A DNA stretch of 64,000 bases, from contig CAWIGG010000002.1 in assembly GCA_963835575.1 (NCBI GenBank), positions 1,408,001 to 1,472,000 of the forward strand, written 5' to 3'. The notes beneath the pieces are model-generated. The model did no database searches and was not told where the DNA came from. It saw only the letters and a program-made list of their open reading frames with translations. Both the position numbers and the translations under genes were made by a program. This document shows positions 1 through 64,000 of the stretch, in pieces (within the stretch, counting starts at the first letter, position 1; every line of letters begins with the position of its first letter). Source of the DNA: an uncultured Spirochaetota bacterium. Its GTDB lineage: Bacteria > Spirochaetota > Brevinematia > Brevinematales > JAOACQ01.

Positions 1-1451
1 GATAAATCCAGTTTATACGGTTTTATTTTATTCAGCTTTTCATCCAGGAACACGATCACCACGGGCTTATCCAAAGAAGATTTGTTCACTCCGGCGACCA
101 TTCCTATCTTTTCATCTTTAAGAAACACCCAGGTCCCGACCGGGTACATGGAGGCCGCCCGGATAAAAGCGTAAACCACATCCCCGTCAAATTTGTTCCT
201 TTCATTATTCAATAGGTTCATTAAAAAAGCCCGCGGGTTCTGCTGCCTGTCATAAAACGGGTTAACAGTTGTCGATTCGACAAAATATTCGGCAAACATC
301 AGTACCGGCGTGTATCTGGAAAAAAAGCGGGGAAGCAATCCGTTCGGCACTCCGGAACCGTCAAAACGCTCATTATGCTGATATATCGTGCTCTGAACTT
401 CAAAATTAACATCAAGCTTCTTTGAAATATGGAAACCTTCGCTGGAATGAAGAGCGTTTATAGTCTGGTCCTGGAGGTTGAATTTATAACTTGAAGCCAG
501 GTTCGGAATATTCTTTTTAAAGCTGATATCATGAAGAAAAGCCGCTATGCCGACGTTGATCATATCTTCCAGTGAAAAGAATTTTTTACCGAGCGCCGTA
601 AACATCTCAAGATCGTTATCTTTCATAACAGATGTTTTTTCCTGCACCATTTTTGTCAATTCAATGGCCGTGATGAGGGCGACAATGACCACCTGCAGGG
701 AATGATTGGACAGGAAATCATTATAATTCTCTTCCTTAAAAACCCTGGCCAGCAGTCCGCAGGACAATTTATAACCGATGTCGCTTAGTAAATCGGCCAG
801 AATATCTTCCACAAAAGAACTGTAAACCATCTGGTTGTTAATGACCGCGTTTAAAAATATCTCCGTGTTTTTTTCATAATTTTCCATTTTTTTTATTAAA
901 TCCGCGGCTGACAACGCTTCGACTTTTTCCAGCCCTTCCAGGTCCGCAGAAGAAATGGAATGATCATTAATGACTTTCATAGCGTCTTCTATAAATTGAA
1001 TACTGCTCTTTTTCAGCACATTATTAAACCTGGCCTTATGCTTTTCCTGATTTTCATTGATCTTTTCCTGATAATTTTCGCCTCTGATCAGCTCTTTTTT
1101 CAATTCCACCAATTCTTTCAATTTAACGGAGACATTGCTGTCCGTCATCGATGAGAGTTTTTGTTCCTTAGTCAGGTCCTTCTGCGCGATTTCCTTTTTA
1201 ATGCTGTTCTTGTGAATATCCTTGATTGACGAATTCAATTCATCATCGCTTTTGATATTCTCCGTTTCCAGTAAAAAGACATGGACCTTTGGAATATTCA
1301 GCAAGATAATTTTCTGGATATCCATTAATGACAGGACGTGACCTTTGGATAAGCCGCATAGACCGATGCTTTCGCTGAGAACATAGCCAGGCTTCAATTC
1401 ACTGACCTGTACTTCCCTGAGATTCCTCGAAGACTTATCTTTTGTTACCAT
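1..1451 (-). CDS. HD-GYP-like domain protein with degenerate motifs (3' end runs off the window)
   Basis: Not in the ORF track. Manual translation from ATG 1451 (GAGG upstream) gives MVTKDKSSRNLREVQVSELKPGYVLSE...VGIAAFLHDISF...IYQHNERFDGSGVPNGL...MYPVGTWVFL. Confidence 0.8.
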   Translation of the reverse strand, partial: MVTKDKSSRNLREVQVSELKPGYVLSESIGLCGLSKGHVLSLMDIQKIILLNIPKVHVFLLETENIKSDDELNSSIKDIHKNSIKKEIAQKDLTKEQKLSSMTDSNVSVKLKELVELKKELIRGENYQEKINENQEKHKARFNNVLKKSSIQFIEDAMKVINDHSISSADLEGLEKVEALSAADLIKKMENYEKNTEIFLNAVINNQMVYSSFVEDILADLLSDIGYKLSCGLLARVFKEENYNDFLSNHSLQVVIVALITAIELTKMVQEKTSVMKDNDLEMFTALGKKFFSLEDMINVGIAAFLHDISFKKNIPNLASSYKFNLQDQTINALHSSEGFHISKKLDVNFEVQSTIYQHNERFDGSGVPNGLLPRFFSRYTPVLMFAEYFVESTTVNPFYDRQQNPRAFLMNLLNNERNKFDGDVVYAFIRAASMYPVGTWVFLKDEKIGMVAGVNKSSLDKPVVIVFLDEKLNKIKPYKLDL

Positions 1452-1695
1452 ATCCGCCTCTCCGTTTCCATATTAGCCCCATTAAAATACATCTTTCCAA
1501 TACGGAATAAAGAGGGAAACCCCATTACATACCCCAATATAAAACGCTGTAACCAATTCATCAAAAATAAAAGTTTCTGATTGTTTTTTAAATTGCTGTT
1601 GACGGAATTTTTAATAGACGCGAAATATTATTGATCAATTTTCAATATTCTACATCTAAATAATTAAAAATGCAATAGAAAACAGGAAAATATTT

Positions 1696-1719
1696 TTTAT
1701 AAGGAAATTTCCTTATAAA
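1696..1719. promoter_or_regulatory. Perfect 24-bp palindrome TTTATAAGGAAATTTCCTTATAAA, possible operator
   Basis: Seen directly, upstream of the HD-GYP-like gene; AT-rich, so it could be chance. Confidence 0.35.
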
Positions 1720-1776
1720 TCCTTATATTTTGACTTTTAATAGGCTTTTTTTCTTTAAAAAGAAAGGGAAAAGGGT

Positions 1777-2229
1777 GGCGGCACAGCCTTCGGCTGTGAC
1801 ACGCTGCAGGATCGTCCGCCGGCAGGAAGCAACGACCGGAATTGTTTTTTTTAATTTTTGATCAAGATAAATTATAGAGCATCTTTATTTTTAAAACAGT
1901 TCGCTAATTTGCTCCAGCGGCTTGGGCTGCAGCCATTCGCGGCCGCACGCAGGTAACTCACCTGCCTCTTGTAAGCTTTTTTCAGAAGATTCTCTTATTT
2001 GCCCGTCTTGATTCTTTCAATCCGACAAGAGGCAGGTGAGTTACCTGCGTTTAAGCCGGCCTGCTCCCTTCGATGCGCTTCGCTTACTCAGGGCAGGCAT
2101 GGGCAGCCCTACGCCGCTTCCGCAATAAGCTAATAATTATTTTCAATCCTTTATTATGTTGATGTGATGATCAAAATTTAAAAAAAAACAATTCCGGCCT
2201 CAGCAGGGAGCGACCGCCGGCGGACGATA
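1777..2229. repeat. Rod-like palindromic element, copy A
   Basis: Outer imperfect IR (about 1811-1864 / 2168-2228) and perfect 26-bp inner IR (1947-1972 / 2025-2050); homologous to 7070-7480 and 3015-3440. Confidence 0.85.
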
Positions 2230-2363
2230 AAGTAAATGAAAATAATAATAAACAAAGGAATTTTATCTAAGAAGCGTCACTTCGATGAACTCAGTGCAAG
2301 AGAGATGAAAATTTCCTTCGCCGCTGGTTATAGTGTGAAGCAATGGTTCGGCAGGCTCACCAT
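2059..2363. repeat. Cluster of short REP-like hairpins (stem-TTCG(A/G)..(G)CTCA-stem)
   Basis: Copies at 2059-2098, 2278-2296 and 2343-2363. Confidence 0.6.
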
Positions 2364-2525
2364 GGCGTCTGTCTGCACAGACACATCACTTCTTAGATAC
2401 CAAAAACCATTTTTAAACCTGTTGATTGACAAACGTAAAGTGAGTATCTGAATATATGCAGGAATACTCTTGACTTTAGTATTTTAAATATTTAGCTTCC
2501 TTTATATAAGTAAAGGAGCAGATAT

Positions 2526-3011
2526 ATGCAAAAGATCACCCCATTCCTCTGGTTCGATAATCAAGCCGAAGAGGCTGTTAATTTTTATGTGTCGATTTTT
2601 AAAAATTCAAAAATTGGAAGCGTTTCCCGTTATGGAGATGAAGGGACGGAGGTCTCCGGAAAGCCGAAGGGAACGGTCATGTCAGTCACATTCCAGCTCG
2701 ACGGGCAGGAATTCACGGCGTTGAACGGCGGCCCTCAATTCTCTTTCACGCCGGCCATATCTTTCTTTGTGAACTGCAAAACGCAGGAGGAAGTTGACGA
2801 GCTGTGGGAAAAGCTTTCCGAAGGCGGTGAGAAAGTACAATGCGGCTGGCTTAAAGACAAATACGGCATATCATGGCAGATCGTTCCGACTATTCTAGGC
2901 AAGCTTCTGAAGGACAAGGACCCTGAAAAATCGAAAAGGGTCATGACAGTCATGCTGAAAATGACTAAACTTGATATTGATGCTTTAAAGAAAGCATACA
3001 ACAACAACTAG
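2526..3011 (+). CDS. VOC family protein (PhnB / 3-demethylubiquinone-9 3-methyltransferase-like)
   Basis: [11 protein letters not shown]...[38 protein letters not shown]. Confidence 0.93.
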
Positions 3012-3014
3012 TGC

Positions 3015-3440
3015 CTATGGCTATGCCGCACTGCCAGATTGTACCCCGGTAGTAAGCAATGGCAGATAAAATACTTTTCTGGACACTGATAATTAATTTA
3101 TGGGCAGTTCCTCCCTCACCATTTTGGATTGCTTCAAGGTGGGCTTACAAAATGGTGAGGGATGGAACTGCCCCAGTTAAGAAATTCCTTGTAAATGTAA
3201 ATGGCGCTGCCGCATAGAATTCGCTGGCAAGTGATTTTTTTTGGCAGCGAACTCGAGCGGCCGCATGATCTAAAACAAGGTCGGCAGTTCTAAAAATGTG
3301 AGTTTTTAGAACTGCCCTTTAAAATAATCACACATACGCTCAGAGGGTTTATTTTGCAACCGCTCACGGGTACATACGCAAGGAGAAGTTTGCGGCTCAA
3401 CTGCGCCGGGCCTCACACATGTGACAGTCCCCGGCGGACA
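3015..3440. repeat. Rod-like palindromic element, degenerate copy C (interrupted by a MITE, internally deleted)
   Basis: 3015-3100 aligns with about 7080-7165; 3335-3380 aligns with about 7197-7240; ends in CCGGCGGAC like copies A and B. Confidence 0.7.
3102..3317. mobile_element. MITE, diverged 216-bp copy (GGGCAGTTC...GAACTGCCC)
   Basis: Same termini, central hairpin and right hairpin as 25895-26098; the left hairpin has a different sequence but still pairs. Confidence 0.8.
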
Positions 3441-3558
3441 AAAATATTTCAATAAACTTTCTTAATTTTATTGATAATAGGATTTGGGATAAAATACCTA
3501 TTGCCAGCTCTTCAATAATAATATAAGATATTATGAAAATTTAAATGGGGATTTTATT

Positions 3559-4407
3559 ATGAGTACGGAAATCTATTATTTTTCAGGGACGGGAAATTCG
3601 CTGGTTGTCGCGCGGGGAATAGCGGAGCAAACAAAAGGGAAACTGATCCCAATCGCTTCCATGGTTGATAAAAAAGCAGTCATGCCAAAAGCCGATAGTT
3701 TCGGTATCGTGTTTCCGGTCTATTATGTGGATATTCCCGTTATCATCAGAAAATTTGCAGAAAAACTGGATAATATCAAAGATAAGTACCTGTTCGCGGT
3801 ATGCACCTATGGGGGCGGAGCAGGGAATTCATTTAACAGCTTAAGCAGGATCATCCGATCGCGCAGAGGCGAACTTTCCGCTATGTTCGGCGTTCATATG
3901 CCGCAAAACGGATTTTTCAAACCCTGGGAAAAGCATCAGGTAATTTTTCAAAAAAGCAAAAAGAAGCTTAAAACAATCAGCAGGATGATTAATCTTAAGA
4001 AAAAAGGAATGCCTTTATCCGGTGCGCTGGCGCAGATCATTCTTTATCCCATTCAAATATTAAGCGAATCCGCTTTTAGAAGCTGGATCGTAAAAGCATC
4101 CGGCATATCAGATCGGCCGAATGAAGAACTGATCGGGCGGCTAGACAAGGATTACAGTACAAATGATAACTGCAGCGGCTGTGGGATATGCGTTCAGGTT
4201 TGCCCTGTCAATAACATAAAAATGGCAGACAAAAAGCCAGTGTGGCTGAACCATTGCGAGACCTGCCTGGCTTGCTATCACTGGTGTCCTATGAAAGCCA
4301 TTCAGGGTGGAATTTCTCCTTATAAAAATCAATTTTTTTATCATCATCCAGATATTAAAATTTCAGATATCATTAAACAGAAACAAGCTGTAAGTAATAT
4401 CATATGA
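3559..4407 (+). CDS. EFR1-family ferredoxin (flavodoxin-like domain plus 2x[4Fe-4S])
   Basis: YYFSGTGNSL N-terminus; CSGCGICVQVCP and CETCLACYHWCP. Confidence 0.9.
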   Translation: MSTEIYYFSGTGNSLVVARGIAEQTKGKLIPIASMVDKKAVMPKADSFGIVFPVYYVDIPVIIRKFAEKLDNIKDKYLFAVCTYGGGAGNSFNSLSRIIRSRRGELSAMFGVHMPQNGFFKPWEKHQVIFQKSKKKLKTISRMINLKKKGMPLSGALAQIILYPIQILSESAFRSWIVKASGISDRPNEELIGRLDKDYSTNDNCSGCGICVQVCPVNNIKMADKKPVWLNHCETCLACYHWCPMKAIQGGISPYKNQFFYHHPDIKISDIIKQKQAVSNII

Positions 4408-4424
4408 AAGAATGACTGGGTAAA

Positions 4425-4460
4425 CGTCCTTTCTTTCTTTTAAAAAAGAAAGAAAGGACG
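4425..4460. terminator. Hairpin between convergent genes
   Basis: CGTCCTTTCTTTCTTTT / AAAAGAAAGAAAGGACG inverted repeat. Confidence 0.55.
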
Positions 4461-4489
4461 CATTAAACAAACTCTTCAACGTGAATTCA

Positions 4490-5116
4490 TTAATTATTAA
4501 AGCTCATATTAAGCTCCGCCGCTCCGATGATCTTGTCATTTATGGCAGCCATCATTTCATCGAGAGTGAACCCGTCTTTAAGCCCCGAGGGTGCCGATAG
4601 GGCGTAAACCTGAAGCCTGTAGACATGGATGATAGGTCTTTTCGCGTCCTTGGGAAAATCTTTCGGCGGCTGCGGGCCCGTATAACCTATCTCACCGCGG
4701 CCGTTTTTTCCCTGTATGAAGCCTCTTGGATGGGCCGAGGCGTTGTCCTTCAATCCGCCGAGTGAGGGATTGATATCGGCGGCGATCCAGTGAATGAACG
4801 AGTCTCCCTTCATTCCATTGGCGGCCATCACCTTCTTGGCGTCCGGGTCGTCAAAGACCAGGGCGAGCGCTTTTGTTCCCGCGGGAAGGTTTTTCCATGT
4901 GAACGGGAACAACCTGGGATTCGCTTTTCCCTTATCCTTAGCGGCATAAATCGCGGCGATCCTGCCGTCCGATTTCAAACCGGAATCGAAGCCTATCTGC
5001 GGTTTTCCCTTCACTGCCGGCGACATAAGCTTGAACGGACCTTTCGAAGCCGACATCAAAAAAAGAGCTATAACCGCCAGAAAAGCAACAACAGAAAGAT
5101 TCCTCATCATTTTCAT
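4490..5116 (-). CDS. YbhB/YbcL (PEBP / Raf kinase inhibitor-like) exported protein
   Basis: Signal peptide; ALVFDDPDA, FIHW, GYTGPQPP, HVYRLQVYAL. Confidence 0.88.
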   Translation of the reverse strand: MKMMRNLSVVAFLAVIALFLMSASKGPFKLMSPAVKGKPQIGFDSGLKSDGRIAAIYAAKDKGKANPRLFPFTWKNLPAGTKALALVFDDPDAKKVMAANGMKGDSFIHWIAADINPSLGGLKDNASAHPRGFIQGKNGRGEIGYTGPQPPKDFPKDAKRPIIHVYRLQVYALSAPSGLKDGFTLDEMMAAINDKIIGAAELNMSFNN

Positions 5117-5244
5117 ATTTCCTCCTTTTATTTTCGCAGAATGTCATTTCTGCTATTTTTATTAATATAATAAAATTAGAGGTGAAATGTCAACCGGCGG
5201 CATCCTGCGGGGGTTTTGTTCACTTTTCTTTTGGAAAGTCCCAA

Positions 5245-5537
5245 TGCCTCGACAAGCTCGGCAACCGAATACCCTTTTATCTAAACAAAAAACCAGAAAG
5301 CGATGTCCCGAGCACTTCGGCGTAGCTCAGTGTAAACTCCGCCGAGGGGAAAAGGACTTTCGAGGCCATTTTCATACGAAGAGGTCGGATTGTATGGATA
5401 TGTGTTATCCGGCTTTTAGAAAATCGTTTCTTTATTACAATAGCCTCCTTATATCGCTGTCCATAGCTTTATGCGTCGGTTGCGGCATCCCCTTCGACTC
5501 CCGTTCGACTTCGCTCACGGTCGCTCAGGGCAGGCTC
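5245..5537. repeat. REP-like hairpins, including nested copies
   Basis: TGCCTCGACAAGCTCGGCA at 5245; CACTTCGGCGTAGCTCAGTG nested in 5305-5350; CCCTTCGACTCCCGTTCGACTTCGCTCACGGTCGCTCAGGG near 5490. Confidence 0.6.
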
Positions 5538-5771
5538 TGCCGCAAGCATGGGCTTCAGCTCTTTTATTATTATAGCGGATAACACGTCATTCAATCGATT
5601 AGTTTGATTTGCAGATTATGGTTTAGAGGAAAATGGCCTCGGGTACTGATATTGAATCGAATTTCTTTTTGATTATTACCCAATACTTCCTTTTAAAATA
5701 TTCCTTTATAAAGAATCAATTCCAGACATCAGCTATCATTTCGAAGGTTTGAAAACAACTCCGCCGCAGAT

Positions 5772-5799
5772 TAACACTCGTTATTTGACAAACGGCAGG
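5772..5799. repeat. 27-28 bp direct repeat TAACAC(T)CGTTATTTGACAAACGGCAGG, copy 1
   Basis: Second copy at 7584-7610 differs by one indel. Confidence 0.7.
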
Positions 5800-5837
5800 C
5801 GCGTATGTAATGCCCGACCGAATAGACAGGATGGCCT

Positions 5838-6968
5838 CTAAAACAGCCCTTTACGCACAACAATTGCCTTTTGCGGACAGATTTCCTGACAGCAGTAGCA
5901 CCGGATGCACTTATTGTAGTTATATACTGGCGGCTGCTTTTTATCTCCGTTCTTGAAATCAAGCGCTTTGCCTTCCACAGGGCAGGCATCGACGCATATG
6001 CCGCATTTGATGCAATTTTCTTTTATTATGAAAGGTCTGGGAAAAATGAAATTGCCGATAAACTTCGGAACCAGGTTTCTTTGATATGTTTTTTCCACAG
6101 GCTTCCGGACAACATTGAAATTTTTATTGATGAATAAATCAATAGGATCACCTAAAAGTTCTATTTCTTCTTCCTTATATGTTCCCAGGCCCGCCTGACT
6201 GCCGTAAACGTTCGTCGGCACATACTCCGGATTCATGTCTATCATTCCGGCAAATGTGGCATCCATCGCGATGGGATCGGCGGATACCATGATACAGTTC
6301 ATTTTGACGGCATCTCCGGCGCGGGGTCCGTTCCCATCCATTGCCACGATTCCATCCATAATAAAAAGGCGCATTTTTAAATTTTTATTCAGGTCCACAA
6401 GCATTTTGGCGAAGTTCAGCGGATGAGGGACCTTGACATGAAAGGCGGCCTTGTTCATACCGTAAACACAGCCGAACTGGTTTTTAATTGCGCCGGTAAT
6501 CCGGGTCAGCGCGTGGGTTTTCATCTTCGGGAGGCTGATAATGCCGTCTGTTTCGAGACATGCGTTTGCAATATCGAATTTTACCGCTGCCATACCCTGC
6601 GGATAATCTATGCTTCTGCCCTTTTCAAAATCGCCTAATTTAATGGAATAGCGCCCGGCTATTTCCGTCAAGCCGGCTTTTGTCAGGGCCGCGGAAGGTT
6701 TTTCAAACCCCGGCGAATCCCCGTACGTTACATTGACGCCGTATTCCATCAGCAATCTGACGATGCCGTTAAACACTGAAGGGTGCGTGGTGACGAGATC
6801 TTCGGGTTTTGCGGCGGCGAGAATATTCGACTTTAAAAGGATGTTTTCCCCTTTTTTAACGAACGATCCGATCCCGCCGATCAGGTCCACTCCCCTCTTT
6901 ATAGCCTCATAGACCTTCTGCTCGTCATAGCTTTCACAGCGTACAATTGCGACTTTTGATTTATTCAT
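5838..6968 (-). CDS. DUF362 domain protein with C-terminal 4Fe-4S dicluster
   Basis: ILLKSNIL...TTHPSV, ISLPKMKTH..T.ITGAIKNQFG, CIKCGICVDACP, CIRCYCCQEICP; start moved to ATG 6968 behind AAGGAG. Confidence 0.9.
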   Translation of the reverse strand: MNKSKVAIVRCESYDEQKVYEAIKRGVDLIGGIGSFVKKGENILLKSNILAAAKPEDLVTTHPSVFNGIVRLLMEYGVNVTYGDSPGFEKPSAALTKAGLTEIAGRYSIKLGDFEKGRSIDYPQGMAAVKFDIANACLETDGIISLPKMKTHALTRITGAIKNQFGCVYGMNKAAFHVKVPHPLNFAKMLVDLNKNLKMRLFIMDGIVAMDGNGPRAGDAVKMNCIMVSADPIAMDATFAGMIDMNPEYVPTNVYGSQAGLGTYKEEEIELLGDPIDLFINKNFNVVRKPVEKTYQRNLVPKFIGNFIFPRPFIIKENCIKCGICVDACPVEGKALDFKNGDKKQPPVYNYNKCIRCYCCQEICPQKAIVVRKGLF

Positions 6969-7069
6969 AATCTGTTTTCTCCTTATATAATTTAACATTA
7001 AATTATATTATAATAGATGAAAATCGGCAATTTTAATTTAGATGTCTGCGACTGATGAGAAAGAAAAAG

Positions 7070-7480
7070 GGCGGTACAGCCTTCGGCTGTGCCACGCTGC
7101 AAGATTGTCCCCCGGCGGAGAGCTGCGGCAGAGAGTAAACTTTTCTGAATGCTGATATATAATCTACATCCTTGTTAATTTTAACAAAGGCACGCTTCGC
7201 TCCGAGGGCTTGTTTTGCAATCCGCTCCCGGACACGCACTCGGAACTCACACGCCCATTGTAAGCATTTTTTTAAAGAATCCTTAATTAATCTGTTTTGA
7301 TTCCGGAATTTCCGACAATGGGCGTGCTCGGACAATCCGAGTTCTCAAGCTGTCCGGGAGCGGAGCAAAACTACGCCCTCTCCGCGATGCTCTGTACTTC
7401 AATTCCTTTATTAACTGAGTGACGCATCCAGAAAATTTTACTCTCTGCCCCCAGCAGGGAGAAACCGCCGGCGGACGGTA
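7070..7480. repeat. Rod-like palindromic element, copy B
   Basis: Nested stems 7204-7209/7375-7380, 7212-7218/7365-7371, 7221-7234/7351-7364, 7250-7261/7315-7326; ends shared with copy A. Confidence 0.85.
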
Positions 7481-7522
7481 TAGAGAAAAAAATAATAATA
7501 AAAATGTATACAAAAGCCCGGA

Positions 7523-7542
7523 CACTGAGCGGAGCCGAAGTG
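7523..7542 (-). repeat. REP-like hairpin
   Basis: Reverse complement is CACTTCGGCTCCGCTCAGTG. Confidence 0.6.
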
Positions 7543-7583
7543 GCCGGACATAAAAACAGCTTACAACGGCGCCTGTCTTGACA

Positions 7584-7610
7584 TAACACCGTTATTTGAC
7601 AAACGGCAGG
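7584..7610. repeat. 27-bp direct repeat, copy 2
   Basis: Matches 5772-5799. Confidence 0.7.
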
Positions 7611-7776
7611 TTAATGTGCTACACTGAATCGATTGGTGTTAAAGAGATGGGGATTAGGTTCTCAGGATTTCGCGAAGAAAGCCGGGCTGTTTTAAGCCGG
7701 CTTATTTCTCTATGGAAGCATAACGTTGGGGCATGCGGAAAGGCATGCCTTTTTTTGTTTAAAAAAGGAGAAAACA

Positions 7777-8625
7777 ATGCGAATTGTCGTGGGTATAGAT
7801 GAAACTGGTACCGAAAGACAAATTTGTGATGGATGGTGTTACTTTGGGATACCTAATGATTGTTTAAAATCATTTGATAAAGAATCTAATGTAATAAAAT
7901 CGAAACATAATATTTCTAAATTTCATGCTAAAGAATATCAAAACTCAGAAAGGACTGCATATGAAGAATTTCTTTTACTTATTGAAAAATACATCGAATC
8001 TTGTCCTATTTCAATTTGTTCAACATACCTGTATCGTAAAGACTGGAATATAAAACTTCATGAGTTCTCAGAAAGAATATTATCAGGTGCAACAAAAACA
8101 GTTGGTATAGAAAATCTAGATGCCACAAAGATCGCGAAATTATTTCTCCCACCATTATATTCGCTTTCAAAGATTGGAAGAAATTTAAATCATTCATCTG
8201 AATTTGAAGTTTATTTTGATAGTGACCAACTTAAATCTCAAATTAATAATCATGTTTTTTCATTAACTACAGAAATAGGTCTGAGTCTTCGAAAAACAAT
8301 AGCTATAGTTGCAAATGAATATCGAAAATTAAATTATCCAAATTCACCAAAGATACTAGATACAAATATTCAAGTTTTAGATGATGAAAAAAGCAATATT
8401 ATTCAAGCAGCGGATGTAATAGGAAACTTCTCTAATGCATATATATTCACAACCCTGGGTGGTGTTTCAAATAAAAGAAAAGAAAAATCTACAATCTTCA
8501 CTAAGGCATTTGGTAAACATTTAACTGAAGTTGATTTTAGTGGTCAAATTAAATTACATGGATTAAATGATTTAGAGCTTATTGGGGATGCTGCTGCACT
8601 CCCATTTATACTTGGGAGATGTTAA
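7777..8625 (+). CDS. DUF3800-like protein (RNase H-like fold), low GC
   Basis: N-terminal IVVGIDETG, FHAKE, VYFD, C-terminal IQAADVIG; AAGGAG RBS before ATG 7777. Confidence 0.75.
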   Translation: MRIVVGIDETGTERQICDGWCYFGIPNDCLKSFDKESNVIKSKHNISKFHAKEYQNSERTAYEEFLLLIEKYIESCPISICSTYLYRKDWNIKLHEFSERILSGATKTVGIENLDATKIAKLFLPPLYSLSKIGRNLNHSSEFEVYFDSDQLKSQINNHVFSLTTEIGLSLRKTIAIVANEYRKLNYPNSPKILDTNIQVLDDEKSNIIQAADVIGNFSNAYIFTTLGGVSNKRKEKSTIFTKAFGKHLTEVDFSGQIKLHGLNDLELIGDAAALPFILGRC

Positions 8626-8680
8626 ACTTCACTTTGTAAAGTTATGTCGTATAATTAATGATAAAAATGAGGAATATATA

Positions 8681-8848
8681 ATGGAAATAACAAATCGATT
8701 TGAAGATATGTTTGTAAAGGTAATAATCGAAGAAATAATTAAAACAATAAATAATAAAATTATATCAGAAATTATTACTAGGCTATTTAAGATTACCACT
8801 TTAATACTCGTCTATATGAATTACGTTTATAAAAATAGAATGGTTTAA
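8681..8848 (+). CDS. Small hypothetical protein
   Basis: GAGGA RBS plus ATG, 55 aa, inside the low-GC island; no recognisable motif. Confidence 0.3.
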   Translation: MEITNRFEDMFVKVIIEEIIKTINNKIISEIITRLFKITTLILVYMNYVYKNRMV

Positions 8849-8900
8849 TGCATTTTTTAAAAAAGAGTAAATTTAATTTATAAATTAACAGGTAGTAATT

Positions 8901-9926
8901 ATGATTGAAGAAGATTTTATTAAAGAATGTTTACGAACTAACTCGAGCGGTAATTTATATCATAGAGAAGGTCAGGAAATTGAATTTAAAGAACAATTCA
9001 ATCTTGCTGGACTTGCTGACTATTTTAGAGACTTTGCGGCTTTTGCAAATAACAAAGGGGGGTACTTAATTTTTGGGGTAACAGATTCACCAAGAAAATT
9101 AAATGGTTTATCTGACACTTCCATAAAACAATTTGAAAAAATAGATCCCGAAAAGATTACAGGATTTTTATTAGAAATATTTTCTGGACAGATTTCTTGG
9201 GAACAGACTATTTTAAAACACAATAATAGATATTTTGGAATATTTAAGGTTTACCCTGCAATTGTAAAACCTATTATTTCAAGAAAAGATGAAGGGAAAG
9301 ATCAAGTTATAAAAAATGGAGAAATTTATTTTAGATATGGTGGTCGAACACAGAAAATCCAGTATTCTGAGTTAGAAAATATAATTAATAAAAGAATTGA
9401 ATATATCAATAAGCAATGGCTTGACCTTATGTCTAAAATTGGAAAAGCAGGACCAAATAATGCAGCAATTCTTGATACAGAAAAATCTGTAATTGAAAAA
9501 GATGATACTAAAATTCTAGTTATTGATGAAGAATTAGCAAAGAAACTGAAATTTATTACTGAGGGTAAATTTTCAGAAAAAAAAGGTGCTCCTGCTTTCA
9601 AACTAACTGGTAATGTTATTCCAATTGATAAAGTTGAAGTTATAAAACATGTGAAACAGTCTTTGATCAAAGACTATCCTTTAACAGCGTTGGAACTATT
9701 AGAAGAAATAAGAAAACAATTACCAAAATGTCAACAAGGTATCATTTATAGAGTTATACGAGAAAATGATCTGAAAAATAACCTGGACTATTCAGCCTAT
9801 AATTTCAGAAGTAAAAAACATGAAGATAATTTTAAAGAAACAGGTAAATTACCATCAGGAACGCCTAGCATTTATAAACAAATAGCAGTAGATTATATTG
9901 TACAATTGATAAAGAATGAAAAATAA
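8901..9926 (+). CDS. Schlafen/AlbA_2 domain protein, low GC
   Basis: REGQEIEFKEQF...DFAAFANNKGGYLIFGVTD and IYFRYGG; uncharacterised C-terminal domain. Confidence 0.85.
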   Translation: MIEEDFIKECLRTNSSGNLYHREGQEIEFKEQFNLAGLADYFRDFAAFANNKGGYLIFGVTDSPRKLNGLSDTSIKQFEKIDPEKITGFLLEIFSGQISWEQTILKHNNRYFGIFKVYPAIVKPIISRKDEGKDQVIKNGEIYFRYGGRTQKIQYSELENIINKRIEYINKQWLDLMSKIGKAGPNNAAILDTEKSVIEKDDTKILVIDEELAKKLKFITEGKFSEKKGAPAFKLTGNVIPIDKVEVIKHVKQSLIKDYPLTALELLEEIRKQLPKCQQGIIYRVIRENDLKNNLDYSAYNFRSKKHEDNFKETGKLPSGTPSIYKQIAVDYIVQLIKNEK

Positions 9927-10012
9927 AATAACTCAATATAAAATTCTTGTTATCCGCGAATAGTATAATAGAAGAGAGTTAAATTATTTTTAGAATCATT
10001 AATTTTATTTTT

Positions 10013-10546
10013 AATCCTGTTCATCCTGACATATCCTATAAATCCTGCCGAATTGGGGTCAATACAACAATTTCAATCAAATATAAATAGATCCTTATAG
10101 AAATATTCCCGTCATTAGACAAATAAGTAAACCCTCATTATTATTATGAATAATAAAAGGAGCTCATCATGGAAGAAGGTATGTCCATCCAGGTCCAATT
10201 CACTCCCGAAGAAACCCCATTTTACAATAATATACAAAAGCATTGCACGGATAAAGGGATCAGCGCCTCAAATTACATCAAGGAACTGCTGAAAAGAGAC
10301 CTGGGATGGGGCCGGTTCATGAAACGGAGAAAACCGCGCACGGAGGAGTAATAAAACACCTTATAAATATCGACCCCAATTCCACAGGATTATCAGGATC
10401 ACTCAAGATTTTCAGGATTATTATTTGGAATCTTCAACTGTTTTTTTTTATCCTGTGAATCCTATATTATCCTGAAAATCCTGACCGAATTGGGTTCAGT
10501 ACAACAATTTTAATCAAATAAAAATTGATCATTCATAAAAAATATT
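10013..10546. repeat. ATCCTG-periodic repeats: about 95-bp direct repeats (10013-10107, 10449-10546) plus an inverted copy (10373-10420)
   Basis: ATCCT units every 9-10 nt followed by CCGAATTGGG.TCA.TACAACAATTT.AATCAAATA in both direct copies. Confidence 0.8.
10169..10351 (+). CDS. Small ribbon-helix-helix-like / antitoxin-like protein
   Basis: AAGGAG RBS; SIQVQFTPEE...GISASNYIKELLKRDL resembles the RHH pattern. Confidence 0.55.
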   Translation: MEEGMSIQVQFTPEETPFYNNIQKHCTDKGISASNYIKELLKRDLGWGRFMKRRKPRTEE

Positions 10547-10647
10547 TTGTCCCCCGGGCGTAGCCCACCCCCCAACCCCGTTACCTTTCTGTGAAATCTG
10601 TGGTTAACTCCCGAACCCCTTCCCGTCTTCCTGTGAAAAAAATTTTA

Positions 10648-12381
10648 TTAAATCTTCCTTATAAATTCAAAATTGGTGATCCTTACTTCCGGATACCCCT
10701 CGCTGTCTTTCACAATATCCCCTTTCGGATCATAGACAATGATCAGATCATTTATTTGAAGGAAGGAGCCGTCATAGCCTATATTTTTCAATTTCCCGAC
10801 GACCATTCCGGTGAGGTTTTTAACCTCCGCTTCGCTGAATACTCCGTTGCGGATCGCCTTCATCAGATCGACCGGCCTGCACAACCGGCCCTTCTGCTGT
10901 GCGACCCATTCGTCCGGGCCGTTGTAATAGCCGCGGATGGTGATATAATTGTGCTCCATGCTTAAAGCCGGCTGGCCGTCCGGGCAGAACAGGCCGCTGT
11001 GGGACTCAAAGCGGCCCATGTCTTCCGACTTCTCCTGCTTGACGCCTCCCGTCATATAGACCGCGCGCATATAGACCGCCGGGACGCCGTTATTATTTAA
11101 ATAAAGCGCGATCGCGGACTCCTCGAAGGGGCTGTTGAACCCTGGCTCGATCATCAAGGAGGATCCTTCTTTATCAGGGACCGGATGCGGGATCTCCCCG
11201 ACACGCGAGGCTTTCCAGACGATATGGATATTGTCCTTGGTAACGGTATAAAAAATATCATTGTTCTGCGATAATTTCCAGTGGTGCGTTTTCCTCCACC
11301 GTTCGGGCAGGAAATAGTCGAACAGGTTCGGGTTCCTTCCCACCACCCACAGGAGGCCTCCCGTGCTTTCCACATGCCCGTAAATATAGGGCACATCGAA
11401 TATTTCCATGCCGCTTAAATAAGACGGGAGTGCGACTTCCTTGAACCTGTCCCTCTGGTCGTCAAGATAGGTATGCCGGCGCATGCTCTTCACGTATTCG
11501 TCATGCCCAGGAGTACGGATCAGAAGTTCGTAATCCACCACGGAATAATCCCTCTTTTCTATTAAATCCATGAGAAATACCCTCTGTTTTTCCCGGGACG
11601 CCGGATTACTTTTGCAGTCTATTAAGTTGAGCCTCTGCATATTCTCTTCACCTATGATGATATGGGACGGCTTCATATCGGCTTCCACATATCCCTTTTT
11701 ATCCAGATCGGCGATGACTTTCTGAGTGATGGGGGCCAGGTTCATCTCCAGCTCGGCGCCCTGGATCCCGATTTCCTTGAAAGCCTCCACTATGTTTTTC
11801 CCTTTTATCCAGCCGTAAATCAATTTATACTGCTTCAATATGTCGATGTCGATACCGGGATGTTTGTTGATGACGCTGTTGACCTTGTAAACGGACCTCC
11901 CGCTCTGCCAGAGCTGCATTTTTTCGGGCGGGACATAAATGGCCAGCGGGTACTGCGTTCTGATCATGATATCGCCGGGGCCGTATTCGCCTTCCCTCAT
12001 TTCCATCACCATGGCGAATTCTTCCCAGGGACTGTTGAATTCCGCGTTGATGAATTCCAGCAGCGTATGCGTATCGAGAGGCACATCCTCGCCGAAACGC
12101 GAATTCCTGACAACCAGGTCCAGGCTTTTCCCGTCAACTTCCTTTGTCTTTAATTTATAGATCGAACTCGTGCCTTGCAGTTTTTCCCGGTGGGCCTCGA
12201 ACCATTCTTTTTCATACCAGTTTTCGATTTCAAGCAGGTCCGAATACTGCAGGCCGTATTGGGTCAGATAGATGTCCCCGCCGTCGCTTGTCTTATGGTG
12301 GGCGTAGACAATGCCCAGGATATGGATCAGCTCCTCCGGCATAGATATCAGCGCCGATTGAAAATCTTTTTCAAACTGCAT
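10648..12381 (-). CDS. Protein with two tandem atypical (RIO/Kdo-like) kinase-like domains
   Basis: Internal duplication (SRFGE...FNSPWEE vs SRVGE...FNSPFEE); ADMKPSHII and VVDYE in domain 1; INDLII and ITNFE in domain 2. Confidence 0.65.
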   Translation of the reverse strand: MQFEKDFQSALISMPEELIHILGIVYAHHKTSDGGDIYLTQYGLQYSDLLEIENWYEKEWFEAHREKLQGTSSIYKLKTKEVDGKSLDLVVRNSRFGEDVPLDTHTLLEFINAEFNSPWEEFAMVMEMREGEYGPGDIMIRTQYPLAIYVPPEKMQLWQSGRSVYKVNSVINKHPGIDIDILKQYKLIYGWIKGKNIVEAFKEIGIQGAELEMNLAPITQKVIADLDKKGYVEADMKPSHIIIGEENMQRLNLIDCKSNPASREKQRVFLMDLIEKRDYSVVDYELLIRTPGHDEYVKSMRRHTYLDDQRDRFKEVALPSYLSGMEIFDVPYIYGHVESTGGLLWVVGRNPNLFDYFLPERWRKTHHWKLSQNNDIFYTVTKDNIHIVWKASRVGEIPHPVPDKEGSSLMIEPGFNSPFEESAIALYLNNNGVPAVYMRAVYMTGGVKQEKSEDMGRFESHSGLFCPDGQPALSMEHNYITIRGYYNGPDEWVAQQKGRLCRPVDLMKAIRNGVFSEAEVKNLTGMVVGKLKNIGYDGSFLQINDLIIVYDPKGDIVKDSEGYPEVRITNFEFIRKI

Positions 12382-12626
12382 TAAAACATCCTATTATTAT
12401 CTTAAATTTACCATGGTCCAATAAGTTTGACATGATGTGGGAAAAAAATCAATGCGGATGGAAAATCGATATATTCATAAGCAGGATCCGAGTTCAGTAA
12501 AATCAAATGCCTTCTCACCCCGCGGTATTATGAATTACAGCACTCGGATTGAAGCCTTAATATTGTGTTTTTTTACCCCGAGGATTATAATTTCCATTAT
12601 AATCATATCCTGTTTCAGGGGGGGGG

Positions 12627-14033
12627 ATGGTTCCCTGGATTTATCCCTTTATTATATTTATCCTTTCATCGGCTTTATTGTCAGGCCTTGCGTTTTACGG
12701 ATGGCGGAGCGGACTTCTCATTGCCAGGAAAGCCTTTTCCCTGCTGATGCTGTCTTTCGCGATTTACTTTTTCGGCGGGGCAATGGAACTCATCTTCCCC
12801 GGTCTGCCGGGCAAACTTTTCTGGAATAATTTCGCATATATCGGTATAGTTTCCGTCGGCCCATGCTGGCTGGCCCTGGCATTGCTTTATAGCGGAAAAC
12901 AGCGTTTTCTAAATAAAGGAACGATTTTACTGCTTTTCCTGATACCTTTGACGACATTGATATTAAAATATACCGACGGCTTTTTTCATCTTGTTTACAA
13001 AACGGTTGACATCGACATGCAAAGCCCTTTCCCCATTGTCGTTTTCACAAGGGGTTATTGGTACTGGGTCCAGATAATATTCACGAACGCATGCGCTTTG
13101 ATCGGGAGTATCCTTGTCATCATAGTATTTTTCCAATCCGCAGCAATATACAGGAAGCAGGCAGGGATCATGCTGATTGCGACTTTGGTCCCATGGGCCG
13201 CCTTTATCATTTACCTATCATTTCACTTTTTACATGGGGTGGATTTTATCCCCATCCTGCTGGCAATTGACGGGCCGCTTTATGCTTTAGGACTGATCAG
13301 GTACCGCTTGTTCGATTCTGCACCGCTGACATGGAAAAATGTTCTGGATACCATCACAAATCATATGATAATCCTGAATAACGACGGCCGCATTGTCGAT
13401 TTTAATCCCGGTTCGCAGAAACTCTTCAAGGAATTAAATAAAAAAAGTATTGGGACACCCTTCGGAAATATTGCTTCCGGTTTTCCAGAAATTCAGAAAT
13501 TGATAGAATCTCCGGACCGTTTTCAGACGGATATCAGAATAGATTCTCCGGACGGCACACGATTACTACGGTCACAGGTATTTTATATCCGGGACCACAC
13601 GGATCAGATAACCGGGAAAACCATCGTGATAAATGACACCATTGTAAAGTATAAAAAAAACTATTACGACCGGGAATCGCTGACACGGGATTTTAATGAA
13701 ATAGAAAAAATCATGGAAAAGGAAAAGCTCTACCTCAACCCGGAATTGACCCTTCCGGGACTTGCCGATCAGCTAAAAATCCCCCGCAACCGCCTTTCTT
13801 ATATATTGAATGAATACAGGAAACAGAAATTCTATGATTTTCTCAACACATACCGTATCGGGGAAGCAAAACGGCTGATGACGACAGATCTGTATGCCGG
13901 CAATATTCTTCGAATCGCATTCGAATCCGGCTTCAATTCCAAAACAACTTTTTATACGGCTTTCAAGAAAATCACCGGGACGACCCCGTTGGAATTCCTT
14001 TCCAGCCTGAAAAATAAGCCCGGGCGGGATTAG
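12627..14033 (+). CDS. Membrane-bound AraC regulator (HisKA_7TM-like N-terminus, PAS, AraC HTH)
   Basis: About 7 hydrophobic segments; GRIVDFN PAS; LYLNPELTL..LA and IAFESGFNSKTTFYTAFKKITGTTP. Confidence 0.88.
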   Translation: MVPWIYPFIIFILSSALLSGLAFYGWRSGLLIARKAFSLLMLSFAIYFFGGAMELIFPGLPGKLFWNNFAYIGIVSVGPCWLALALLYSGKQRFLNKGTILLLFLIPLTTLILKYTDGFFHLVYKTVDIDMQSPFPIVVFTRGYWYWVQIIFTNACALIGSILVIIVFFQSAAIYRKQAGIMLIATLVPWAAFIIYLSFHFLHGVDFIPILLAIDGPLYALGLIRYRLFDSAPLTWKNVLDTITNHMIILNNDGRIVDFNPGSQKLFKELNKKSIGTPFGNIASGFPEIQKLIESPDRFQTDIRIDSPDGTRLLRSQVFYIRDHTDQITGKTIVINDTIVKYKKNYYDRESLTRDFNEIEKIMEKEKLYLNPELTLPGLADQLKIPRNRLSYILNEYRKQKFYDFLNTYRIGEAKRLMTTDLYAGNILRIAFESGFNSKTTFYTAFKKITGTTPLEFLSSLKNKPGRD

Positions 14034-14081
14034 TTGACAACTTGTCATTGACACAAACTCGTGCGTTTTTCTTGACTCAAT

Positions 14082-17000
14082 ATGCATGTTAAGATAGAGT
14101 ATTTTTACATATTTATGATTTTTCCGAAATTTACCGGTTTTGTAAGCCGGAATATTATCACCTTCATTGTCTGTCTAATTCCGATTTTTGTCACAGCCAT
14201 TATCACTTTTTCCTACCACTTTCCTGAAAAGTACAGAAAACACACGATCGATCTGACTGGTTCCTGGAAGATTCATGAGGGGACAAACGACGCATGGACC
14301 GGCCCGGATGTCCGGGACGCGGGCTGGAAGGATTTCAATTTTCCCGGCAGCTACTACGATCAGGGCTTCAGGGACATCCATGCGACGATCAGAAAAAGTT
14401 TTACTCTGAACGAAAATCTTAAGGACAAGGATCTCTTCTTTACGATCGGGATCACATCGGGATTGATGGGCGCTATAGCCATGAACGGCCATATGATCGG
14501 CGAGACGGGATATATCGTCAACAATAAAAAGACGCATGAAAACAATGGATTTTACGGATTTTTCATCAACAGGGAGTTTCTCTTTCAGGACAAAACGAAC
14601 GTGCTGGCCCTGCAGCTCGAAAATGAGACGCCGGGCTACGACGACCTGGTGGACCCGAGAACGCTTCTCGGAAATGCCGAATACCTGAAGCCGTATTATG
14701 AAAACTGCAGGTTCGTCTACAGTTTCTTCCAGTACGGCATCAGTTTAGCAGGCTTGGTTATCCTGATTATCCTAATGCTTCTTACCATAACCGAATGGAC
14801 ATCCCCCGACAGATACAAATATCTTTCGGCCATGGTCCTGGTCTTTTCTGCTTTTTTATTCAATCTGGTCTTTTCCACCTCTTTCCTGAGGTATTTCGCG
14901 GATTTCCGGCTTCTCAGCAGGCTGCTGCTTTCTTCGATTTCTTTCATTGCCGTTGCATCTTTGTATTTCTTACAGTGGTATTTTCTAAAAAAAACCAACC
15001 TGATCACTAAAATAAGCCACGTTATCTGCATTTCCGTTATAATCTCCTACTTTTTAATCGGCGATTTCGAAGTCATCAACGACATTTACAAATATTTTAT
15101 CGGTTATTTTTTCCTGCTGATCATTTATATGTGCGCCATTTCGGTCAGGGGAACGGTATTATCAAAAAGCAGGAGAGAAGGGATCATCATAACGGCTTGT
15201 TTCATAATAGCGAGTTTATCGGGCATTTCGGATTTTCTGACCGACCTCCATCTGATCGATATGCCCTATATATTCAATGTCAACATCTCCATTGTCATCT
15301 TGATCGCTTCCACAGTCATCATAGCGCAGTTTGCCAATATCAGCCTTACCAACAGGACCCTGGCGGCGGAGCTGCAAAAGCTCAACTATTCCCTCGAGAA
15401 CAAGGTCGCGCAGAGGACGGCGGAACTGAGCGAGGCCTATGAAAAGCTCAAATCCCTCGACCATGCAAAAAACGAGTTTTTTTCCAACATCTCCCATGAA
15501 TTCCGGACGCCTTTGACCCTTCTCCTGGGACCGGTGGATTCCATTCTCGCAGGAGAATACGGTCAAGCCCTGCGCCGGGATCATGAAATCTTTTCCGTCA
15601 TGCGGACCAACATCATAAGACTCCTGAAGTTGATCAACAATCTCCTGGATTTTTCCAGAATCGATGCGGGAAAAATGCAGCCCCGGAAAGTCGGAACGGA
15701 TGTTTCGTCGCTTCTCGAATTTTTTGCGTCGTCGGTGGAATCCTCTGCAAAAAGCAGGGGGATATCTTTTGTTTACGACGACAGGACGGAAGGCATAAAC
15801 GCCGTACTGGACCCTGACCTTTTTGAAAAAGCGGTTTTCAATCTGATTTCCAACTCATTCAAATTCACTCCCCCCGGCGGCACGGTCATCCTCCAGCTGG
15901 ATGCCCGGATTCCGGAGGACGGAAAAGAAGGAACATTTTCCGTTTCGGTCAAGGATACGGGCATCGGGATACCTGAGGACAAACTGGATTATATTTTCGA
16001 GCGCTTCGCTCAGGTTGACAGTTCCGTATCGAGGAAATTCGAGGGGGCAGGGATAGGCCTTGCGCTGGCAAAGGAAATAGCGGAAATGCATAAAGGAAGG
16101 ATCAGCGTGAAGAGCGCGGAAGGAAAAGGGGCCTGTTTTATCATGACATTCCCTTATAAAGATTCCATTGAGACAAAAGACAATGAACCGGAGGATTTTG
16201 CTGTCAGGGAATGGAACCTTGCGGACATAGCCATGATGTCCGATGCCCCTCCCCTTCCGGCCGCAGATTTAAATCCGGGCTCCCCACCGGACAGCAAACC
16301 AGAAATTCTCGTAGTCGAGGACAATTCCGGAATGCGGCAGTTTTTGTCCGGAATTCTATCCCCGGATTACGGCGTCCATACGGCGGAAAACGGAAAACTC
16401 GGTCTCGAGCTGGCCCTCCGGGTAAAACCAGACCTGGTCCTGGCCGATGTGATGATGCCGGTCATGGACGGGTATGAGATGACGGCAAGGATCAAATCGG
16501 AGCCTTCACTGAAGGGGATCCCGGTAATCCTCCTGACCGCCAAGGCCGATGAAAAGATGAAGCTGGAAGGATTCGAGAAAGGAGCCGACGATTATGTGAT
16601 AAAGCCGTTCTCATCGCCCGAGCTCCATGCGAGAATCCGTGCCTGCCTGGAGATGAAGCGTCTGAGGGATGAAGCCTTTCAAAGGCAAGCCATGCTCGAA
16701 AAGACGCTGAAAGACAGGGACGCCGCCCAAAAACGGTTTCAGGAGACAGCCGAGCTGTTGCCAGGCGCCATTATCGAAACGGATACCGGTGGAAGGATCA
16801 CGTTTATCAACAGGGCGGGACGAGAGATGCTCGGCTATAGCGGCGCCGGGGATTTGCCTTATGCCGCTTTTCCCGATTTCATATCCGTGATAGATCGGGA
16901 AAGATGGAAAACGGAAACCGCCGGAAAAGATACGGACCTCAAGCCGTACCGGCTCCGCCGGAAGGATTCCTCGGAAACTGTTGTTTTATTAAAATTCTGT

Positions 17001-17342
17001 TCCTTTAAAGAGCGGAAAGGTTTCGCAGGGATGCGGATCATCGCGATCAACGTCAGGCCTTTTTTTGAATCGCTGAGAAAGCCTGATGAAATATTTTTTG
17101 AACCTTACGGCCTGACAAAGAGGGAAAAGCAAAGCATCGAACTGGTCATATCCGGGCTTTCCAACCGCGATATCGAGGAAAAACTCTGCATATCGAAAGA
17201 CTCCCTCAGGGTTTACCTGAAAAACGCCTATGATAAGATGGGAATATCCGGTGAAGGGCGCGGCGGGCTCGAAAAGCTTTTACGGGAACATAACCGGAAA
17301 AGGTACGGTTTCGGCGATTTTCTGGAAGAATTTATAAACTGA
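14082..17342 (+). CDS. Hybrid sensor histidine kinase (sugar-binding-like periplasmic domain, 7TM, HisKA, HATPase, REC, PAS, LuxR HTH)
   Basis: IDLTGSWK; FFSNISHEFRTPLT; NLISNSFKFT; GAGIGLALA; DVMMPVMDG; GLTKREK...GLSNRDI. The start may be a later Met. Confidence 0.9.
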   Translation: MHVKIEYFYIFMIFPKFTGFVSRNIITFIVCLIPIFVTAIITFSYHFPEKYRKHTIDLTGSWKIHEGTNDAWTGPDVRDAGWKDFNFPGSYYDQGFRDIHATIRKSFTLNENLKDKDLFFTIGITSGLMGAIAMNGHMIGETGYIVNNKKTHENNGFYGFFINREFLFQDKTNVLALQLENETPGYDDLVDPRTLLGNAEYLKPYYENCRFVYSFFQYGISLAGLVILIILMLLTITEWTSPDRYKYLSAMVLVFSAFLFNLVFSTSFLRYFADFRLLSRLLLSSISFIAVASLYFLQWYFLKKTNLITKISHVICISVIISYFLIGDFEVINDIYKYFIGYFFLLIIYMCAISVRGTVLSKSRREGIIITACFIIASLSGISDFLTDLHLIDMPYIFNVNISIVILIASTVIIAQFANISLTNRTLAAELQKLNYSLENKVAQRTAELSEAYEKLKSLDHAKNEFFSNISHEFRTPLTLLLGPVDSILAGEYGQALRRDHEIFSVMRTNIIRLLKLINNLLDFSRIDAGKMQPRKVGTDVSSLLEFFASSVESSAKSRGISFVYDDRTEGINAVLDPDLFEKAVFNLISNSFKFTPPGGTVILQLDARIPEDGKEGTFSVSVKDTGIGIPEDKLDYIFERFAQVDSSVSRKFEGAGIGLALAKEIAEMHKGRISVKSAEGKGACFIMTFPYKDSIETKDNEPEDFAVREWNLADIAMMSDAPPLPAADLNPGSPPDSKPEILVVEDNSGMRQFLSGILSPDYGVHTAENGKLGLELALRVKPDLVLADVMMPVMDGYEMTARIKSEPSLKGIPVILLTAKADEKMKLEGFEKGADDYVIKPFSSPELHARIRACLEMKRLRDEAFQRQAMLEKTLKDRDAAQKRFQETAELLPGAIIETDTGGRITFINRAGREMLGYSGAGDLPYAAFPDFISVIDRERWKTETAGKDTDLKPYRLRRKDSSETVVLLKFCSFKERKGFAGMRIIAINVRPFFESLRKPDEIFFEPYGLTKREKQSIELVISGLSNRDIEEKLCISKDSLRVYLKNAYDKMGISGEGRGGLEKLLREHNRKRYGFGDFLEEFIN

Positions 17343-17398
17343 CTGATTATAACACTTCATTTCAAGACTCATCTTTAACCTTATTTCCATATCAACCG

Positions 17399-17469
17399 TT
17401 TCACCCCTCAGGGGTGAAAAAAAACACCGCCAAGGGGTAATGACAAACCGCATACGGCAACTTTATAAT
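17399..17469 (+). promoter_or_regulatory. Palindromic operator TTTCACCCCT-C-AGGGGTGAAA, a second imperfect site and a sigma70-like promoter
   Basis: IR at 17399-17419; CACCGCCAAGGGGTA at 17425-17439; ATGACA at 17440 and TATAAT at 17464 (18-bp spacer). Confidence 0.6.
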
Positions 17470-17689
17470 CATTCATCCTTAACCGGATAGGGATATGCCT
17501 CCGGGAGAGACGGCGGCGCGGGCCTTTTCGTCCCGGCGACTGTCCCTTTGCATTTTCCATTAAACGGAATGAAGAGGGTTTATGTTCCGTCTTTTCTGAC
17601 TTTCTTGCCCGGACGGATGGCTTCGGACGGCACTATTTCATTAAGGAAAATGAATGCTACTTTTTTTGTACGAATGAGGAGAGGGATAT

Positions 17690-18138
17690 ATGAATAAAAT
17701 CTTTATCGGGCTTCTGACGATTGTTTATATATGCATAATGACTGGATGTTCCCAGGCGCCGGGGAATTCCAATGGAAATTCATCCGGTAATATTTCCACC
17801 AGTTGCAATGTCAGTTCAGGTTCTTCGTCAAGTTCTTCAGTTAATTTTAATTGTAACTTTATAAAGGTTGCCGGAGGATGGGTGCATAGCCTGGCATTGA
17901 AGAATAACGGTACGTTATAGGCGACAGGATATAACGGATGTGGTGAACTGGGCACAGGGAATACTAATAATACCAATAACTGGGTACAGGTTTTAACCGG
18001 CGTCAGTTCCATTGCTGCAGGTATGGGGCATAGTTTGGCGCTGAAGAGCGACGGCTCATTATGGGTACAGGATATAACCTTTATGAGCAGCTCGGTACGG
18101 GGAATAATAACAGCACCAACTTCTGGATAAAACCATAA
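17690..18138 (+). pseudogene. RCC1-repeat lipoprotein pseudogene
   Basis: Lipobox TGC; VAGGWVHSLALKNNGTL*ATGYNGCGELGTG (TAG 17918 where W is expected), IAAGMGHSLALKSDGSLW, then a frameshift near 18065. Confidence 0.85.
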
Positions 18139-18246
18139 TTTATCCCCTCCTGAAGTTTTAGTGATCAATTACGGAGGATACGGCTGAAACGTAAAATCAA
18201 TAATTTTAACACCTTGAAGATAGATGTTATACCACCTGCCGGGATT

Positions 18247-18318
18247 GCCGGCCGGAAATATTTTAGTCCGGGCGGGTAGCGCCGGACGACAAATAAAATA
18301 TTTATGTTAAAATAATCG
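18247..18318 (+). promoter_or_regulatory. Conserved lipoprotein-gene leader element, copy 1
   Basis: 18247-18291 matches 19794-19838 at 44 of 45 nt; contains a GTCCG..CGGAC hairpin. Confidence 0.65.
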
Positions 18319-18349
18319 CGGAAAGTCACTAAATTTATGGAGGTGTAAA

Positions 18350-19555
18350 ATGATTGAAAATATGAAAGGTCTATTTTTCAGATTTATAGTTTTTGTCGTT
18401 TTATTTTATGTTTCATCCTGTTCGACTAGTCTTGGTTCGTCTAGTTCCCCAACAAATAGCTATAATACCTACACTGTAACATATTATGCTAATGGATCCA
18501 CAGGTGGAAGTGTCCCGACTGACAGCAACAAATACAACAAGGGAGCGACAGTCACAGTCTGCAGCAATATCTGCAACATGGTAATTTCAGGTTATGCCTT
18601 TGCCGGATGGACCACCAGCACCAACGGTCCAGGGTCAAGCTATGCCGCCGGAGCGACTTTTTTGATGCCTTCATCGAATATTTCTCTCTTTGCTGTCTGG
18701 ATTACCAATAGCCTTACATTTATCAGTTCCGGAACGAGCATCACAATAACCGGTACTAACTCATCTCAGAGTGGATCGCTGATTATACCGTGCGGTGTCA
18801 CAAGCATAGGCGCATTTGCATTTTATGATTGTTCCGGACTTAGCGGCGATCTTACTCTACCACCCAGTATTACAAGCATAGGTGATGGGGCATTTTATTA
18901 TTGCAACGGCTTTACAGGAACTCTTGTTATTCCGCAAAGCGTCATCAGCATCGGTCAGGTTTCATTTTTTTGTTGCAGCTTTACCGGTATGCTAAACATT
19001 CCCGCCAGTATCACAAACCTTGGCTCAGGGGTGTTTGAGTATTGCCTTTTTACTAACTATACGGTTGATCCAGGCAATTCTTTCTATTCATCTTCTGGAG
19101 GAGTATTGTTCAATTATGATGAAACCGAGTTGATCCTCTATCCCGCTGGACAGACAAGCGTTGGCAATTATACAATACCGGGAAGTGTCACCAGCATTGG
19201 GGACAGTGCATTTTGGGGTTGTACTTCCCTGACCAACATAAACCTGTCCTCTAATCTCGCGAGCATTGGATGGGCTGCATTTCGATTCGTACCATTTTCC
19301 AGCATAACCATCCCCGGCAGTGTCACAAGCATAAATGAATCTTTTGGGGACTGTACCAAACTTTCTAATGTTTATCTTCTTTCATCTACAACAAACCTTG
19401 TATTAAGCTCTGGTATGTTTGGATCCAGCCCCGTTACGTTAACAATCCATGTTCCCTCTGGCAGTGTATCATCATACATAACTTGGGCATCGAATAATTT
19501 GGCAGCATGGCCTACAGGGTGGATCCCTTCAGCTTCAACAATAGTTACGCCATAA
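18350..19555 (+). CDS. Lipoprotein with InlB-B / Listeria-Bacteroides repeat and BspA-type LRRs
   Basis: SSC lipobox; YTVTYYANGSTGGSVP...FAGWTT; repeated IPxSVTSIGxxAF. Confidence 0.88.
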   Translation: MIENMKGLFFRFIVFVVLFYVSSCSTSLGSSSSPTNSYNTYTVTYYANGSTGGSVPTDSNKYNKGATVTVCSNICNMVISGYAFAGWTTSTNGPGSSYAAGATFLMPSSNISLFAVWITNSLTFISSGTSITITGTNSSQSGSLIIPCGVTSIGAFAFYDCSGLSGDLTLPPSITSIGDGAFYYCNGFTGTLVIPQSVISIGQVSFFCCSFTGMLNIPASITNLGSGVFEYCLFTNYTVDPGNSFYSSSGGVLFNYDETELILYPAGQTSVGNYTIPGSVTSIGDSAFWGCTSLTNINLSSNLASIGWAAFRFVPFSSITIPGSVTSINESFGDCTKLSNVYLLSSTTNLVLSSGMFGSSPVTLTIHVPSGSVSSYITWASNNLAAWPTGWIPSASTIVTP

Positions 19556-19589
19556 ACTTATAAACCTTGGGTTGATTATGTGCTTATCC

Positions 19590-19722
19590 CGGACTCTATT
19601 TTGTGTATAACGGCACGGTCTATACCGCTGGTAACGATGACAGCGGGATAGCCTGCTACTGGACGGGAACAAACGAGACCATTTTAACGGCGAGCGGGAT
19701 ATGCAAACTCAATCTTTGTATT
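19590..19722 (+). pseudogene. Remnant of a beta-propeller repeat gene
   Basis: Translates as VYNGTVYTAGNDDSGIACYWTGTNETILT..ANSIFV, related to the 22395 repeats; no start codon. Confidence 0.6.
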
Positions 19723-19741
19723 GACTTATAGAAAGACGCTT

Positions 19742-19767
19742 AGCCGCCCCTACTTCCTGGGGCGGCT
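19742..19767 (+). terminator. GC-rich hairpin
   Basis: AGCCGCCCC / GGGGCGGCT. Confidence 0.45.
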
Positions 19768-19793
19768 TACCGGCCGCCGGGTCTGAACATCAG

Positions 19794-19866
19794 GCCGGCC
19801 GGAAATATTTTAGTCCGTGCGGGTAGCGCCGGACGACAGCTTAAATTTATTATATTAAAATAATCG
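19794..19866 (+). promoter_or_regulatory. Conserved lipoprotein-gene leader element, copy 2
   Basis: Matches 18247-18318. Confidence 0.65.
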
Positions 19867-19891
19867 TAGAGATTATTATTGGAGGTATAAT

Positions 19892-22117
19892 ATGAAGAAA
19901 ATTTTAATGGGGCTTTTAACGATTACTTTTTTATGCGTCCTGACAGGATGTTCCCAGACGCCGGATGGAGGTTCCAGCGGCGGAAATAGTTCATCCTCGA
20001 CCCCGACCCCGACTCCGCCGGACACAACCCCGCCGGTATTGACGGTCGGTTCGCTGACGAACGGCCAGGGTGTCGGCGGGACCTATACTTTATCCGGCAC
20101 GGTTTCAGATTCCGGAAGCGGGGTATCGAATGTTTATGTTTCCCTGGACGGCGGTTTATTCGGAACGGTTTCCATTTCATCAGGTACCTGGACTACAAAC
20201 TTGACAGTGTCAGCCTACGGGAAACATACAAATTATATTTACGCGATAGACAATGCAGCTAATGTTTCCTTGACCAATTTTGTCTGGGTCGAAAGGACTT
20301 CCGTTCCATCGATTATCGTAAACGGTTTGATCGATTATTTCCAGACCAATGTGACATCGCTTAATTTTTCCGGAACTGCGTCAATTGATCCGCCTTATAA
20401 TATTACCGGAGTGGAGATTTCGGTAAACGGCGGCGCTTATTCGGGCATATCGGGCACAACATCATGGTCGGCAAGTTCCATCAGTTTGAATCCCGACGCG
20501 ACAAACACAGTGCGCTTCCGTGTTACAGGGAATAATCTTAATACGGCGGAAAGCCCGATTTACCATATTGTTGTGAATATTCCCGCGCCGTCGGTTTCAA
20601 TTACCAGCCCTTCTTCAGATAATTTCCTGACTAACCAGACAACTATCAATCTGAGCGGGACAGCTTTTATTGCATCGCCTTATTCTATTACAAAAGTTGA
20701 GCTGTCCATTAACGGCGGCGCTTACGCGGATGTGGGAAATACCGCATGGAATAAAACAGGCGCCGGCCTTACCGCTAACATGACCAATAATCTGAAAGTC
20801 CGTGCCACGGCTAATAGCGGTAAATCCATAGAATCCGCGATCCGTACGGTAATTGTGGATACTATAGCTCCGGCTTTCACTTTTCCGCCGGCTTTATCCG
20901 AAGGATCCAACCTGGATTATCTGCAGGATGCAGCAATGCCTCCAGACGGATCTTTAAGCGACAATCTCAGCGGCTGTAAGTTTGTTTATTACTCGATTAA
21001 CGGTCATTCTTATAATATTTTCACAAACTCAATCACTTGGAACGCCTGGGATCCTGCGATGTGGTTTAATTCCAGCAATACTTATGTGACAAACGGCACA
21101 AACTCAATTACAGCGTATTGTATAGATTACGCCGGCAACGCCTGTTCGTCCCAGACCAGTCATTTCTTTTTCAAATCGCTGAGTTTTCTGGCGGATTTGA
21201 GTTCGCTATATGCCGCCATGGGATTGGCTGTGGATTCCGCAGGAAATAGCTACATACCAGAGAGTGAAACCAGTAACAAAGTTTATAAAATCTCTTCAAG
21301 TGGTACTATGACTGAATTCGCTAATTTATACGAATATCCCGAGGGTATCGCTATCGACGCCAGCGGCAACCTGTTTGTCGCTGAAGATTGCTTGATTGAA
21401 AAAGTAACACCGGCCGGGGTTGTCAGTACTTTTGCCGGCAGCATACAGGGAACAAATGACGGGACAGGTACCGGCGCTCGATTCGATGAGATTGCAGGCA
21501 TTACTGTTGATAGTTCCGGCAATGTATATGTAATGGATGATTGGATTGTGTACACCAACCGCTGCGTAATCCGGAAAATCAGTTCGTCGGGCGTCGTAAC
21601 GACCATCGCAGGCGGAGCCACCGGATACGCGGATGGAAACGGCATGGCCGCCAGTTTCAATATTCCCTACTCTTCTATTATAGAGCTTGGAGTTGATAAC
21701 TCGGGTTATATCTATGTTCCGGATAGCGGCAATAACCGCATCCGAAAAGTTTCAACAACTTCCCCATATACTGTCACAACATTGGCCGGTTCCGGTTCAG
21801 CCGGTTCTGCCGACGGAAACGGCACTTCCGCGTCTTTTAAAGCTCCGGAAGCCATTACAGTTGACAGCCAGGGCAACCTTTATGTCGCAGACCTTGGAAA
21901 CAATGAAATACGAAAAATTACATCCGGCGGTATGGTATCAACTTTTGCGAACCAGAATGGGTGCGGTTATATCTCTTCTACGGGTTATTATGGTAATGTT
22001 AATTATTACACTTCTTTAATGTGTCCACGCTATCTAGGACTGGATAATTCCGGTAATCTTTTCTACTTAGGAAGTGATTCGGGTTATTCATATTTAATGA
22101 AACTTACGACCCGGTAG
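19892..22117 (+). CDS. Lipoprotein with Ig-like domains and NHL-repeat beta-propeller
   Basis: TGC lipobox; DTTPPVLTV / LSGTVSDSGSGV Ig-like motifs; GIAIDASGNLFVA and DSGNNRIRKV NHL repeats. Confidence 0.88.
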   Translation: MKKILMGLLTITFLCVLTGCSQTPDGGSSGGNSSSSTPTPTPPDTTPPVLTVGSLTNGQGVGGTYTLSGTVSDSGSGVSNVYVSLDGGLFGTVSISSGTWTTNLTVSAYGKHTNYIYAIDNAANVSLTNFVWVERTSVPSIIVNGLIDYFQTNVTSLNFSGTASIDPPYNITGVEISVNGGAYSGISGTTSWSASSISLNPDATNTVRFRVTGNNLNTAESPIYHIVVNIPAPSVSITSPSSDNFLTNQTTINLSGTAFIASPYSITKVELSINGGAYADVGNTAWNKTGAGLTANMTNNLKVRATANSGKSIESAIRTVIVDTIAPAFTFPPALSEGSNLDYLQDAAMPPDGSLSDNLSGCKFVYYSINGHSYNIFTNSITWNAWDPAMWFNSSNTYVTNGTNSITAYCIDYAGNACSSQTSHFFFKSLSFLADLSSLYAAMGLAVDSAGNSYIPESETSNKVYKISSSGTMTEFANLYEYPEGIAIDASGNLFVAEDCLIEKVTPAGVVSTFAGSIQGTNDGTGTGARFDEIAGITVDSSGNVYVMDDWIVYTNRCVIRKISSSGVVTTIAGGATGYADGNGMAASFNIPYSSIIELGVDNSGYIYVPDSGNNRIRKVSTTSPYTVTTLAGSGSAGSADGNGTSASFKAPEAITVDSQGNLYVADLGNNEIRKITSGGMVSTFANQNGCGYISSTGYYGNVNYYTSLMCPRYLGLDNSGNLFYLGSDSGYSYLMKLTTR

Positions 22118-22394
22118 GTCAAAAAGCAAAGGATTTTGAATAAAATATTTTTGCAGTGCATAATTAATTGTGTCCGAAATGACACCAGCGGATATTAACA
22201 ATAAGAGGATATTTTAAATGCAAAACCCAAAGGTTTTTATGCTATAGCAGGGAGTAAACAAACGGCGCTGGTTTAATATAATAAAGCCGGCGCCGTTGTA
22301 TTCTGTTACTGGAAGAACGGGGTTTTGAACCTGCTGTAATGAACTGTTGAACGAAAAACATTATAAAAAACGAAAATGACTATAAGGAGGATAT

Positions 22395-23471
22395 ATGAAA
22401 AATAATCTTATCGGGCTTCTGACGATTGTTACTTTATGCATCCTGACAGCATGTTCACAGACGCCGGGGGATTCGGGGGGAGGTTCAGGTGGAGGTAACA
22501 CATCAAGTTCACCGAGCACGGCTAGTTCCAGTTTAAGTTCGACTTCTTTATCCAGTTCTATCATCAGTTCATCCAGCAGTTCAAGCAGTAGTCTGGCAAC
22601 TGTATACGCCGGCGGGGATTATTACACGGGCAGCATCTATCTCGCATGTTACTGGAAGAACGGGGGTTTGACCACTCTCACAAATGTGACTTCATATGTC
22701 TATTCCCTTGCGGTAAACGGAACGGACGTATACGCCGGCGGGGAATATAACATCAGCGGCACCGATTATGCCTGTTATTGGAAGAACGGGGGTTTGACCA
22801 CTCTCTTAAGTGTAGAATCCTTTATTAAATCCATCACAGTGAGCGGGACGGATGTATATGTCGGCGGGTGCTACGGCAGCAGCCTTGTTGCCTGTTACTG
22901 GAAGAACGGGAGTTTGACCCCTCTCACCAATATAAGTTCCATCGTTTATTCTCTCGCGGTAAACGGAACGGACGTATACGCCGGCGGTAATTATAGTGTT
23001 AACGGCGGCTATAACGCCTGTTACTGGAAGAACGGGAGTATAACCATTCTTACCAATATTAATTCCTCAGTCTATACCCTCGCGGTAAACGGGACAGACG
23101 TATATAACGGCGGGTGTTATTACAACGGCGGAACACCTGTAGCCTGTTACTGGAAGAACACAGTTTTAACCACTCTCACCAATGTGTATTCCTATATCTA
23201 TTCCCTCGCGGTGAGCGGGACAGACATATATGCAGGCGGTTATTATTACAACGGCAGCGCCTATGTCGCCTGTTACTGGAAGAACGGGGTTTTGACCACT
23301 CTCACCAATGTGGGTTCTGAAGTTGATTCCCTGGCGGTGAGCGGAACAGACTTATATGCAGGCGGGGATTATTACACGGGCAGCATCTATCTCGCATGTT
23401 ACTGGAAAAACGGGGTTTTGACCACTCTCACCAATGTAAGTTCCCGAGTCCATTCTATTACGGTGCAGTAA
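22395..23471 (+). CDS. Lipoprotein with seven ~42-aa tandem repeats (probable 7-bladed beta-propeller)
   Basis: TAC lipobox, Ser-rich linker, repeats of VYAGGxY...ACYWKNGxLTTLTNVxSxVYSLAVxGTD. Confidence 0.88.
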   Translation: MKNNLIGLLTIVTLCILTACSQTPGDSGGGSGGGNTSSSPSTASSSLSSTSLSSSIISSSSSSSSSLATVYAGGDYYTGSIYLACYWKNGGLTTLTNVTSYVYSLAVNGTDVYAGGEYNISGTDYACYWKNGGLTTLLSVESFIKSITVSGTDVYVGGCYGSSLVACYWKNGSLTPLTNISSIVYSLAVNGTDVYAGGNYSVNGGYNACYWKNGSITILTNINSSVYTLAVNGTDVYNGGCYYNGGTPVACYWKNTVLTTLTNVYSYIYSLAVSGTDIYAGGYYYNGSAYVACYWKNGVLTTLTNVGSEVDSLAVSGTDLYAGGDYYTGSIYLACYWKNGVLTTLTNVSSRVHSITVQ

Positions 23472-23550
23472 ACGCCGATTAAGATGGAAAATGCGGTATT
23501 TGTCTTGAAAGGAACAGCCGCATCCGGAAAATAAAACTATAGATATCATA

Positions 23551-23581
23551 AGTGACCGCCCTGCGGGGTGGTCACTTTTTT
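23551..23581. terminator. Probable intrinsic terminator between convergent genes
   Basis: AGTGACCGCCC / GGGTGGTCACT followed by a T-run. Confidence 0.65.
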
Positions 23582-23644
23582 ATAATTTTCAGCAATAACA
23601 TCAGATACAATTCTATAATTTGGATGGCGGTGCCTGTTAAAAGT

Positions 23645-24505
23645 TCAACAATACAACATCTCAAAAATTTCCCCGGCAAGATAGGAGCTCCGGACAAAAG
23701 GGGCCGATGCGACTGATTTGAATCCCAGCCCGAGACCGTTATTTTTATATTTTTCAAACTGGTCCGGATGAACATACTCGAAAACCGGGCGATGGTTTTT
23801 TGAAGGGGCAAGATACTGCCCGACCGTCAGCATTTCGCAGCCCGCCTGCCGCAGGTCCTTCATGACCTGAACGACCTCATCTTCCGTTTCTCCAAGCCCG
23901 GCCATGATGCCGGATTTTGTATGAATATTGCCGTACAGACTTTTGACATTTTTCAGGAGCTCCAGCGATCTTTGATAGTCCGCGGCGGGCCTCACCTCCG
24001 GGTAAAGCCTGGGTACAGTTTCCACATTATGGTTGATGATTTGAGGAAGAGCATCGGCGATAATCCTTAATGAATCCAGGCTTCCCATAAAATCGGGTAT
24101 GAGGACCTCAATGACAACCTTCTTATGCAGATCTTTTATTATTCTGATAACACGGGCAAAATGATGTGCCCCGCCGTCGGGCAGGTTGTCCCGAGTGACG
24201 GAAGTGATGACTACATGATGCAGACCGAGCTCATTGACCGCGGCGGCTATATTTTCCGGTTCCTTATCATCAACGCCGGAAGGCCTGCCTTTTACAACAT
24301 TGCAGAATGTGCAGTTCCTCGTGCAGACATTGCCGAGGACCATAAAAGTCGCCGTTCTTCTATTGAAACATTCCATCCGGTTGGGACAGAGCGCTTCTTC
24401 GCAGACGGTGTGCAGAGAGAAACGCTTCAGTATTTCCTCAACATCTCTTTTGTCTTTCGAATTGATCACTTTTATTTTCAGCCAGTCCGGTTTAGGCATA
24501 TTCAC
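23645..24505 (-). CDS. lipA: Lipoyl synthase
   Basis: [40 protein letters not shown]. Confidence 0.97.
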
Positions 24506-25191
24506 CTCATTCCAATCGATTCTTCCAGGGCGGCACTGGAAATAAATTCCGGGTCCATATTAAAAATATCACAAAAGAGCTCAATCACCCTGTTGACGGC
24601 CTTATTGAAATCCTGCTTGTGGCCCGTTAATTTCTCAAGCGATGTAACACCCCTGTCGGTAATCCCGCAGGGATTGATCCAGCGGTAATGGTCCATGTTC
24701 GTGTTGATATTGAACGAAAAGCCATGCATCGTGACGGCGCGGCTGACAGCGATCCCTATGGCCGTGATCTTATCATTGCCGGCCCAGACGCCCGTATAAA
24801 CGCCGTCATCGCGGCGGCCTTCTATATTATAGGAATCATGGAGAAGCCGGATAAAAACCTCCTGTATCTTCCAGACAAAATCCCTGATGCCCAATCCGAG
24901 GTTTTTTAAATCGAAGATCAGATAACCGACAAGCTGTCCCGGCCCGTGGTAAGTCACGTCGCCGCCCCTTGCCGTTTCATAAACTTTGATGTTTTCCTTT
25001 TTGAGGATTTTATCCGGGACGATGATATTCGAAACTTTGCCGCGCTTCCCGAGTGTGATGACGGCCGGATGCTCCAGAAGCAGAAGCGTATCGCTGATTT
25101 TATTTTCCTGTCTTAGTTCCTTCAGCTTTTCCTGGAGCGAAAGGGCTTCCTGATAATCGATGCGCCCGAGCTGTGCTATTGTACATTTCAT
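24502..25191 (-). CDS. lipB: Lipoyl(octanoyl) transferase
   Basis: [42 protein letters not shown]. Confidence 0.96.
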
Positions 25192-25524
25192 AATAAAATA
25201 TAATAAACCGCCTGCGGAAAAAGTACAAATTAGATATTATTAAAAATTATTGATGGAGACGGAGGCTGCCCGCTAATAACGCGAATGGACGCGAATAGGG
25301 ACGAATGATATTGGTGAGTATTCGTAGGAGAATCCCGCTAATGACGATAAAAAAAACGAATAAATCAATTTCGATTAGCGTGTATTCGCGTGATTCGCGG
25401 GAAAAACTTTTTTCCACATGATTCGCGGGTTGAAATCCCTCTTCCCGGCGGATTTCTTTCGTTTGACAAAAGATTTGATATAAATTAATCTATTAATGAA
25501 TAAAAATTAGATTGGGGGAGTTTT

Positions 25525-25746
25525 ATGCTGGTTTTACACGGAATATATAACAACGGAAAGATTGAATTGCTGGATAAAAACCTTCCTCATATAAAAGCAA
25601 AAGCCGAGATTAAAATTACTGATAATTCGAATCAGACAGGAATAAAGAAAAAGGATGTCTGGAAAGGTTTGTCCGCATTGATTAAAGAAAAATCAGTAAG
25701 AATTGGAAAAATCAAATGGACCAGAGAATCCCTTTATGAAAGGTAA
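25525..25746 (+). CDS. Putative antitoxin (DUF104-like N-terminus)
   Basis: LHGIYNNGKIEL N-terminus and KWTRESLYER C-terminus, typical of PIN-associated antitoxins; GGGAG RBS. Confidence 0.6.
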   Translation: MLVLHGIYNNGKIELLDKNLPHIKAKAEIKITDNSNQTGIKKKDVWKGLSALIKEKSVRIGKIKWTRESLYER

Positions 25747-25785
25747 GGTATTTCTTATTACAAATCTCACAATCCACAGGGAAAA
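25736..25785 (+). pseudogene. Truncated PIN-toxin N-terminus
   Basis: Overlapping ATG gives MKGKVFLITNL (compare PIN VFLDTN); similarity is lost before the repeat at 25786. Confidence 0.45.
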
Positions 25786-25871
25786 GCCCGCTAATGACGC
25801 GATAGACGCGAATAAACACAAAAGCGGCAGTCACGTGATTATTGAGGAAAAATATACCTGTCGGAGTAACA

Positions 25872-26271
25872 ATGACTTACAAGGACATTATTAAGGGCAG
25901 TTCCAAAAACTCAAAATCAATCAGATATTTCCAACATAGGTTTTGGAACTGCCCCGGTTATAGAATCTCTTGTAAATTTAATTGGCGCTACCGTATAGAG
26001 TTCGCTGGTTGATGATCTTTTCAGACAGCGAACTCGGGCGGTAGCATGAACTCATATAATAGCGGCAGTTCTAAATATTTGAGTTTTTAGAACTGCCCTT
26101 AAGATTATTACGGATGACGGCTGGTACCTGGACAGACAGAAGGGAAGTCACCGGCAGTACAAACATCCTTCAAAAAAAGGACTGGTGACGATTTCGCATC
26201 ATGGTGTTGCAAAAACCGTTGCGCCGAAAATGCTTAAAAGTATATTAACACATGCGCAAATAGAGTTATAG
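25872..26271 (+). pseudogene. hicA: HicA toxin interrupted by a MITE
   Basis: Removing 25895-26102 restores MTYKDIIKIITDDGWYLDRQKGSHRQYKHPSKKGLVTISHHGVAKTVAPKMLKSILTHAQIEL*; GGAG RBS. Confidence 0.92.
25895..26098. mobile_element. 204-bp MITE with TTAA target duplication
   Basis: TIR GGGCAGTTC(C/T)AAAAACTCAAA; TTAA at 25891-25894 and 26099-26102; identical to the reverse complement of 38315-38518. Confidence 0.93.
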
Positions 26272-26281
26272 CGGGGTTTAT

Positions 26282-26497
26282 ATGCATAAATATACCATCA
26301 TTATCGAAAAGACGGCTGACGGTTACTGCGCTTCCGTCCCGGCTTTGCCCGGATGCACGGCAATGGCAGACACGAAAAAGGAAGTGGAACAAATGATTTA
26401 TGAAGCCATTATTTTTCATCTGGAAGGTATGGTAAAATCAGGCCTGGCGATACCGGAAGAATCGGATACGGAAGTGGAAACGATGGTTTTTTCTTAA
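26282..26497 (+). CDS. hicB: HicB family antitoxin
   Basis: YTIIIEKTADGYCASVPALPGCTAMADT...EAIIFHLEG. Confidence 0.9.
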   Translation: MHKYTIIIEKTADGYCASVPALPGCTAMADTKKEVEQMIYEAIIFHLEGMVKSGLAIPEESDTEVETMVFS

Positions 26498-26698
26498 AAA
26501 GCCCGCTAATGACGCAAAAAGATACGAATAAATATTGACGTTCATTCATGGGGAATAAAAGCCCGCTAATCACGCGAATTGACGCGAATGGGTACGGATG
26601 AAATTGATTCATTCGAGCGGGAAAAAAGTACCGGCAATGCTTGAGTCATTTAATAAACTACTTTAAAATAAACTGAAATGTGAAAAGAGGATAAGTTT

Positions 26699-27016
26699 AT
26701 GTATCCGAATGAAGCGGCGCTTAATAAATTAATATCACGGATTGTAGAGGAAGTCCACCCCGTTCAGATTATTCTTTTCGGATCAGGCGCCCGGGGTGAA
26801 ATGCGGCAGGATAGCGACCTGGACATTATGGTAGTTATGCCCGATGGTGTCCACCGCCGTTCTACTGCCCAGAAATTGTACCGGACTCTTTCAGGTTTTA
26901 CCATTCCTTTTGAGTTTCTGGTTGTAACATCAAGCGACCTCGAAAAATATAAAGATAATACCGGGTTAATTTATCACACCGTTTTATTAGAAGGAAAACA
27001 GCTTTATGCCGCCTGA
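26699..27016 (+). CDS. Minimal nucleotidyltransferase (MNT) antitoxin
   Basis: IILFGSGARGEMRQDSDLDIMVV. Confidence 0.9.
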   Translation: MYPNEAALNKLISRIVEEVHPVQIILFGSGARGEMRQDSDLDIMVVMPDGVHRRSTAQKLYRTLSGFTIPFEFLVVTSSDLEKYKDNTGLIYHTVLLEGKQLYAA

Positions 27017-27404
27017 AGAATATCTGCCGGGTTCGCCCCGGGACTGGCTCCGTCATGCCCTCAGCGATTTATCTGTCGCCTCTGAAACAAAAACGAAAGA
27101 AGTTTTATTAGAGACGCTTTGCTTTCATGCCCAACAGGCCGCGGAAAAAAGCATTAAAGCCGTTTTAATTAAACATGCCATCCCGTTGATAAAAACTCAT
27201 AACTTGAAAATATTACTGGAACAGCTTTCTTCTATTCTTTCCGTTCCTGCGGAAATCATGAATTCAGTCGGCCTTACCGATTATGCAATTACTTCACGTT
27301 ATCCCGGTGATTGGGAGCCTGTGACAGAAGCAGAATATGAAGAAGCGATTAACCAGGCAAAATCTATTTATAAGTGGGCGGAAAGCATAGTCAAAGGTAA
27401 ATAA
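27006..27404 (+). CDS. HEPN domain protein
   Basis: CFHAQQAAEKSIKAVL, KTHNL, SRYPG; overlaps the MNT gene. Confidence 0.9.
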   Translation: MPPEEYLPGSPRDWLRHALSDLSVASETKTKEVLLETLCFHAQQAAEKSIKAVLIKHAIPLIKTHNLKILLEQLSSILSVPAEIMNSVGLTDYAITSRYPGDWEPVTEAEYEEAINQAKSIYKWAESIVKGK

Positions 27405-27664
27405 AGGGGGAATAGAGCCCGCTAATAACACGAATAAACCAATCCCAATTAGCGTTCATTCGCGTGATTCGCAGGAAAAAACTTATATCCGCATGATTCA
27501 CAGAAATTATAAATTTTCTATTGCATTTTATTTGTAACAGCAATATGATATTAGTCTAAGTAATGTGAAACAGTGATTAGGGAAAGTTGCCCGCTAATGA
27601 CGCGAATTGGCACGAATGGGGGCGTTAGAATTAATAAAGAGAGAAAGTAACGTCCTACAATGAT

Positions 27665-28564
27665 GTGGAAAAAGCGGCCCGGCAGAACGGCTTCTGGGAG
27701 CTGAAAAAGCTCGATGTGACCGCCGCTTCCGCCCTCGGCCTCCAGCTTAAATCCGGCCGCATCGTGACCGGCGACTACAAAGTAAACAAGAAAAAGGAAA
27801 GCATTGTCATCAATGTTTATTTATACGATACAGTCACATCCGAATTGATCATGAAGCGTAAGTATGAAGGCTCCAGCGGAAGGGACATCTTCGATACTAT
27901 AGACAACCTGATCCGCAGTACCAGTTCAACGCTTGTCGGAAGGAACATCACCATGGGAAGTTTGAAAGTGGCCGTTCTCGGCGAGGGCGCGTACCGGCTT
28001 TACATCAACGCGAACCTCCAGAAGGAAATTAAAAAGAGCGACGGTTTTCTGGATAAAGTGGCGGCCGGCGAGAATGCGGAAGTCTCCATCCGTTCCATCG
28101 ACAACGATAAAAAGGAGCAGGAAGTCTACCGCGAGTTCATTAAAGTGGACGAGAATAAAACTTATACGATATCTTTTAATCCGGATGATCTTAAAAATAG
28201 ATCTAGAAGATATGTTTGCTTTCCGGTCAAGCTCCTTGAAGGCGGGCTGGGAGGCAATGTCGGCGTAACCTGGTTCTTTACAGACAGCCTGGGCGTCACG
28301 GCCATGGGCGGCGCTGTGTATGCAGCCAATACTATCATTCCAACCGCTCTGGCGGAAGTGACCTTTGCCTTCTGGAAAACGCCCCAGTTCAGTTTATACG
28401 CGAGCGCCGGCGGTTTCTGCTATTTCAGCAAAAGCGTCATCATTTCGCCGTCTGTTATGCTGGGTTTTGAAATGTGGAACGTTTTTATAGAAGCGGGACT
28501 ACGCTATTCCTTTTACGAAGAAGGCGGCTTCAAGCCGATGGCATCATTGGGCTGCAGGTTTTAA
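27665..28564 (+). CDS. Hypothetical envelope protein, probably 5'-truncated, with a C-terminal beta-barrel-like region
   Basis: No RBS or signal peptide; begins just after the last repeat; IVTGDY and DIFDTIDNLI resemble IVFGDY and ELFDAIDTLL of 28815; ends in aromatic F. Confidence 0.55.
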   Translation: MEKAARQNGFWELKKLDVTAASALGLQLKSGRIVTGDYKVNKKKESIVINVYLYDTVTSELIMKRKYEGSSGRDIFDTIDNLIRSTSSTLVGRNITMGSLKVAVLGEGAYRLYINANLQKEIKKSDGFLDKVAAGENAEVSIRSIDNDKKEQEVYREFIKVDENKTYTISFNPDDLKNRSRRYVCFPVKLLEGGLGGNVGVTWFFTDSLGVTAMGGAVYAANTIIPTALAEVTFAFWKTPQFSLYASAGGFCYFSKSVIISPSVMLGFEMWNVFIEAGLRYSFYEEGGFKPMASLGCRF

Positions 28565-28814
28565 GAAAAGGGGTGTATGGGAAATTTGACTGATCCGTTA
28601 AATGAAACTGTAAACTGGTATTTGCGGAAATAACGGGTTTTGTTATTTCCGTCTGTTTTTCGGATGGCGCATGGCTTCATTTTTATGATGATTAATTATA
28701 AAGATGACCCTTTTCAATTTGAATTCGATCCAGGAAAATCATACAGGGATATCCGGCCTATCGATGTCATGGTCGAAAAACCCGATCATGTTTTATTTAT
28801 CAGGAGGTTTTTAT

Positions 28815-30116
28815 ATGAAACCAGTTAATTTTCTTTTTGTATTATTCTTCCTATTTAGTCTCATTCTGGCATCCTGCGCCGAACAGTCGGCATTGACAAA
28901 AGAAAACCAGTTAAAAGGATTGGAAACAAATGTCAACGCCATGTTCCTGGAAAAGCAGGAAACCGAGGCGGACGTTACAGTTAAACATAAGATACTGATA
29001 GCTCCTTTTGAATACAAAGCGAAGGGAGGGGCATATCCGAACCCTGAAATCTACAAGACAATATTTTTCACTTCATTCTACAATTTATTTTCAGTCCTCC
29101 CATCGATCGATCTTCCCGATAAAAGCGTACTTTTAAATATGAACCCTTCTGAGGATACCATTCCGGTTCTGGCAAAACAATACCAGTGCGATTTCATCGT
29201 ATTCGGGGATTACAGCCTTAAAGGCCCCAAATTGAAACCGGACGCGGTTGTAAACCTGAAGATATGGAATAAATTCTCAGGCTCGATTATGACAAACAGC
29301 CTGACGACTCCTACAGAAGCCGAACTGTTTGACGCCATTGATACGCTACTGTCCAGAATGGTCAGGACTATGCTGAATGAAGAAATGAAGATAGCGTATC
29401 TGAATTTCAACAATATCGACACCGGAAAGGAGAAACTCGGGATATTCATCAATCACAGGCTTGTAGCCGAACCCGTTTCAAATAATTTCCAGCTTAATAT
29501 GAAAATAATATCCGGAAAAGACTACAAGGTCAGCATCAGAAGGTTTCTCGACGGCAAACTCCTTACAGGCGCCGTCGCGAACTTAAAACCCGGAGAATCG
29601 ATGAATTTCAGCGCCACAAATTACCGGATAAATCTTATTAAGAACGCGGGTTTTAATGAGGATACTTTCAAAAAGGGGACCTGGACCCACTCCGATGGTC
29701 TCAATTTGTCGATTGAAAATGGAGTGTGCCATATTAAATTTAAATACAGCGGTGCTGGAAATACCTGGGACCATCAATTGATCGCTTTTCCGGTAAAAAT
29801 CGAAGCCGGGAAGCGTTACCGTGTTTCTTTTGACGCGAGGGCTTCCGAGGGGGAGAATATCTACGCAAAGATGGACAAATCAAACAGAAATGGCACTTCT
29901 GATGATGCCCTATCCTATTGGGGCAGTCCTTTAGGAACAGGCTCAGGCGGCGAAGGCGCTCCAAAAAAAATATCAGTAGATAAAGTTATGAAAAATTATA
30001 TATTCGTATTCAGGATGGTTCAGCATACGGATACCAAAGCTCAATTAGAGTTCGACCTCGGTAATTCCTACGGGGACATCTGGCTCTCCGATGTTATGGT
30101 CGAAGAGCTCGATTAG
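28815..30116 (+). CDS. Lipoprotein with C-terminal CBM4/9-like carbohydrate-binding domain
   Basis: AGGAGG RBS, LASC lipobox; NLIKNAGF, IEAGKRYRVSFDARAS, LEFDLG...IWLSDV. Confidence 0.75.
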   Translation: MKPVNFLFVLFFLFSLILASCAEQSALTKENQLKGLETNVNAMFLEKQETEADVTVKHKILIAPFEYKAKGGAYPNPEIYKTIFFTSFYNLFSVLPSIDLPDKSVLLNMNPSEDTIPVLAKQYQCDFIVFGDYSLKGPKLKPDAVVNLKIWNKFSGSIMTNSLTTPTEAELFDAIDTLLSRMVRTMLNEEMKIAYLNFNNIDTGKEKLGIFINHRLVAEPVSNNFQLNMKIISGKDYKVSIRRFLDGKLLTGAVANLKPGESMNFSATNYRINLIKNAGFNEDTFKKGTWTHSDGLNLSIENGVCHIKFKYSGAGNTWDHQLIAFPVKIEAGKRYRVSFDARASEGENIYAKMDKSNRNGTSDDALSYWGSPLGTGSGGEGAPKKISVDKVMKNYIFVFRMVQHTDTKAQLEFDLGNSYGDIWLSDVMVEELD

Positions 30117-30362
30117 GCTTGATAAACTTATTTTGCATACATGGGTAAATTATTTTCTGTTCAGTCAATTTTTCGGAAGTTGCAAGTTATTTTATTGAGT
30201 CAGATTAGCTTTCAGAAAAAATGGGCTTTTTTTATTGCTTTTTTACCCTCTTCTGATTATATTTTTCTCAGTAAAATAATTCTTTCATTCGGCAAACTAT
30301 TCAAGCTGTTTTTGCCGCATGATTATTAAATCTATATTTAAAATAAACACGGGAGGTAAAAT

Positions 30363-31658
30363 ATGAAACGATTAACAGCCGTGATCCTGACAGCGCTTTT
30401 GGCGTTTGCTGTAAATGCTACGGCAAGTAACCAGAAGAATTCCCAGAATAATAATAATAATAAAGGTAAAACAACTGCGGCTTCCAAAACCGGCAGCCAG
30501 AAGAACAGTCAGGGGAAACAAAAGGGCTCTGTTCAACAGCAGGTGATAATTAATATGAACCGTCCGTCAAGCGGCGGACATAACCGGAATTATCCATCGC
30601 AAAAACCCGCACAGAAGCAGATAAACAATAACCCCGCTTACGGTAAATTGCAATTGACGCCTGTTAACCAGGGCAGACGGCTGATCAAGAATAACACCCA
30701 ACTGCAGCCCGTCAGCAGGCCCATTCAATCAAAGAACGGTCAAAATGAAGTCAAAACTGCGAACCCGCATCCGGGTGTCAATACCGCCAGCGTAACCCAC
30801 CATCACCCGTATGAGCCGAATTATGTACGCAAAAAATTGCAGAAACTCGGCGTTGTATCAGCGCCGGGTTATATTATAAACAGGGATGAGGTTATCCATA
30901 CCGACAGGGCGCATTCCATAATTGCCTATCCAAAGGAAGGATTTGATAAGCGCCCCCTGAACGCTGCGGCTTTTTCACCGCGGCATTTCAATGATAAAGC
31001 GGTCCGGGGCCATATGTCGCTGATAACCGCTATCGATTGGCAGAACAGGATCCGCGGTTTCAATCAGACTGAAACCCGCGCCAACTTTTATTACTGGCAT
31101 AAAGATAAAGATTTCAACTATTGCCATTACATCGACAATTCGGGTTATCACTGGTACGGCTGGTATGCGGGCAGCACATATTTCTGGACCCGCTATTTCA
31201 ACAACCGCTGGTGGTGGTATGACGCGGATTATGACCGCTGGTGTTTCTGGAATGACGGTTTCTGGTGGTGGCAGGACCCCTATCACATGGGAGACCTGTA
31301 CTGTTATAACGACGCCGATTATATACCGTGCAACTCGGCGGATGACAATGTTACAGTGACCGTGCCGGATAATAACAATACCCAGACTTTCACAAGCCCG
31401 GACAATTCACGTATTGTAAAAGTGGTTATGGATACACAGGACGCTTTCCTGTATGATCCGGCAAATCCGCCGGCATTCAACCCGGTTTACCTGGCCTCAG
31501 GGGTTCAGGATGTCATGTTTTCTGATCCGAACAATGGAAGGCCGCTCGAGATAATCTTAAAGCTTAATGATAAGTCTTTTGATATGTTTGACGGCAATGG
31601 AAACCCCTATAACCCCGGAGCTTCTGAAGGCGACCAGTCCAGCACAAATATACAGTAA
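30363..31658 (+). CDS. Exported protein with low-complexity N-terminus and Trp/Tyr-rich domain
   Basis: Signal peptide; YHWYGWY...RWWWYD...WCFWNDGFWWWQDP. Confidence 0.75.
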   Translation: MKRLTAVILTALLAFAVNATASNQKNSQNNNNNKGKTTAASKTGSQKNSQGKQKGSVQQQVIINMNRPSSGGHNRNYPSQKPAQKQINNNPAYGKLQLTPVNQGRRLIKNNTQLQPVSRPIQSKNGQNEVKTANPHPGVNTASVTHHHPYEPNYVRKKLQKLGVVSAPGYIINRDEVIHTDRAHSIIAYPKEGFDKRPLNAAAFSPRHFNDKAVRGHMSLITAIDWQNRIRGFNQTETRANFYYWHKDKDFNYCHYIDNSGYHWYGWYAGSTYFWTRYFNNRWWWYDADYDRWCFWNDGFWWWQDPYHMGDLYCYNDADYIPCNSADDNVTVTVPDNNNTQTFTSPDNSRIVKVVMDTQDAFLYDPANPPAFNPVYLASGVQDVMFSDPNNGRPLEIILKLNDKSFDMFDGNGNPYNPGASEGDQSSTNIQ

Positions 31659-31868
31659 GTACGCCTGCCGGTGTTGAAAGCGGCATGGCACACTAGCGCT
31701 CCTTCAACCGCATAAGAATGCCTTTATGGAAAAGCAGTCAGACGCGCGCAGCCTGTTCTCTTACTTTATAGGATATAAATATCCTTATTATTCCTGAAGC
31801 GTTGTCTCTTATATCTTATTTCGACTTTGAAGCTGAGTTGATAGGCTGCGGCCGTCCTTTTATTTTTT

Positions 31869-32297
31869 TTAAAAATCTATAAGCTCTTTCGGCTTCAGAT
31901 TCGATTCCATTGTCCAGAAATGCGCCTGGCCATGGGCTATCCTGAATATAATCAATCCCGGGCTGTCGGCTGTTAAACCGAAACTTTTTAAAAACGGCCT
32001 GTCTATGAGCACTTTTTCCTTAAGGACCCTGTCGTTCATAAATTCGGCTTCCCCGGCTATCCGGAGCATCCTTCCCGTCGTATTATCCGGCCCGGGTTTA
32101 TAAAAACAGACCTCGGTCTTCGGGTTTTCCTTTAACTGCCGGTATAATGGTTTAATATCCCCGGTCTCAAAATAAAAACCGGTCTCATCGGCAAACCAGA
32201 ATTGAAGTGCCCTGACCCTCGGCTGGTCTTTCTCGGCTGTGGCCAGAAAGCATAATAAGGTTTCGTTCGAGAAGTCGATGCAGTTTTTGATATCCAT
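31869..32297 (-). CDS. Pyridoxamine 5'-phosphate oxidase family protein
   Basis: FLATAEKDQPRVR, LYRQLKENPKTEVCF; GAGGAGG RBS before ATG 32297. Confidence 0.85.
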   Translation of the reverse strand: MDIKNCIDFSNETLLCFLATAEKDQPRVRALQFWFADETGFYFETGDIKPLYRQLKENPKTEVCFYKPGPDNTTGRMLRIAGEAEFMNDRVLKEKVLIDRPFLKSFGLTADSPGLIIFRIAHGQAHFWTMESNLKPKELIDF

Positions 32298-32589
32298 TAT
32301 AAAATTCCTCCTCAATGAGTCTGTATTCACACGATCAAATTGATAAATATTATAACTTATTTGATAAGAAAATGGGAAAAAGAGAATAAATCCGGTTTTT
32401 TTGAAAATGTCTGCCGGAATGCGCAATATTAACAAAATGATTTCAAGATTTAAGAGGCCCGTATTAAGTAAGATCGGCTTATAATGGCCGCTTTTTTCGG
32501 GCCGGGGGATTTTGATATAAATGAAGCTTGCTTCCTTTCCGGCCTTTTCAGCTGCCGCGCCGCACGCAATGAAACTATCCTGCTTTCCT

Positions 32590-34701
32590 TTATTGCGGCC
32601 TGCAGTCGTAAAGGACCGGATTTCCCCGGGACCCCGCTGTTTGTGAAGTATTGGCGCTATTCGTATTTGAGCTGCTGTCAATATCAAGCCATAATTCAGA
32701 CTTGACTATCCTTCCTTTATTTGTGATCCATTTGTTTAATTCATTAAGCGAGCCGTTGGTTCCCATGAAATTATTGCCTCTCGGCCTGAAGGAATTCGAA
32801 ACCGCGAAGTTGTTTGTCATAACAATAAAGTAGCGTATTTGCCCTTCTTCGACCATATTCTTAAGTACTTCGACAGTCAATATATTATCTCTTCCTGAAA
32901 AACCGCCCATTGCCATTACCGGCTGGCCGGTTCCCAATATGATGGGAGACGCGATGGCCGCGTTTGGAACGCCGATAAGAAATTTCTCCCCTTTTCTGTT
33001 GGAAATCAGGAAATGGATAAGCTTGTCAACTTTAAAATTTTCATTAAACGGTGAATTCCAGCCGTCAATATTGACTGGATTATTGGGATTTTCCGTCACC
33101 CAGGCATAGTTCCGCCGGTTTTTAAGCTCCGGCCCGGCAAACGGCATGGATGCCTGATCGCCGTAAAGCATGGGAGTAAGGCTCCAGATGATAGGAGAAA
33201 TGTTTAAGGCCATAAACCCGATGATGACAGAAATTTTCTGCAGGTTAATGTTATCCGTTATTTTGAGTAATTTCAGAACGGAAATCATACCGCAGGAGAT
33301 AAGGGTGAGGCTTAAAACCGCCGGAATCATCCAGTTTCTCCAATCCGGGTAGCGGTATAAAAAATAGATTTGAAAAAGCGCGCTTATTAAAAAAACAGAC
33401 GGCAACAGCCGGCTCCTCCAGCCCTTTTCACTGAGGTTTTCCCATAATTCAATAACACCGATCCCGCATAGGGCAGCGATGCCGGGAGCAAGCATGCTGA
33501 GATAATACCTGTGAAAGAAGCCGGTAATGCTGAAATAAACGATCATCGGCAGTATCCATGCGCTCCAGAATAAAACTCCGCGGACTTTCGGGTTTTGAAG
33601 ATCAAAACCGGACTTGTCTTTCCTGATAAAAAAGACCAGTATGCTGATGAGCGCAAAGGGTAAAAGCCAGCTTAATTGTCCGGCCATTTGCTGATTAAAC
33701 AGCCTCATTACACCCGGATTGCCTCCTTCCCCGCCTGGATTTCTGCCGCGGTTTCCCCAGACATTACTGACAGCCGTTTGAGTATTGGAAGGCGTAATGA
33801 TAGAGGTCATCTGTAAAGAAGGCATAATATTAGTCCGCATCAGGTTCGTATTCTGCTCTGCCCCGGCCGTTCTAAAATTACCGCGGTTTCCAAATTCCCT
33901 CCTTCCGCGGTTTCTGGGAAGAACTCGATTGATCCCATTATAACCGACGGCTAGATTGAGCTCTGAATTCTGCTGGCTGCTTCCTACATAGGGCCTTTTT
34001 TCGGGCGGTACCAGATCCACAGCGATTGGCCAGGAAAGGGAAACTGCGATGAGTACAAAAATTGAAACCCCAATATTTATTAATTTTCTGCCCATTTTGA
34101 TTTCTGATGAAAAGAAATACAAAATAAAAAAAGCGGGAATCGCCATAAAGGCCTCAGCCATTTTAGTATTAAACCCTGCCCCGACGAGAACCATGGAGAT
34201 TAATAACCACTTCAGGCTCCCTTTCTGTACCGCGGTATTAACAGCCCAGGCGGCAAATAGAATGATCATTACCAGGACCGGGTCAAGTTCATTGGTACGG
34301 CTTACAGCCACGAAGATCGGGGTTGTCGCTAAAACAAAGGCCGCGATCAAACCGGCAGCATTTCCAAACGGCTTTTTGACTAATTTAAAAATAATGAACA
34401 CGGACGCAATGCTTGATAAAGCCTGGGGAAGAAGAATAGACCAGCTTTTAAAGCCGAATATTTCAGCGAACGCGCATTGGAGCCACAGGGCAAGCGGCGG
34501 TTTATCAACACTGACAAATCCGCCCGGGTCATAAGATGCAAAAAAGAAATTATGCCGGCTGGCGAGCATGCTTTTCACAGCCGCGGCATAATAATTGTTC
34601 CCGAAACCAATATCATGGAATTTAATAAAATTTAACAGAAATGCCGTTAATGCCAAAAGGAAAAGCGTTATATACAATAAAATCTTTTTTGATCTGTCCA
34701 C
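32590..34701 (-). CDS. Glycosyltransferase family 39 (ArnT/PMT-like, YkcB/YycA type)
   Basis: YYAAAVKSM, SVDKPPLALW, RPYVGSS..NS, VMAMGGFSGRD, LYDC; probable GTG start. Confidence 0.88.
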   Translation of the reverse strand: MDRSKKILLYITLFLLALTAFLLNFIKFHDIGFGNNYYAAAVKSMLASRHNFFFASYDPGGFVSVDKPPLALWLQCAFAEIFGFKSWSILLPQALSSIASVFIIFKLVKKPFGNAAGLIAAFVLATTPIFVAVSRTNELDPVLVMIILFAAWAVNTAVQKGSLKWLLISMVLVGAGFNTKMAEAFMAIPAFFILYFFSSEIKMGRKLINIGVSIFVLIAVSLSWPIAVDLVPPEKRPYVGSSQQNSELNLAVGYNGINRVLPRNRGRREFGNRGNFRTAGAEQNTNLMRTNIMPSLQMTSIITPSNTQTAVSNVWGNRGRNPGGEGGNPGVMRLFNQQMAGQLSWLLPFALISILVFFIRKDKSGFDLQNPKVRGVLFWSAWILPMIVYFSITGFFHRYYLSMLAPGIAALCGIGVIELWENLSEKGWRSRLLPSVFLISALFQIYFLYRYPDWRNWMIPAVLSLTLISCGMISVLKLLKITDNINLQKISVIIGFMALNISPIIWSLTPMLYGDQASMPFAGPELKNRRNYAWVTENPNNPVNIDGWNSPFNENFKVDKLIHFLISNRKGEKFLIGVPNAAIASPIILGTGQPVMAMGGFSGRDNILTVEVLKNMVEEGQIRYFIVMTNNFAVSNSFRPRGNNFMGTNGSLNELNKWITNKGRIVKSELWLDIDSSSNTNSANTSQTAGSRGNPVLYDCRPQ

Positions 34702-34942
34702 CGCCCGGCCTCGATTTTTTATTAAAATCAATTATAAAAGGCTGGAACCGGTTAAATAGTTTCAAATTTCTAATAATTATTTTTGAATTTCGGGAAAAAA
34801 TCATATTCAAAATGTATTTTATTGTATTTCAATGGACATGCCTGTTTCTTCATTAATATTATACTCATGACCTTTGCACAGTAAACTTAAGTTAATTCGC
34901 TGCCTGATAAAACTTTAGGCTATAAATTGCCGCTTAAAACTG

Positions 34943-35003
34943 GACTTTTGCACGGTTTCTATTTAATTATCCGTTAATGGTTTGCGGAAACCGTGCAAAA
35001 GTC
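34943..35003. repeat. 17-bp perfect inverted repeat between divergent genes
   Basis: GACTTTTGCACGGTTTC / GAAACCGTGCAAAAGTC; partial third copy near 34869. Confidence 0.6.
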
Positions 35004-35096
35004 TTTACTCTTATTTTTCAATAAAATATATATCCCGGAATTGCATCCAAATGAGATGAATTTCACTTATAATGTCAGCCATAGAATAATCAAAAT

Positions 35097-35747
35097 ATGG
35101 GGAATGTTCCTGTGATCAGATCAATAATATACTATTCCGGATTAATCTTTCTTGCCGTCCTGGCAGGCTGTTCCGGCGAAGTTAAAAGCGACAGCCAGTC
35201 TTTAAAGGATCTGCAGAGTTATCTGGTCTATTCCAATCCGTATGAAATGAATTCCGCCTGGCTGACGGACCATCTGGGAATCCGGCAAAACTCAATCGGC
35301 AAATTATCTGAAATTGTCCTGGATGATTATTACGGGACCTTTGAAGACAGGGATATATACAGCAATTATAGTGCGGATATCTTTGATAAGGTCATAGCGG
35401 ACAGGGCCAGGCAGAGATGGAACGCGACCGCAATAAAGCTGAAAGGCATAATCGATCACGGTCAGGCAGAAAAATTAAATACTGTGATATCACAGGTCAA
35501 TTCCTTAAAAGACTATGCCTTGATGCTGATGGTCAAAGTACCGCTTTCCTATCCGCAGGCTATCCTGATTGATTCGGGGTTTGAAGTTTCGAATTGCCTG
35601 AAAACGGATCAATACGCTGTTTTTCAAAAAATTGAGAAAGCCAGGAGCGCAATATGGATTTCCAATGTGCAAAATAATCAGGAAGGAACGACCAATTCCC
35701 AGCCTAAAAAAAGGGGAACGGGCAGAAGGAGAGGAAAAAACAACTGA
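35097..35747 (+). CDS. Hypothetical lipoprotein
   Basis: LAGC lipobox; basic C-terminal tail. Confidence 0.7.
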   Translation: MGNVPVIRSIIYYSGLIFLAVLAGCSGEVKSDSQSLKDLQSYLVYSNPYEMNSAWLTDHLGIRQNSIGKLSEIVLDDYYGTFEDRDIYSNYSADIFDKVIADRARQRWNATAIKLKGIIDHGQAEKLNTVISQVNSLKDYALMLMVKVPLSYPQAILIDSGFEVSNCLKTDQYAVFQKIEKARSAIWISNVQNNQEGTTNSQPKKRGTGRRRGKNN

Positions 35748-35858
35748 TAATTTAAAGAAATTAAACAATACCCGGTTTTATTGTTTTGTTTTTTTGAATT
35801 TTTACTTATTGCTGATTATGATTTAATGGTAATTATTCATTAAACACCGGAGGAAAAT

Positions 35859-36740
35859 ATGAAAGCAATAAAATCCTTTTCAATTATAACAGTTTTCACG
35901 GCCCTGCTTTTGTACAGTTCCTGTTCAATAAATTCGAACAGCGGCGGTTCCGCATAGACAAACGACGCTCCGCCGCTGCCCGGAGGCGTAACAACATTAA
36001 AACCCAACAATAACGACAATATTCCGGTCGGAAGCAGTTACGTTGTCATGAACAACGAATGGAACTCAGGGCAGGCATCACCGCCTTACAGCGAGGTCAT
36101 CTTCACAGGCGATACAAACGGCGGAACGTACTTCGGCTGGCAGTGGTCCTGGAACAACGCGAATACTTGGACGGTCCTGAGTTATCCCGAAGTATTATGC
36201 GGCCAGAGCCCATGGTCCCCCTCATTGATCCATTCCTCCGGATTTCCCTTTGCGATCGGATCGACGAATGTAAAATCGACCTTCAATATCATCCAGACAA
36301 TAAATGAGTCGCTTTCCCGCGGAAACACATACGATCTTGCTTACGATATCTGGGTCATATCAAATACCAGCGATACTAATAATTTTACTTCAACTAATAT
36401 TAAATGCGAGATCATGATCTGGCTCGCAAGCGAAAGATGCGAACCGGATGGAGTGACCCCGACTACTTTTATACCGGCTAACGGAATATCATGGGGATAT
36501 GTAATGAAAACCGGTCAGGGAGGAAGCCCACATGGCTGGACTTATGCTGCTTATGACGCTGTAACGCCGGTATTTGATTCCCCGGCCGGAGGTTTCGACA
36601 TTACCCCGTTTTTAAGCGATCTTGTCAGTAGAGGAGTTATTGTTAACGGAGATTATGTCGCCACCGTTGAACTCGGCACGGAAGTCGCGATAGGCGCAGG
36701 CATGGTGTTTATATCGAATTATTCCGTGATTCTTTATTAA
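35859..36740 (+). pseudogene. GH12-like glycoside hydrolase lipoprotein with one in-frame TAG
   Basis: GGAGG plus ATG 35859, SSC lipobox, TAG at 35955, in frame with VMNNEW, SYPEV, YDLAYDIW, EIMIWL, VELGTE. Confidence 0.8.
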
Positions 36741-36830
36741 CGCGGCCTTATCCGCCGCCTCGGCAGTTTCTTGATCTATTGCAGATATTTCTTCAAAATA
36801 ACCATTTTATGAAAATCTTATCAGGCTTTT

Positions 36831-38054
36831 TTAGTCTTTTACTCTCATGAATTTCGATTCCTTAAGCCTTGTGCTGACCAAAACCATTAAAAGCATAAAA
36901 CCGATCAATATATTCATGGAAAACGTCATCGAACCTGTCTTCGGCGATTTGAAAAGGTCCATCCCTAAAATAAAAAGAACACCCGAAACCTGCCCCATCA
37001 TCATCAGCATCCCGGTGGATGTGCCTTCAGGCGCGGGATAAGCGATTTCAGCGCCGTATTGGAACCCTACAGGGGCCGTGCTCAGGAGGAAGAACCCGAA
37101 TACGGCCGAAGAGGCCAGTAAAATCCGGAAGTCCGCCGCATACGTTATGCCGATCAGTCCGAGCGCCGAGCCGGCGAGCGCCAGAAAAATAAAGAGGGTC
37201 CGTCTGCGGAACTTATCCGACAGGAAGGGAATGACTGCCGAGCCGATTACGCCGCATGCGATCATCAGGCCGCCTGCGATCCCTGCCTGCGCCGGTGAAA
37301 ACCCCCGCGGTTTAAGAATTTCTTCGATCCATGTGGCCAGAGCATTGAACACGCCCAGGCCTATAAAAAAGATCAGCATCAAAAACACAAATTCTTTTTT
37401 TACCATAAGCTGTTTCAGCCCGTCGAAAACCAGCGCCCTATCCTCCTCTCCGGGAGCGCACTGGGGGGTCGGCGGCTTTTCCCTGGCAAAGATAATGAAA
37501 ATAACAGCCGAGGCGATTGAGACTGCTCCATAATAAACAAGCATCCCGGGAATGCCTGCCGCCTGGGCCAGAAAGGGTGTCAGGGCCAGTCCGATAATAA
37601 GGCCCAGGTAGCCCGCAAGCCATGAGAGACCGGCGGCCGTCGCCCTTTCCTGGAGGGGGAACCACCGCGCGGCGACTTTCGTCACGGCATTGAGAATCAA
37701 TGGCTGGCCGACTGCGATCATTATCTGAAAAAAAAGCACTGTGTTATAATTTCCGGCAAAAAGCCCCCGCAGAAGACCGAAAATACCTGTCAGGGCGGCG
37801 CCGAGCCCGACCGCGGTCCGGAACCCGTATGTATCGATCATCCATGATGCAGGGATCGACACAACAATATAGACGATCATGAAAACCATGGACAATAACC
37901 CGATCCCCAGATCGGAAACCCTATAAAAAGCCGCCGATTCCATGGTAATGGATGCGAAGGTTATCCAGAGAAGCTGCTGGACAGCCATAATCAGCATAAA
38001 AATCCCGAGAATAATCCATCTGTAAGGATAAGTCTTTATTTTCTGCTGTTTCAT
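36831..38054 (-). CDS. MFS transporter (FLVCR-like)
   Basis: YPYRWIIL, about 12 TM, ARWFPLQERATA, AEIAYPAPEGTS. Confidence 0.9.
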   Translation of the reverse strand: MKQQKIKTYPYRWIILGIFMLIMAVQQLLWITFASITMESAAFYRVSDLGIGLLSMVFMIVYIVVSIPASWMIDTYGFRTAVGLGAALTGIFGLLRGLFAGNYNTVLFFQIMIAVGQPLILNAVTKVAARWFPLQERATAAGLSWLAGYLGLIIGLALTPFLAQAAGIPGMLVYYGAVSIASAVIFIIFAREKPPTPQCAPGEEDRALVFDGLKQLMVKKEFVFLMLIFFIGLGVFNALATWIEEILKPRGFSPAQAGIAGGLMIACGVIGSAVIPFLSDKFRRRTLFIFLALAGSALGLIGITYAADFRILLASSAVFGFFLLSTAPVGFQYGAEIAYPAPEGTSTGMLMMMGQVSGVLFILGMDLFKSPKTGSMTFSMNILIGFMLLMVLVSTRLKESKFMRVKD

Positions 38055-38314
38055 AAGGTCCGTTTCCTCCCCAATTTTTTTTGATAGGGACAGGTTCAGG
38101 CAACCGCGGGTCTTTGGATCTGTCCCGGTTAATATTTATTTTCTATCTAAGCAGACTTTGATGACTTGCCCAGTCTGCACCCGGCAGTTTTAGAAATTCT
38201 GTTTTTTTAGAACTGTCTTTAAATTATAGTGAAACACTTTCCTTGTGTCAATGGCTGAGTAAATCCCGCCTGATAGTTTTATCCAATGGTAAGTTGAAAT
38301 TATTAAAAAAATAT

Positions 38315-38518
38315 GGGCAGTTCTAAAAACTCAAATATTTAGAACTGCCGCTATTATATGAGTTCATGCTACCGCCCGAGTTCGCTGTCTGAAAAGATCA
38401 TCAACCAGCGAACTCTATACGGTAGCGCCAATTAAATTTACAAGAGATTCTATAACCGGGGCAGTTCCAAAACCTATGTTGGAAATATCTGATTGATTTT
38501 GAGTTTTTGGAACTGCCC
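38315..38518. mobile_element. 204-bp MITE, identical copy in opposite orientation
   Basis: Reverse complement of 25895-26098; flanks ATAT / TTAT; a decayed end-like sequence lies near 38183-38218. Confidence 0.92.
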
Positions 38519-38652
38519 TTATTTGAATTCTTATCATAAATATAATATTATAAGACAGAAATGCTTTGACAGAGATTTCCAGGCGCACTACAATATTAAG
38601 CCATCTGATGCCCGGAAGATCAATCAGCTCCCTATTTAAAAAGGAGGTCCTT

Positions 38653-39342
38653 ATGGCCCGTAAAAGTCAAAAAGAAACAAAAACTTCTCTCAAGACCGGA
38701 GACAGCGACAATTCGGCAAACCTTCAGCCGATCGAACTGCCGAAACCCGGACCTGACAGGGGCAAATCAGTATTCAGCGCATTACAGCAGAGAAAAACCA
38801 TCCGTGAAATAAGTGAAAAAAAACTTCCCCTGCAGGTACTTTCAAATCTCCTCTGGGCGGCCAATGGAGTAAACCGCAGAAAAGACCCGTTTGGAATAGC
38901 CGGAAGAACGGCCGCGTCAGCCAGCAACTCACAGGAAATCGATCTTTATATGGCCGTTCAGGAAGGTGTTTTTTTATATGACGCGTTTCAGCACAGGCTG
39001 GCGCCGGTCTTGGCGGAAGACCTTCGGCGCCTGGCAATCGGAAAAGGCCAGCCGGATTTCGCGGCCGGTGCCCCGCTCCATATCATCTACGTCGCAGATG
39101 TGCATAAACTGACGCATACCTCCGGTTTTCAGGAACCCGGGCTGCATGATCCGGAAGTCCAGAAATCATATTATTACGTTGATACCGGTTTGATTGCGGG
39201 CAATATATATTTGTTTGCCGCTTCCCGGGGCCTCGCATCCTGGTTCCATAACTGCGACAGGTCCGGCCTGGCGGCAAAACTGAAACTGCGCAAAGACCAG
39301 CGTATACTCTTCGGGCAGACAGTCGGTTATCCGGCTGAATAG
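38653..39342 (+). CDS. Nitroreductase family protein (SagB/ThcOx-like)
   Basis: ALQQRKTIRE, LSNLLWAANG, RTAASASNSQEID, GQTVGYP; AAGGAGG RBS. Confidence 0.88.
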   Translation: MARKSQKETKTSLKTGDSDNSANLQPIELPKPGPDRGKSVFSALQQRKTIREISEKKLPLQVLSNLLWAANGVNRRKDPFGIAGRTAASASNSQEIDLYMAVQEGVFLYDAFQHRLAPVLAEDLRRLAIGKGQPDFAAGAPLHIIYVADVHKLTHTSGFQEPGLHDPEVQKSYYYVDTGLIAGNIYLFAASRGLASWFHNCDRSGLAAKLKLRKDQRILFGQTVGYPAE

Positions 39343-39534
39343 TAACTTAATATATTTATGACGCAGATTCAGATTTGCCGAAAGTAATGTTATTTTTACT
39401 ATTTACGGCGTTATTGTAACTTTTATCCCGTTAAGAAGGTATATATTGTATTGAATGCATTCAATAAGCTATAGTAGTTTTGATTTTCAATCCACCGGTT
39501 GAGGTGAGTGTTTAATCAAAAATGGAGGTTAATA

Positions 39535-40230
39535 ATGAAGTTAATGAAGGTTTATGGTGTAATTCTAATAGTTTTTTTCTTGTATATTGCAGTTTGTATT
39601 CATGGATATGCGGCCGCTGGCGATCAAACTTCAACCAATCAAACTACGGTTCAATTGCAGATCCTGCAGATTGACCAGCAGATACAAGGCTTAAAAAATG
39701 AAATACGGCAATTGGAAGGGAAAAAAAGATCGCTGTATAATCAGATCGAAGCGATCAAAACTCAGCGGCGTCTGGACCAGCTGAACGGCCGCCTGAGCGA
39801 TTTGTCCATTAAGCTCACAAATGCCCAGGCAAAAACCAACTCCGCGCAAATTCAGCAGCTGACATCCCGCCAAAGCCAGATAAACAGTGAAATCGGCTTT
39901 CTGACAGATATAAAAGGGCTCCTGGGACAATTGGCGGCCGCAAACCAGCAGATGGACACCAATCAGACCTCACTTTTGGAACAAAAGATCAAAAATGACC
40001 GTGAATCAATAAAAGCCCTGTTTCCGCCCGCCACCAATCAACCGCCGGCTGTAAAAACGGTAAATACCAATATTACACCGGCTGCGACTTCTGCGCAGGC
40101 GGACCCGGAAATTCAGCCTTTACTGGACCAGATAAAAGCCCTGGATGCTCAGATAAAACAGGACCTGGACCAGATAAAGAGCCTTCAGGAGCAAAAAAAA
40201 GCGCTGATCCAGCATTCTCATAAAAAATAA
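39535..40230 (+). CDS. Exported coiled-coil protein
   Basis: Signal peptide, Gln/Leu heptads, GGAGG RBS. Confidence 0.7.
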   Translation: MKLMKVYGVILIVFFLYIAVCIHGYAAAGDQTSTNQTTVQLQILQIDQQIQGLKNEIRQLEGKKRSLYNQIEAIKTQRRLDQLNGRLSDLSIKLTNAQAKTNSAQIQQLTSRQSQINSEIGFLTDIKGLLGQLAAANQQMDTNQTSLLEQKIKNDRESIKALFPPATNQPPAVKTVNTNITPAATSAQADPEIQPLLDQIKALDAQIKQDLDQIKSLQEQKKALIQHSHKK

Positions 40231-40252
40231 AATGATGTATGAAGGAGGATTT

Positions 40253-41179
40253 ATGAGATATAAATCTGCGAAGCTGCTATTAACAGGTTTTGCGTTCCTT
40301 TTGTACATTTCCTGCTCCGGCACGCCGGGAGACAATAAAAATTCAACTGCCGATACCACCGGGATCAATGAAATGGCAGATTCCGTTTTGAATCCCCAGA
40401 CCGGAATCGCAGGCGATATCAATGAACAGTCGGGGGCTTTGAGCGGCGGGCAGAATATGCAATTCAAAGCGCAATACAGCGGAGTTATCATGAAAGGGCT
40501 GCCCAGCCTGGATACAAAGGGCCGATGGCCCGTCTATAACGGGGGCATATTGAATGGTTTTACCAGCAGTTCGGATGGAGACGGTGTTTATTACCTCAGA
40601 GCGGTCAGTTCTCCCATGAGCTATTCAAACGCTTATTTTGAAGACAGCCTGGACTTTTTCACAGTCACCAACAGGTTTTACAGCACCCCTGACACAAACA
40701 GCATTTCGATCGCTTACAGCGGGAATATCTGGACAAATATCTGGAACGGAACGGTCCGGTCAATCCGCCATATCCGTACGCTTACCAATTATTACACCAA
40801 TCTGATAGTTACGGAAGACCGCCGGAGAGCTGTTTTCAGTAATTGGAGCCTGACAAATATTACGGTGGATACCGGCACTTCCAATTACTCCGCCGTACTT
40901 ACCGGTTCACGCACAGAAAGCATAACAGTTACCAATACTCTCCGGACCGGCAGTTGTACGATCAGCTATGTATTTAATAATTTGCTGTTGACCAGGCAGG
41001 GTTCCGCGGGCAATTACTACGCGGGGATATACGGGGATGTTACTTTCACACTGAACGGTACCTGGACTAATTACAGAGGGACCGTCAGGGCAATTGATGA
41101 AACAAAAACAATCAGTTTTCACAGCAACGGTACGTTAACGATCAATTGCGACGGCTCAACTTCAGTCACCAATTATTAA
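40253..41179 (+). CDS. Hypothetical beta-rich lipoprotein
   Basis: YISC lipobox; Thr/Asn-rich. Confidence 0.75.
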   Translation: MRYKSAKLLLTGFAFLLYISCSGTPGDNKNSTADTTGINEMADSVLNPQTGIAGDINEQSGALSGGQNMQFKAQYSGVIMKGLPSLDTKGRWPVYNGGILNGFTSSSDGDGVYYLRAVSSPMSYSNAYFEDSLDFFTVTNRFYSTPDTNSISIAYSGNIWTNIWNGTVRSIRHIRTLTNYYTNLIVTEDRRRAVFSNWSLTNITVDTGTSNYSAVLTGSRTESITVTNTLRTGSCTISYVFNNLLLTRQGSAGNYYAGIYGDVTFTLNGTWTNYRGTVRAIDETKTISFHSNGTLTINCDGSTSVTNY

Positions 41180-41213
41180 TTGGAATATTTTAGTATAAGT
41201 ATAGGAGGTTCAA

Positions 41214-41504
41214 ATGAAGAAACTTTTTGGTTTAATGGCGGTTGTGGCAGCGGTCACTTTAATGGTATCATTTGCCGAGGCGAAAAAACCTGTGCAGGAT
41301 GTAAGCGCAAGACGCCATCCTAATATAGCCGCGGCCCAGAAGCTGGCAGCGCAGGCTTATGAAAGAATCGTCATGGCCCAGAAAGCCAATGAATGGGATA
41401 TGGACGGCCATGCGCAGAAAGCAAAAGAGCTTTTAGACCAGGTCAATATTGAATTGAAACAGGCCGCGGAAGCGGCTAACAAAAACAGACCGGAAAAGAG
41501 ATAG
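41214..41504 (+). CDS. Small exported helical protein
   Basis: Signal peptide; RHPNIAAAQ...GHAQKAKELL; AGGAGG RBS. Confidence 0.75.
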   Translation: MKKLFGLMAVVAAVTLMVSFAEAKKPVQDVSARRHPNIAAAQKLAAQAYERIVMAQKANEWDMDGHAQKAKELLDQVNIELKQAAEAANKNRPEKR

Positions 41505-41547
41505 CTTAATTTTAATTCAATTGAATGGAAACCTTTTTTATGTCTCT

Positions 41548-41595
41548 GGGCTGTCTCACAGTTTGTGCAGGCTTTCTGTGGGACAGCCCGTTTTG
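41548..41595 (+). terminator. Hairpin with T-tail
   Basis: GGGCTGTCTCACAG / CTGTGGGACAGCCC followed by GTTTT. Confidence 0.5.
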
Positions 41596-41689
41596 TTTGT
41601 TTTGGTAAATATTAATCCTTTCAAATGTTTTTATTTTTTATTTCTATTAATTTTAATTCAGGGGATTCATATTTTATGAGAGGAATTTT

Positions 41690-42592
41690 ATGAAAAAATG
41701 TATTCTAACGGTTTTTATCATGCTGTCAAACCTGTTATTGATAACTTCTCTTTTTGCTCAAGATAATCTGATTACCAATTATACGGTTGAACTTCTGGTT
41801 GGGGACATCAGCGTCTCTCATAACGGCGGGAGTAATTGGATCAAGACATATGTCTATATGGAACTCTCGGAAAAAGACCTGATTAAAACCGGCCCGGATT
41901 CATACTGTGAGATTACCTTACCCAATGATAATGGAAGCATCCGTGTGATGGAAAATACAGTGGTTTCGATAGCTAAAAGCGGGCTGAATTTCAGATCAAA
42001 AGTCAGCATTGGAAAAGTATTGTTTGATATTATTAAAAAACTGGGAACAAAAGAAACTTTCGAGGTCGAGACGGAGACCGCCGTTGTAGCTGTCCGCGGT
42101 ACGGAGTTCTTCGTCGAGAGTGATGCGGAAACAGGAAGCTGCTCGGTCGTCCGCGGACAGGTGGCTGTAAAAAGAAATATCACTGTTAGAGAAAACGAAA
42201 GTTTCAGTAAAGAGGCTGAAGAAGCCTTTACCGCCAATGCCGGAGAAAATCAGCAGATAGAGTATACTAAAACTGAAAATAGAGAAATCATTTCTCAAAT
42301 CGAAAAAAATAAAGGGCGTCCGGATGAATTAAGAAAGATCCTGATTGACCAGAGGAAACTGGCCCTTACTAAACTCCATCCAATCAGGGAGAGGGAAAAG
42401 CTTTTTGCCATCCTGAAAAAACATCAGGATGAAAGAAAGACCATCATGCAAAGAAGGCCGCTGTTAAAACAAAAGCGTCTTGAGCAGTTAAAGCAGAAAA
42501 GGGCAAAGATCCTGAAAAGACAGGGGAACAGAAAAAAAATATCAGATGAAAAAAGACATCCCTTAAAAAAGAAATATAATGAAAAAGAATAA
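41690..42592 (+). CDS. FecR domain exported protein
   Basis: DLIKTGPDS, FEVETETAVVAVRGTEF, VVRGQV; basic coiled-coil tail. Confidence 0.85.
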   Translation: MKKCILTVFIMLSNLLLITSLFAQDNLITNYTVELLVGDISVSHNGGSNWIKTYVYMELSEKDLIKTGPDSYCEITLPNDNGSIRVMENTVVSIAKSGLNFRSKVSIGKVLFDIIKKLGTKETFEVETETAVVAVRGTEFFVESDAETGSCSVVRGQVAVKRNITVRENESFSKEAEEAFTANAGENQQIEYTKTENREIISQIEKNKGRPDELRKILIDQRKLALTKLHPIREREKLFAILKKHQDERKTIMQRRPLLKQKRLEQLKQKRAKILKRQGNRKKISDEKRHPLKKKYNEKE

Positions 42593-42672
42593 AGATAAAA
42601 TGTAATAAGGAATGGGCTATTTAAACAATTAAAGGGGCCGCCAAATGGAGGGTTTGGCGCTTATGAATTCTC

Positions 42673-43692
42673 TCAAACCGGCAGACATTCGATGATTGAT
42701 ACCCCTTTATTTCCTATAATCTTATTTAATTTAAAATTTGTCCGGTTTAACAGGCGCCCGAACTCCTCTTTTGTCCTTTCTTTACCGCCGGGGCACATGA
42801 CCATCATTTGTATGTCATTACTTATTCCGGAAAGATTATTTCTTGTTATGATATGATCAATAATTAATAATTTTCCTCCCGGTGAAATTGATTTCCTGCA
42901 GTTTTCCAAAATCCTTATTACTTTAGTGTCATCCCAGTCATGGAGGATCCTTTTTAAAATATAACAATCACCTCCTTTCGGAATATTTAAAAACATATCT
43001 CCCGGTTCGGATTTGATGTTGTTTCTTAATTTTGATATAGAAATATATATTTCCGCCTCTTTTACCACATCAATTAAATCATACAATACACCATGGCAAT
43101 TCCTATATTTTTCTATAATAGCTGTTAATAAAGAACCGTTTCCCCCGCCAATATCGACTATTTTACTAAATTTTGAAAAATCATATTCTTTCAATATCTT
43201 TGGAATTTCATAGTTTGTAAATATTCTCATGCTTTTATTAAATGCCTCTCCCGATTCAGGGTTTTTATTATAGTATTCAAATAAATCCATACCAAAGACC
43301 TTCAGAAAAGGGCTTTCTCCAGTTTTTACGGCATAAAGTAATTCACCCCATGGTTTCCAGTTCGCTTCTTCTCCCCTCATTATCGCAACCGGTCTGATTG
43401 AATCAGGATTATCTGAAATTAATAATTTCCCCTGTTTTGTTAAATGGAATTTATTATCTCTTTCTTCATATAAACCTATTCCTGCGAATGCTCTTAAAAT
43501 ACGATAAAGTGAATCCCTATGTGTTTTTGTCAATTCGGCCAACTCATCAACTGTTTTTTCACCATATTCCAAAAAATCCGAAATCCCCAAAACTGCCGCT
43601 ATATATAATAATTGATTTTCTCTATAAGCATGGAGCTTAAGCAGTAATATTCCTTTAACTAAAAATTTCGGCATCAATTTCCAGAATTTCAT
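42673..43692 (-). CDS. SAM-dependent O-methyltransferase (family 2 with dimerisation domain)
   Basis: IVDIGGGNG, GDMF, KRILHDWDD, GGKERT. Confidence 0.92.
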   Translation of the reverse strand: MKFWKLMPKFLVKGILLLKLHAYRENQLLYIAAVLGISDFLEYGEKTVDELAELTKTHRDSLYRILRAFAGIGLYEERDNKFHLTKQGKLLISDNPDSIRPVAIMRGEEANWKPWGELLYAVKTGESPFLKVFGMDLFEYYNKNPESGEAFNKSMRIFTNYEIPKILKEYDFSKFSKIVDIGGGNGSLLTAIIEKYRNCHGVLYDLIDVVKEAEIYISISKLRNNIKSEPGDMFLNIPKGGDCYILKRILHDWDDTKVIRILENCRKSISPGGKLLIIDHIITRNNLSGISNDIQMMVMCPGGKERTKEEFGRLLNRTNFKLNKIIGNKGVSIIECLPV

Positions 43693-43726
43693 AACAATCT
43701 CCTTATATTTAATTTTAATATCTGTA

Positions 43727-44362
43727 TCATAACCTTTTATAAATCTGCATCATGATTTTTTCAAAGCTGATCAAGCTTCCTTTTTCTAATCCAAGCGTTT
43801 TTTCAACCGAATCTATCCATGCGGAAACGCACTTTTCAAACTCCTCTCTTGTACGGTGAAACAAACCCGGATCAAAAAGAATATGAGATGTCACAAACAT
43901 TGACTCCGCGAATTCCTTCGGATATTCTGTTTTACAAATCCCCGATTCAATACCTTCCTCGATAAGCCGTGTATAGAAAGGCGTCAATTTCTGCGCCATA
44001 ACCGTCAGGATACGGGTGTGAATATCGGCAGATTGAATACTATGCAGGTAGCCTGAATTTTTCATATTTACACTTATTTCTGCCTTCGCCAGATTCTCCA
44101 GTTTTTGCTTCATGTCCCAATCCTGACGGTTCATACAGACTTCGGCATCCTTTATGATCTCATCTGTGTAACGGCCAATTATTGCGTTAATGACATCCTC
44201 TTTAGTTTTGAAATAATAATAGAATGTCCCCTGAGCAACGCCAATCTCTTTTACAATCTCACTGACCGAAGTCTGAATATATCCCTTTTCAATAAAAAGT
44301 CTCTGGGCAGTATCCAGAATTTCATTCTTTCTCACTTCCGGATCTTTCGTTGTCCTGGTCAT
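43727..44362 (-). CDS. TetR/AcrR regulator
   Basis: LFIEKGY..TSVSEI...GVAQGTFYYYFKTKE. Confidence 0.93.
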   Translation of the reverse strand: MTRTTKDPEVRKNEILDTAQRLFIEKGYIQTSVSEIVKEIGVAQGTFYYYFKTKEDVINAIIGRYTDEIIKDAEVCMNRQDWDMKQKLENLAKAEISVNMKNSGYLHSIQSADIHTRILTVMAQKLTPFYTRLIEEGIESGICKTEYPKEFAESMFVTSHILFDPGLFHRTREEFEKCVSAWIDSVEKTLGLEKGSLISFEKIMMQIYKRL

Positions 44363-44388
44363 GGGACCTCCTTTTATTCATAAAAAGA

Positions 44389-44856
44389 TTACCAGATTTT
44401 AGCGAAAATCGATAGAACTATAAGCGTTATTGGTATTATCAGATCTGTAAAAATTATCGCCGGGTTGCCGGGTTTATGATTTTTGTTTTTTAACAAATCC
44501 ATTATGTGGATTATGGCGGCTCCTATAATCATCGGGCAGAAAATCACGATGATGCCGATCCATAATACACTTTTGTACCAAATCGATAAAATTCCTGCAA
44601 ATGCCCAACCTATTTGAGATAACCCGAGTTCCTTCTGGAATAAATTTCCCCTTGGCCAGCCGTTTTTATCGGCAATCATATCTGATTTAAACACTTGACC
44701 GATAAAACATACCAGTCCTGACAAAGTCACAGTAACCGTTATTTGATAAAAAAGTAAATTATATGCTATTGACTGAACAGTTCTCAGTGACGGATCAATA
44801 ATAGTTGAAATAACCCCTGAAATGATCCCGATTAACCAGAAGGATAAAAAAATCAT
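44389..44856 (-). CDS. Small membrane protein (DUF6790-like)
   Basis: 4-5 TM, GWPRGNLFQKELG; start at ATG 44856 after AAGGAGG. Confidence 0.7.
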   Translation of the reverse strand: MIFLSFWLIGIISGVISTIIDPSLRTVQSIAYNLLFYQITVTVTLSGLVCFIGQVFKSDMIADKNGWPRGNLFQKELGLSQIGWAFAGILSIWYKSVLWIGIIVIFCPMIIGAAIIHIMDLLKNKNHKPGNPAIIFTDLIIPITLIVLSIFAKIW

Positions 44857-44873
44857 TGTCTTCCTCCTTATTA

Positions 44874-44925
44874 TGACTGACAATCAGTCAATAATATTAT
44901 AGCTCATTGACTGACAATCAGTCAA
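44874..44925 (-). promoter_or_regulatory. Two TetR-type operators TGACTGA-CAA-TCAGTCA overlapping a sigma70 promoter
   Basis: Copies at 44874-44890 and 44908-44924; minus strand TTGACT-18-TATAAT. Confidence 0.8.
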
Positions 44926-45360
44926 GTGTTTTTAAAAAATATTTTTATGATTAATAAATTTTATGGTATTATTATCAGAATGTTGTTAAGTATAGAATGG
45001 GAAAAGCCAAAAAAATATCCCTGTTTCCTGATTTTTATGCTAGAACACATACCGCAGTTTCCGGTATAATATTAATTACATGAAATATTAAAAGAGTCGT
45101 TTATTACTTCCCTATTGTGAAGATGATATGCCTAAAATAATTTTCAATTTAGGTAAACTAATACTTTTTATCGAAGTATCTTAATTTGTATATTCAGCCC
45201 ATCAGGCTATTTCTATTACATTGGTTACATAAGGCAAATTGTTTAATTGACATAACAAAACCCTGAAATTATAATTCTTCAATTACAGGAGTGATTACAT
45301 GAAAAAGGTGATTATTTCAATTTTACTTTGTATGTTTTCAATTGATTTTTACGGAGCAGC

Positions 45361-47035
45361 TTGCCTGTCGGTTATTTCATTTTCGGAGTCAAACCAGCCC
45401 CTTACAATAAGCGGGCAAATAAAAATTTTGTCAGCTTAGCTGATTTTAATAATAAATTTCGAATAATCGATACTCAGACTATACAAAATCCTCTCTATTT
45501 TCTCAAATATTGGGCATATTTCATAAAATTATGCGCAAGGGATACCCAGCATAGCTCCAAATTCACTTTCCGTTGACCTCTGTAAACTGTCTGAACATAA
45601 CCCTTCTGTGTTTTGATGTTTGAAAATACGTGTTCTTTACCTATCCTGCGGTTGTATATCTTTTGCCCTTCTTCGCTGTAAAGTTTTGTTAAATAAGCAT
45701 CAATCTTAGACCGATTATTCAATTCAAACTCACTGAAAATTACTGTCTTTTGCTGTGTTTTCGGTTTGATGTTTTTATAACACTCACTGAAAAATGGACA
45801 TCTTTCACAGCCCTTCCGTGAATACAAAAATGTATATCTTTGGTTATTTCGATCTAAATACCCATTTTCCTTACGGCCGCCCCGGCATCCCAGGATATAT
45901 TCGTCATCAATCTTTTCCAGTTTAAAGTCTCTTCGCTTCTGTGATTTATCACTGAAATCCCGCTCTTTCGTATCCACATAAAGGTCTTTTCCTTCCTCCA
46001 CCATCCGGATTGTCTCTTCCATGTCCTGAAAACCCGAATCAAAAAGGTATTTGCTAGCCTTATCAACTTTTAATTCCGCTTTTTTCTGTTCCACCCTCTT
46101 TACCATTTCTTCCGTATGCTGTTTTTCCGGTGTTGTGATTGCTTCAAAATCTATAATCACATCATTATTACTGACCATCATCGCCGAATTATATCCCTGT
46201 ATAAACACACTATGCGGATTTCCAGACATCAGCTTGCTTTCGGGATCAGTCAGGTTGGTGAATTCTTCGTCTGTCTTTTCCCCTCTCTCTACCTGTTTTT
46301 TGTATTCATCGATTTGGTTCAAAACACTATCGTAAATCTTTTTCCGCCTTGATACCCGCTTCTTCTCCGCTTCGTAATAAGGCTGCTCCAGCTTGCCTTC
46401 CCGGTAAGATTCTTCCAGTTCCAGGTCTTGTTTCACAATCTTTTCCGCCATCTTCTGGTAAGTGTCCATCAGCTTCCGGGTATGTTTCTTTCCCACATTC
46501 TTATTCTTACTCGCGTAGGCCTTGATCTTTGTGCCGTCACCCACTACCATGTCCCAATCTATAGACCCCATTTCGTTGAGTATATATAAAAGCTGGCTGA
46601 ACAACTCCTCGATCTTTTCCTGAAAAAGTACCTTGAACTCGCAAATTACCGAATGGTCAATTTTCAGCCGGTTTGAAACATACATAAACCCAATGTGTTT
46701 TTTCAGCAAATCTTCTATCTTTCGGCTGATACGATTTCCCGTAATGTAACCGTAGAGTACCGCACAGATCACATCCCGAGGATTTTTAATCTCTCTGCCT
46801 CTATGGTCGTTCTTATAGTAAGCCGCGAAATCCTCCAGTTTAATACGGTTTTTGATGAATTCTTTTAGTATAAATTCTCTGGAATTCTCATCAAACTGCT
46901 CGCCTATATTGATCGCGAGGAACTCACCCTGCTCCAGGCTGTTCTTTTCAAATCTTGCCATCTTTTTCTCCCGTTTTATTTTAACGGGAACCCTGCCGTA
47001 TGTCCATGAAGCATGTTATAAAAACCGACAGGCAA
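45361..47035 (-). mobile_element. IS1182-family insertion sequence (1675 bp)
   Basis: Terminal IR TTGCCTGTCGGTT(A/T)TT; 4-bp duplication CAGC at 45357-45360 and 47036-47039. Confidence 0.9.
45495..46961 (-). CDS. DDE transposase, IS1182-like
   Basis: LYGY..G..SRKIE, VGDGTKIKAYAS, NLTDPES, QGYN, FDSGF, EHVFSNIK, AHNF. Confidence 0.9.
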   Translation of the reverse strand: MARFEKNSLEQGEFLAINIGEQFDENSREFILKEFIKNRIKLEDFAAYYKNDHRGREIKNPRDVICAVLYGYITGNRISRKIEDLLKKHIGFMYVSNRLKIDHSVICEFKVLFQEKIEELFSQLLYILNEMGSIDWDMVVGDGTKIKAYASKNKNVGKKHTRKLMDTYQKMAEKIVKQDLELEESYREGKLEQPYYEAEKKRVSRRKKIYDSVLNQIDEYKKQVERGEKTDEEFTNLTDPESKLMSGNPHSVFIQGYNSAMMVSNNDVIIDFEAITTPEKQHTEEMVKRVEQKKAELKVDKASKYLFDSGFQDMEETIRMVEEGKDLYVDTKERDFSDKSQKRRDFKLEKIDDEYILGCRGGRKENGYLDRNNQRYTFLYSRKGCERCPFFSECYKNIKPKTQQKTVIFSEFELNNRSKIDAYLTKLYSEEGQKIYNRRIGKEHVFSNIKTQKGYVQTVYRGQRKVNLELCWVSLAHNFMKYAQYLRK

Positions 47036-50000
47036 CAGCGTAAAAAGAAATACTCGTCCTGCCGGTAATCACGAAGGAACGATTCAGCGGCTTACTTCTT
47101 CAGATGATACAAAACAAAATGGCGGATGAACTGGGAAAGTCAGGCTCGTTTAAAATAAATGAAAATCCGCTTTCAACTGCCATTCTTGAAAAATTAAAAT
47201 ATTCAGAATTTAATGCGGATAACTGCAATGAAATTTTCAAAAACTCCCCGGTTGATTTTGTATTATACAGTAAAGCGCTGACGGAGAAATCGGGCGGTAT
47301 TGATATGACCGGCTTGAAAATTAAAATTTATTCAAAGAAAAGCAGGGCCATAAAAATGGAATACAAATACAGCGCAGGCGGCCTGAATAACGAGAATGCA
47401 TTGGCGGAAAATATAGCGAAATATACCGCCGGCTATATCAAGGACCAATTGATCACGTCAAAAGAAAGCATAAAAAGCTATACTTCCTCTGATTTTATAT
47501 CTTCAATCTATGGAAATGACATTGAAAGGACCAGGATGATGCTGGAAGCAGGGGCGAACCCTGATGAACCTTACGATTCCCGTATGATCATGAGGAGAGA
47601 TGGAAAACCGGATGAAACAAAAATTATCAAGGAATACCTCGTGTTCTACATAATACAGAATGAAAAATTATCAACGGATGACAGAATAGAATTCATCCGG
47701 CTTTTTCATGAATTCAAGGCCGACTTTAACGTGATGAACTACAACAGCTATACTCCGCTCAACCTGCTGATGGAAAGTTATATCAAGATCAGCAATAAAA
47801 GTGAAATCATGCGGGAACTGCTGGACGCGGGCACGGACCCCAATATCACCAACAATGAAGGCCGGACGGCTCTTCAATCGGTGGTCAACAACTACGAAAA
47901 AAGGCCCATTGATGAAGTGACGAACATGGTAAAAACGCTCGTGGACCATGGCGCGGACATGAACATTTTTGATAAATACGGCACCTCCCCGTTGATGAAA
48001 GCGATTGAAGACGGCAATTTTACCGTGGTGGGAATGTTCCTGAAAAAAGGCGGAAAAAATAAACCTGCAGAACGCTGACGGATCCACGCCCCTATCATGC
48101 GCGGTATTTTTAAGGGACAATCCGCAGAAGTGGCTTGAGATGCTGAAGTTCCTGATCGATAACGGGGCGGGCATCAGCCTGACAAACGGCTATACGGTTC
48201 TTTCACAGGCCGTCGAGGATGACAAATATATTGACATAGTCAAATACCTCGTTTCAAAGGGCGTGGATATCAATATCGGCGATGATGACGGAATCACTTC
48301 CATGAACCTGGCAAAAGGGCATAAGAAAATCTACGAGTTTTTGAAAAGCAAAGGCGGCAGGATGTTTTCCTATGTGGTCCCCGCTGAAAATGATTCGCCG
48401 ATCTGCGCCGCGGTCCTCAATAAGGACATCAAATCGCTGGGTAAATTTCCTCTGAGCGATTATAAATCCATGCAGGCCAGGACATCGTTCGACGTGCCCG
48501 CGACCGTTCTGCACATCGCTGTGGAACAGAGAGACATCAATGTGATAAAGGCCCTCTGCGATCTCAAGGTGGACTGGAATGTTCCCGACCGCTATCACAG
48601 CTCCCCCTCTCTTCCTGGCCGTGATGGAAAACCGGGAAGACATAGCCAGCCTTCTCCTTCAAAACGGCGCCGATCCAGATGCTTATTATACCTATGGGAC
48701 TTCGCCCTTTACTTTCGCCGCGGGGAAGTATCCCGGGCTCCTGGAAATGCTTTTAAATTCGGGGAAAAAACCGTACAACAGCGATCCGATATACATCGCA
48801 GCGATGAACGGCAGACTGGATATGGTTAAGCGGCTCTATCCATTGTTTGAAAAAGGATTGAATACGAACATCATCGACTTTGCCGTGGATTCCGGCCGGA
48901 CGGAAATCGCCAGGTTTTTCACAAGTATGATGCCCGCCCTGCATGAAAAGGCGGACAGCCGGATAGCGAAAGCCGAAGCCAACAGGGTCCGTTTCCAGGA
49001 ATATGAGAAAATTAATTCATCCCCTTTGTCCGCTCCGAAAAAAACGGGAAATATTGCTGATAAAAAGGGATCGTTTCAATACATTCTGGAAGACCAGTCC
49101 CCTTATACCGCTGAAAAATTGAAACCGGAAATCATGAAAATACCGGTCGGAGTTTATGTTCCCAGGGATTATAATAAAGAAACGCCGTTCGGCCTGATGG
49201 TTTTTCTATCGTGGAATTACCCCGATAAAGAATACCGGAAAATACTGGATAAAAACCATATCCTGTGGATCGGGTTCGACTGCTATAAATAGAATACAAG
49301 CCGCTGTCCAGCGACCGCCGCCATGAAGTGTTCGCGCTCGCCATGGCTTATAACATGCTGGAATACTTCAACATCGATCCTTCGAGGATATATATTTCCG
49401 GCGCGTCATGGGGAGGACGGCTGTCAGGCAGAATAATATCCCGGTATCCCAATGTGTTTAAAGGGGCGATCGCCTCCGCGGGCTGCCAAAGAGACGACTG
49501 GGATGATGAAAAACAGCAGTACTGCGATTGCCTTTATCTGGCTCAAAAAAACACTGTCATGGTCACGACCGGGGATTATGACTATAACCGCCCGGAAGCA
49601 TATGCCATGTATGATTATTTCCTGGACAGGGATTTTCAAAATACTTATTATATCCAGGAACCCGGGAAATACCATGGCCCTCTGTCAGGCCCCTATTTTG
49701 AAAAAGCTGTCAACCTGCTGGGAATAAAAAAGAAGTAAAATATCAGTAAGGCCGAATGTATCCTGTTACTTTTTCGGAAGGCACTTATTTTTCTATTAGA
49801 GATTAGATTCTCTTTCATGAAAAATCGGGGTTTTTTAATGCATTATTAACAACAGGCGATTATAATTTTTTTCTGTCAGTTTTTTCTGATTATCATTTTT
49901 CCATAAAGGACTTTTAAGATACGTTTGATATCCGCCTGTTTTAGGATTTCCGTAAAACCTTTATAAAACTCGGAATTCCGGTAGTCATTCAGAATTTTCC

Positions 50001-50218
50001 TTATAAATTTTTATTTTTAAATAGAAATCTTACAGTATTTCCCATGACAGACCGCTATTTGAATTTATAAAAGCTTTGGCGGAGAGTCAGGAGGGCAAAA
50101 ATACAAAAAATGTTTTAAAGCTTGTTTAGAACAGCGATCGACATTTCCCCCGCAAGACCTTCACAACTTGCAAATTAACTGTCATTGATATAATATATTA
50201 TGGGGGCAGGGGAAAACC

Positions 50219-51013
50219 ATGGAAGAGATTATCCTTGACTGTAATGATGCCGCGCTGAAGGAAAGGCTGCCCGAACTCCTGTCAAAAGAACTGGCTTTCT
50301 CATTCGTTTTATATAATTTAACCGATGAACAGGAAAAATCGATCAACTGCCTCCTCGAACTCATCCTTGAGAAATACGGCCGCAAGGACCTGCTTGACAT
50401 AGTCTATTCATCCACAAAAGAGATGATCATAAACGCCACAAAATCGAATTTAAAACGCCTTGTTTTCAAGACTCTGGGCCTGAATATCAATAAGGATAGT
50501 GATTACAGGGAGGGGATGGTTTTTTTCAAGTCTTTTCTAAATGAAAAAACCCTGACGGAATATGAGAATAATTTCAAGCAAAATAATTTGCCGATCACAG
50601 TCACAATTTATTTCAGCCCTTTTGTTCTGAATATAAAAGTCAAGAACAACTTTACCCTCCTGCCTGTTGAAGAAAAGAGGATCCGGGATAAATTCGGCAA
50701 AGCGTCCGTTTATTCCAATCTCTTTGAATTCTTTACCGAATATGGAGATGAAACGGAAGGAGCCGGGATGGGCCTGACCCTGGTCGGGATCCTTCTGGAC
50801 CAGTCCGGCATATCCAAACATTCATTCGTTCTTTATTCGAGCGAGACATATAAAGAGACCATCGCGAAAATCGAGATCCCTCTTTCAAAGGAATACATAT
50901 CAAAGCGTCAGGCATTTTCCCGGGAAATGCAGGAAAAAGACATACCGGCCCTCGAACTCCGTAAGGGATTTGAGTATAATTTCAAGAAATTCATGGTTGA
51001 AAGAAAAGATTGA
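50219..51013 (+). CDS. Stand-alone HATPase_c-like protein (anti-sigma/kinase-like)
   Basis: KEMIINATKSN N-box-like; EGAGMGL G2 box. Confidence 0.65.
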   Translation: MEEIILDCNDAALKERLPELLSKELAFSFVLYNLTDEQEKSINCLLELILEKYGRKDLLDIVYSSTKEMIINATKSNLKRLVFKTLGLNINKDSDYREGMVFFKSFLNEKTLTEYENNFKQNNLPITVTIYFSPFVLNIKVKNNFTLLPVEEKRIRDKFGKASVYSNLFEFFTEYGDETEGAGMGLTLVGILLDQSGISKHSFVLYSSETYKETIAKIEIPLSKEYISKRQAFSREMQEKDIPALELRKGFEYNFKKFMVERKD

Positions 51014-51210
51014 TTATTTTGATATCTCTTTATAACAATTCATTGCCGCGTCATTGCTATAATTTGTAAAATGAACAGGATATTCCTTTAAAAACTGCCG
51101 GTTTGTATTTAAGTCTTTTTTGTCTTTTTGTTAACCGCTTTTTATAATTTTCCCTATCATTTTACATTACAATCATTTTTCCCCTCTGTTTATGATTATA
51201 AAGGAATTTT

Positions 51211-52584
51211 ATGATACGTTTGATTACCGCCTACTTTAAAAAAGAAAGGGATTTCTACAAAACTTTTATAAAACTCGGAATTCCGGTGGCCCTTCAGAAT
51301 TTTCTGGCGGCCTCATTCGGTTTTATCGACAATATAATGGTCGGACAGCTCGGCGACATCCCTGTCGCGGCCGTGGGGCTGGCAAACCAGTATTATTTTA
51401 TTTTGTTTCTTGTAATGCAGGGAGTGGGGGGAGGGACAGCGCTTTTTGTGTCCCAGTTCTGGGGCAAAAAAAATATAAAGCGGATCAGGAACGTTATCGG
51501 CCTCGGACTGACCCTCTCGTTAATTTCTTCATTGCTGTTTTTTTTCTCTGCCTTTTTCGTGCCCCGGTTCATAATGGGTTTGTTTTCAGCTGATACAGGC
51601 GTTATCCGGCTTGGCTCAGTATTTTTAAGAATCTACGCCTTCAGCTATATTCCAATGGCGCTTAATTTCTGCCTGGCGGCCGCCCTCAGGAGCATGCACA
51701 AAGTGAACATTCCCTTACAGGCTAATATTCTGGGCATAGCGGTAAACACTTCACTCAATTATGTGCTGATATTCGGAAAACTGGGTTTCCCTGTAATGGG
51801 CGTCGCGGGAGCGGCTGTCGCGACGGTAATCGCTCAAACCATTGCCCTGCTTTTCCTGGTTTTCCGCTCTTACAGAGTAATGCCGGAATTATTCCATGGC
51901 GCGAAGACGGTCTTTAAAATTTCAAGGGACCTTGTTAAAAGGTTTACTGTCCAGACCGGCACGATGATCGGTAAAGACCTCATCTGGGTCCTGGGTATCT
52001 CCGCTTATATGGCCATATACGCCAGGATCGGTACAGACGCCGCCGCTTCGATCAATATCACGAGTGTTGTCAGACAGCTGACCATAGTACTTTTCGCCGG
52101 GATAGCCAACGCCAGCCAGATCCTTGTAGGAAATAATATCGGGGGCAACAATAAGGCAAAAGCTTATCAGTATGCCTCGAAATTCCTGAAAATCACGCTT
52201 TTCCTGGGGGTGATATTCGGGATAATAATCATTCTCACAAGATACCTGTTCTTACTGCCGTATAAAGTTTCAAATTCCGTTATTACCGGCGCCGCCGGGG
52301 TCATGCTCTTTTACGGTTTTTCATTTTTCTTTTACGTTTACAATATGGTAGCCGTCATGGGCGTTATGAGGCCGGGGGGCGATAATTTCTTCTGCGCCGT
52401 CATGGATACCATCGCCGTATGGATCATCGGCCTGCCGCTCGCCCTCCTGGCGGGGTTTGTCTGGAAACTGCCCCTGGAGTGGGTGTTCGGGTTTATTTCC
52501 ATACAGGAAGTCTTCAAAGCGATTCTCCTCACCTGGCGGTTCAGGTCGCGGAAATGGATCCACAACCTGGTGCATGATATGTAG
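51211..52584 (+). CDS. MATE family efflux transporter
   Basis: IDNIMVGQLG..VAAVGLANQ, NYVLIFGKLGFPVMGVAGAAVAT. Confidence 0.93.
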   Translation: MIRLITAYFKKERDFYKTFIKLGIPVALQNFLAASFGFIDNIMVGQLGDIPVAAVGLANQYYFILFLVMQGVGGGTALFVSQFWGKKNIKRIRNVIGLGLTLSLISSLLFFFSAFFVPRFIMGLFSADTGVIRLGSVFLRIYAFSYIPMALNFCLAAALRSMHKVNIPLQANILGIAVNTSLNYVLIFGKLGFPVMGVAGAAVATVIAQTIALLFLVFRSYRVMPELFHGAKTVFKISRDLVKRFTVQTGTMIGKDLIWVLGISAYMAIYARIGTDAAASINITSVVRQLTIVLFAGIANASQILVGNNIGGNNKAKAYQYASKFLKITLFLGVIFGIIIILTRYLFLLPYKVSNSVITGAAGVMLFYGFSFFFYVYNMVAVMGVMRPGGDNFFCAVMDTIAVWIIGLPLALLAGFVWKLPLEWVFGFISIQEVFKAILLTWRFRSRKWIHNLVHDM

Positions 52585-52738
52585 GGCGGGACCGGAACTG
52601 CCGATTTTATGACTTTTCTACATATTTTTACTATTGCGGAGCTTGAAAAAAACAGCATTATTTTGAAATTTAAACACTTTTCCTATATACTAAAATGATC
52701 TGGAAGTTTATTTAAATGCCTATCTGCCGGGGAGCAAT

Positions 52739-53764
52739 ATGAATATTGTTAGAAAAATAAAGAATCTATTAGAAGTTAACAGTTTTTTTTCAGTTTTGTT
52801 TGAAAAAGTTACTAATTCTTTTTTATATAGAATATGTGTAGATTTTAATGTAAAAAGATATGTTAAAAAGATAAAAAAGAAGAAAAATTATAATATCGTA
52901 CTGGAAACATCCAATCTTTGCAATGCAAAATGTGTTATGTGCCCTCATGTTAAGATGCAAAGAAAAAAAGGTGTTATGAGTGATGAGATTTTTGATTTAA
53001 TAATTCAAAAAATACAGGAAGAAAGGATTAGCCCCCTTGCCTTTATATTGAATGGATTTGGCGAGCCTTTAACAGATAAAAATATTATACCCAGAATGAA
53101 TAAAATAAAATCGCTGTTTCCTAAGTCAATCCTTAAATTTTATTCCAATTTCGGACTTGCTGATGATTCTGTTATTGAGAAACTGGTAGATTCAGGTTTA
53201 GATGAAATTAATATCAGTTTTAATGGGTTTAACAAAGAAAGTTATGAAGATGTAATGAAAATTAATTATGATAAAACTATTGCCAATGTTTTAAAATTAA
53301 TAAAATCCAGGAATGATAAAAAAAGCAAATTGAAGATAAGAATGTCTATGGCTTTGGTCAATAGTAATGACGGTGATGAAAAGAAGTTTATAAAAAAATG
53401 GGGAAATAAGGTTGATTCTGTCAGTATAAATAAAGTTCATGATTACGGCGGTTCAGTTAAATCCGTATCTGGAAAGTATAAGATTAATTATGAGAAAAAA
53501 AGACTAAATCCATGCAAGGCTATTTTTAATTCCATCATTTTCGGAGTTACAGGCGATATTTTCTTATGCTGCTTGGATTATGAAGGTTCATTTAATTTCG
53601 GCAGCGTTAGGGATAATAAAATATTAGATATCTTCTATTCAAAAGAATATGAAAATATCAGGAAAATCCATTTAAACGGAGACGCAAGAAAGCTCAAATT
53701 ATGCTCCAGCTGTTACACGCCTTACAGGAATGGAATCGACTGGTTTATTGATAAAATATATTAA
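52739..53764 (+). CDS. Radical SAM / SPASM-like protein, low GC
   Basis: CNAKCVMC, GFGEPL, C-terminal PC...LCCLD...CSSC. Confidence 0.88.
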   Translation: MNIVRKIKNLLEVNSFFSVLFEKVTNSFLYRICVDFNVKRYVKKIKKKKNYNIVLETSNLCNAKCVMCPHVKMQRKKGVMSDEIFDLIIQKIQEERISPLAFILNGFGEPLTDKNIIPRMNKIKSLFPKSILKFYSNFGLADDSVIEKLVDSGLDEINISFNGFNKESYEDVMKINYDKTIANVLKLIKSRNDKKSKLKIRMSMALVNSNDGDEKKFIKKWGNKVDSVSINKVHDYGGSVKSVSGKYKINYEKKRLNPCKAIFNSIIFGVTGDIFLCCLDYEGSFNFGSVRDNKILDIFYSKEYENIRKIHLNGDARKLKLCSSCYTPYRNGIDWFIDKIY

Positions 53765-53987
53765 TGGCATGTTGTAATCAATACAGACAAACAGCGGTTA
53801 AGCATGTCAATAATCGCTTAAAAAAGCCTCCAGTCCACTGGATTTAAACAGATTAACTGCAGGTGATAAAAGGATGATTTTGGTTTTGTTTAAAGATCGA
53901 TGTTCATTTAAATCCATATTCTGTAAAACTATCTAGATCCTAAATTATCGGAGGAGGTTGGATTCATAGATAATGCAATCAATTACA

Positions 53988-54426
53988 GAACATCGGAAAT
54001 AATTCACTGACGCATACCTGCCAAATTAAAACTATCAATTTTTTAAAAATCAAAGAGTATAATGATTCAATTTTACTCGTTATTTTTGAATATAAATCAA
54101 TTTCATGAGGAAGAACATTCTACAAAAAGGTCGGGAGAAGGTGAAAATCCAATTTTAGATTCGTATAGAAGATCAACTCACCAAACGGACCCCGCTAGTG
54201 AGTTGATCCTTAATTATCCCCTAAGGCGTTACATAGATAAAGTCGTCCCCCTCTCCAGTGATCTCGTTCGTTCCAATCCAGTAGCAGCACTTCAACGCAC
54301 TGTTGTCAAACCCGGCGGGGGGAGGAGGAATTCATAGATTATACAATTCTTTATATGATAATTAAATAAGAAACATCGAAAATAATTCACTTTCAAATAC
54401 CTGCCAAATTGAATTTATCTTTTTTG
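53988..54426. repeat. About 55-bp imperfect direct repeat pair
   Basis: AACATCG.AAATAATTCACT....ATACCTGCCAAATT near 53989 and 54372; hairpin GATCAACTCAC / GTGAGTTGATC between them. Confidence 0.65.
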
Positions 54427-54454
54427 ACCGCTCAATAATCTCCACAGCAAAACA

Positions 54455-54489
54455 TTAACCTTGACGTTAAGGTTAAGGATTATTATAAT
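54455..54489 (+). promoter_or_regulatory. Promoter with overlapping MerR-type dyad
   Basis: TTGACG (54461)-17-TATAAT (54484); dyad TTAACCTT-N6-AAGGTTAA. Confidence 0.7.
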
Positions 54490-54542
54490 ATATTATGGAA
54501 TAATATGGCAGTGATCGGAAGTATAATAAGAGAGAAACAATT

Positions 54543-54944
54543 ATGGGAAACAAATCCGGATTATTTAAAATTGAAGAGGCGGCAGTGAAGACCGGTCTGA
54601 CAAAAAGGGCCTTAAGGTATTATGAGGAATTAAAACTCATTTTTCCGGTACGCGGCGGGTCCGGCTACAGGATGTATACCGGTGAAGACATTGAAAAAGT
54701 CATGAGAATCAAGGAAATCAAGGACAGCCTGGGATTCGGGTTAAGCGAGATCAAAGATATTTTTGAACTGGAAAAAAATCTGATGACTATCGAAAAAGAT
54801 AAGAATTATGACGCGGCTTTGATCGGCAGGTCCATTGATGAAATTAACAGGCAAATCAAATTGATTGAAAATAAGGAAGCCACTCTCAAAAGGGTCAAAG
54901 AAAAATATCATGCTATTCTGCAGCAATTAAAGGAGATAAAATGA
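54543..54944 (+). CDS. MerR family regulator
   Basis: KIEEAAVKTGLTKRALRYYEELKLI.P.R...GYRMY. Confidence 0.92.
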   Translation: MGNKSGLFKIEEAAVKTGLTKRALRYYEELKLIFPVRGGSGYRMYTGEDIEKVMRIKEIKDSLGFGLSEIKDIFELEKNLMTIEKDKNYDAALIGRSIDEINRQIKLIENKEATLKRVKEKYHAILQQLKEIK

Positions 54945-56401
54945 AGAGAATCAACTACAAGTGGATCGCGCTTTCATGCACCTCATTAGGGGCGTTTTTC
55001 GCGGTTATGAGCGGAAATACCCTCATTGTAGCTTTACCGGTCATCATGAAGGACCTGAATGCGTCTTTTCAGGAGATTATCTGGACAATGATGGGCTATA
55101 TGTTCATACTGAGCATAATAGTTCCCGCGATAGGAAGGATCGCGGACATGATAGGCAGAAAAAAGCTTTTTATCGCGGGTTTCGTTGTATTTACACTTGG
55201 TTCTTTACTATGCGCTTTTTCAAGGTCGGGCTTAGACCTGCTTTTATACAGGATGGTCCAGGCGGTAGGAGGAGCGCTGTTAGCCGCGAACAGCGTACCG
55301 ATTGTCACAGACGCCTTCCCCAGGAAGGAACTCGGTATGGCATTGGGCATCAACGGCATGATCATAAGTATCGGGGCGGTTATCGGCCCTATTCTGGGCG
55401 GCTTATTGATAAACATGGGCTGGCGGTCGATCTTTTATATCAATGTTCCTATAGGAATTATCGGTACGATCTGGGCGGCGACACAGCTTAAGGAACTCGA
55501 TATTCTTCCTGAAAAACAGAAATTCGACTGGGCCGGGGCTATTCTTTTCACAGCCGGCATGCTTGCCCTGCTGCTTTTTTTAACCTTCGGAGGACTTTAC
55601 GGGTGGCAAAGGCCGGAATTATATATCCTTTTAGCCGCGGCGCTCGTTTTGCTGCCGCTTTTCGTTTACATGGAATTCCAGTCAAAGGAACCCATGCTTG
55701 ACATGAGGCTTTTTGAGTCGAGGGCCATTTCCTTTGCATACGGTTCCAATCTCCTGAACGGTATTGCCCGCGGTGCCGTAACCTTTCTTCTTATTTTTTA
55801 TTTCCAGGGGATAAAAGGGATAGACCCTATCCAGGCCGCCGTCATGCTGATACCGTTTGTACTGCCGCAAATGATCATAGCCCCTATTTGCGGATGGCTT
55901 TCGGACAGGATTGGCTCAAGAATGCTCAGTTCGGCCGGGCTGCTCATATCCGCCCTTGGGTTTATAGGCCTGATCTGGATAAGACCTGAAACTTCTTACC
56001 TGGAATTGACAATATGGATGATAATCATCGGTATAGGTTCCGGTATGTTCTTTTCACCCAACAACAAGGCAATTATGGCAGCCGTACCGGTAGAAAAAAG
56101 GGGAATCGCCGGCGGGGTCCGTACGATGATGAATAACCTGGGAATGATCATCAGCATGGCGCTATCCATGGCCGTCATTACCTCAAGCATTACACCGGAG
56201 GCCTTTTCAGGACTTATTACAGGGACACAGATCGGTTCAAAGGGTATTGCCGTCAAAGAATTTATTTCAGGCCTGAGAATACTATTTACAGTATCATTTG
56301 GGATCAGCATTTTTGCCGCCTTTATATCTTACCTGAGGGGCAGTATGCCTGACTGGCAGCATGATGTTCATCACCAGGAAATCAAACCATTTAAAGAGTA
56401 A
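54941..56401 (+). CDS. MFS transporter, DHA2 (14-TM) type
   Basis: GRIADMIGRKK, IGPILGG, WRSIFYINVPIG. Confidence 0.92.
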   Translation: MKRINYKWIALSCTSLGAFFAVMSGNTLIVALPVIMKDLNASFQEIIWTMMGYMFILSIIVPAIGRIADMIGRKKLFIAGFVVFTLGSLLCAFSRSGLDLLLYRMVQAVGGALLAANSVPIVTDAFPRKELGMALGINGMIISIGAVIGPILGGLLINMGWRSIFYINVPIGIIGTIWAATQLKELDILPEKQKFDWAGAILFTAGMLALLLFLTFGGLYGWQRPELYILLAAALVLLPLFVYMEFQSKEPMLDMRLFESRAISFAYGSNLLNGIARGAVTFLLIFYFQGIKGIDPIQAAVMLIPFVLPQMIIAPICGWLSDRIGSRMLSSAGLLISALGFIGLIWIRPETSYLELTIWMIIIGIGSGMFFSPNNKAIMAAVPVEKRGIAGGVRTMMNNLGMIISMALSMAVITSSITPEAFSGLITGTQIGSKGIAVKEFISGLRILFTVSFGISIFAAFISYLRGSMPDWQHDVHHQEIKPFKE

Positions 56402-56428
56402 TAGAAAATTTGAGAAAAGGAGTTTGTT

Positions 56429-57451
56429 ATGGCATTGATGAAAGCAGTACAGGTTAAGTCTCCCGGAGCGGATTTTGAACTGGTCCAGTTGGAAATACCC
56501 GTTCCCAAAGAGAACGAAGTCCTGATTAAAGTAGAAGCATGCGGTATCTGCCACGGGGACGCGGTCGTTAAAGAAGGCCATTATCCCGGCATACAGTACC
56601 CGAGGATCCCCGGGCACGAAGTGATCGGGATTATAGATAAGCTCGGCCCCGGTGTTTCCGTCTGGCAGACCGGCCAGCGCGTAGGCGTCGGCTGGTACGG
56701 GGGCCCCTGCCTGAAATGCGGCCCCTGCAGGAAAAAAGATTACTCCAATTGCGAGAATTTTCTTACAACCGGTATTTCCTTTGACGGGGGATACGCGGAG
56801 TACATGACGGCTCACATGCAGGCCCTCAATCTTATCCCGGATAATCTCAACGCGCTGGAAGCGGCCCCGCTGCTCTGCGCCGGCAGGACGACATTTTCCG
56901 CCCTCCGCAACAGCGGCGCAAAAGGCGGCGACATAGTAGCCGTACTGGGACTGGGCGGCCTCGGGCACCTGGCGGTCCAGTTTTCCAGGAAGCTTGGTTT
57001 CCATACTGTGACACTGTCGCGCGGAAAAGAAAAGGAAGAACTCGCTTATAAACTGGGTGCGCATGTCTATATCGATACAAAAGGATCGGACCCGGCGGCA
57101 GAGCTCAAGAAGCTGGGCGGCGCTAAAGTAATCCTTGCCACGGCCCCCAGCGGAAAAGCCATACAGGACGTGATCAACGGCCTGGGTTTTGACGGGCAGA
57201 TCATCATTGTGGCCGGGCAGGGCGAACCTATGCAGGTCATTCCCGGTCAGCTGCTGGGCGGAAGGCGGTCGATCAGGGGATGGGTATCCGGTCCCATAAG
57301 AAATAAAAATGAAGACGCCCTGAATTTCAGCGTCATATCCGGGGTCCTTCCCATGATCGAGGTTTTCCCGCTGGAGCAGGCGGCCCTGGCTTATGAAAAG
57401 ATGATTTCATCAAAGGTCCATTTCAGATCGGTCCTGAAAATGGGCGCTTAA
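56429..57451 (+). CDS. Zinc-binding alcohol dehydrogenase
   Basis: ACGICH, PGHE, CLKCGPC, GLGGLG. Confidence 0.93.
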   Translation: MALMKAVQVKSPGADFELVQLEIPVPKENEVLIKVEACGICHGDAVVKEGHYPGIQYPRIPGHEVIGIIDKLGPGVSVWQTGQRVGVGWYGGPCLKCGPCRKKDYSNCENFLTTGISFDGGYAEYMTAHMQALNLIPDNLNALEAAPLLCAGRTTFSALRNSGAKGGDIVAVLGLGGLGHLAVQFSRKLGFHTVTLSRGKEKEELAYKLGAHVYIDTKGSDPAAELKKLGGAKVILATAPSGKAIQDVINGLGFDGQIIIVAGQGEPMQVIPGQLLGGRRSIRGWVSGPIRNKNEDALNFSVISGVLPMIEVFPLEQAALAYEKMISSKVHFRSVLKMGA

Positions 57452-57523
57452 CAAGCCGGGCCCCGCTGAGCCGGGTCGAAGTGATTGACCGAATATCAAA
57501 AACAAAATTTTGAGGAGGTCTTT

Positions 57524-58240
57524 ATGGATATATTAAAAATGATCCGGGAAAGAAGGTCTTTAAGAATGCCTTTCAACCCGGGACGGCCTGTTAAAAAACA
57601 GGATTTAATGAAGATTCTTGAGGCCGCGCGCTGGACGCCTACGGCCCACAATATGCAGAACTTTGAAATAATCGTTGTGGATGATAAAAAGGTCCTGGAA
57701 TCTATCGGCAATATAAAGAGGCCGGTTTCCGAGATATTTATCAGGGAAAATTATCATCAGTTATCATTTTCAGAGGAAGAGCTCAAGAGGAAAAAAACAG
57801 GGGTACTGGGGACAATGTTCCCGCCGTCCTGGAGAAACCCGGATTTTAAACTGGATAAGGTCAATAGGGAAGAGATCGAGGCGATGCAGAGGCCATTACC
57901 GTCAGGCTCTGTTTTACTGTTTGTGGTTTATGATCCGGACAGAAGGGCCCCGGCTTCCGAAGGGGATTTCCTCGGGATCGTCAGCCTGGGATGTTTGATG
58001 GAAAACATTTGGCTCGCGGCCGAATCCCTGGGTATCGGCCTGCACATTGTCAGTTCGCTCAGTACGGACCCGGAAGTAAGAAAGGTCCTCAATATTCCGG
58101 ACAATCTGGTGATCGCTTTTTCATGCCGGCTGGGGTATCCGGCCGCAAAACCGGCCGGTTATATCCGTGTGCGCAGGGATATAAAGGATTTTACACATCA
58201 CAACCGCTACGGGAATAAGGAGGAAAACAATGGCAATTAA
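57524..58240 (+). CDS. Nitroreductase family protein
   Basis: IRERRSLR, ARWTPTAHNMQ, MENIWLAAESLGIG, LGYP; GAGGAGG RBS. Confidence 0.88.
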   Translation: MDILKMIRERRSLRMPFNPGRPVKKQDLMKILEAARWTPTAHNMQNFEIIVVDDKKVLESIGNIKRPVSEIFIRENYHQLSFSEEELKRKKTGVLGTMFPPSWRNPDFKLDKVNREEIEAMQRPLPSGSVLLFVVYDPDRRAPASEGDFLGIVSLGCLMENIWLAAESLGIGLHIVSSLSTDPEVRKVLNIPDNLVIAFSCRLGYPAAKPAGYIRVRRDIKDFTHHNRYGNKEENNGN

Positions 58241-59042
58241 AGGCGAATGGATTGATTACGGGGACCAGCGGGGGTACTTCGCAATTCCGGAAAAGACATC
58301 GACTCAGCTGCCGGGTATCATTGTAATCCAGGAAGCATGGGGTGTGAATGAACACATAGAAGATGTTACAAGGCGGTTCGCCGCCGCGGGTTACGCGGCC
58401 CTCGCTCCCGATCTCTTCGCGGTCGGCGGCAAAAGGCCGGCGGCGCTTACCCAGGAACGGATCGGGAAGGCCATGAAATTTATGAGACAGCTTTCTCCCG
58501 CTGTCTGGGGAAACCCGGCGGAGAGGGAAGCAGAGCTTGCCAGGCTTCCGGAACCCGATCGGACAGATTTCAGCGAAACCTTCGGTCAGCTATTCGCCGG
58601 TCCAAGCCGGATGGCGGGATATATACCTCAGCTCAGGGCCGCAGTTCATCATCTCAGGACCGGACAGCCGGAAACGAAGGAACAAAAAGTTGCCTGTGTC
58701 GGCTTCTGCATGGGCGGAGGACTTTCGGCCCTTCTTGCCTGTGAAGAGCCGGAAATTTCAGGCGCCGCAGTCTTCTACGGGAATACGCCTCCCGCGGATA
58801 AAATACCATCCATAAAATGCCCTGTAATAGGCTTCTACGGCGCAAATGACCAGCGTGTCAATCCCGGGATTCCCATCTTCGAAGAAGCCCTGCTTAAAGC
58901 TGGCAAGTCTTACGAACACTTTGTCTATGAAGGGGCAAACCACGCCTTCTTCAATGACGACGGTCAGGCCTACAATGTCAGGGCGGTCAGGGATTCATTC
59001 GTACGGCTGCTGACTTTCTTTCATAAAACACTGTCAGACTGA
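58230..59042 (+). CDS. Dienelactone hydrolase family protein
   Basis: VIQEAWG, GFCMGG, GANHAFFND. Confidence 0.92.
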   Translation: MAIKGEWIDYGDQRGYFAIPEKTSTQLPGIIVIQEAWGVNEHIEDVTRRFAAAGYAALAPDLFAVGGKRPAALTQERIGKAMKFMRQLSPAVWGNPAEREAELARLPEPDRTDFSETFGQLFAGPSRMAGYIPQLRAAVHHLRTGQPETKEQKVACVGFCMGGGLSALLACEEPEISGAAVFYGNTPPADKIPSIKCPVIGFYGANDQRVNPGIPIFEEALLKAGKSYEHFVYEGANHAFFNDDGQAYNVRAVRDSFVRLLTFFHKTLSD

Positions 59043-59052
59043 GGACCGTTAA

Positions 59053-60210
59053 ATGGACCAGTTCTCAGAATGCCTGGTTATGGCCAAGCCGGGCGGCCCG
59101 GAGTGTAATATGCGCTGCAGTTATTGTTACTATCTGGGAAAAAAATCCCTCTTTCCAAAAGGCCCTATGCTGATGTCCGAAGATCTCCTGGAAAGATATA
59201 TCGCCCAGAGGATCGAGGCTTCACCCGGCCCCAGCACTCATTTCGAATGGCATGGCGGGGAGCCGACCCTCCTTGGCCTGGATTATTTCCATACGATTAC
59301 GCGATTACAGCATAAATATAAACCGGCCGGGAGGACAATATCCAACGGACTCCAGACGAACGGCCTTCTGATCGATGAAAAATGGGCGGAGTTCCTTGCA
59401 GAGGAGTGTTTTTCCGTGGGGCTCAGCCTGGACGGCCCTGCTGAATTTCATGACAGGTTCAGAAAAACCGCCGGCCTAGGCCCTACCCAGGCCCGTGTTG
59501 TCAAGGCTTTCCATCTGCTGAAAAAGAGCCATGTCTTCACCAATATACTCTGTGTCCTCCATTCGGTAAACGCGGCGGAACCGGACAGGATGTACGGTTT
59601 CTTCCGGGACCTGGGAGCGGCATATATCCAGTTCCTTCCTCTGGTCATGCCGGATAAAGAACATGGCGTCAGTGAAGCAACAGCGAAACCTGATGTGATC
59701 GGAGATTTTCTATGCCGTGTGTTCGACCTGTGGATCAGGGAAGACGCGGGCCGGATTGTGGTCCAGATATTCGACGAGGCGCTGCGGCCGGTTTACGGCA
59801 TCCCCCACGCTTTATGCATTCACAGGGAAACCTGCGGCGACGCTGCCGTTCTTGAACATGACGGGAGTTTTTACGTCTGCGACCATTTTGTCGATCCGGA
59901 CCATTTCATCGGGAATATAAAAGAAAAAAAACTGGCCGATATGGCGGCCGATCCCCGAATGGTCCGCTTCGGAAAAGCCAAACGGGATACCCTCCCGCAA
60001 TTCTGCCTTGAATGCGAAGTTCTCCCGGCCTGCAACGGCGGCTGCCCCAAGGACCGCATATCAAAAGCCCCGGATGGACAGGTCGGACTGAATTATCTCT
60101 GCCCTGCTTATAAAAATTTCTTTATCTATTCCAGACCTGAACTGATGCGCCTGGCGGCCCATATAAAAGCAGGGAAGCCCCTGAGAGCATTCAGGCCATC
60201 TACTCACTGA
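59053..60210 (+). CDS. Anaerobic sulfatase maturase-like radical SAM/SPASM enzyme
   Basis: KP.GPECNMRCSYCYY, WHGGEPTL, CDHFV, CNGGCPKDR, NYLC. Confidence 0.9.
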   Translation: MDQFSECLVMAKPGGPECNMRCSYCYYLGKKSLFPKGPMLMSEDLLERYIAQRIEASPGPSTHFEWHGGEPTLLGLDYFHTITRLQHKYKPAGRTISNGLQTNGLLIDEKWAEFLAEECFSVGLSLDGPAEFHDRFRKTAGLGPTQARVVKAFHLLKKSHVFTNILCVLHSVNAAEPDRMYGFFRDLGAAYIQFLPLVMPDKEHGVSEATAKPDVIGDFLCRVFDLWIREDAGRIVVQIFDEALRPVYGIPHALCIHRETCGDAAVLEHDGSFYVCDHFVDPDHFIGNIKEKKLADMAADPRMVRFGKAKRDTLPQFCLECEVLPACNGGCPKDRISKAPDGQVGLNYLCPAYKNFFIYSRPELMRLAAHIKAGKPLRAFRPSTH

Positions 60211-60374
60211 AAATTTCTGATTTGAAATACTGTTCAAGAAAAATCTGGTCGATTTTTATCCAATATTTAATTCCCGGGAAAAATCGGCTTTTTTATGCAT
60301 TTTTTTATTTTGTTTTGCTTTTTCCAGTTCAGCCCATTATAATTCTTCCTATTCAGCCGCTTGAGGAGTCTATT

Positions 60375-60970
60375 ATGCCGCTTTTAAAAATATTCACCGT
60401 CATAGGAGCTGCCGGGCTGGCAAGCTGTTTTCATGTTTAATCGTCCTGCATATTCTCCCGACGGGATTCCGCCCCATCCGTGATCCCGTTTGTAATTATG
60501 CGTCCGGCCGCTATGGATTCCTGTTCCGCCTTCAGGCCGTTTCTTCAGGTATCAGCGGGGTTTGCCTTTTAGCGCTTTTGGCCGGGTCGAGGCTCTCTTT
60601 AAGCCTTTTAGAAACCGCCGCCCTGATATTGTATTCATTCTCACGCCTTGTGATCATCTTCTTTCCAACCGATGTAAAACCGCCCCGGACCTTCAAGGGA
60701 ACAATTCACGTAATTCTCGACGTCTTCACTTTCGGGGGGATCGCCGCCGCGGCGGGATTTCTCACTCCCCGATTGATAATCATACCCATCTGGTCAAAAA
60801 TAAGTGTGGAACTCCAGGCCGCCGCGCTGCTGACCATGGCGTCCGCGATACTGTTTGCCGCCGTTTATGCGGTCCGCCCTCTGCGGCAGATCGAAGGATT
60901 GATCGAACGGTTCCTTTATCTCGGGACCTTACTCTGGCTCGGTTTGATGTTCCTGCCGATTCTCCTGTAG
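60375..60970 (+). pseudogene. DUF998-like membrane protein with a frameshift near 60420
   Basis: GAGGAG plus ATG 60375; the second frame gives LHILPTGFRPIRDPVCNYASGRYG...FFPTD...GLIER. Confidence 0.7.
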
Positions 60971-61287
60971 CATTTATAATAACCCGGCATCATATCCCCT
61001 GAATGAGATACTCTCGCGGCGGTTCGACGCGGCCGAGTACGGGATCCTGGTCCTTAACGCGCAAACATTCGTTTCGTGAATTGGCCCCTGTTATGAGTTT
61101 TAAATTCCTTAACGGGGTTTTTGCCGGAAATTCCATTGAATCACCTTCAAGAAAACAAAGTATGTAAACAATATTCCATTCATTTTTTTATTTGATTTTA
61201 TATCCTGGAATAACTATAATTTCTTTAGCCGGTTTTAAATATCCGGCGAATGGCCCGGTTTTATATAACAAGGGGAGGAGAATATCT

Positions 61288-62399
61288 ATGAAAAAAATAT
61301 TCCCGGGAATGTTAATGACTTTCAGCGTTCTGGCTTTTCTTTCCCTGGTTTCATGTGATCTGTTATATCCACCTGCGTTTTATAATAAGATTGTGAATCA
61401 GGGTTCCAATAACACTAACTCCGGTCCCAGCGGACCAAAGTCATGGCAAGTTGTCGGAAGTCAATATGCAATTACAAATTATACAACGGTCGCGCCAATA
61501 CTCCGAATCAATTCCTCGGGGGTTCCATGCGTGCTGGATGTCGCAGCCAGCAACGCGACTTTCTGGAGCTATAACTCCGGTTCATGGAATGCAATTGTTG
61601 TGACAAATTTGGCCAATCCTATTAGTAATGCGGGAATGATCCTTAATAATGGGGTAACACCATTTATCATAATTTCTGAAACAAGCACTTCAAAGGGTTT
61701 TATTTTTTCCAATATAACAAATCCATTTACTGCACCGGCTCTTACTTATCAGGTCCGGTATCCATCACATCCTCGAATGGTCAGCCTGTTATCGCCAGTG
61801 CCGATACTACGAGTATACATCTAAACATCTATAATTCAGTATGGGTTCAAAATAATATGTCTGCTAATAGCGTAAATTACGCCGACATTCAGTATACCGG
61901 CAATAACTTTTATCTTTTATATCAAACTCCATCAAGCCTGGCAATTGGAACCGGAGCAGACCTGGGCTCATTGGTACTTAGTACTTTTACAATAATAACG
62001 AATTACGACTATTACCCCTCCATGAAAGCCGCGAACGGCCTGGCTTATGCCGCTTATGTAGACTATTTGAACCAGACTAATCTCTATATTTTTAGTTATA
62101 ACGGTAATACTAACCTGATTGGGGCCATTACGAACGGAGGAGCGAAAAGCAGCCCGTCGATAGCAATACAGGACGCGAACCATATTTATGTCGCGGTCAG
62201 CGAGGCATTGGGGGGCACCATAATTACTAATTATATCAGGGTTTATATGTACGACGGTTCGGCCTGGTCCCAGCTGGGCGGCGATTTGATAACGGGCAAA
62301 ATGCCTTCCATCGACATCGCGCCGGATGGGACCCCTTATGTGGCTTCAGTGGATGTTTTTTACGGCGGCGGTAGGATAACCGTACAGGCGTTCCGGTAG
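61288..62399 (+). pseudogene. Lipoprotein (propeller-like) split by a frameshift near 61745
   Basis: LVSC lipobox; the alternative frame LSGPVSITSSNGQPVIAS runs into ORF 61857. Confidence 0.7.
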
Positions 62400-62582
62400 G
62401 CGTTTTAAAACAAAAGCGTCCTGGCAGCTTCCAGATAGTTGTTTTAATAACCTATTAACGATAGAATAATTACCATTAGTAAATATTATTGGTTCCGGTT
62501 CGAGATAAATATCACTCTTTGTTTTGCAATATTTTCATCACTGGTATAATATTACTGACAATAATCGTATTAGGGGGTCATA

Positions 62583-63848
62583 ATGAAAAATTTCATGAAA
62601 ACCGTTCTTCCCATGTTTTCGGCCTCCGTTCTTATGGTTATGCTGTCATGTTCCAATAATCCCGGTTCCGGGGGCAATTCCTCTTCCGGCGGCGGTTCGC
62701 CGGGCGGCGGGACAACCAATTCGGTAACCACGAATGTTTTCATGGCCGGTACTACCAATTATATGGTCATCAATGCCACGAACGTTCAGGGGTTCAGCTT
62801 CAATATAACGAATTTCAGCACAACCAACCTGCCTTACTTTTCAAACATGATCGTTTCTAATGTAGAGATTATGTTTTTATGGCAGAATATTACCAATACC
62901 ACATATACCAATACGCTGATTACCAACCTGGTGTTTACTATTATCGGCTACACGAATATTTCCAGCGTTATCACCAGTTCGGAGACCAATGACATTTATT
63001 TTACCAACTCTTTCAGCCTGACAAACTGCTGGCAGACCATTCAGGATATCTATTCGACCAATTATCAGGCGGTCAATATTACCAATGTGCTGGGGACCAA
63101 CATTGTCTCAACGTATTTTAACACGACCAACGGGACCTGCGTATCGAACTTTGCGGCAGTCAGCGGAACGGTCACCAACCTCTGGAAGAATATCACCAAC
63201 TGTACCATCACCAATGCCGTAACAAACACTATCGGGGCCGGTACGAATGCTTGGATTCTGTTCTATTCGTACACCAACAACACTTATTTTACCAATACTT
63301 TCAACACCAACCTGGTCAGCGTCTATTCAACCGGTTTGGCCTTTACCGTTATGGGCGGGCAGATTACCATCACCAATTACGGCAGCCCGTCCGGGAATAT
63401 CGTCATTCCCTCGACGATTAACGGATATCCGGTGGTCAGTATCGGGAGTAACGCGTTTTATTATTGCACCAACCTCACCAGTGTTGTTATTCCAAACACG
63501 GTGACCAGTATTGGCGTGGGTGCATTCGACTCTTGCACCAGCCTCACCAGCGTGGTCATTCCGAACTCAGTGGTCAGCATTGGAGTTCGTGCATTCATCA
63601 ATTGCGCCAGCCTCACCAACGTTGTCATTCCGAACTCGGTGGTCAATATTGATAATTATGCATTCGCAGGTTGCATCGCACTGAAAAGTTTAAGTATGGA
63701 CAGGTTGACCGCTCCAACTCTCGGCGACTCATCATTTCAGTCTGTCTCCAGTTGTACGCTGCACATTCATTCGGGGACTACGGGTTACAATGTCGCTCCA
63801 TGGACTACAACATCGATATTTAGCTCGATTGTGACTGACTTGCCGTAA
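62583..63848 (+). CDS. Lipoprotein with TN-rich stalk and BspA-type LRRs
   Basis: MLSC lipobox; about 28 TN dipeptides; CTSLTSVVIPNSVVSIG.AF repeats. Confidence 0.88.
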   Translation: MKNFMKTVLPMFSASVLMVMLSCSNNPGSGGNSSSGGGSPGGGTTNSVTTNVFMAGTTNYMVINATNVQGFSFNITNFSTTNLPYFSNMIVSNVEIMFLWQNITNTTYTNTLITNLVFTIIGYTNISSVITSSETNDIYFTNSFSLTNCWQTIQDIYSTNYQAVNITNVLGTNIVSTYFNTTNGTCVSNFAAVSGTVTNLWKNITNCTITNAVTNTIGAGTNAWILFYSYTNNTYFTNTFNTNLVSVYSTGLAFTVMGGQITITNYGSPSGNIVIPSTINGYPVVSIGSNAFYYCTNLTSVVIPNTVTSIGVGAFDSCTSLTSVVIPNSVVSIGVRAFINCASLTNVVIPNSVVNIDNYAFAGCIALKSLSMDRLTAPTLGDSSFQSVSSCTLHIHSGTTGYNVAPWTTTSIFSSIVTDLP

Positions 63849-64000
63849 CCGCGCCGGCGGGCGGGACGGTGCAGGCTTACTGTGCTTCGAACAGCATAAC
63901 ATTCGTGGCGAAGTAAAAGCTAGAAAAGTCTTCAATATTCGCCGGGAAAACGCTCGGATGTGAAATTTCTTCCCGTCTTCTCCCCGGCTTACCGTAAAAT

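Follow-up and report, generated by a model that had tools for sequence, protein, structure and literature searches.

A dispersed family of intergenic, rod-like elements with a covarying core in Brevinematales

We describe a family of dispersed elements, noticed in a 64,000-nucleotide stretch of a contig from an uncultured Spirochaetota bacterium (the window), in which stem geometry and fixed internal loops are preserved in a ~195-nt core while the letters of its stems turn over. Copying has placed the core, inside exchangeable outer arms, at intergenic sites that are unrelated to one another, in a pattern that differs by lineage. On balance, we regard the family as probably consisting of non-autonomous, non-coding, REPIN-like single-stranded DNA (ssDNA) elements moved by a trans-acting protein.

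Copies in the window and in the genome

The first-pass annotation had placed two copies of a ~430-bp palindromic element at 1777-2229 (copy A) and 7070-7480 (copy B), with common ends and short internal motifs separated by stems that differ in sequence yet still pair. These positions were confirmed, and all of the features described (common ends, short motifs and exchanged stems) were found in the sequence (Table 1); the swaps are real, but A versus B amounts to a single contrast between two subfamilies. As a unit, the ~430-bp element held less well, since the conserved part is the ~195-nt core; the outer arms are lineage-specific and the element ends differ in every related genome. Folded as RNA, copies A and B form long rods of -201.5 and -184.8 kcal/mol (z-scores -11.9 and -11.7; equally stable shuffles, 0/100), and the minus strand of copy B gave a z-score of -12.2 with DNA folding.

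The element outreaches the limits first given, with a conserved A-rich tail running to about 2252 in A and 7502 in B, and the purine-rich 5' stretch at 1766-1776 probably belongs to it too. On the minus strand this stretch reads as a run of pyrimidines that follows the end hairpin. Within the core of A, fixed G-A-type internal loops interrupt the stems, the apical loop is AT-rich and a template switch probably made the perfect palindrome of the inner hairpin. Copy C, initially taken for a decayed third copy, is not uniformly decayed: it retains the two ends of a B-type element together with the 5' half. It has no complete core, the 3' half of the core being missing, and immediately follows the stop codon with which a PF06983 gene ends.

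Table 1 Positions of the elements and their parts in the window
Feature	Position	Strand	Remark
Purine-rich stretch preceding copy A	1766..1776		Similar stretch precedes several other copies; putative boundary
Copy A, full subfamily-A element including A-rich tail	1777..2252	- (putative folding strand)	
End hairpin of A	1777..1804	-	Loop 1789-1791 is GAA on minus strand, a GNA triloop
Outer GC-rich stem of A, 5' arm	1813..1825		Partner 2214-2226
Second stem of A, 5' arm, subfamily-specific	1834..1859		Partner 2174-2199
Conserved core of A	1907..2130	-	Covariance model R2, 138.5 bits
Inner hairpin of A	1947..2050		AACTC/TCARACA internal loop of the family now a perfect 26-bp palindrome
Small hairpin repeat of ~32 nt, other family	2065..2097		Inserted in core 3' arm of A
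A-rich tail of A	2227..2252		Conserved among copies
Copy C, both ends and 5' half of a subfamily-B element	3011..3442	-	
Insert in C	3102..3317		Consists of other palindromic repeats that are high-copy, with dozens of matches in the genome
Copy B, full subfamily-B element including A-rich tail	7070..7502	-	
End hairpin of B	7070..7097	-	Loop 7082-7084 is GAA on minus strand
Outer GC-rich stem of B, 5' arm	7106..7118		Partner 7465-7477
Second stem of B, 5' arm	7127..7152		Partner 7424-7449
Conserved core of B	7195..7392	-	Covariance model R2, 172.3 bits
A-rich tail of B	7478..7502		

The search for further copies advised by the first-pass annotation returned 9 full copies in this genome, falling into two subfamilies with identities of about 0.54-0.62 between A and B and 0.71-0.79 within each. 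Because identity within subfamilies is just 71-79%, movement here does not appear recent. Between the subfamily consensus sequences, 26 of 79 pairs differ, and all 26 remain Watson-Crick. Unpaired ends in this genome revealed no long ORF-bearing form. A pattern for the outer palindrome matched in this genome only, yet it caught only 2 of the genome's own ends.

Covariation of the core and its folding strand

The proposal of selection for a single-stranded fold whose bulges are conserved was upheld in a set of 39 distinct cores drawn from 7 genomes. In the alignment, which was fitted to the covariance model, both sides had changed in 47 of 48 pairs, 91.9% of cells were paired (33-47% in slid controls) and the covariation score was 0.687 compared with 0.203 after shuffling. 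Watson-Crick combinations filled 1596 of 1737 cells, and G-T just 21 (plus strand) and 56 (minus strand). Conservation was higher in internal loops (0.77) than in stems (0.65), and the fixed internal loops were seen again in other phyla.

Such covariation could be mutational rather than selected if the copies were neutral relics of old inverted repeats, with template switching keeping their arms complementary. The conversion of one internal loop of copy A into a perfect palindrome and the collapse of long palindromes in Ralstonia fit this explanation, and template switching also removes wobble pairs. It would, however, erase internal loops, yet the loops are the most conserved positions in seven genomes and in other phyla; nor would it be expected to produce a strand-specific GNA rule or mismatch asymmetry. 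We consider this explanation, already weakened, highly improbable.

An excess of G-T on the minus strand was present in 7/7 genomes and amounted to 48 versus 20 after collapsing (p=0.0009), an asymmetry that strand-biased mutation could also yield; this genome's 9 copies alone showed no strand bias (20 versus 19 over 79 pairs). The minus-strand GAA triloop pointed out in the first reading proved to be part of a wider pattern, 12 of 20 end-hairpin loops being GNA when read on the minus strand, as against 56 of 1027 background hairpins; stems of at least 5 bp support 10 of the 12. As DNA, GCGNAGC mini-hairpins greatly exceed related RNA hairpins in stability, and they are found at ssDNA priming and promoter sites (PMC13037366). 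The rare wobble pairs, the mismatches, the GNA triloops and the G-A loops strongly suggest that the minus strand is the one that folds, and that it does so as DNA stabilized by sheared G-A pairs.

The stems of structured RNAs usually tolerate a wobble share well above 1-3%. The TwoAYGGAY RNA motif (RF01731) is linked to the R200 repeat of Pseudomonas. A multi-copy structured RNA of the TwoAYGGAY/R200 kind, lying in 3' UTRs or under its own promoter and acting in mRNA stability or as an ncRNA, would agree with the position of many copies, which begin about 30-140 nt from a same-strand stop codon, and with one copy in G002 that has a stop codon on one side and a terminator-like hairpin on the other. 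The minus-strand end hairpin followed by a pyrimidine run is itself terminator-like, and TwoAYGGAY elements are likewise multi-copy, variable in copy number among strains and doublet-forming (10.64898/2026.09.22.753630). Against an RNA speak a G-U/G-T share of 1-3% of stem cells, triloops that obey the DNA GNA rule rather than GNRA or UUCG tetraloops, mixed orientation to neighbouring genes and the lack of an Rfam match: the first-pass annotation recognized no named family, the window gave 0 matches, a search at E up to 10 gave only weak generic hairpins, and none of the Rfam families, including TwoAYGGAY and HEARO, reached its gathering threshold. We judge an RNA element unlikely, although deserving of some weight. 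Of the two options raised originally, an ncRNA or an ssDNA-recognized REPIN-like element, the non-autonomous ssDNA option fits better because wobble pairs are rare, GNA loops lie on the minus strand and the copies are dispersed and lineage-specific; it is not a REPIN sensu stricto, since no RAYT tracks with the element.

Distribution, genomic context and mobility

The covariance model detected 89 cores in the same taxonomic family, where 8 of 12 genomes carry between 1 and 38 each; a further 146 genomes of the phylum had none. How widely the long-loop form occurs was judged on these two sets plus 50 genomes from outside the phylum. BLAST cannot see the family between genera and, across 60 relatives and 400 genomes of the phylum, yielded AT-rich noise and a single true lead, G009. 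Pattern scans based on the letters of this genome produced only chance matches (56 in genome contigs, 1 in viral sequences, 14 in metagenomes), none of which was extended by a 9-copy profile. In a tree of cores, grouping was mostly by genome, and the copies from this genome adjoined other genera.

Neighbours of the cores are unrelated housekeeping genes. Copies are single units in this genome, G002 and Ralstonia have inverted doublets, and in G004 one pair of copies flanks a gene on both sides. One site is filled in three species, which could reflect long retention rather than repeated insertion. The comparison of filled and empty sites suggested at the outset located 9 of 35 relatives' sites in synteny here, 0 of them with a core, and gave no clean empty/filled pair. 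Transposons that move as ssDNA favour the lagging template; orientation relative to GC skew showed no bias among our copies (13 versus 10, with a weak skew).

No mobilizing enzyme was found, and none is encoded beside the copies. A co-occurring HUH/RAYT nuclease flanked by the same ends had been envisaged, but no Y1 transposase or RAYT linked to cores was found: Y1_Tnp was not found in G001-G004 or G009, the five genomes holding 74 of the 89 cores, and the two Y1_Tnp matches in this genome have no core nearby. Y2_Tnp was not found in this genome, where the search controls were silent too. Partner tests covering 5 genomes found no IS110 in G002 or G004, DUF559 only in a genome without cores and no GIY-YIG gene adjacent to a core. 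The left end of an rve (IS481/IS3-like) element was considered, as a core lies upstream of 3/4 gene copies in G004, and rejected, as the link fails outside that genome (neither G006 nor a Leptospira plasmid has the core before the gene, and G000 yielded no such gene). Six plus-strand copies, with exact ends uncertain, showed no consistent target duplication; three minus-strand rows were left out of this comparison.

In the mechanism that we favour, exposure of the strand, for example at a replication fork, would allow the G-A-studded rod and end hairpin to take a recognizable shape; a trans-acting protein would recognize this shape, copy or excise the strand and insert it elsewhere in REPIN style without target duplication. 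The apex motif may also assist second-strand priming. Covariation would arise because copies persist only if their shape is kept.

A form of the element with a short apex is present in multiple copies in Ralstonia, in one Saprospiraceae genome and in prophages. Shorter Ralstonia alleles were considered as empty sites and rejected, being ragged internal deletions. In filamentous phages, the apex motif adjoins the origin hairpin, and the GNA-folding strand is the gene-coding strand, which is the one packaged. The motif occurs beside filamentous-phage origins at 10 of 119 loci and within an O-like phage replication-initiation gene at 42 (7 distinct), and the CCGAAGG mini-hairpin of a plasmid ssiA signal is present in A and B (PMC13037366). 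These phage loci and the mini-hairpin, together with the role of ssDNA signals as PriA loading sites (PMC3167613), would fit a single-strand initiation or primosome-assembly signal that multiplied in chromosomes and aids replication restart or priming, with mobility secondary. In the window cores, however, the minimal apex is swapped for an 11-bp stem and a 53-63-nt AT-rich loop, replication-direction strand bias is absent, copy number varies from 0 to 38 among close relatives and the origin-associated motifs have no rod and give no score with the covariance model, so that we hold this reading to be quite improbable. Also unlikely is a broader proposal of cross-phylum, enzyme-less, ssDNA-shaped modules without a dedicated transposase, in which a G-A-rich fold shared with phage priming signals would recruit host restart or priming proteins; such modules would be self-copying and arm-swapping, enclose passenger genes between them and give rise to junctions within the cassette arrays of polymorphic toxins.

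Relation to known systems

The family is apparently undescribed so far: a literature search covering few subscription journals returned no paper for four short family motifs and none describing the family by title or abstract. A member could sit among the 67 undescribed stem-loop families of PMC2267715 or in data accompanying a bioRxiv preprint. The family is abundant, its shorter form crosses phyla and it supplies an unusually clean set of natural covariation for what appears to be a secondary structure of DNA rather than RNA, based on non-canonical G-A motifs. Long intergenic hairpins of this sort would in many cases pass as ncRNA candidates or stay unannotated. The reader of the fold, once found, would reveal either a transposition route that is new or a protein of the host that reads structured ssDNA, and the covariance model and strand prediction make fold recognition directly testable.

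An interpretation as integron attC sites was dropped, the unit being three times too long and core sites missing by inspection. The MITEs ERIC, NEMIS and RUP (PMC3733652; PMC10969869) resemble our elements in being non-autonomous, 200-450 nt long, equipped with inverted arms, gene-adjacent and often nested with other repeats. Unlike in MITEs, the arms here are subterminal and unrelated between genomes, the centre rather than the termini is conserved and the ends are asymmetric, with a hairpin on one side and an A-rich tail on the other; we found no terminal inverted repeats that correspond to those of a resident IS and no long form carrying a transposase between its ends.

The ends of IS200/IS605 and IS91/ISCR carry subterminal hairpins recognized as ssDNA, are asymmetric and give no target duplication. 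Predicted hairpins of this type, asymmetric ends and the lack of target duplication are shared by our family, which differs from IS200/IS605 in that no Y1 link was found and no conserved cleavage tetranucleotide was established. Like TwoAYGGAY (RF01731)/R200 of Pseudomonas (10.64898/2026.09.22.753630; PMC2718517), the elements are long, structured, multi-copy, intergenic, variable in copy number, doublet-forming and without assigned function; they form an unbranched rod with G-A loops rather than AYGGAY hairpins, and their stem turnover is far greater. One-strand GNA mini-hairpins and an apex motif at phage origins recall ssi and primosome signals (PMC13037366; PMC3167613), which are single-copy origin parts, whereas here the motif lies within a long dispersed rod.

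REPIN/RAYT systems (PMC3116915) are similarly non-coding, intergenic, multi-copy and lineage-specific, with a single-strand fold, inverted doublets in some hosts and no target duplication seen. A GTAG or CGTC end tag, as in the REP superfamilies of those names (PMC3733652), was not noticed in most ends here. A REPIN comprises two short, inverted, conserved REPs; the arms here are not conserved short REPs, and compared with REPs of 20-40 conserved nt (PMC3116915), the unit spans 195-450 nt and combines covarying stems with fixed loops.

Copies and architecture in the source genome

Copies A and B lie in the window (contig C2:1408001-1472000 of the 4.39-Mb, seven-contig source genome) where the first-pass annotation had placed them, flanked by ordinary accessory genes, and both fold as the long rods described there (folding z scores of -11.9 and -11.7; 0 of 100 shuffles equally stable). 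Copy C, proposed as a decayed third copy, retains both ends and a B-type 5′ half, but its middle consists of other repeats and holds no complete core, the conserved central part of ~195 nt.

A profile search of the source genome recovered nine full copies, divided into subfamilies A (n = 4) and B (n = 5), plus several partial ones. Ordered from outside to inside, the element comprises a purine-rich stretch (probably part of it) and the end hairpin, then a GC-rich outer stem and a second stem, and finally the AT-rich linkers, the core and the A-rich tail. Across 79 pairs in the full copies, 658 of 711 cells are Watson-Crick. The subfamily consensus sequences differ at 26 pairs, all 26 of which keep Watson-Crick pairing, and compensatory changes within subfamilies affect 12 pairs in A and 12 in B. 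Short variants combine the same ends with a different interior, and minimal variants consist of a hairpin, a small palindrome and the A-rich tail. This genome yielded no longer version in which element ends enclose a gene, nor any consistent target duplication in the six plus-strand copies (the three minus-strand copies were left out).

Other features were observed alongside the element. A second nested palindrome family, with short inverted arms enclosing further hairpins, frequently lies immediately 5′ of partial element copies, adjoining a DUF772 transposase gene. Several accessory genes are preceded by the TTGACA-box stretch, possibly a promoter belonging to another repeat. An AT-rich open reading frame (ORF) without Pfam or PHROG match begins with an IDETG word reminiscent of DUF3800 and is followed by a Schlafen/AlbA_2 gene; the two are a possible defence pair.

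Positions of the element copies and accompanying features (window coordinates unless a contig or locus is given)
Feature	Position	Remark
Copy A	1777-2252	including A-rich tail
Copy B	7070-7502	including A-rich tail
Copy C	3011-3442	
Inserted high-copy palindromic repeats	3102-3317	inside copy C; dozens of genome-wide matches
TTGACA-box stretch	2414-2435, 5773-5799, 7584-7610	repeated
AT-rich ORF	7726-8625	
Second nested palindrome family	5350-5650; source genome C5:237600-237830, C2:2027620-2027830, C2:96390-96500, C5:375300-375450	
Group II intron-like 3′ end	source genome C2:96100-96390	by inspection; followed by nested repeat and lone element 3′ end
Restriction-modification-like gene	L014 229-3228 (source genome C5:408849 onward)	in-frame embedded Y1_Tnp domain
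rve-type transposase family	L165 5402-8669 and 14398-15687; L186; L192	located among Rhs modules (genomes G004 and G006; a Leptospira plasmid)

Covariation of the core among relatives

BLAST searches of 60 relatives gave no real match, and those of 400 genomes from the phylum a single lead, G009, whose element has identical loops and wholly different stems. A covariance model built on the core detected 35 further cores, spread over seven of the family's 11 other genomes, but no core in 49 genomes outside the family. After refinement it detected 89 cores in eight of the family's 12 genomes, with 38 in G002, and, under stricter filters, none in 146 other genomes of the phylum or in 50 from other phyla. 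The covariation originally read from the window copies was borne out: in 39 distinct cores, both sides change in 47 of 48 pairs, 91.9% of cells are paired (33-47% in slid-partner controls) and the covariation score is 0.687 versus 0.203 when shuffled, figures that are not probabilities because the alignment was fitted to the model and its rows are related.

Internal loops are more conserved than stems (0.77 versus 0.65), and the apical loop of the core measures 53-63 nt with 77% AT. One internal loop of copy A is now a perfect palindrome, showing that arm homogenisation does occur and that the loops persist despite it; we regard a neutral relic as very improbable. The outer arms differ in each genome, and in many relatives the end hairpin is instead a T-rich/A-rich one. 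In an unrooted tree, cores cluster mainly by genome, and those of the source genome fall with two other genera instead of their own genus. A same-genus relative of the source genome encodes FlaA, which fits a spirochaete.

Folding strand and the short form beyond spirochaetes

With one poorly paired column left out, 1,596 of 1,737 cells (39 cores, 47 pairs) are Watson-Crick; read on the plus strand, the mismatches include 21 G-T and 56 A-C, the latter equivalent to G-T on the minus strand. This minus-strand excess recurs in seven of seven genomes (48 versus 20 collapsed by genome and position, p = 0.0009), but the source genome's nine copies show no such bias over the 79-pair set (20 versus 19). 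On the minus strand, GNA loops cap 12 of 20 end hairpins versus 56 of 1,027 background hairpins, the outermost core loop sets GNA opposite GNA and the inner loops are tandem G-A. Internal loops of the latter two kinds form sheared G-A zippers in DNA. We consider it probable that the copies represent a genuine family of non-autonomous repeats, apparently not described before, that is selected for a G-A-studded fold, most likely as minus-strand single-stranded DNA (ssDNA). An RNA element, corresponding to the non-coding RNA that the first-pass annotation had entertained, seems unlikely; no Rfam family matched at gathering score across the window, and only generic hairpin matches appeared in 1600-7700 at E values up to 10. 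GCGNAGC mini-hairpins are described in PMC13037366 as exceptionally stable in DNA and present at ssDNA priming and promoter sites. A domesticated priming signal is a distinctly improbable reading of the element.

Scanning viral contigs with the relatives' end hairpin yielded six loci, among them an inverted doublet that shares the loop series but has a minimal apex. The 19-nt apex pattern occurs at 119 viral loci, of which 31 also have the end hairpin and rod, 42 lie within an O-like replication-initiation gene, 10 adjoin a filamentous-phage origin hairpin and 36 are in other settings. Viral contigs that are small (2-5 kb) and circular (L244, L267, L310 and L350) likewise carry it in non-coding DNA. 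The spirochaete model scored three of 12 hairpin-type loci in register (E 4e-6 to 1e-4; remainder weak or none) and none of three origin-type controls better than E 1.3, scoring that is partly circular because the motif was used to pick the loci. The short form, with the minimal apex, also occupies 505 places in 140 Ralstonia megaplasmid records (maximum 13 per record) and was present in two of 50 genomes tested (Saprospiraceae, 12 copies; Clostridium, one). In filamentous phages, the GNA-folding strand of the apex motif is that coding the Zot-like gene, and the packaged strand is the gene-coding one. Layout and loops suggest that short and long forms would be homologous.

Dispersal, candidate partners and known systems

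Nine of 35 relatives' sites (eight distinct) are syntenic in the source genome, none with a core there. The one inspected by sequence has a plain terminator-like hairpin in the source genome and is filled in G001, G002 and G004, with different arms in each. Inverted doublets occur in G002 and Ralstonia, and in G004 a pair of copies brackets a gene for a 505-aa protein with TPR-like repeats. Copies in G002, G004 and G009 also occupy junctions between toxin cassette repeats, of Rhs type or other, and there may simply have been co-duplicated with the cassettes. In G004 and G002 (L167, L168 and L217) there are tandem cassette arrays in which a core copy accompanies a DUF3467 gene, a toxin-like module and an immunity-like gene. 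No clean empty sites were found in Ralstonia, where shorter alleles are ragged internal deletions; orientation relative to GC skew is 13 versus 10.

Neighbour-gene and family searches identified no partner enzyme. Genes beside 44 cores share nothing except insertion sequence and cassette genes, and 50 further neighbouring ORFs were mainly housekeeping genes or lacked a name, a DDE transposase and a UPF0102 gene being found once each. Candidates that gained no support were Y1_Tnp (gene not found in five genomes carrying 74 of the 89 cores), IS110 (not found in G002 or G004), DUF559 (only in G006, which has no cores), and GIY-YIG (genes >10 kb from the cores listed), the last three in searches of five genomes; rve was rejected (3′ of the core in G004, not in G006 or the Leptospira plasmid; gene not found in the source genome). 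The rve-type family itself has a conserved palindromic 3′ end and variable structured 5′ regions. Movement through host priming proteins, with no dedicated transposase, is doubtful.

A literature search found no publication containing four short family motifs, or describing the family by title or abstract, although supplements could hold a member. MITE identity was rejected on MITE tests. REPINs (PMC3116915), to which the first-pass annotation had likened the element, are closest to it in working, but the element fails the RAYT test. TwoAYGGAY (10.64898/2026.09.22.753630) differs in structure and Rfam score, yet its genomic behaviour is like that of the element.
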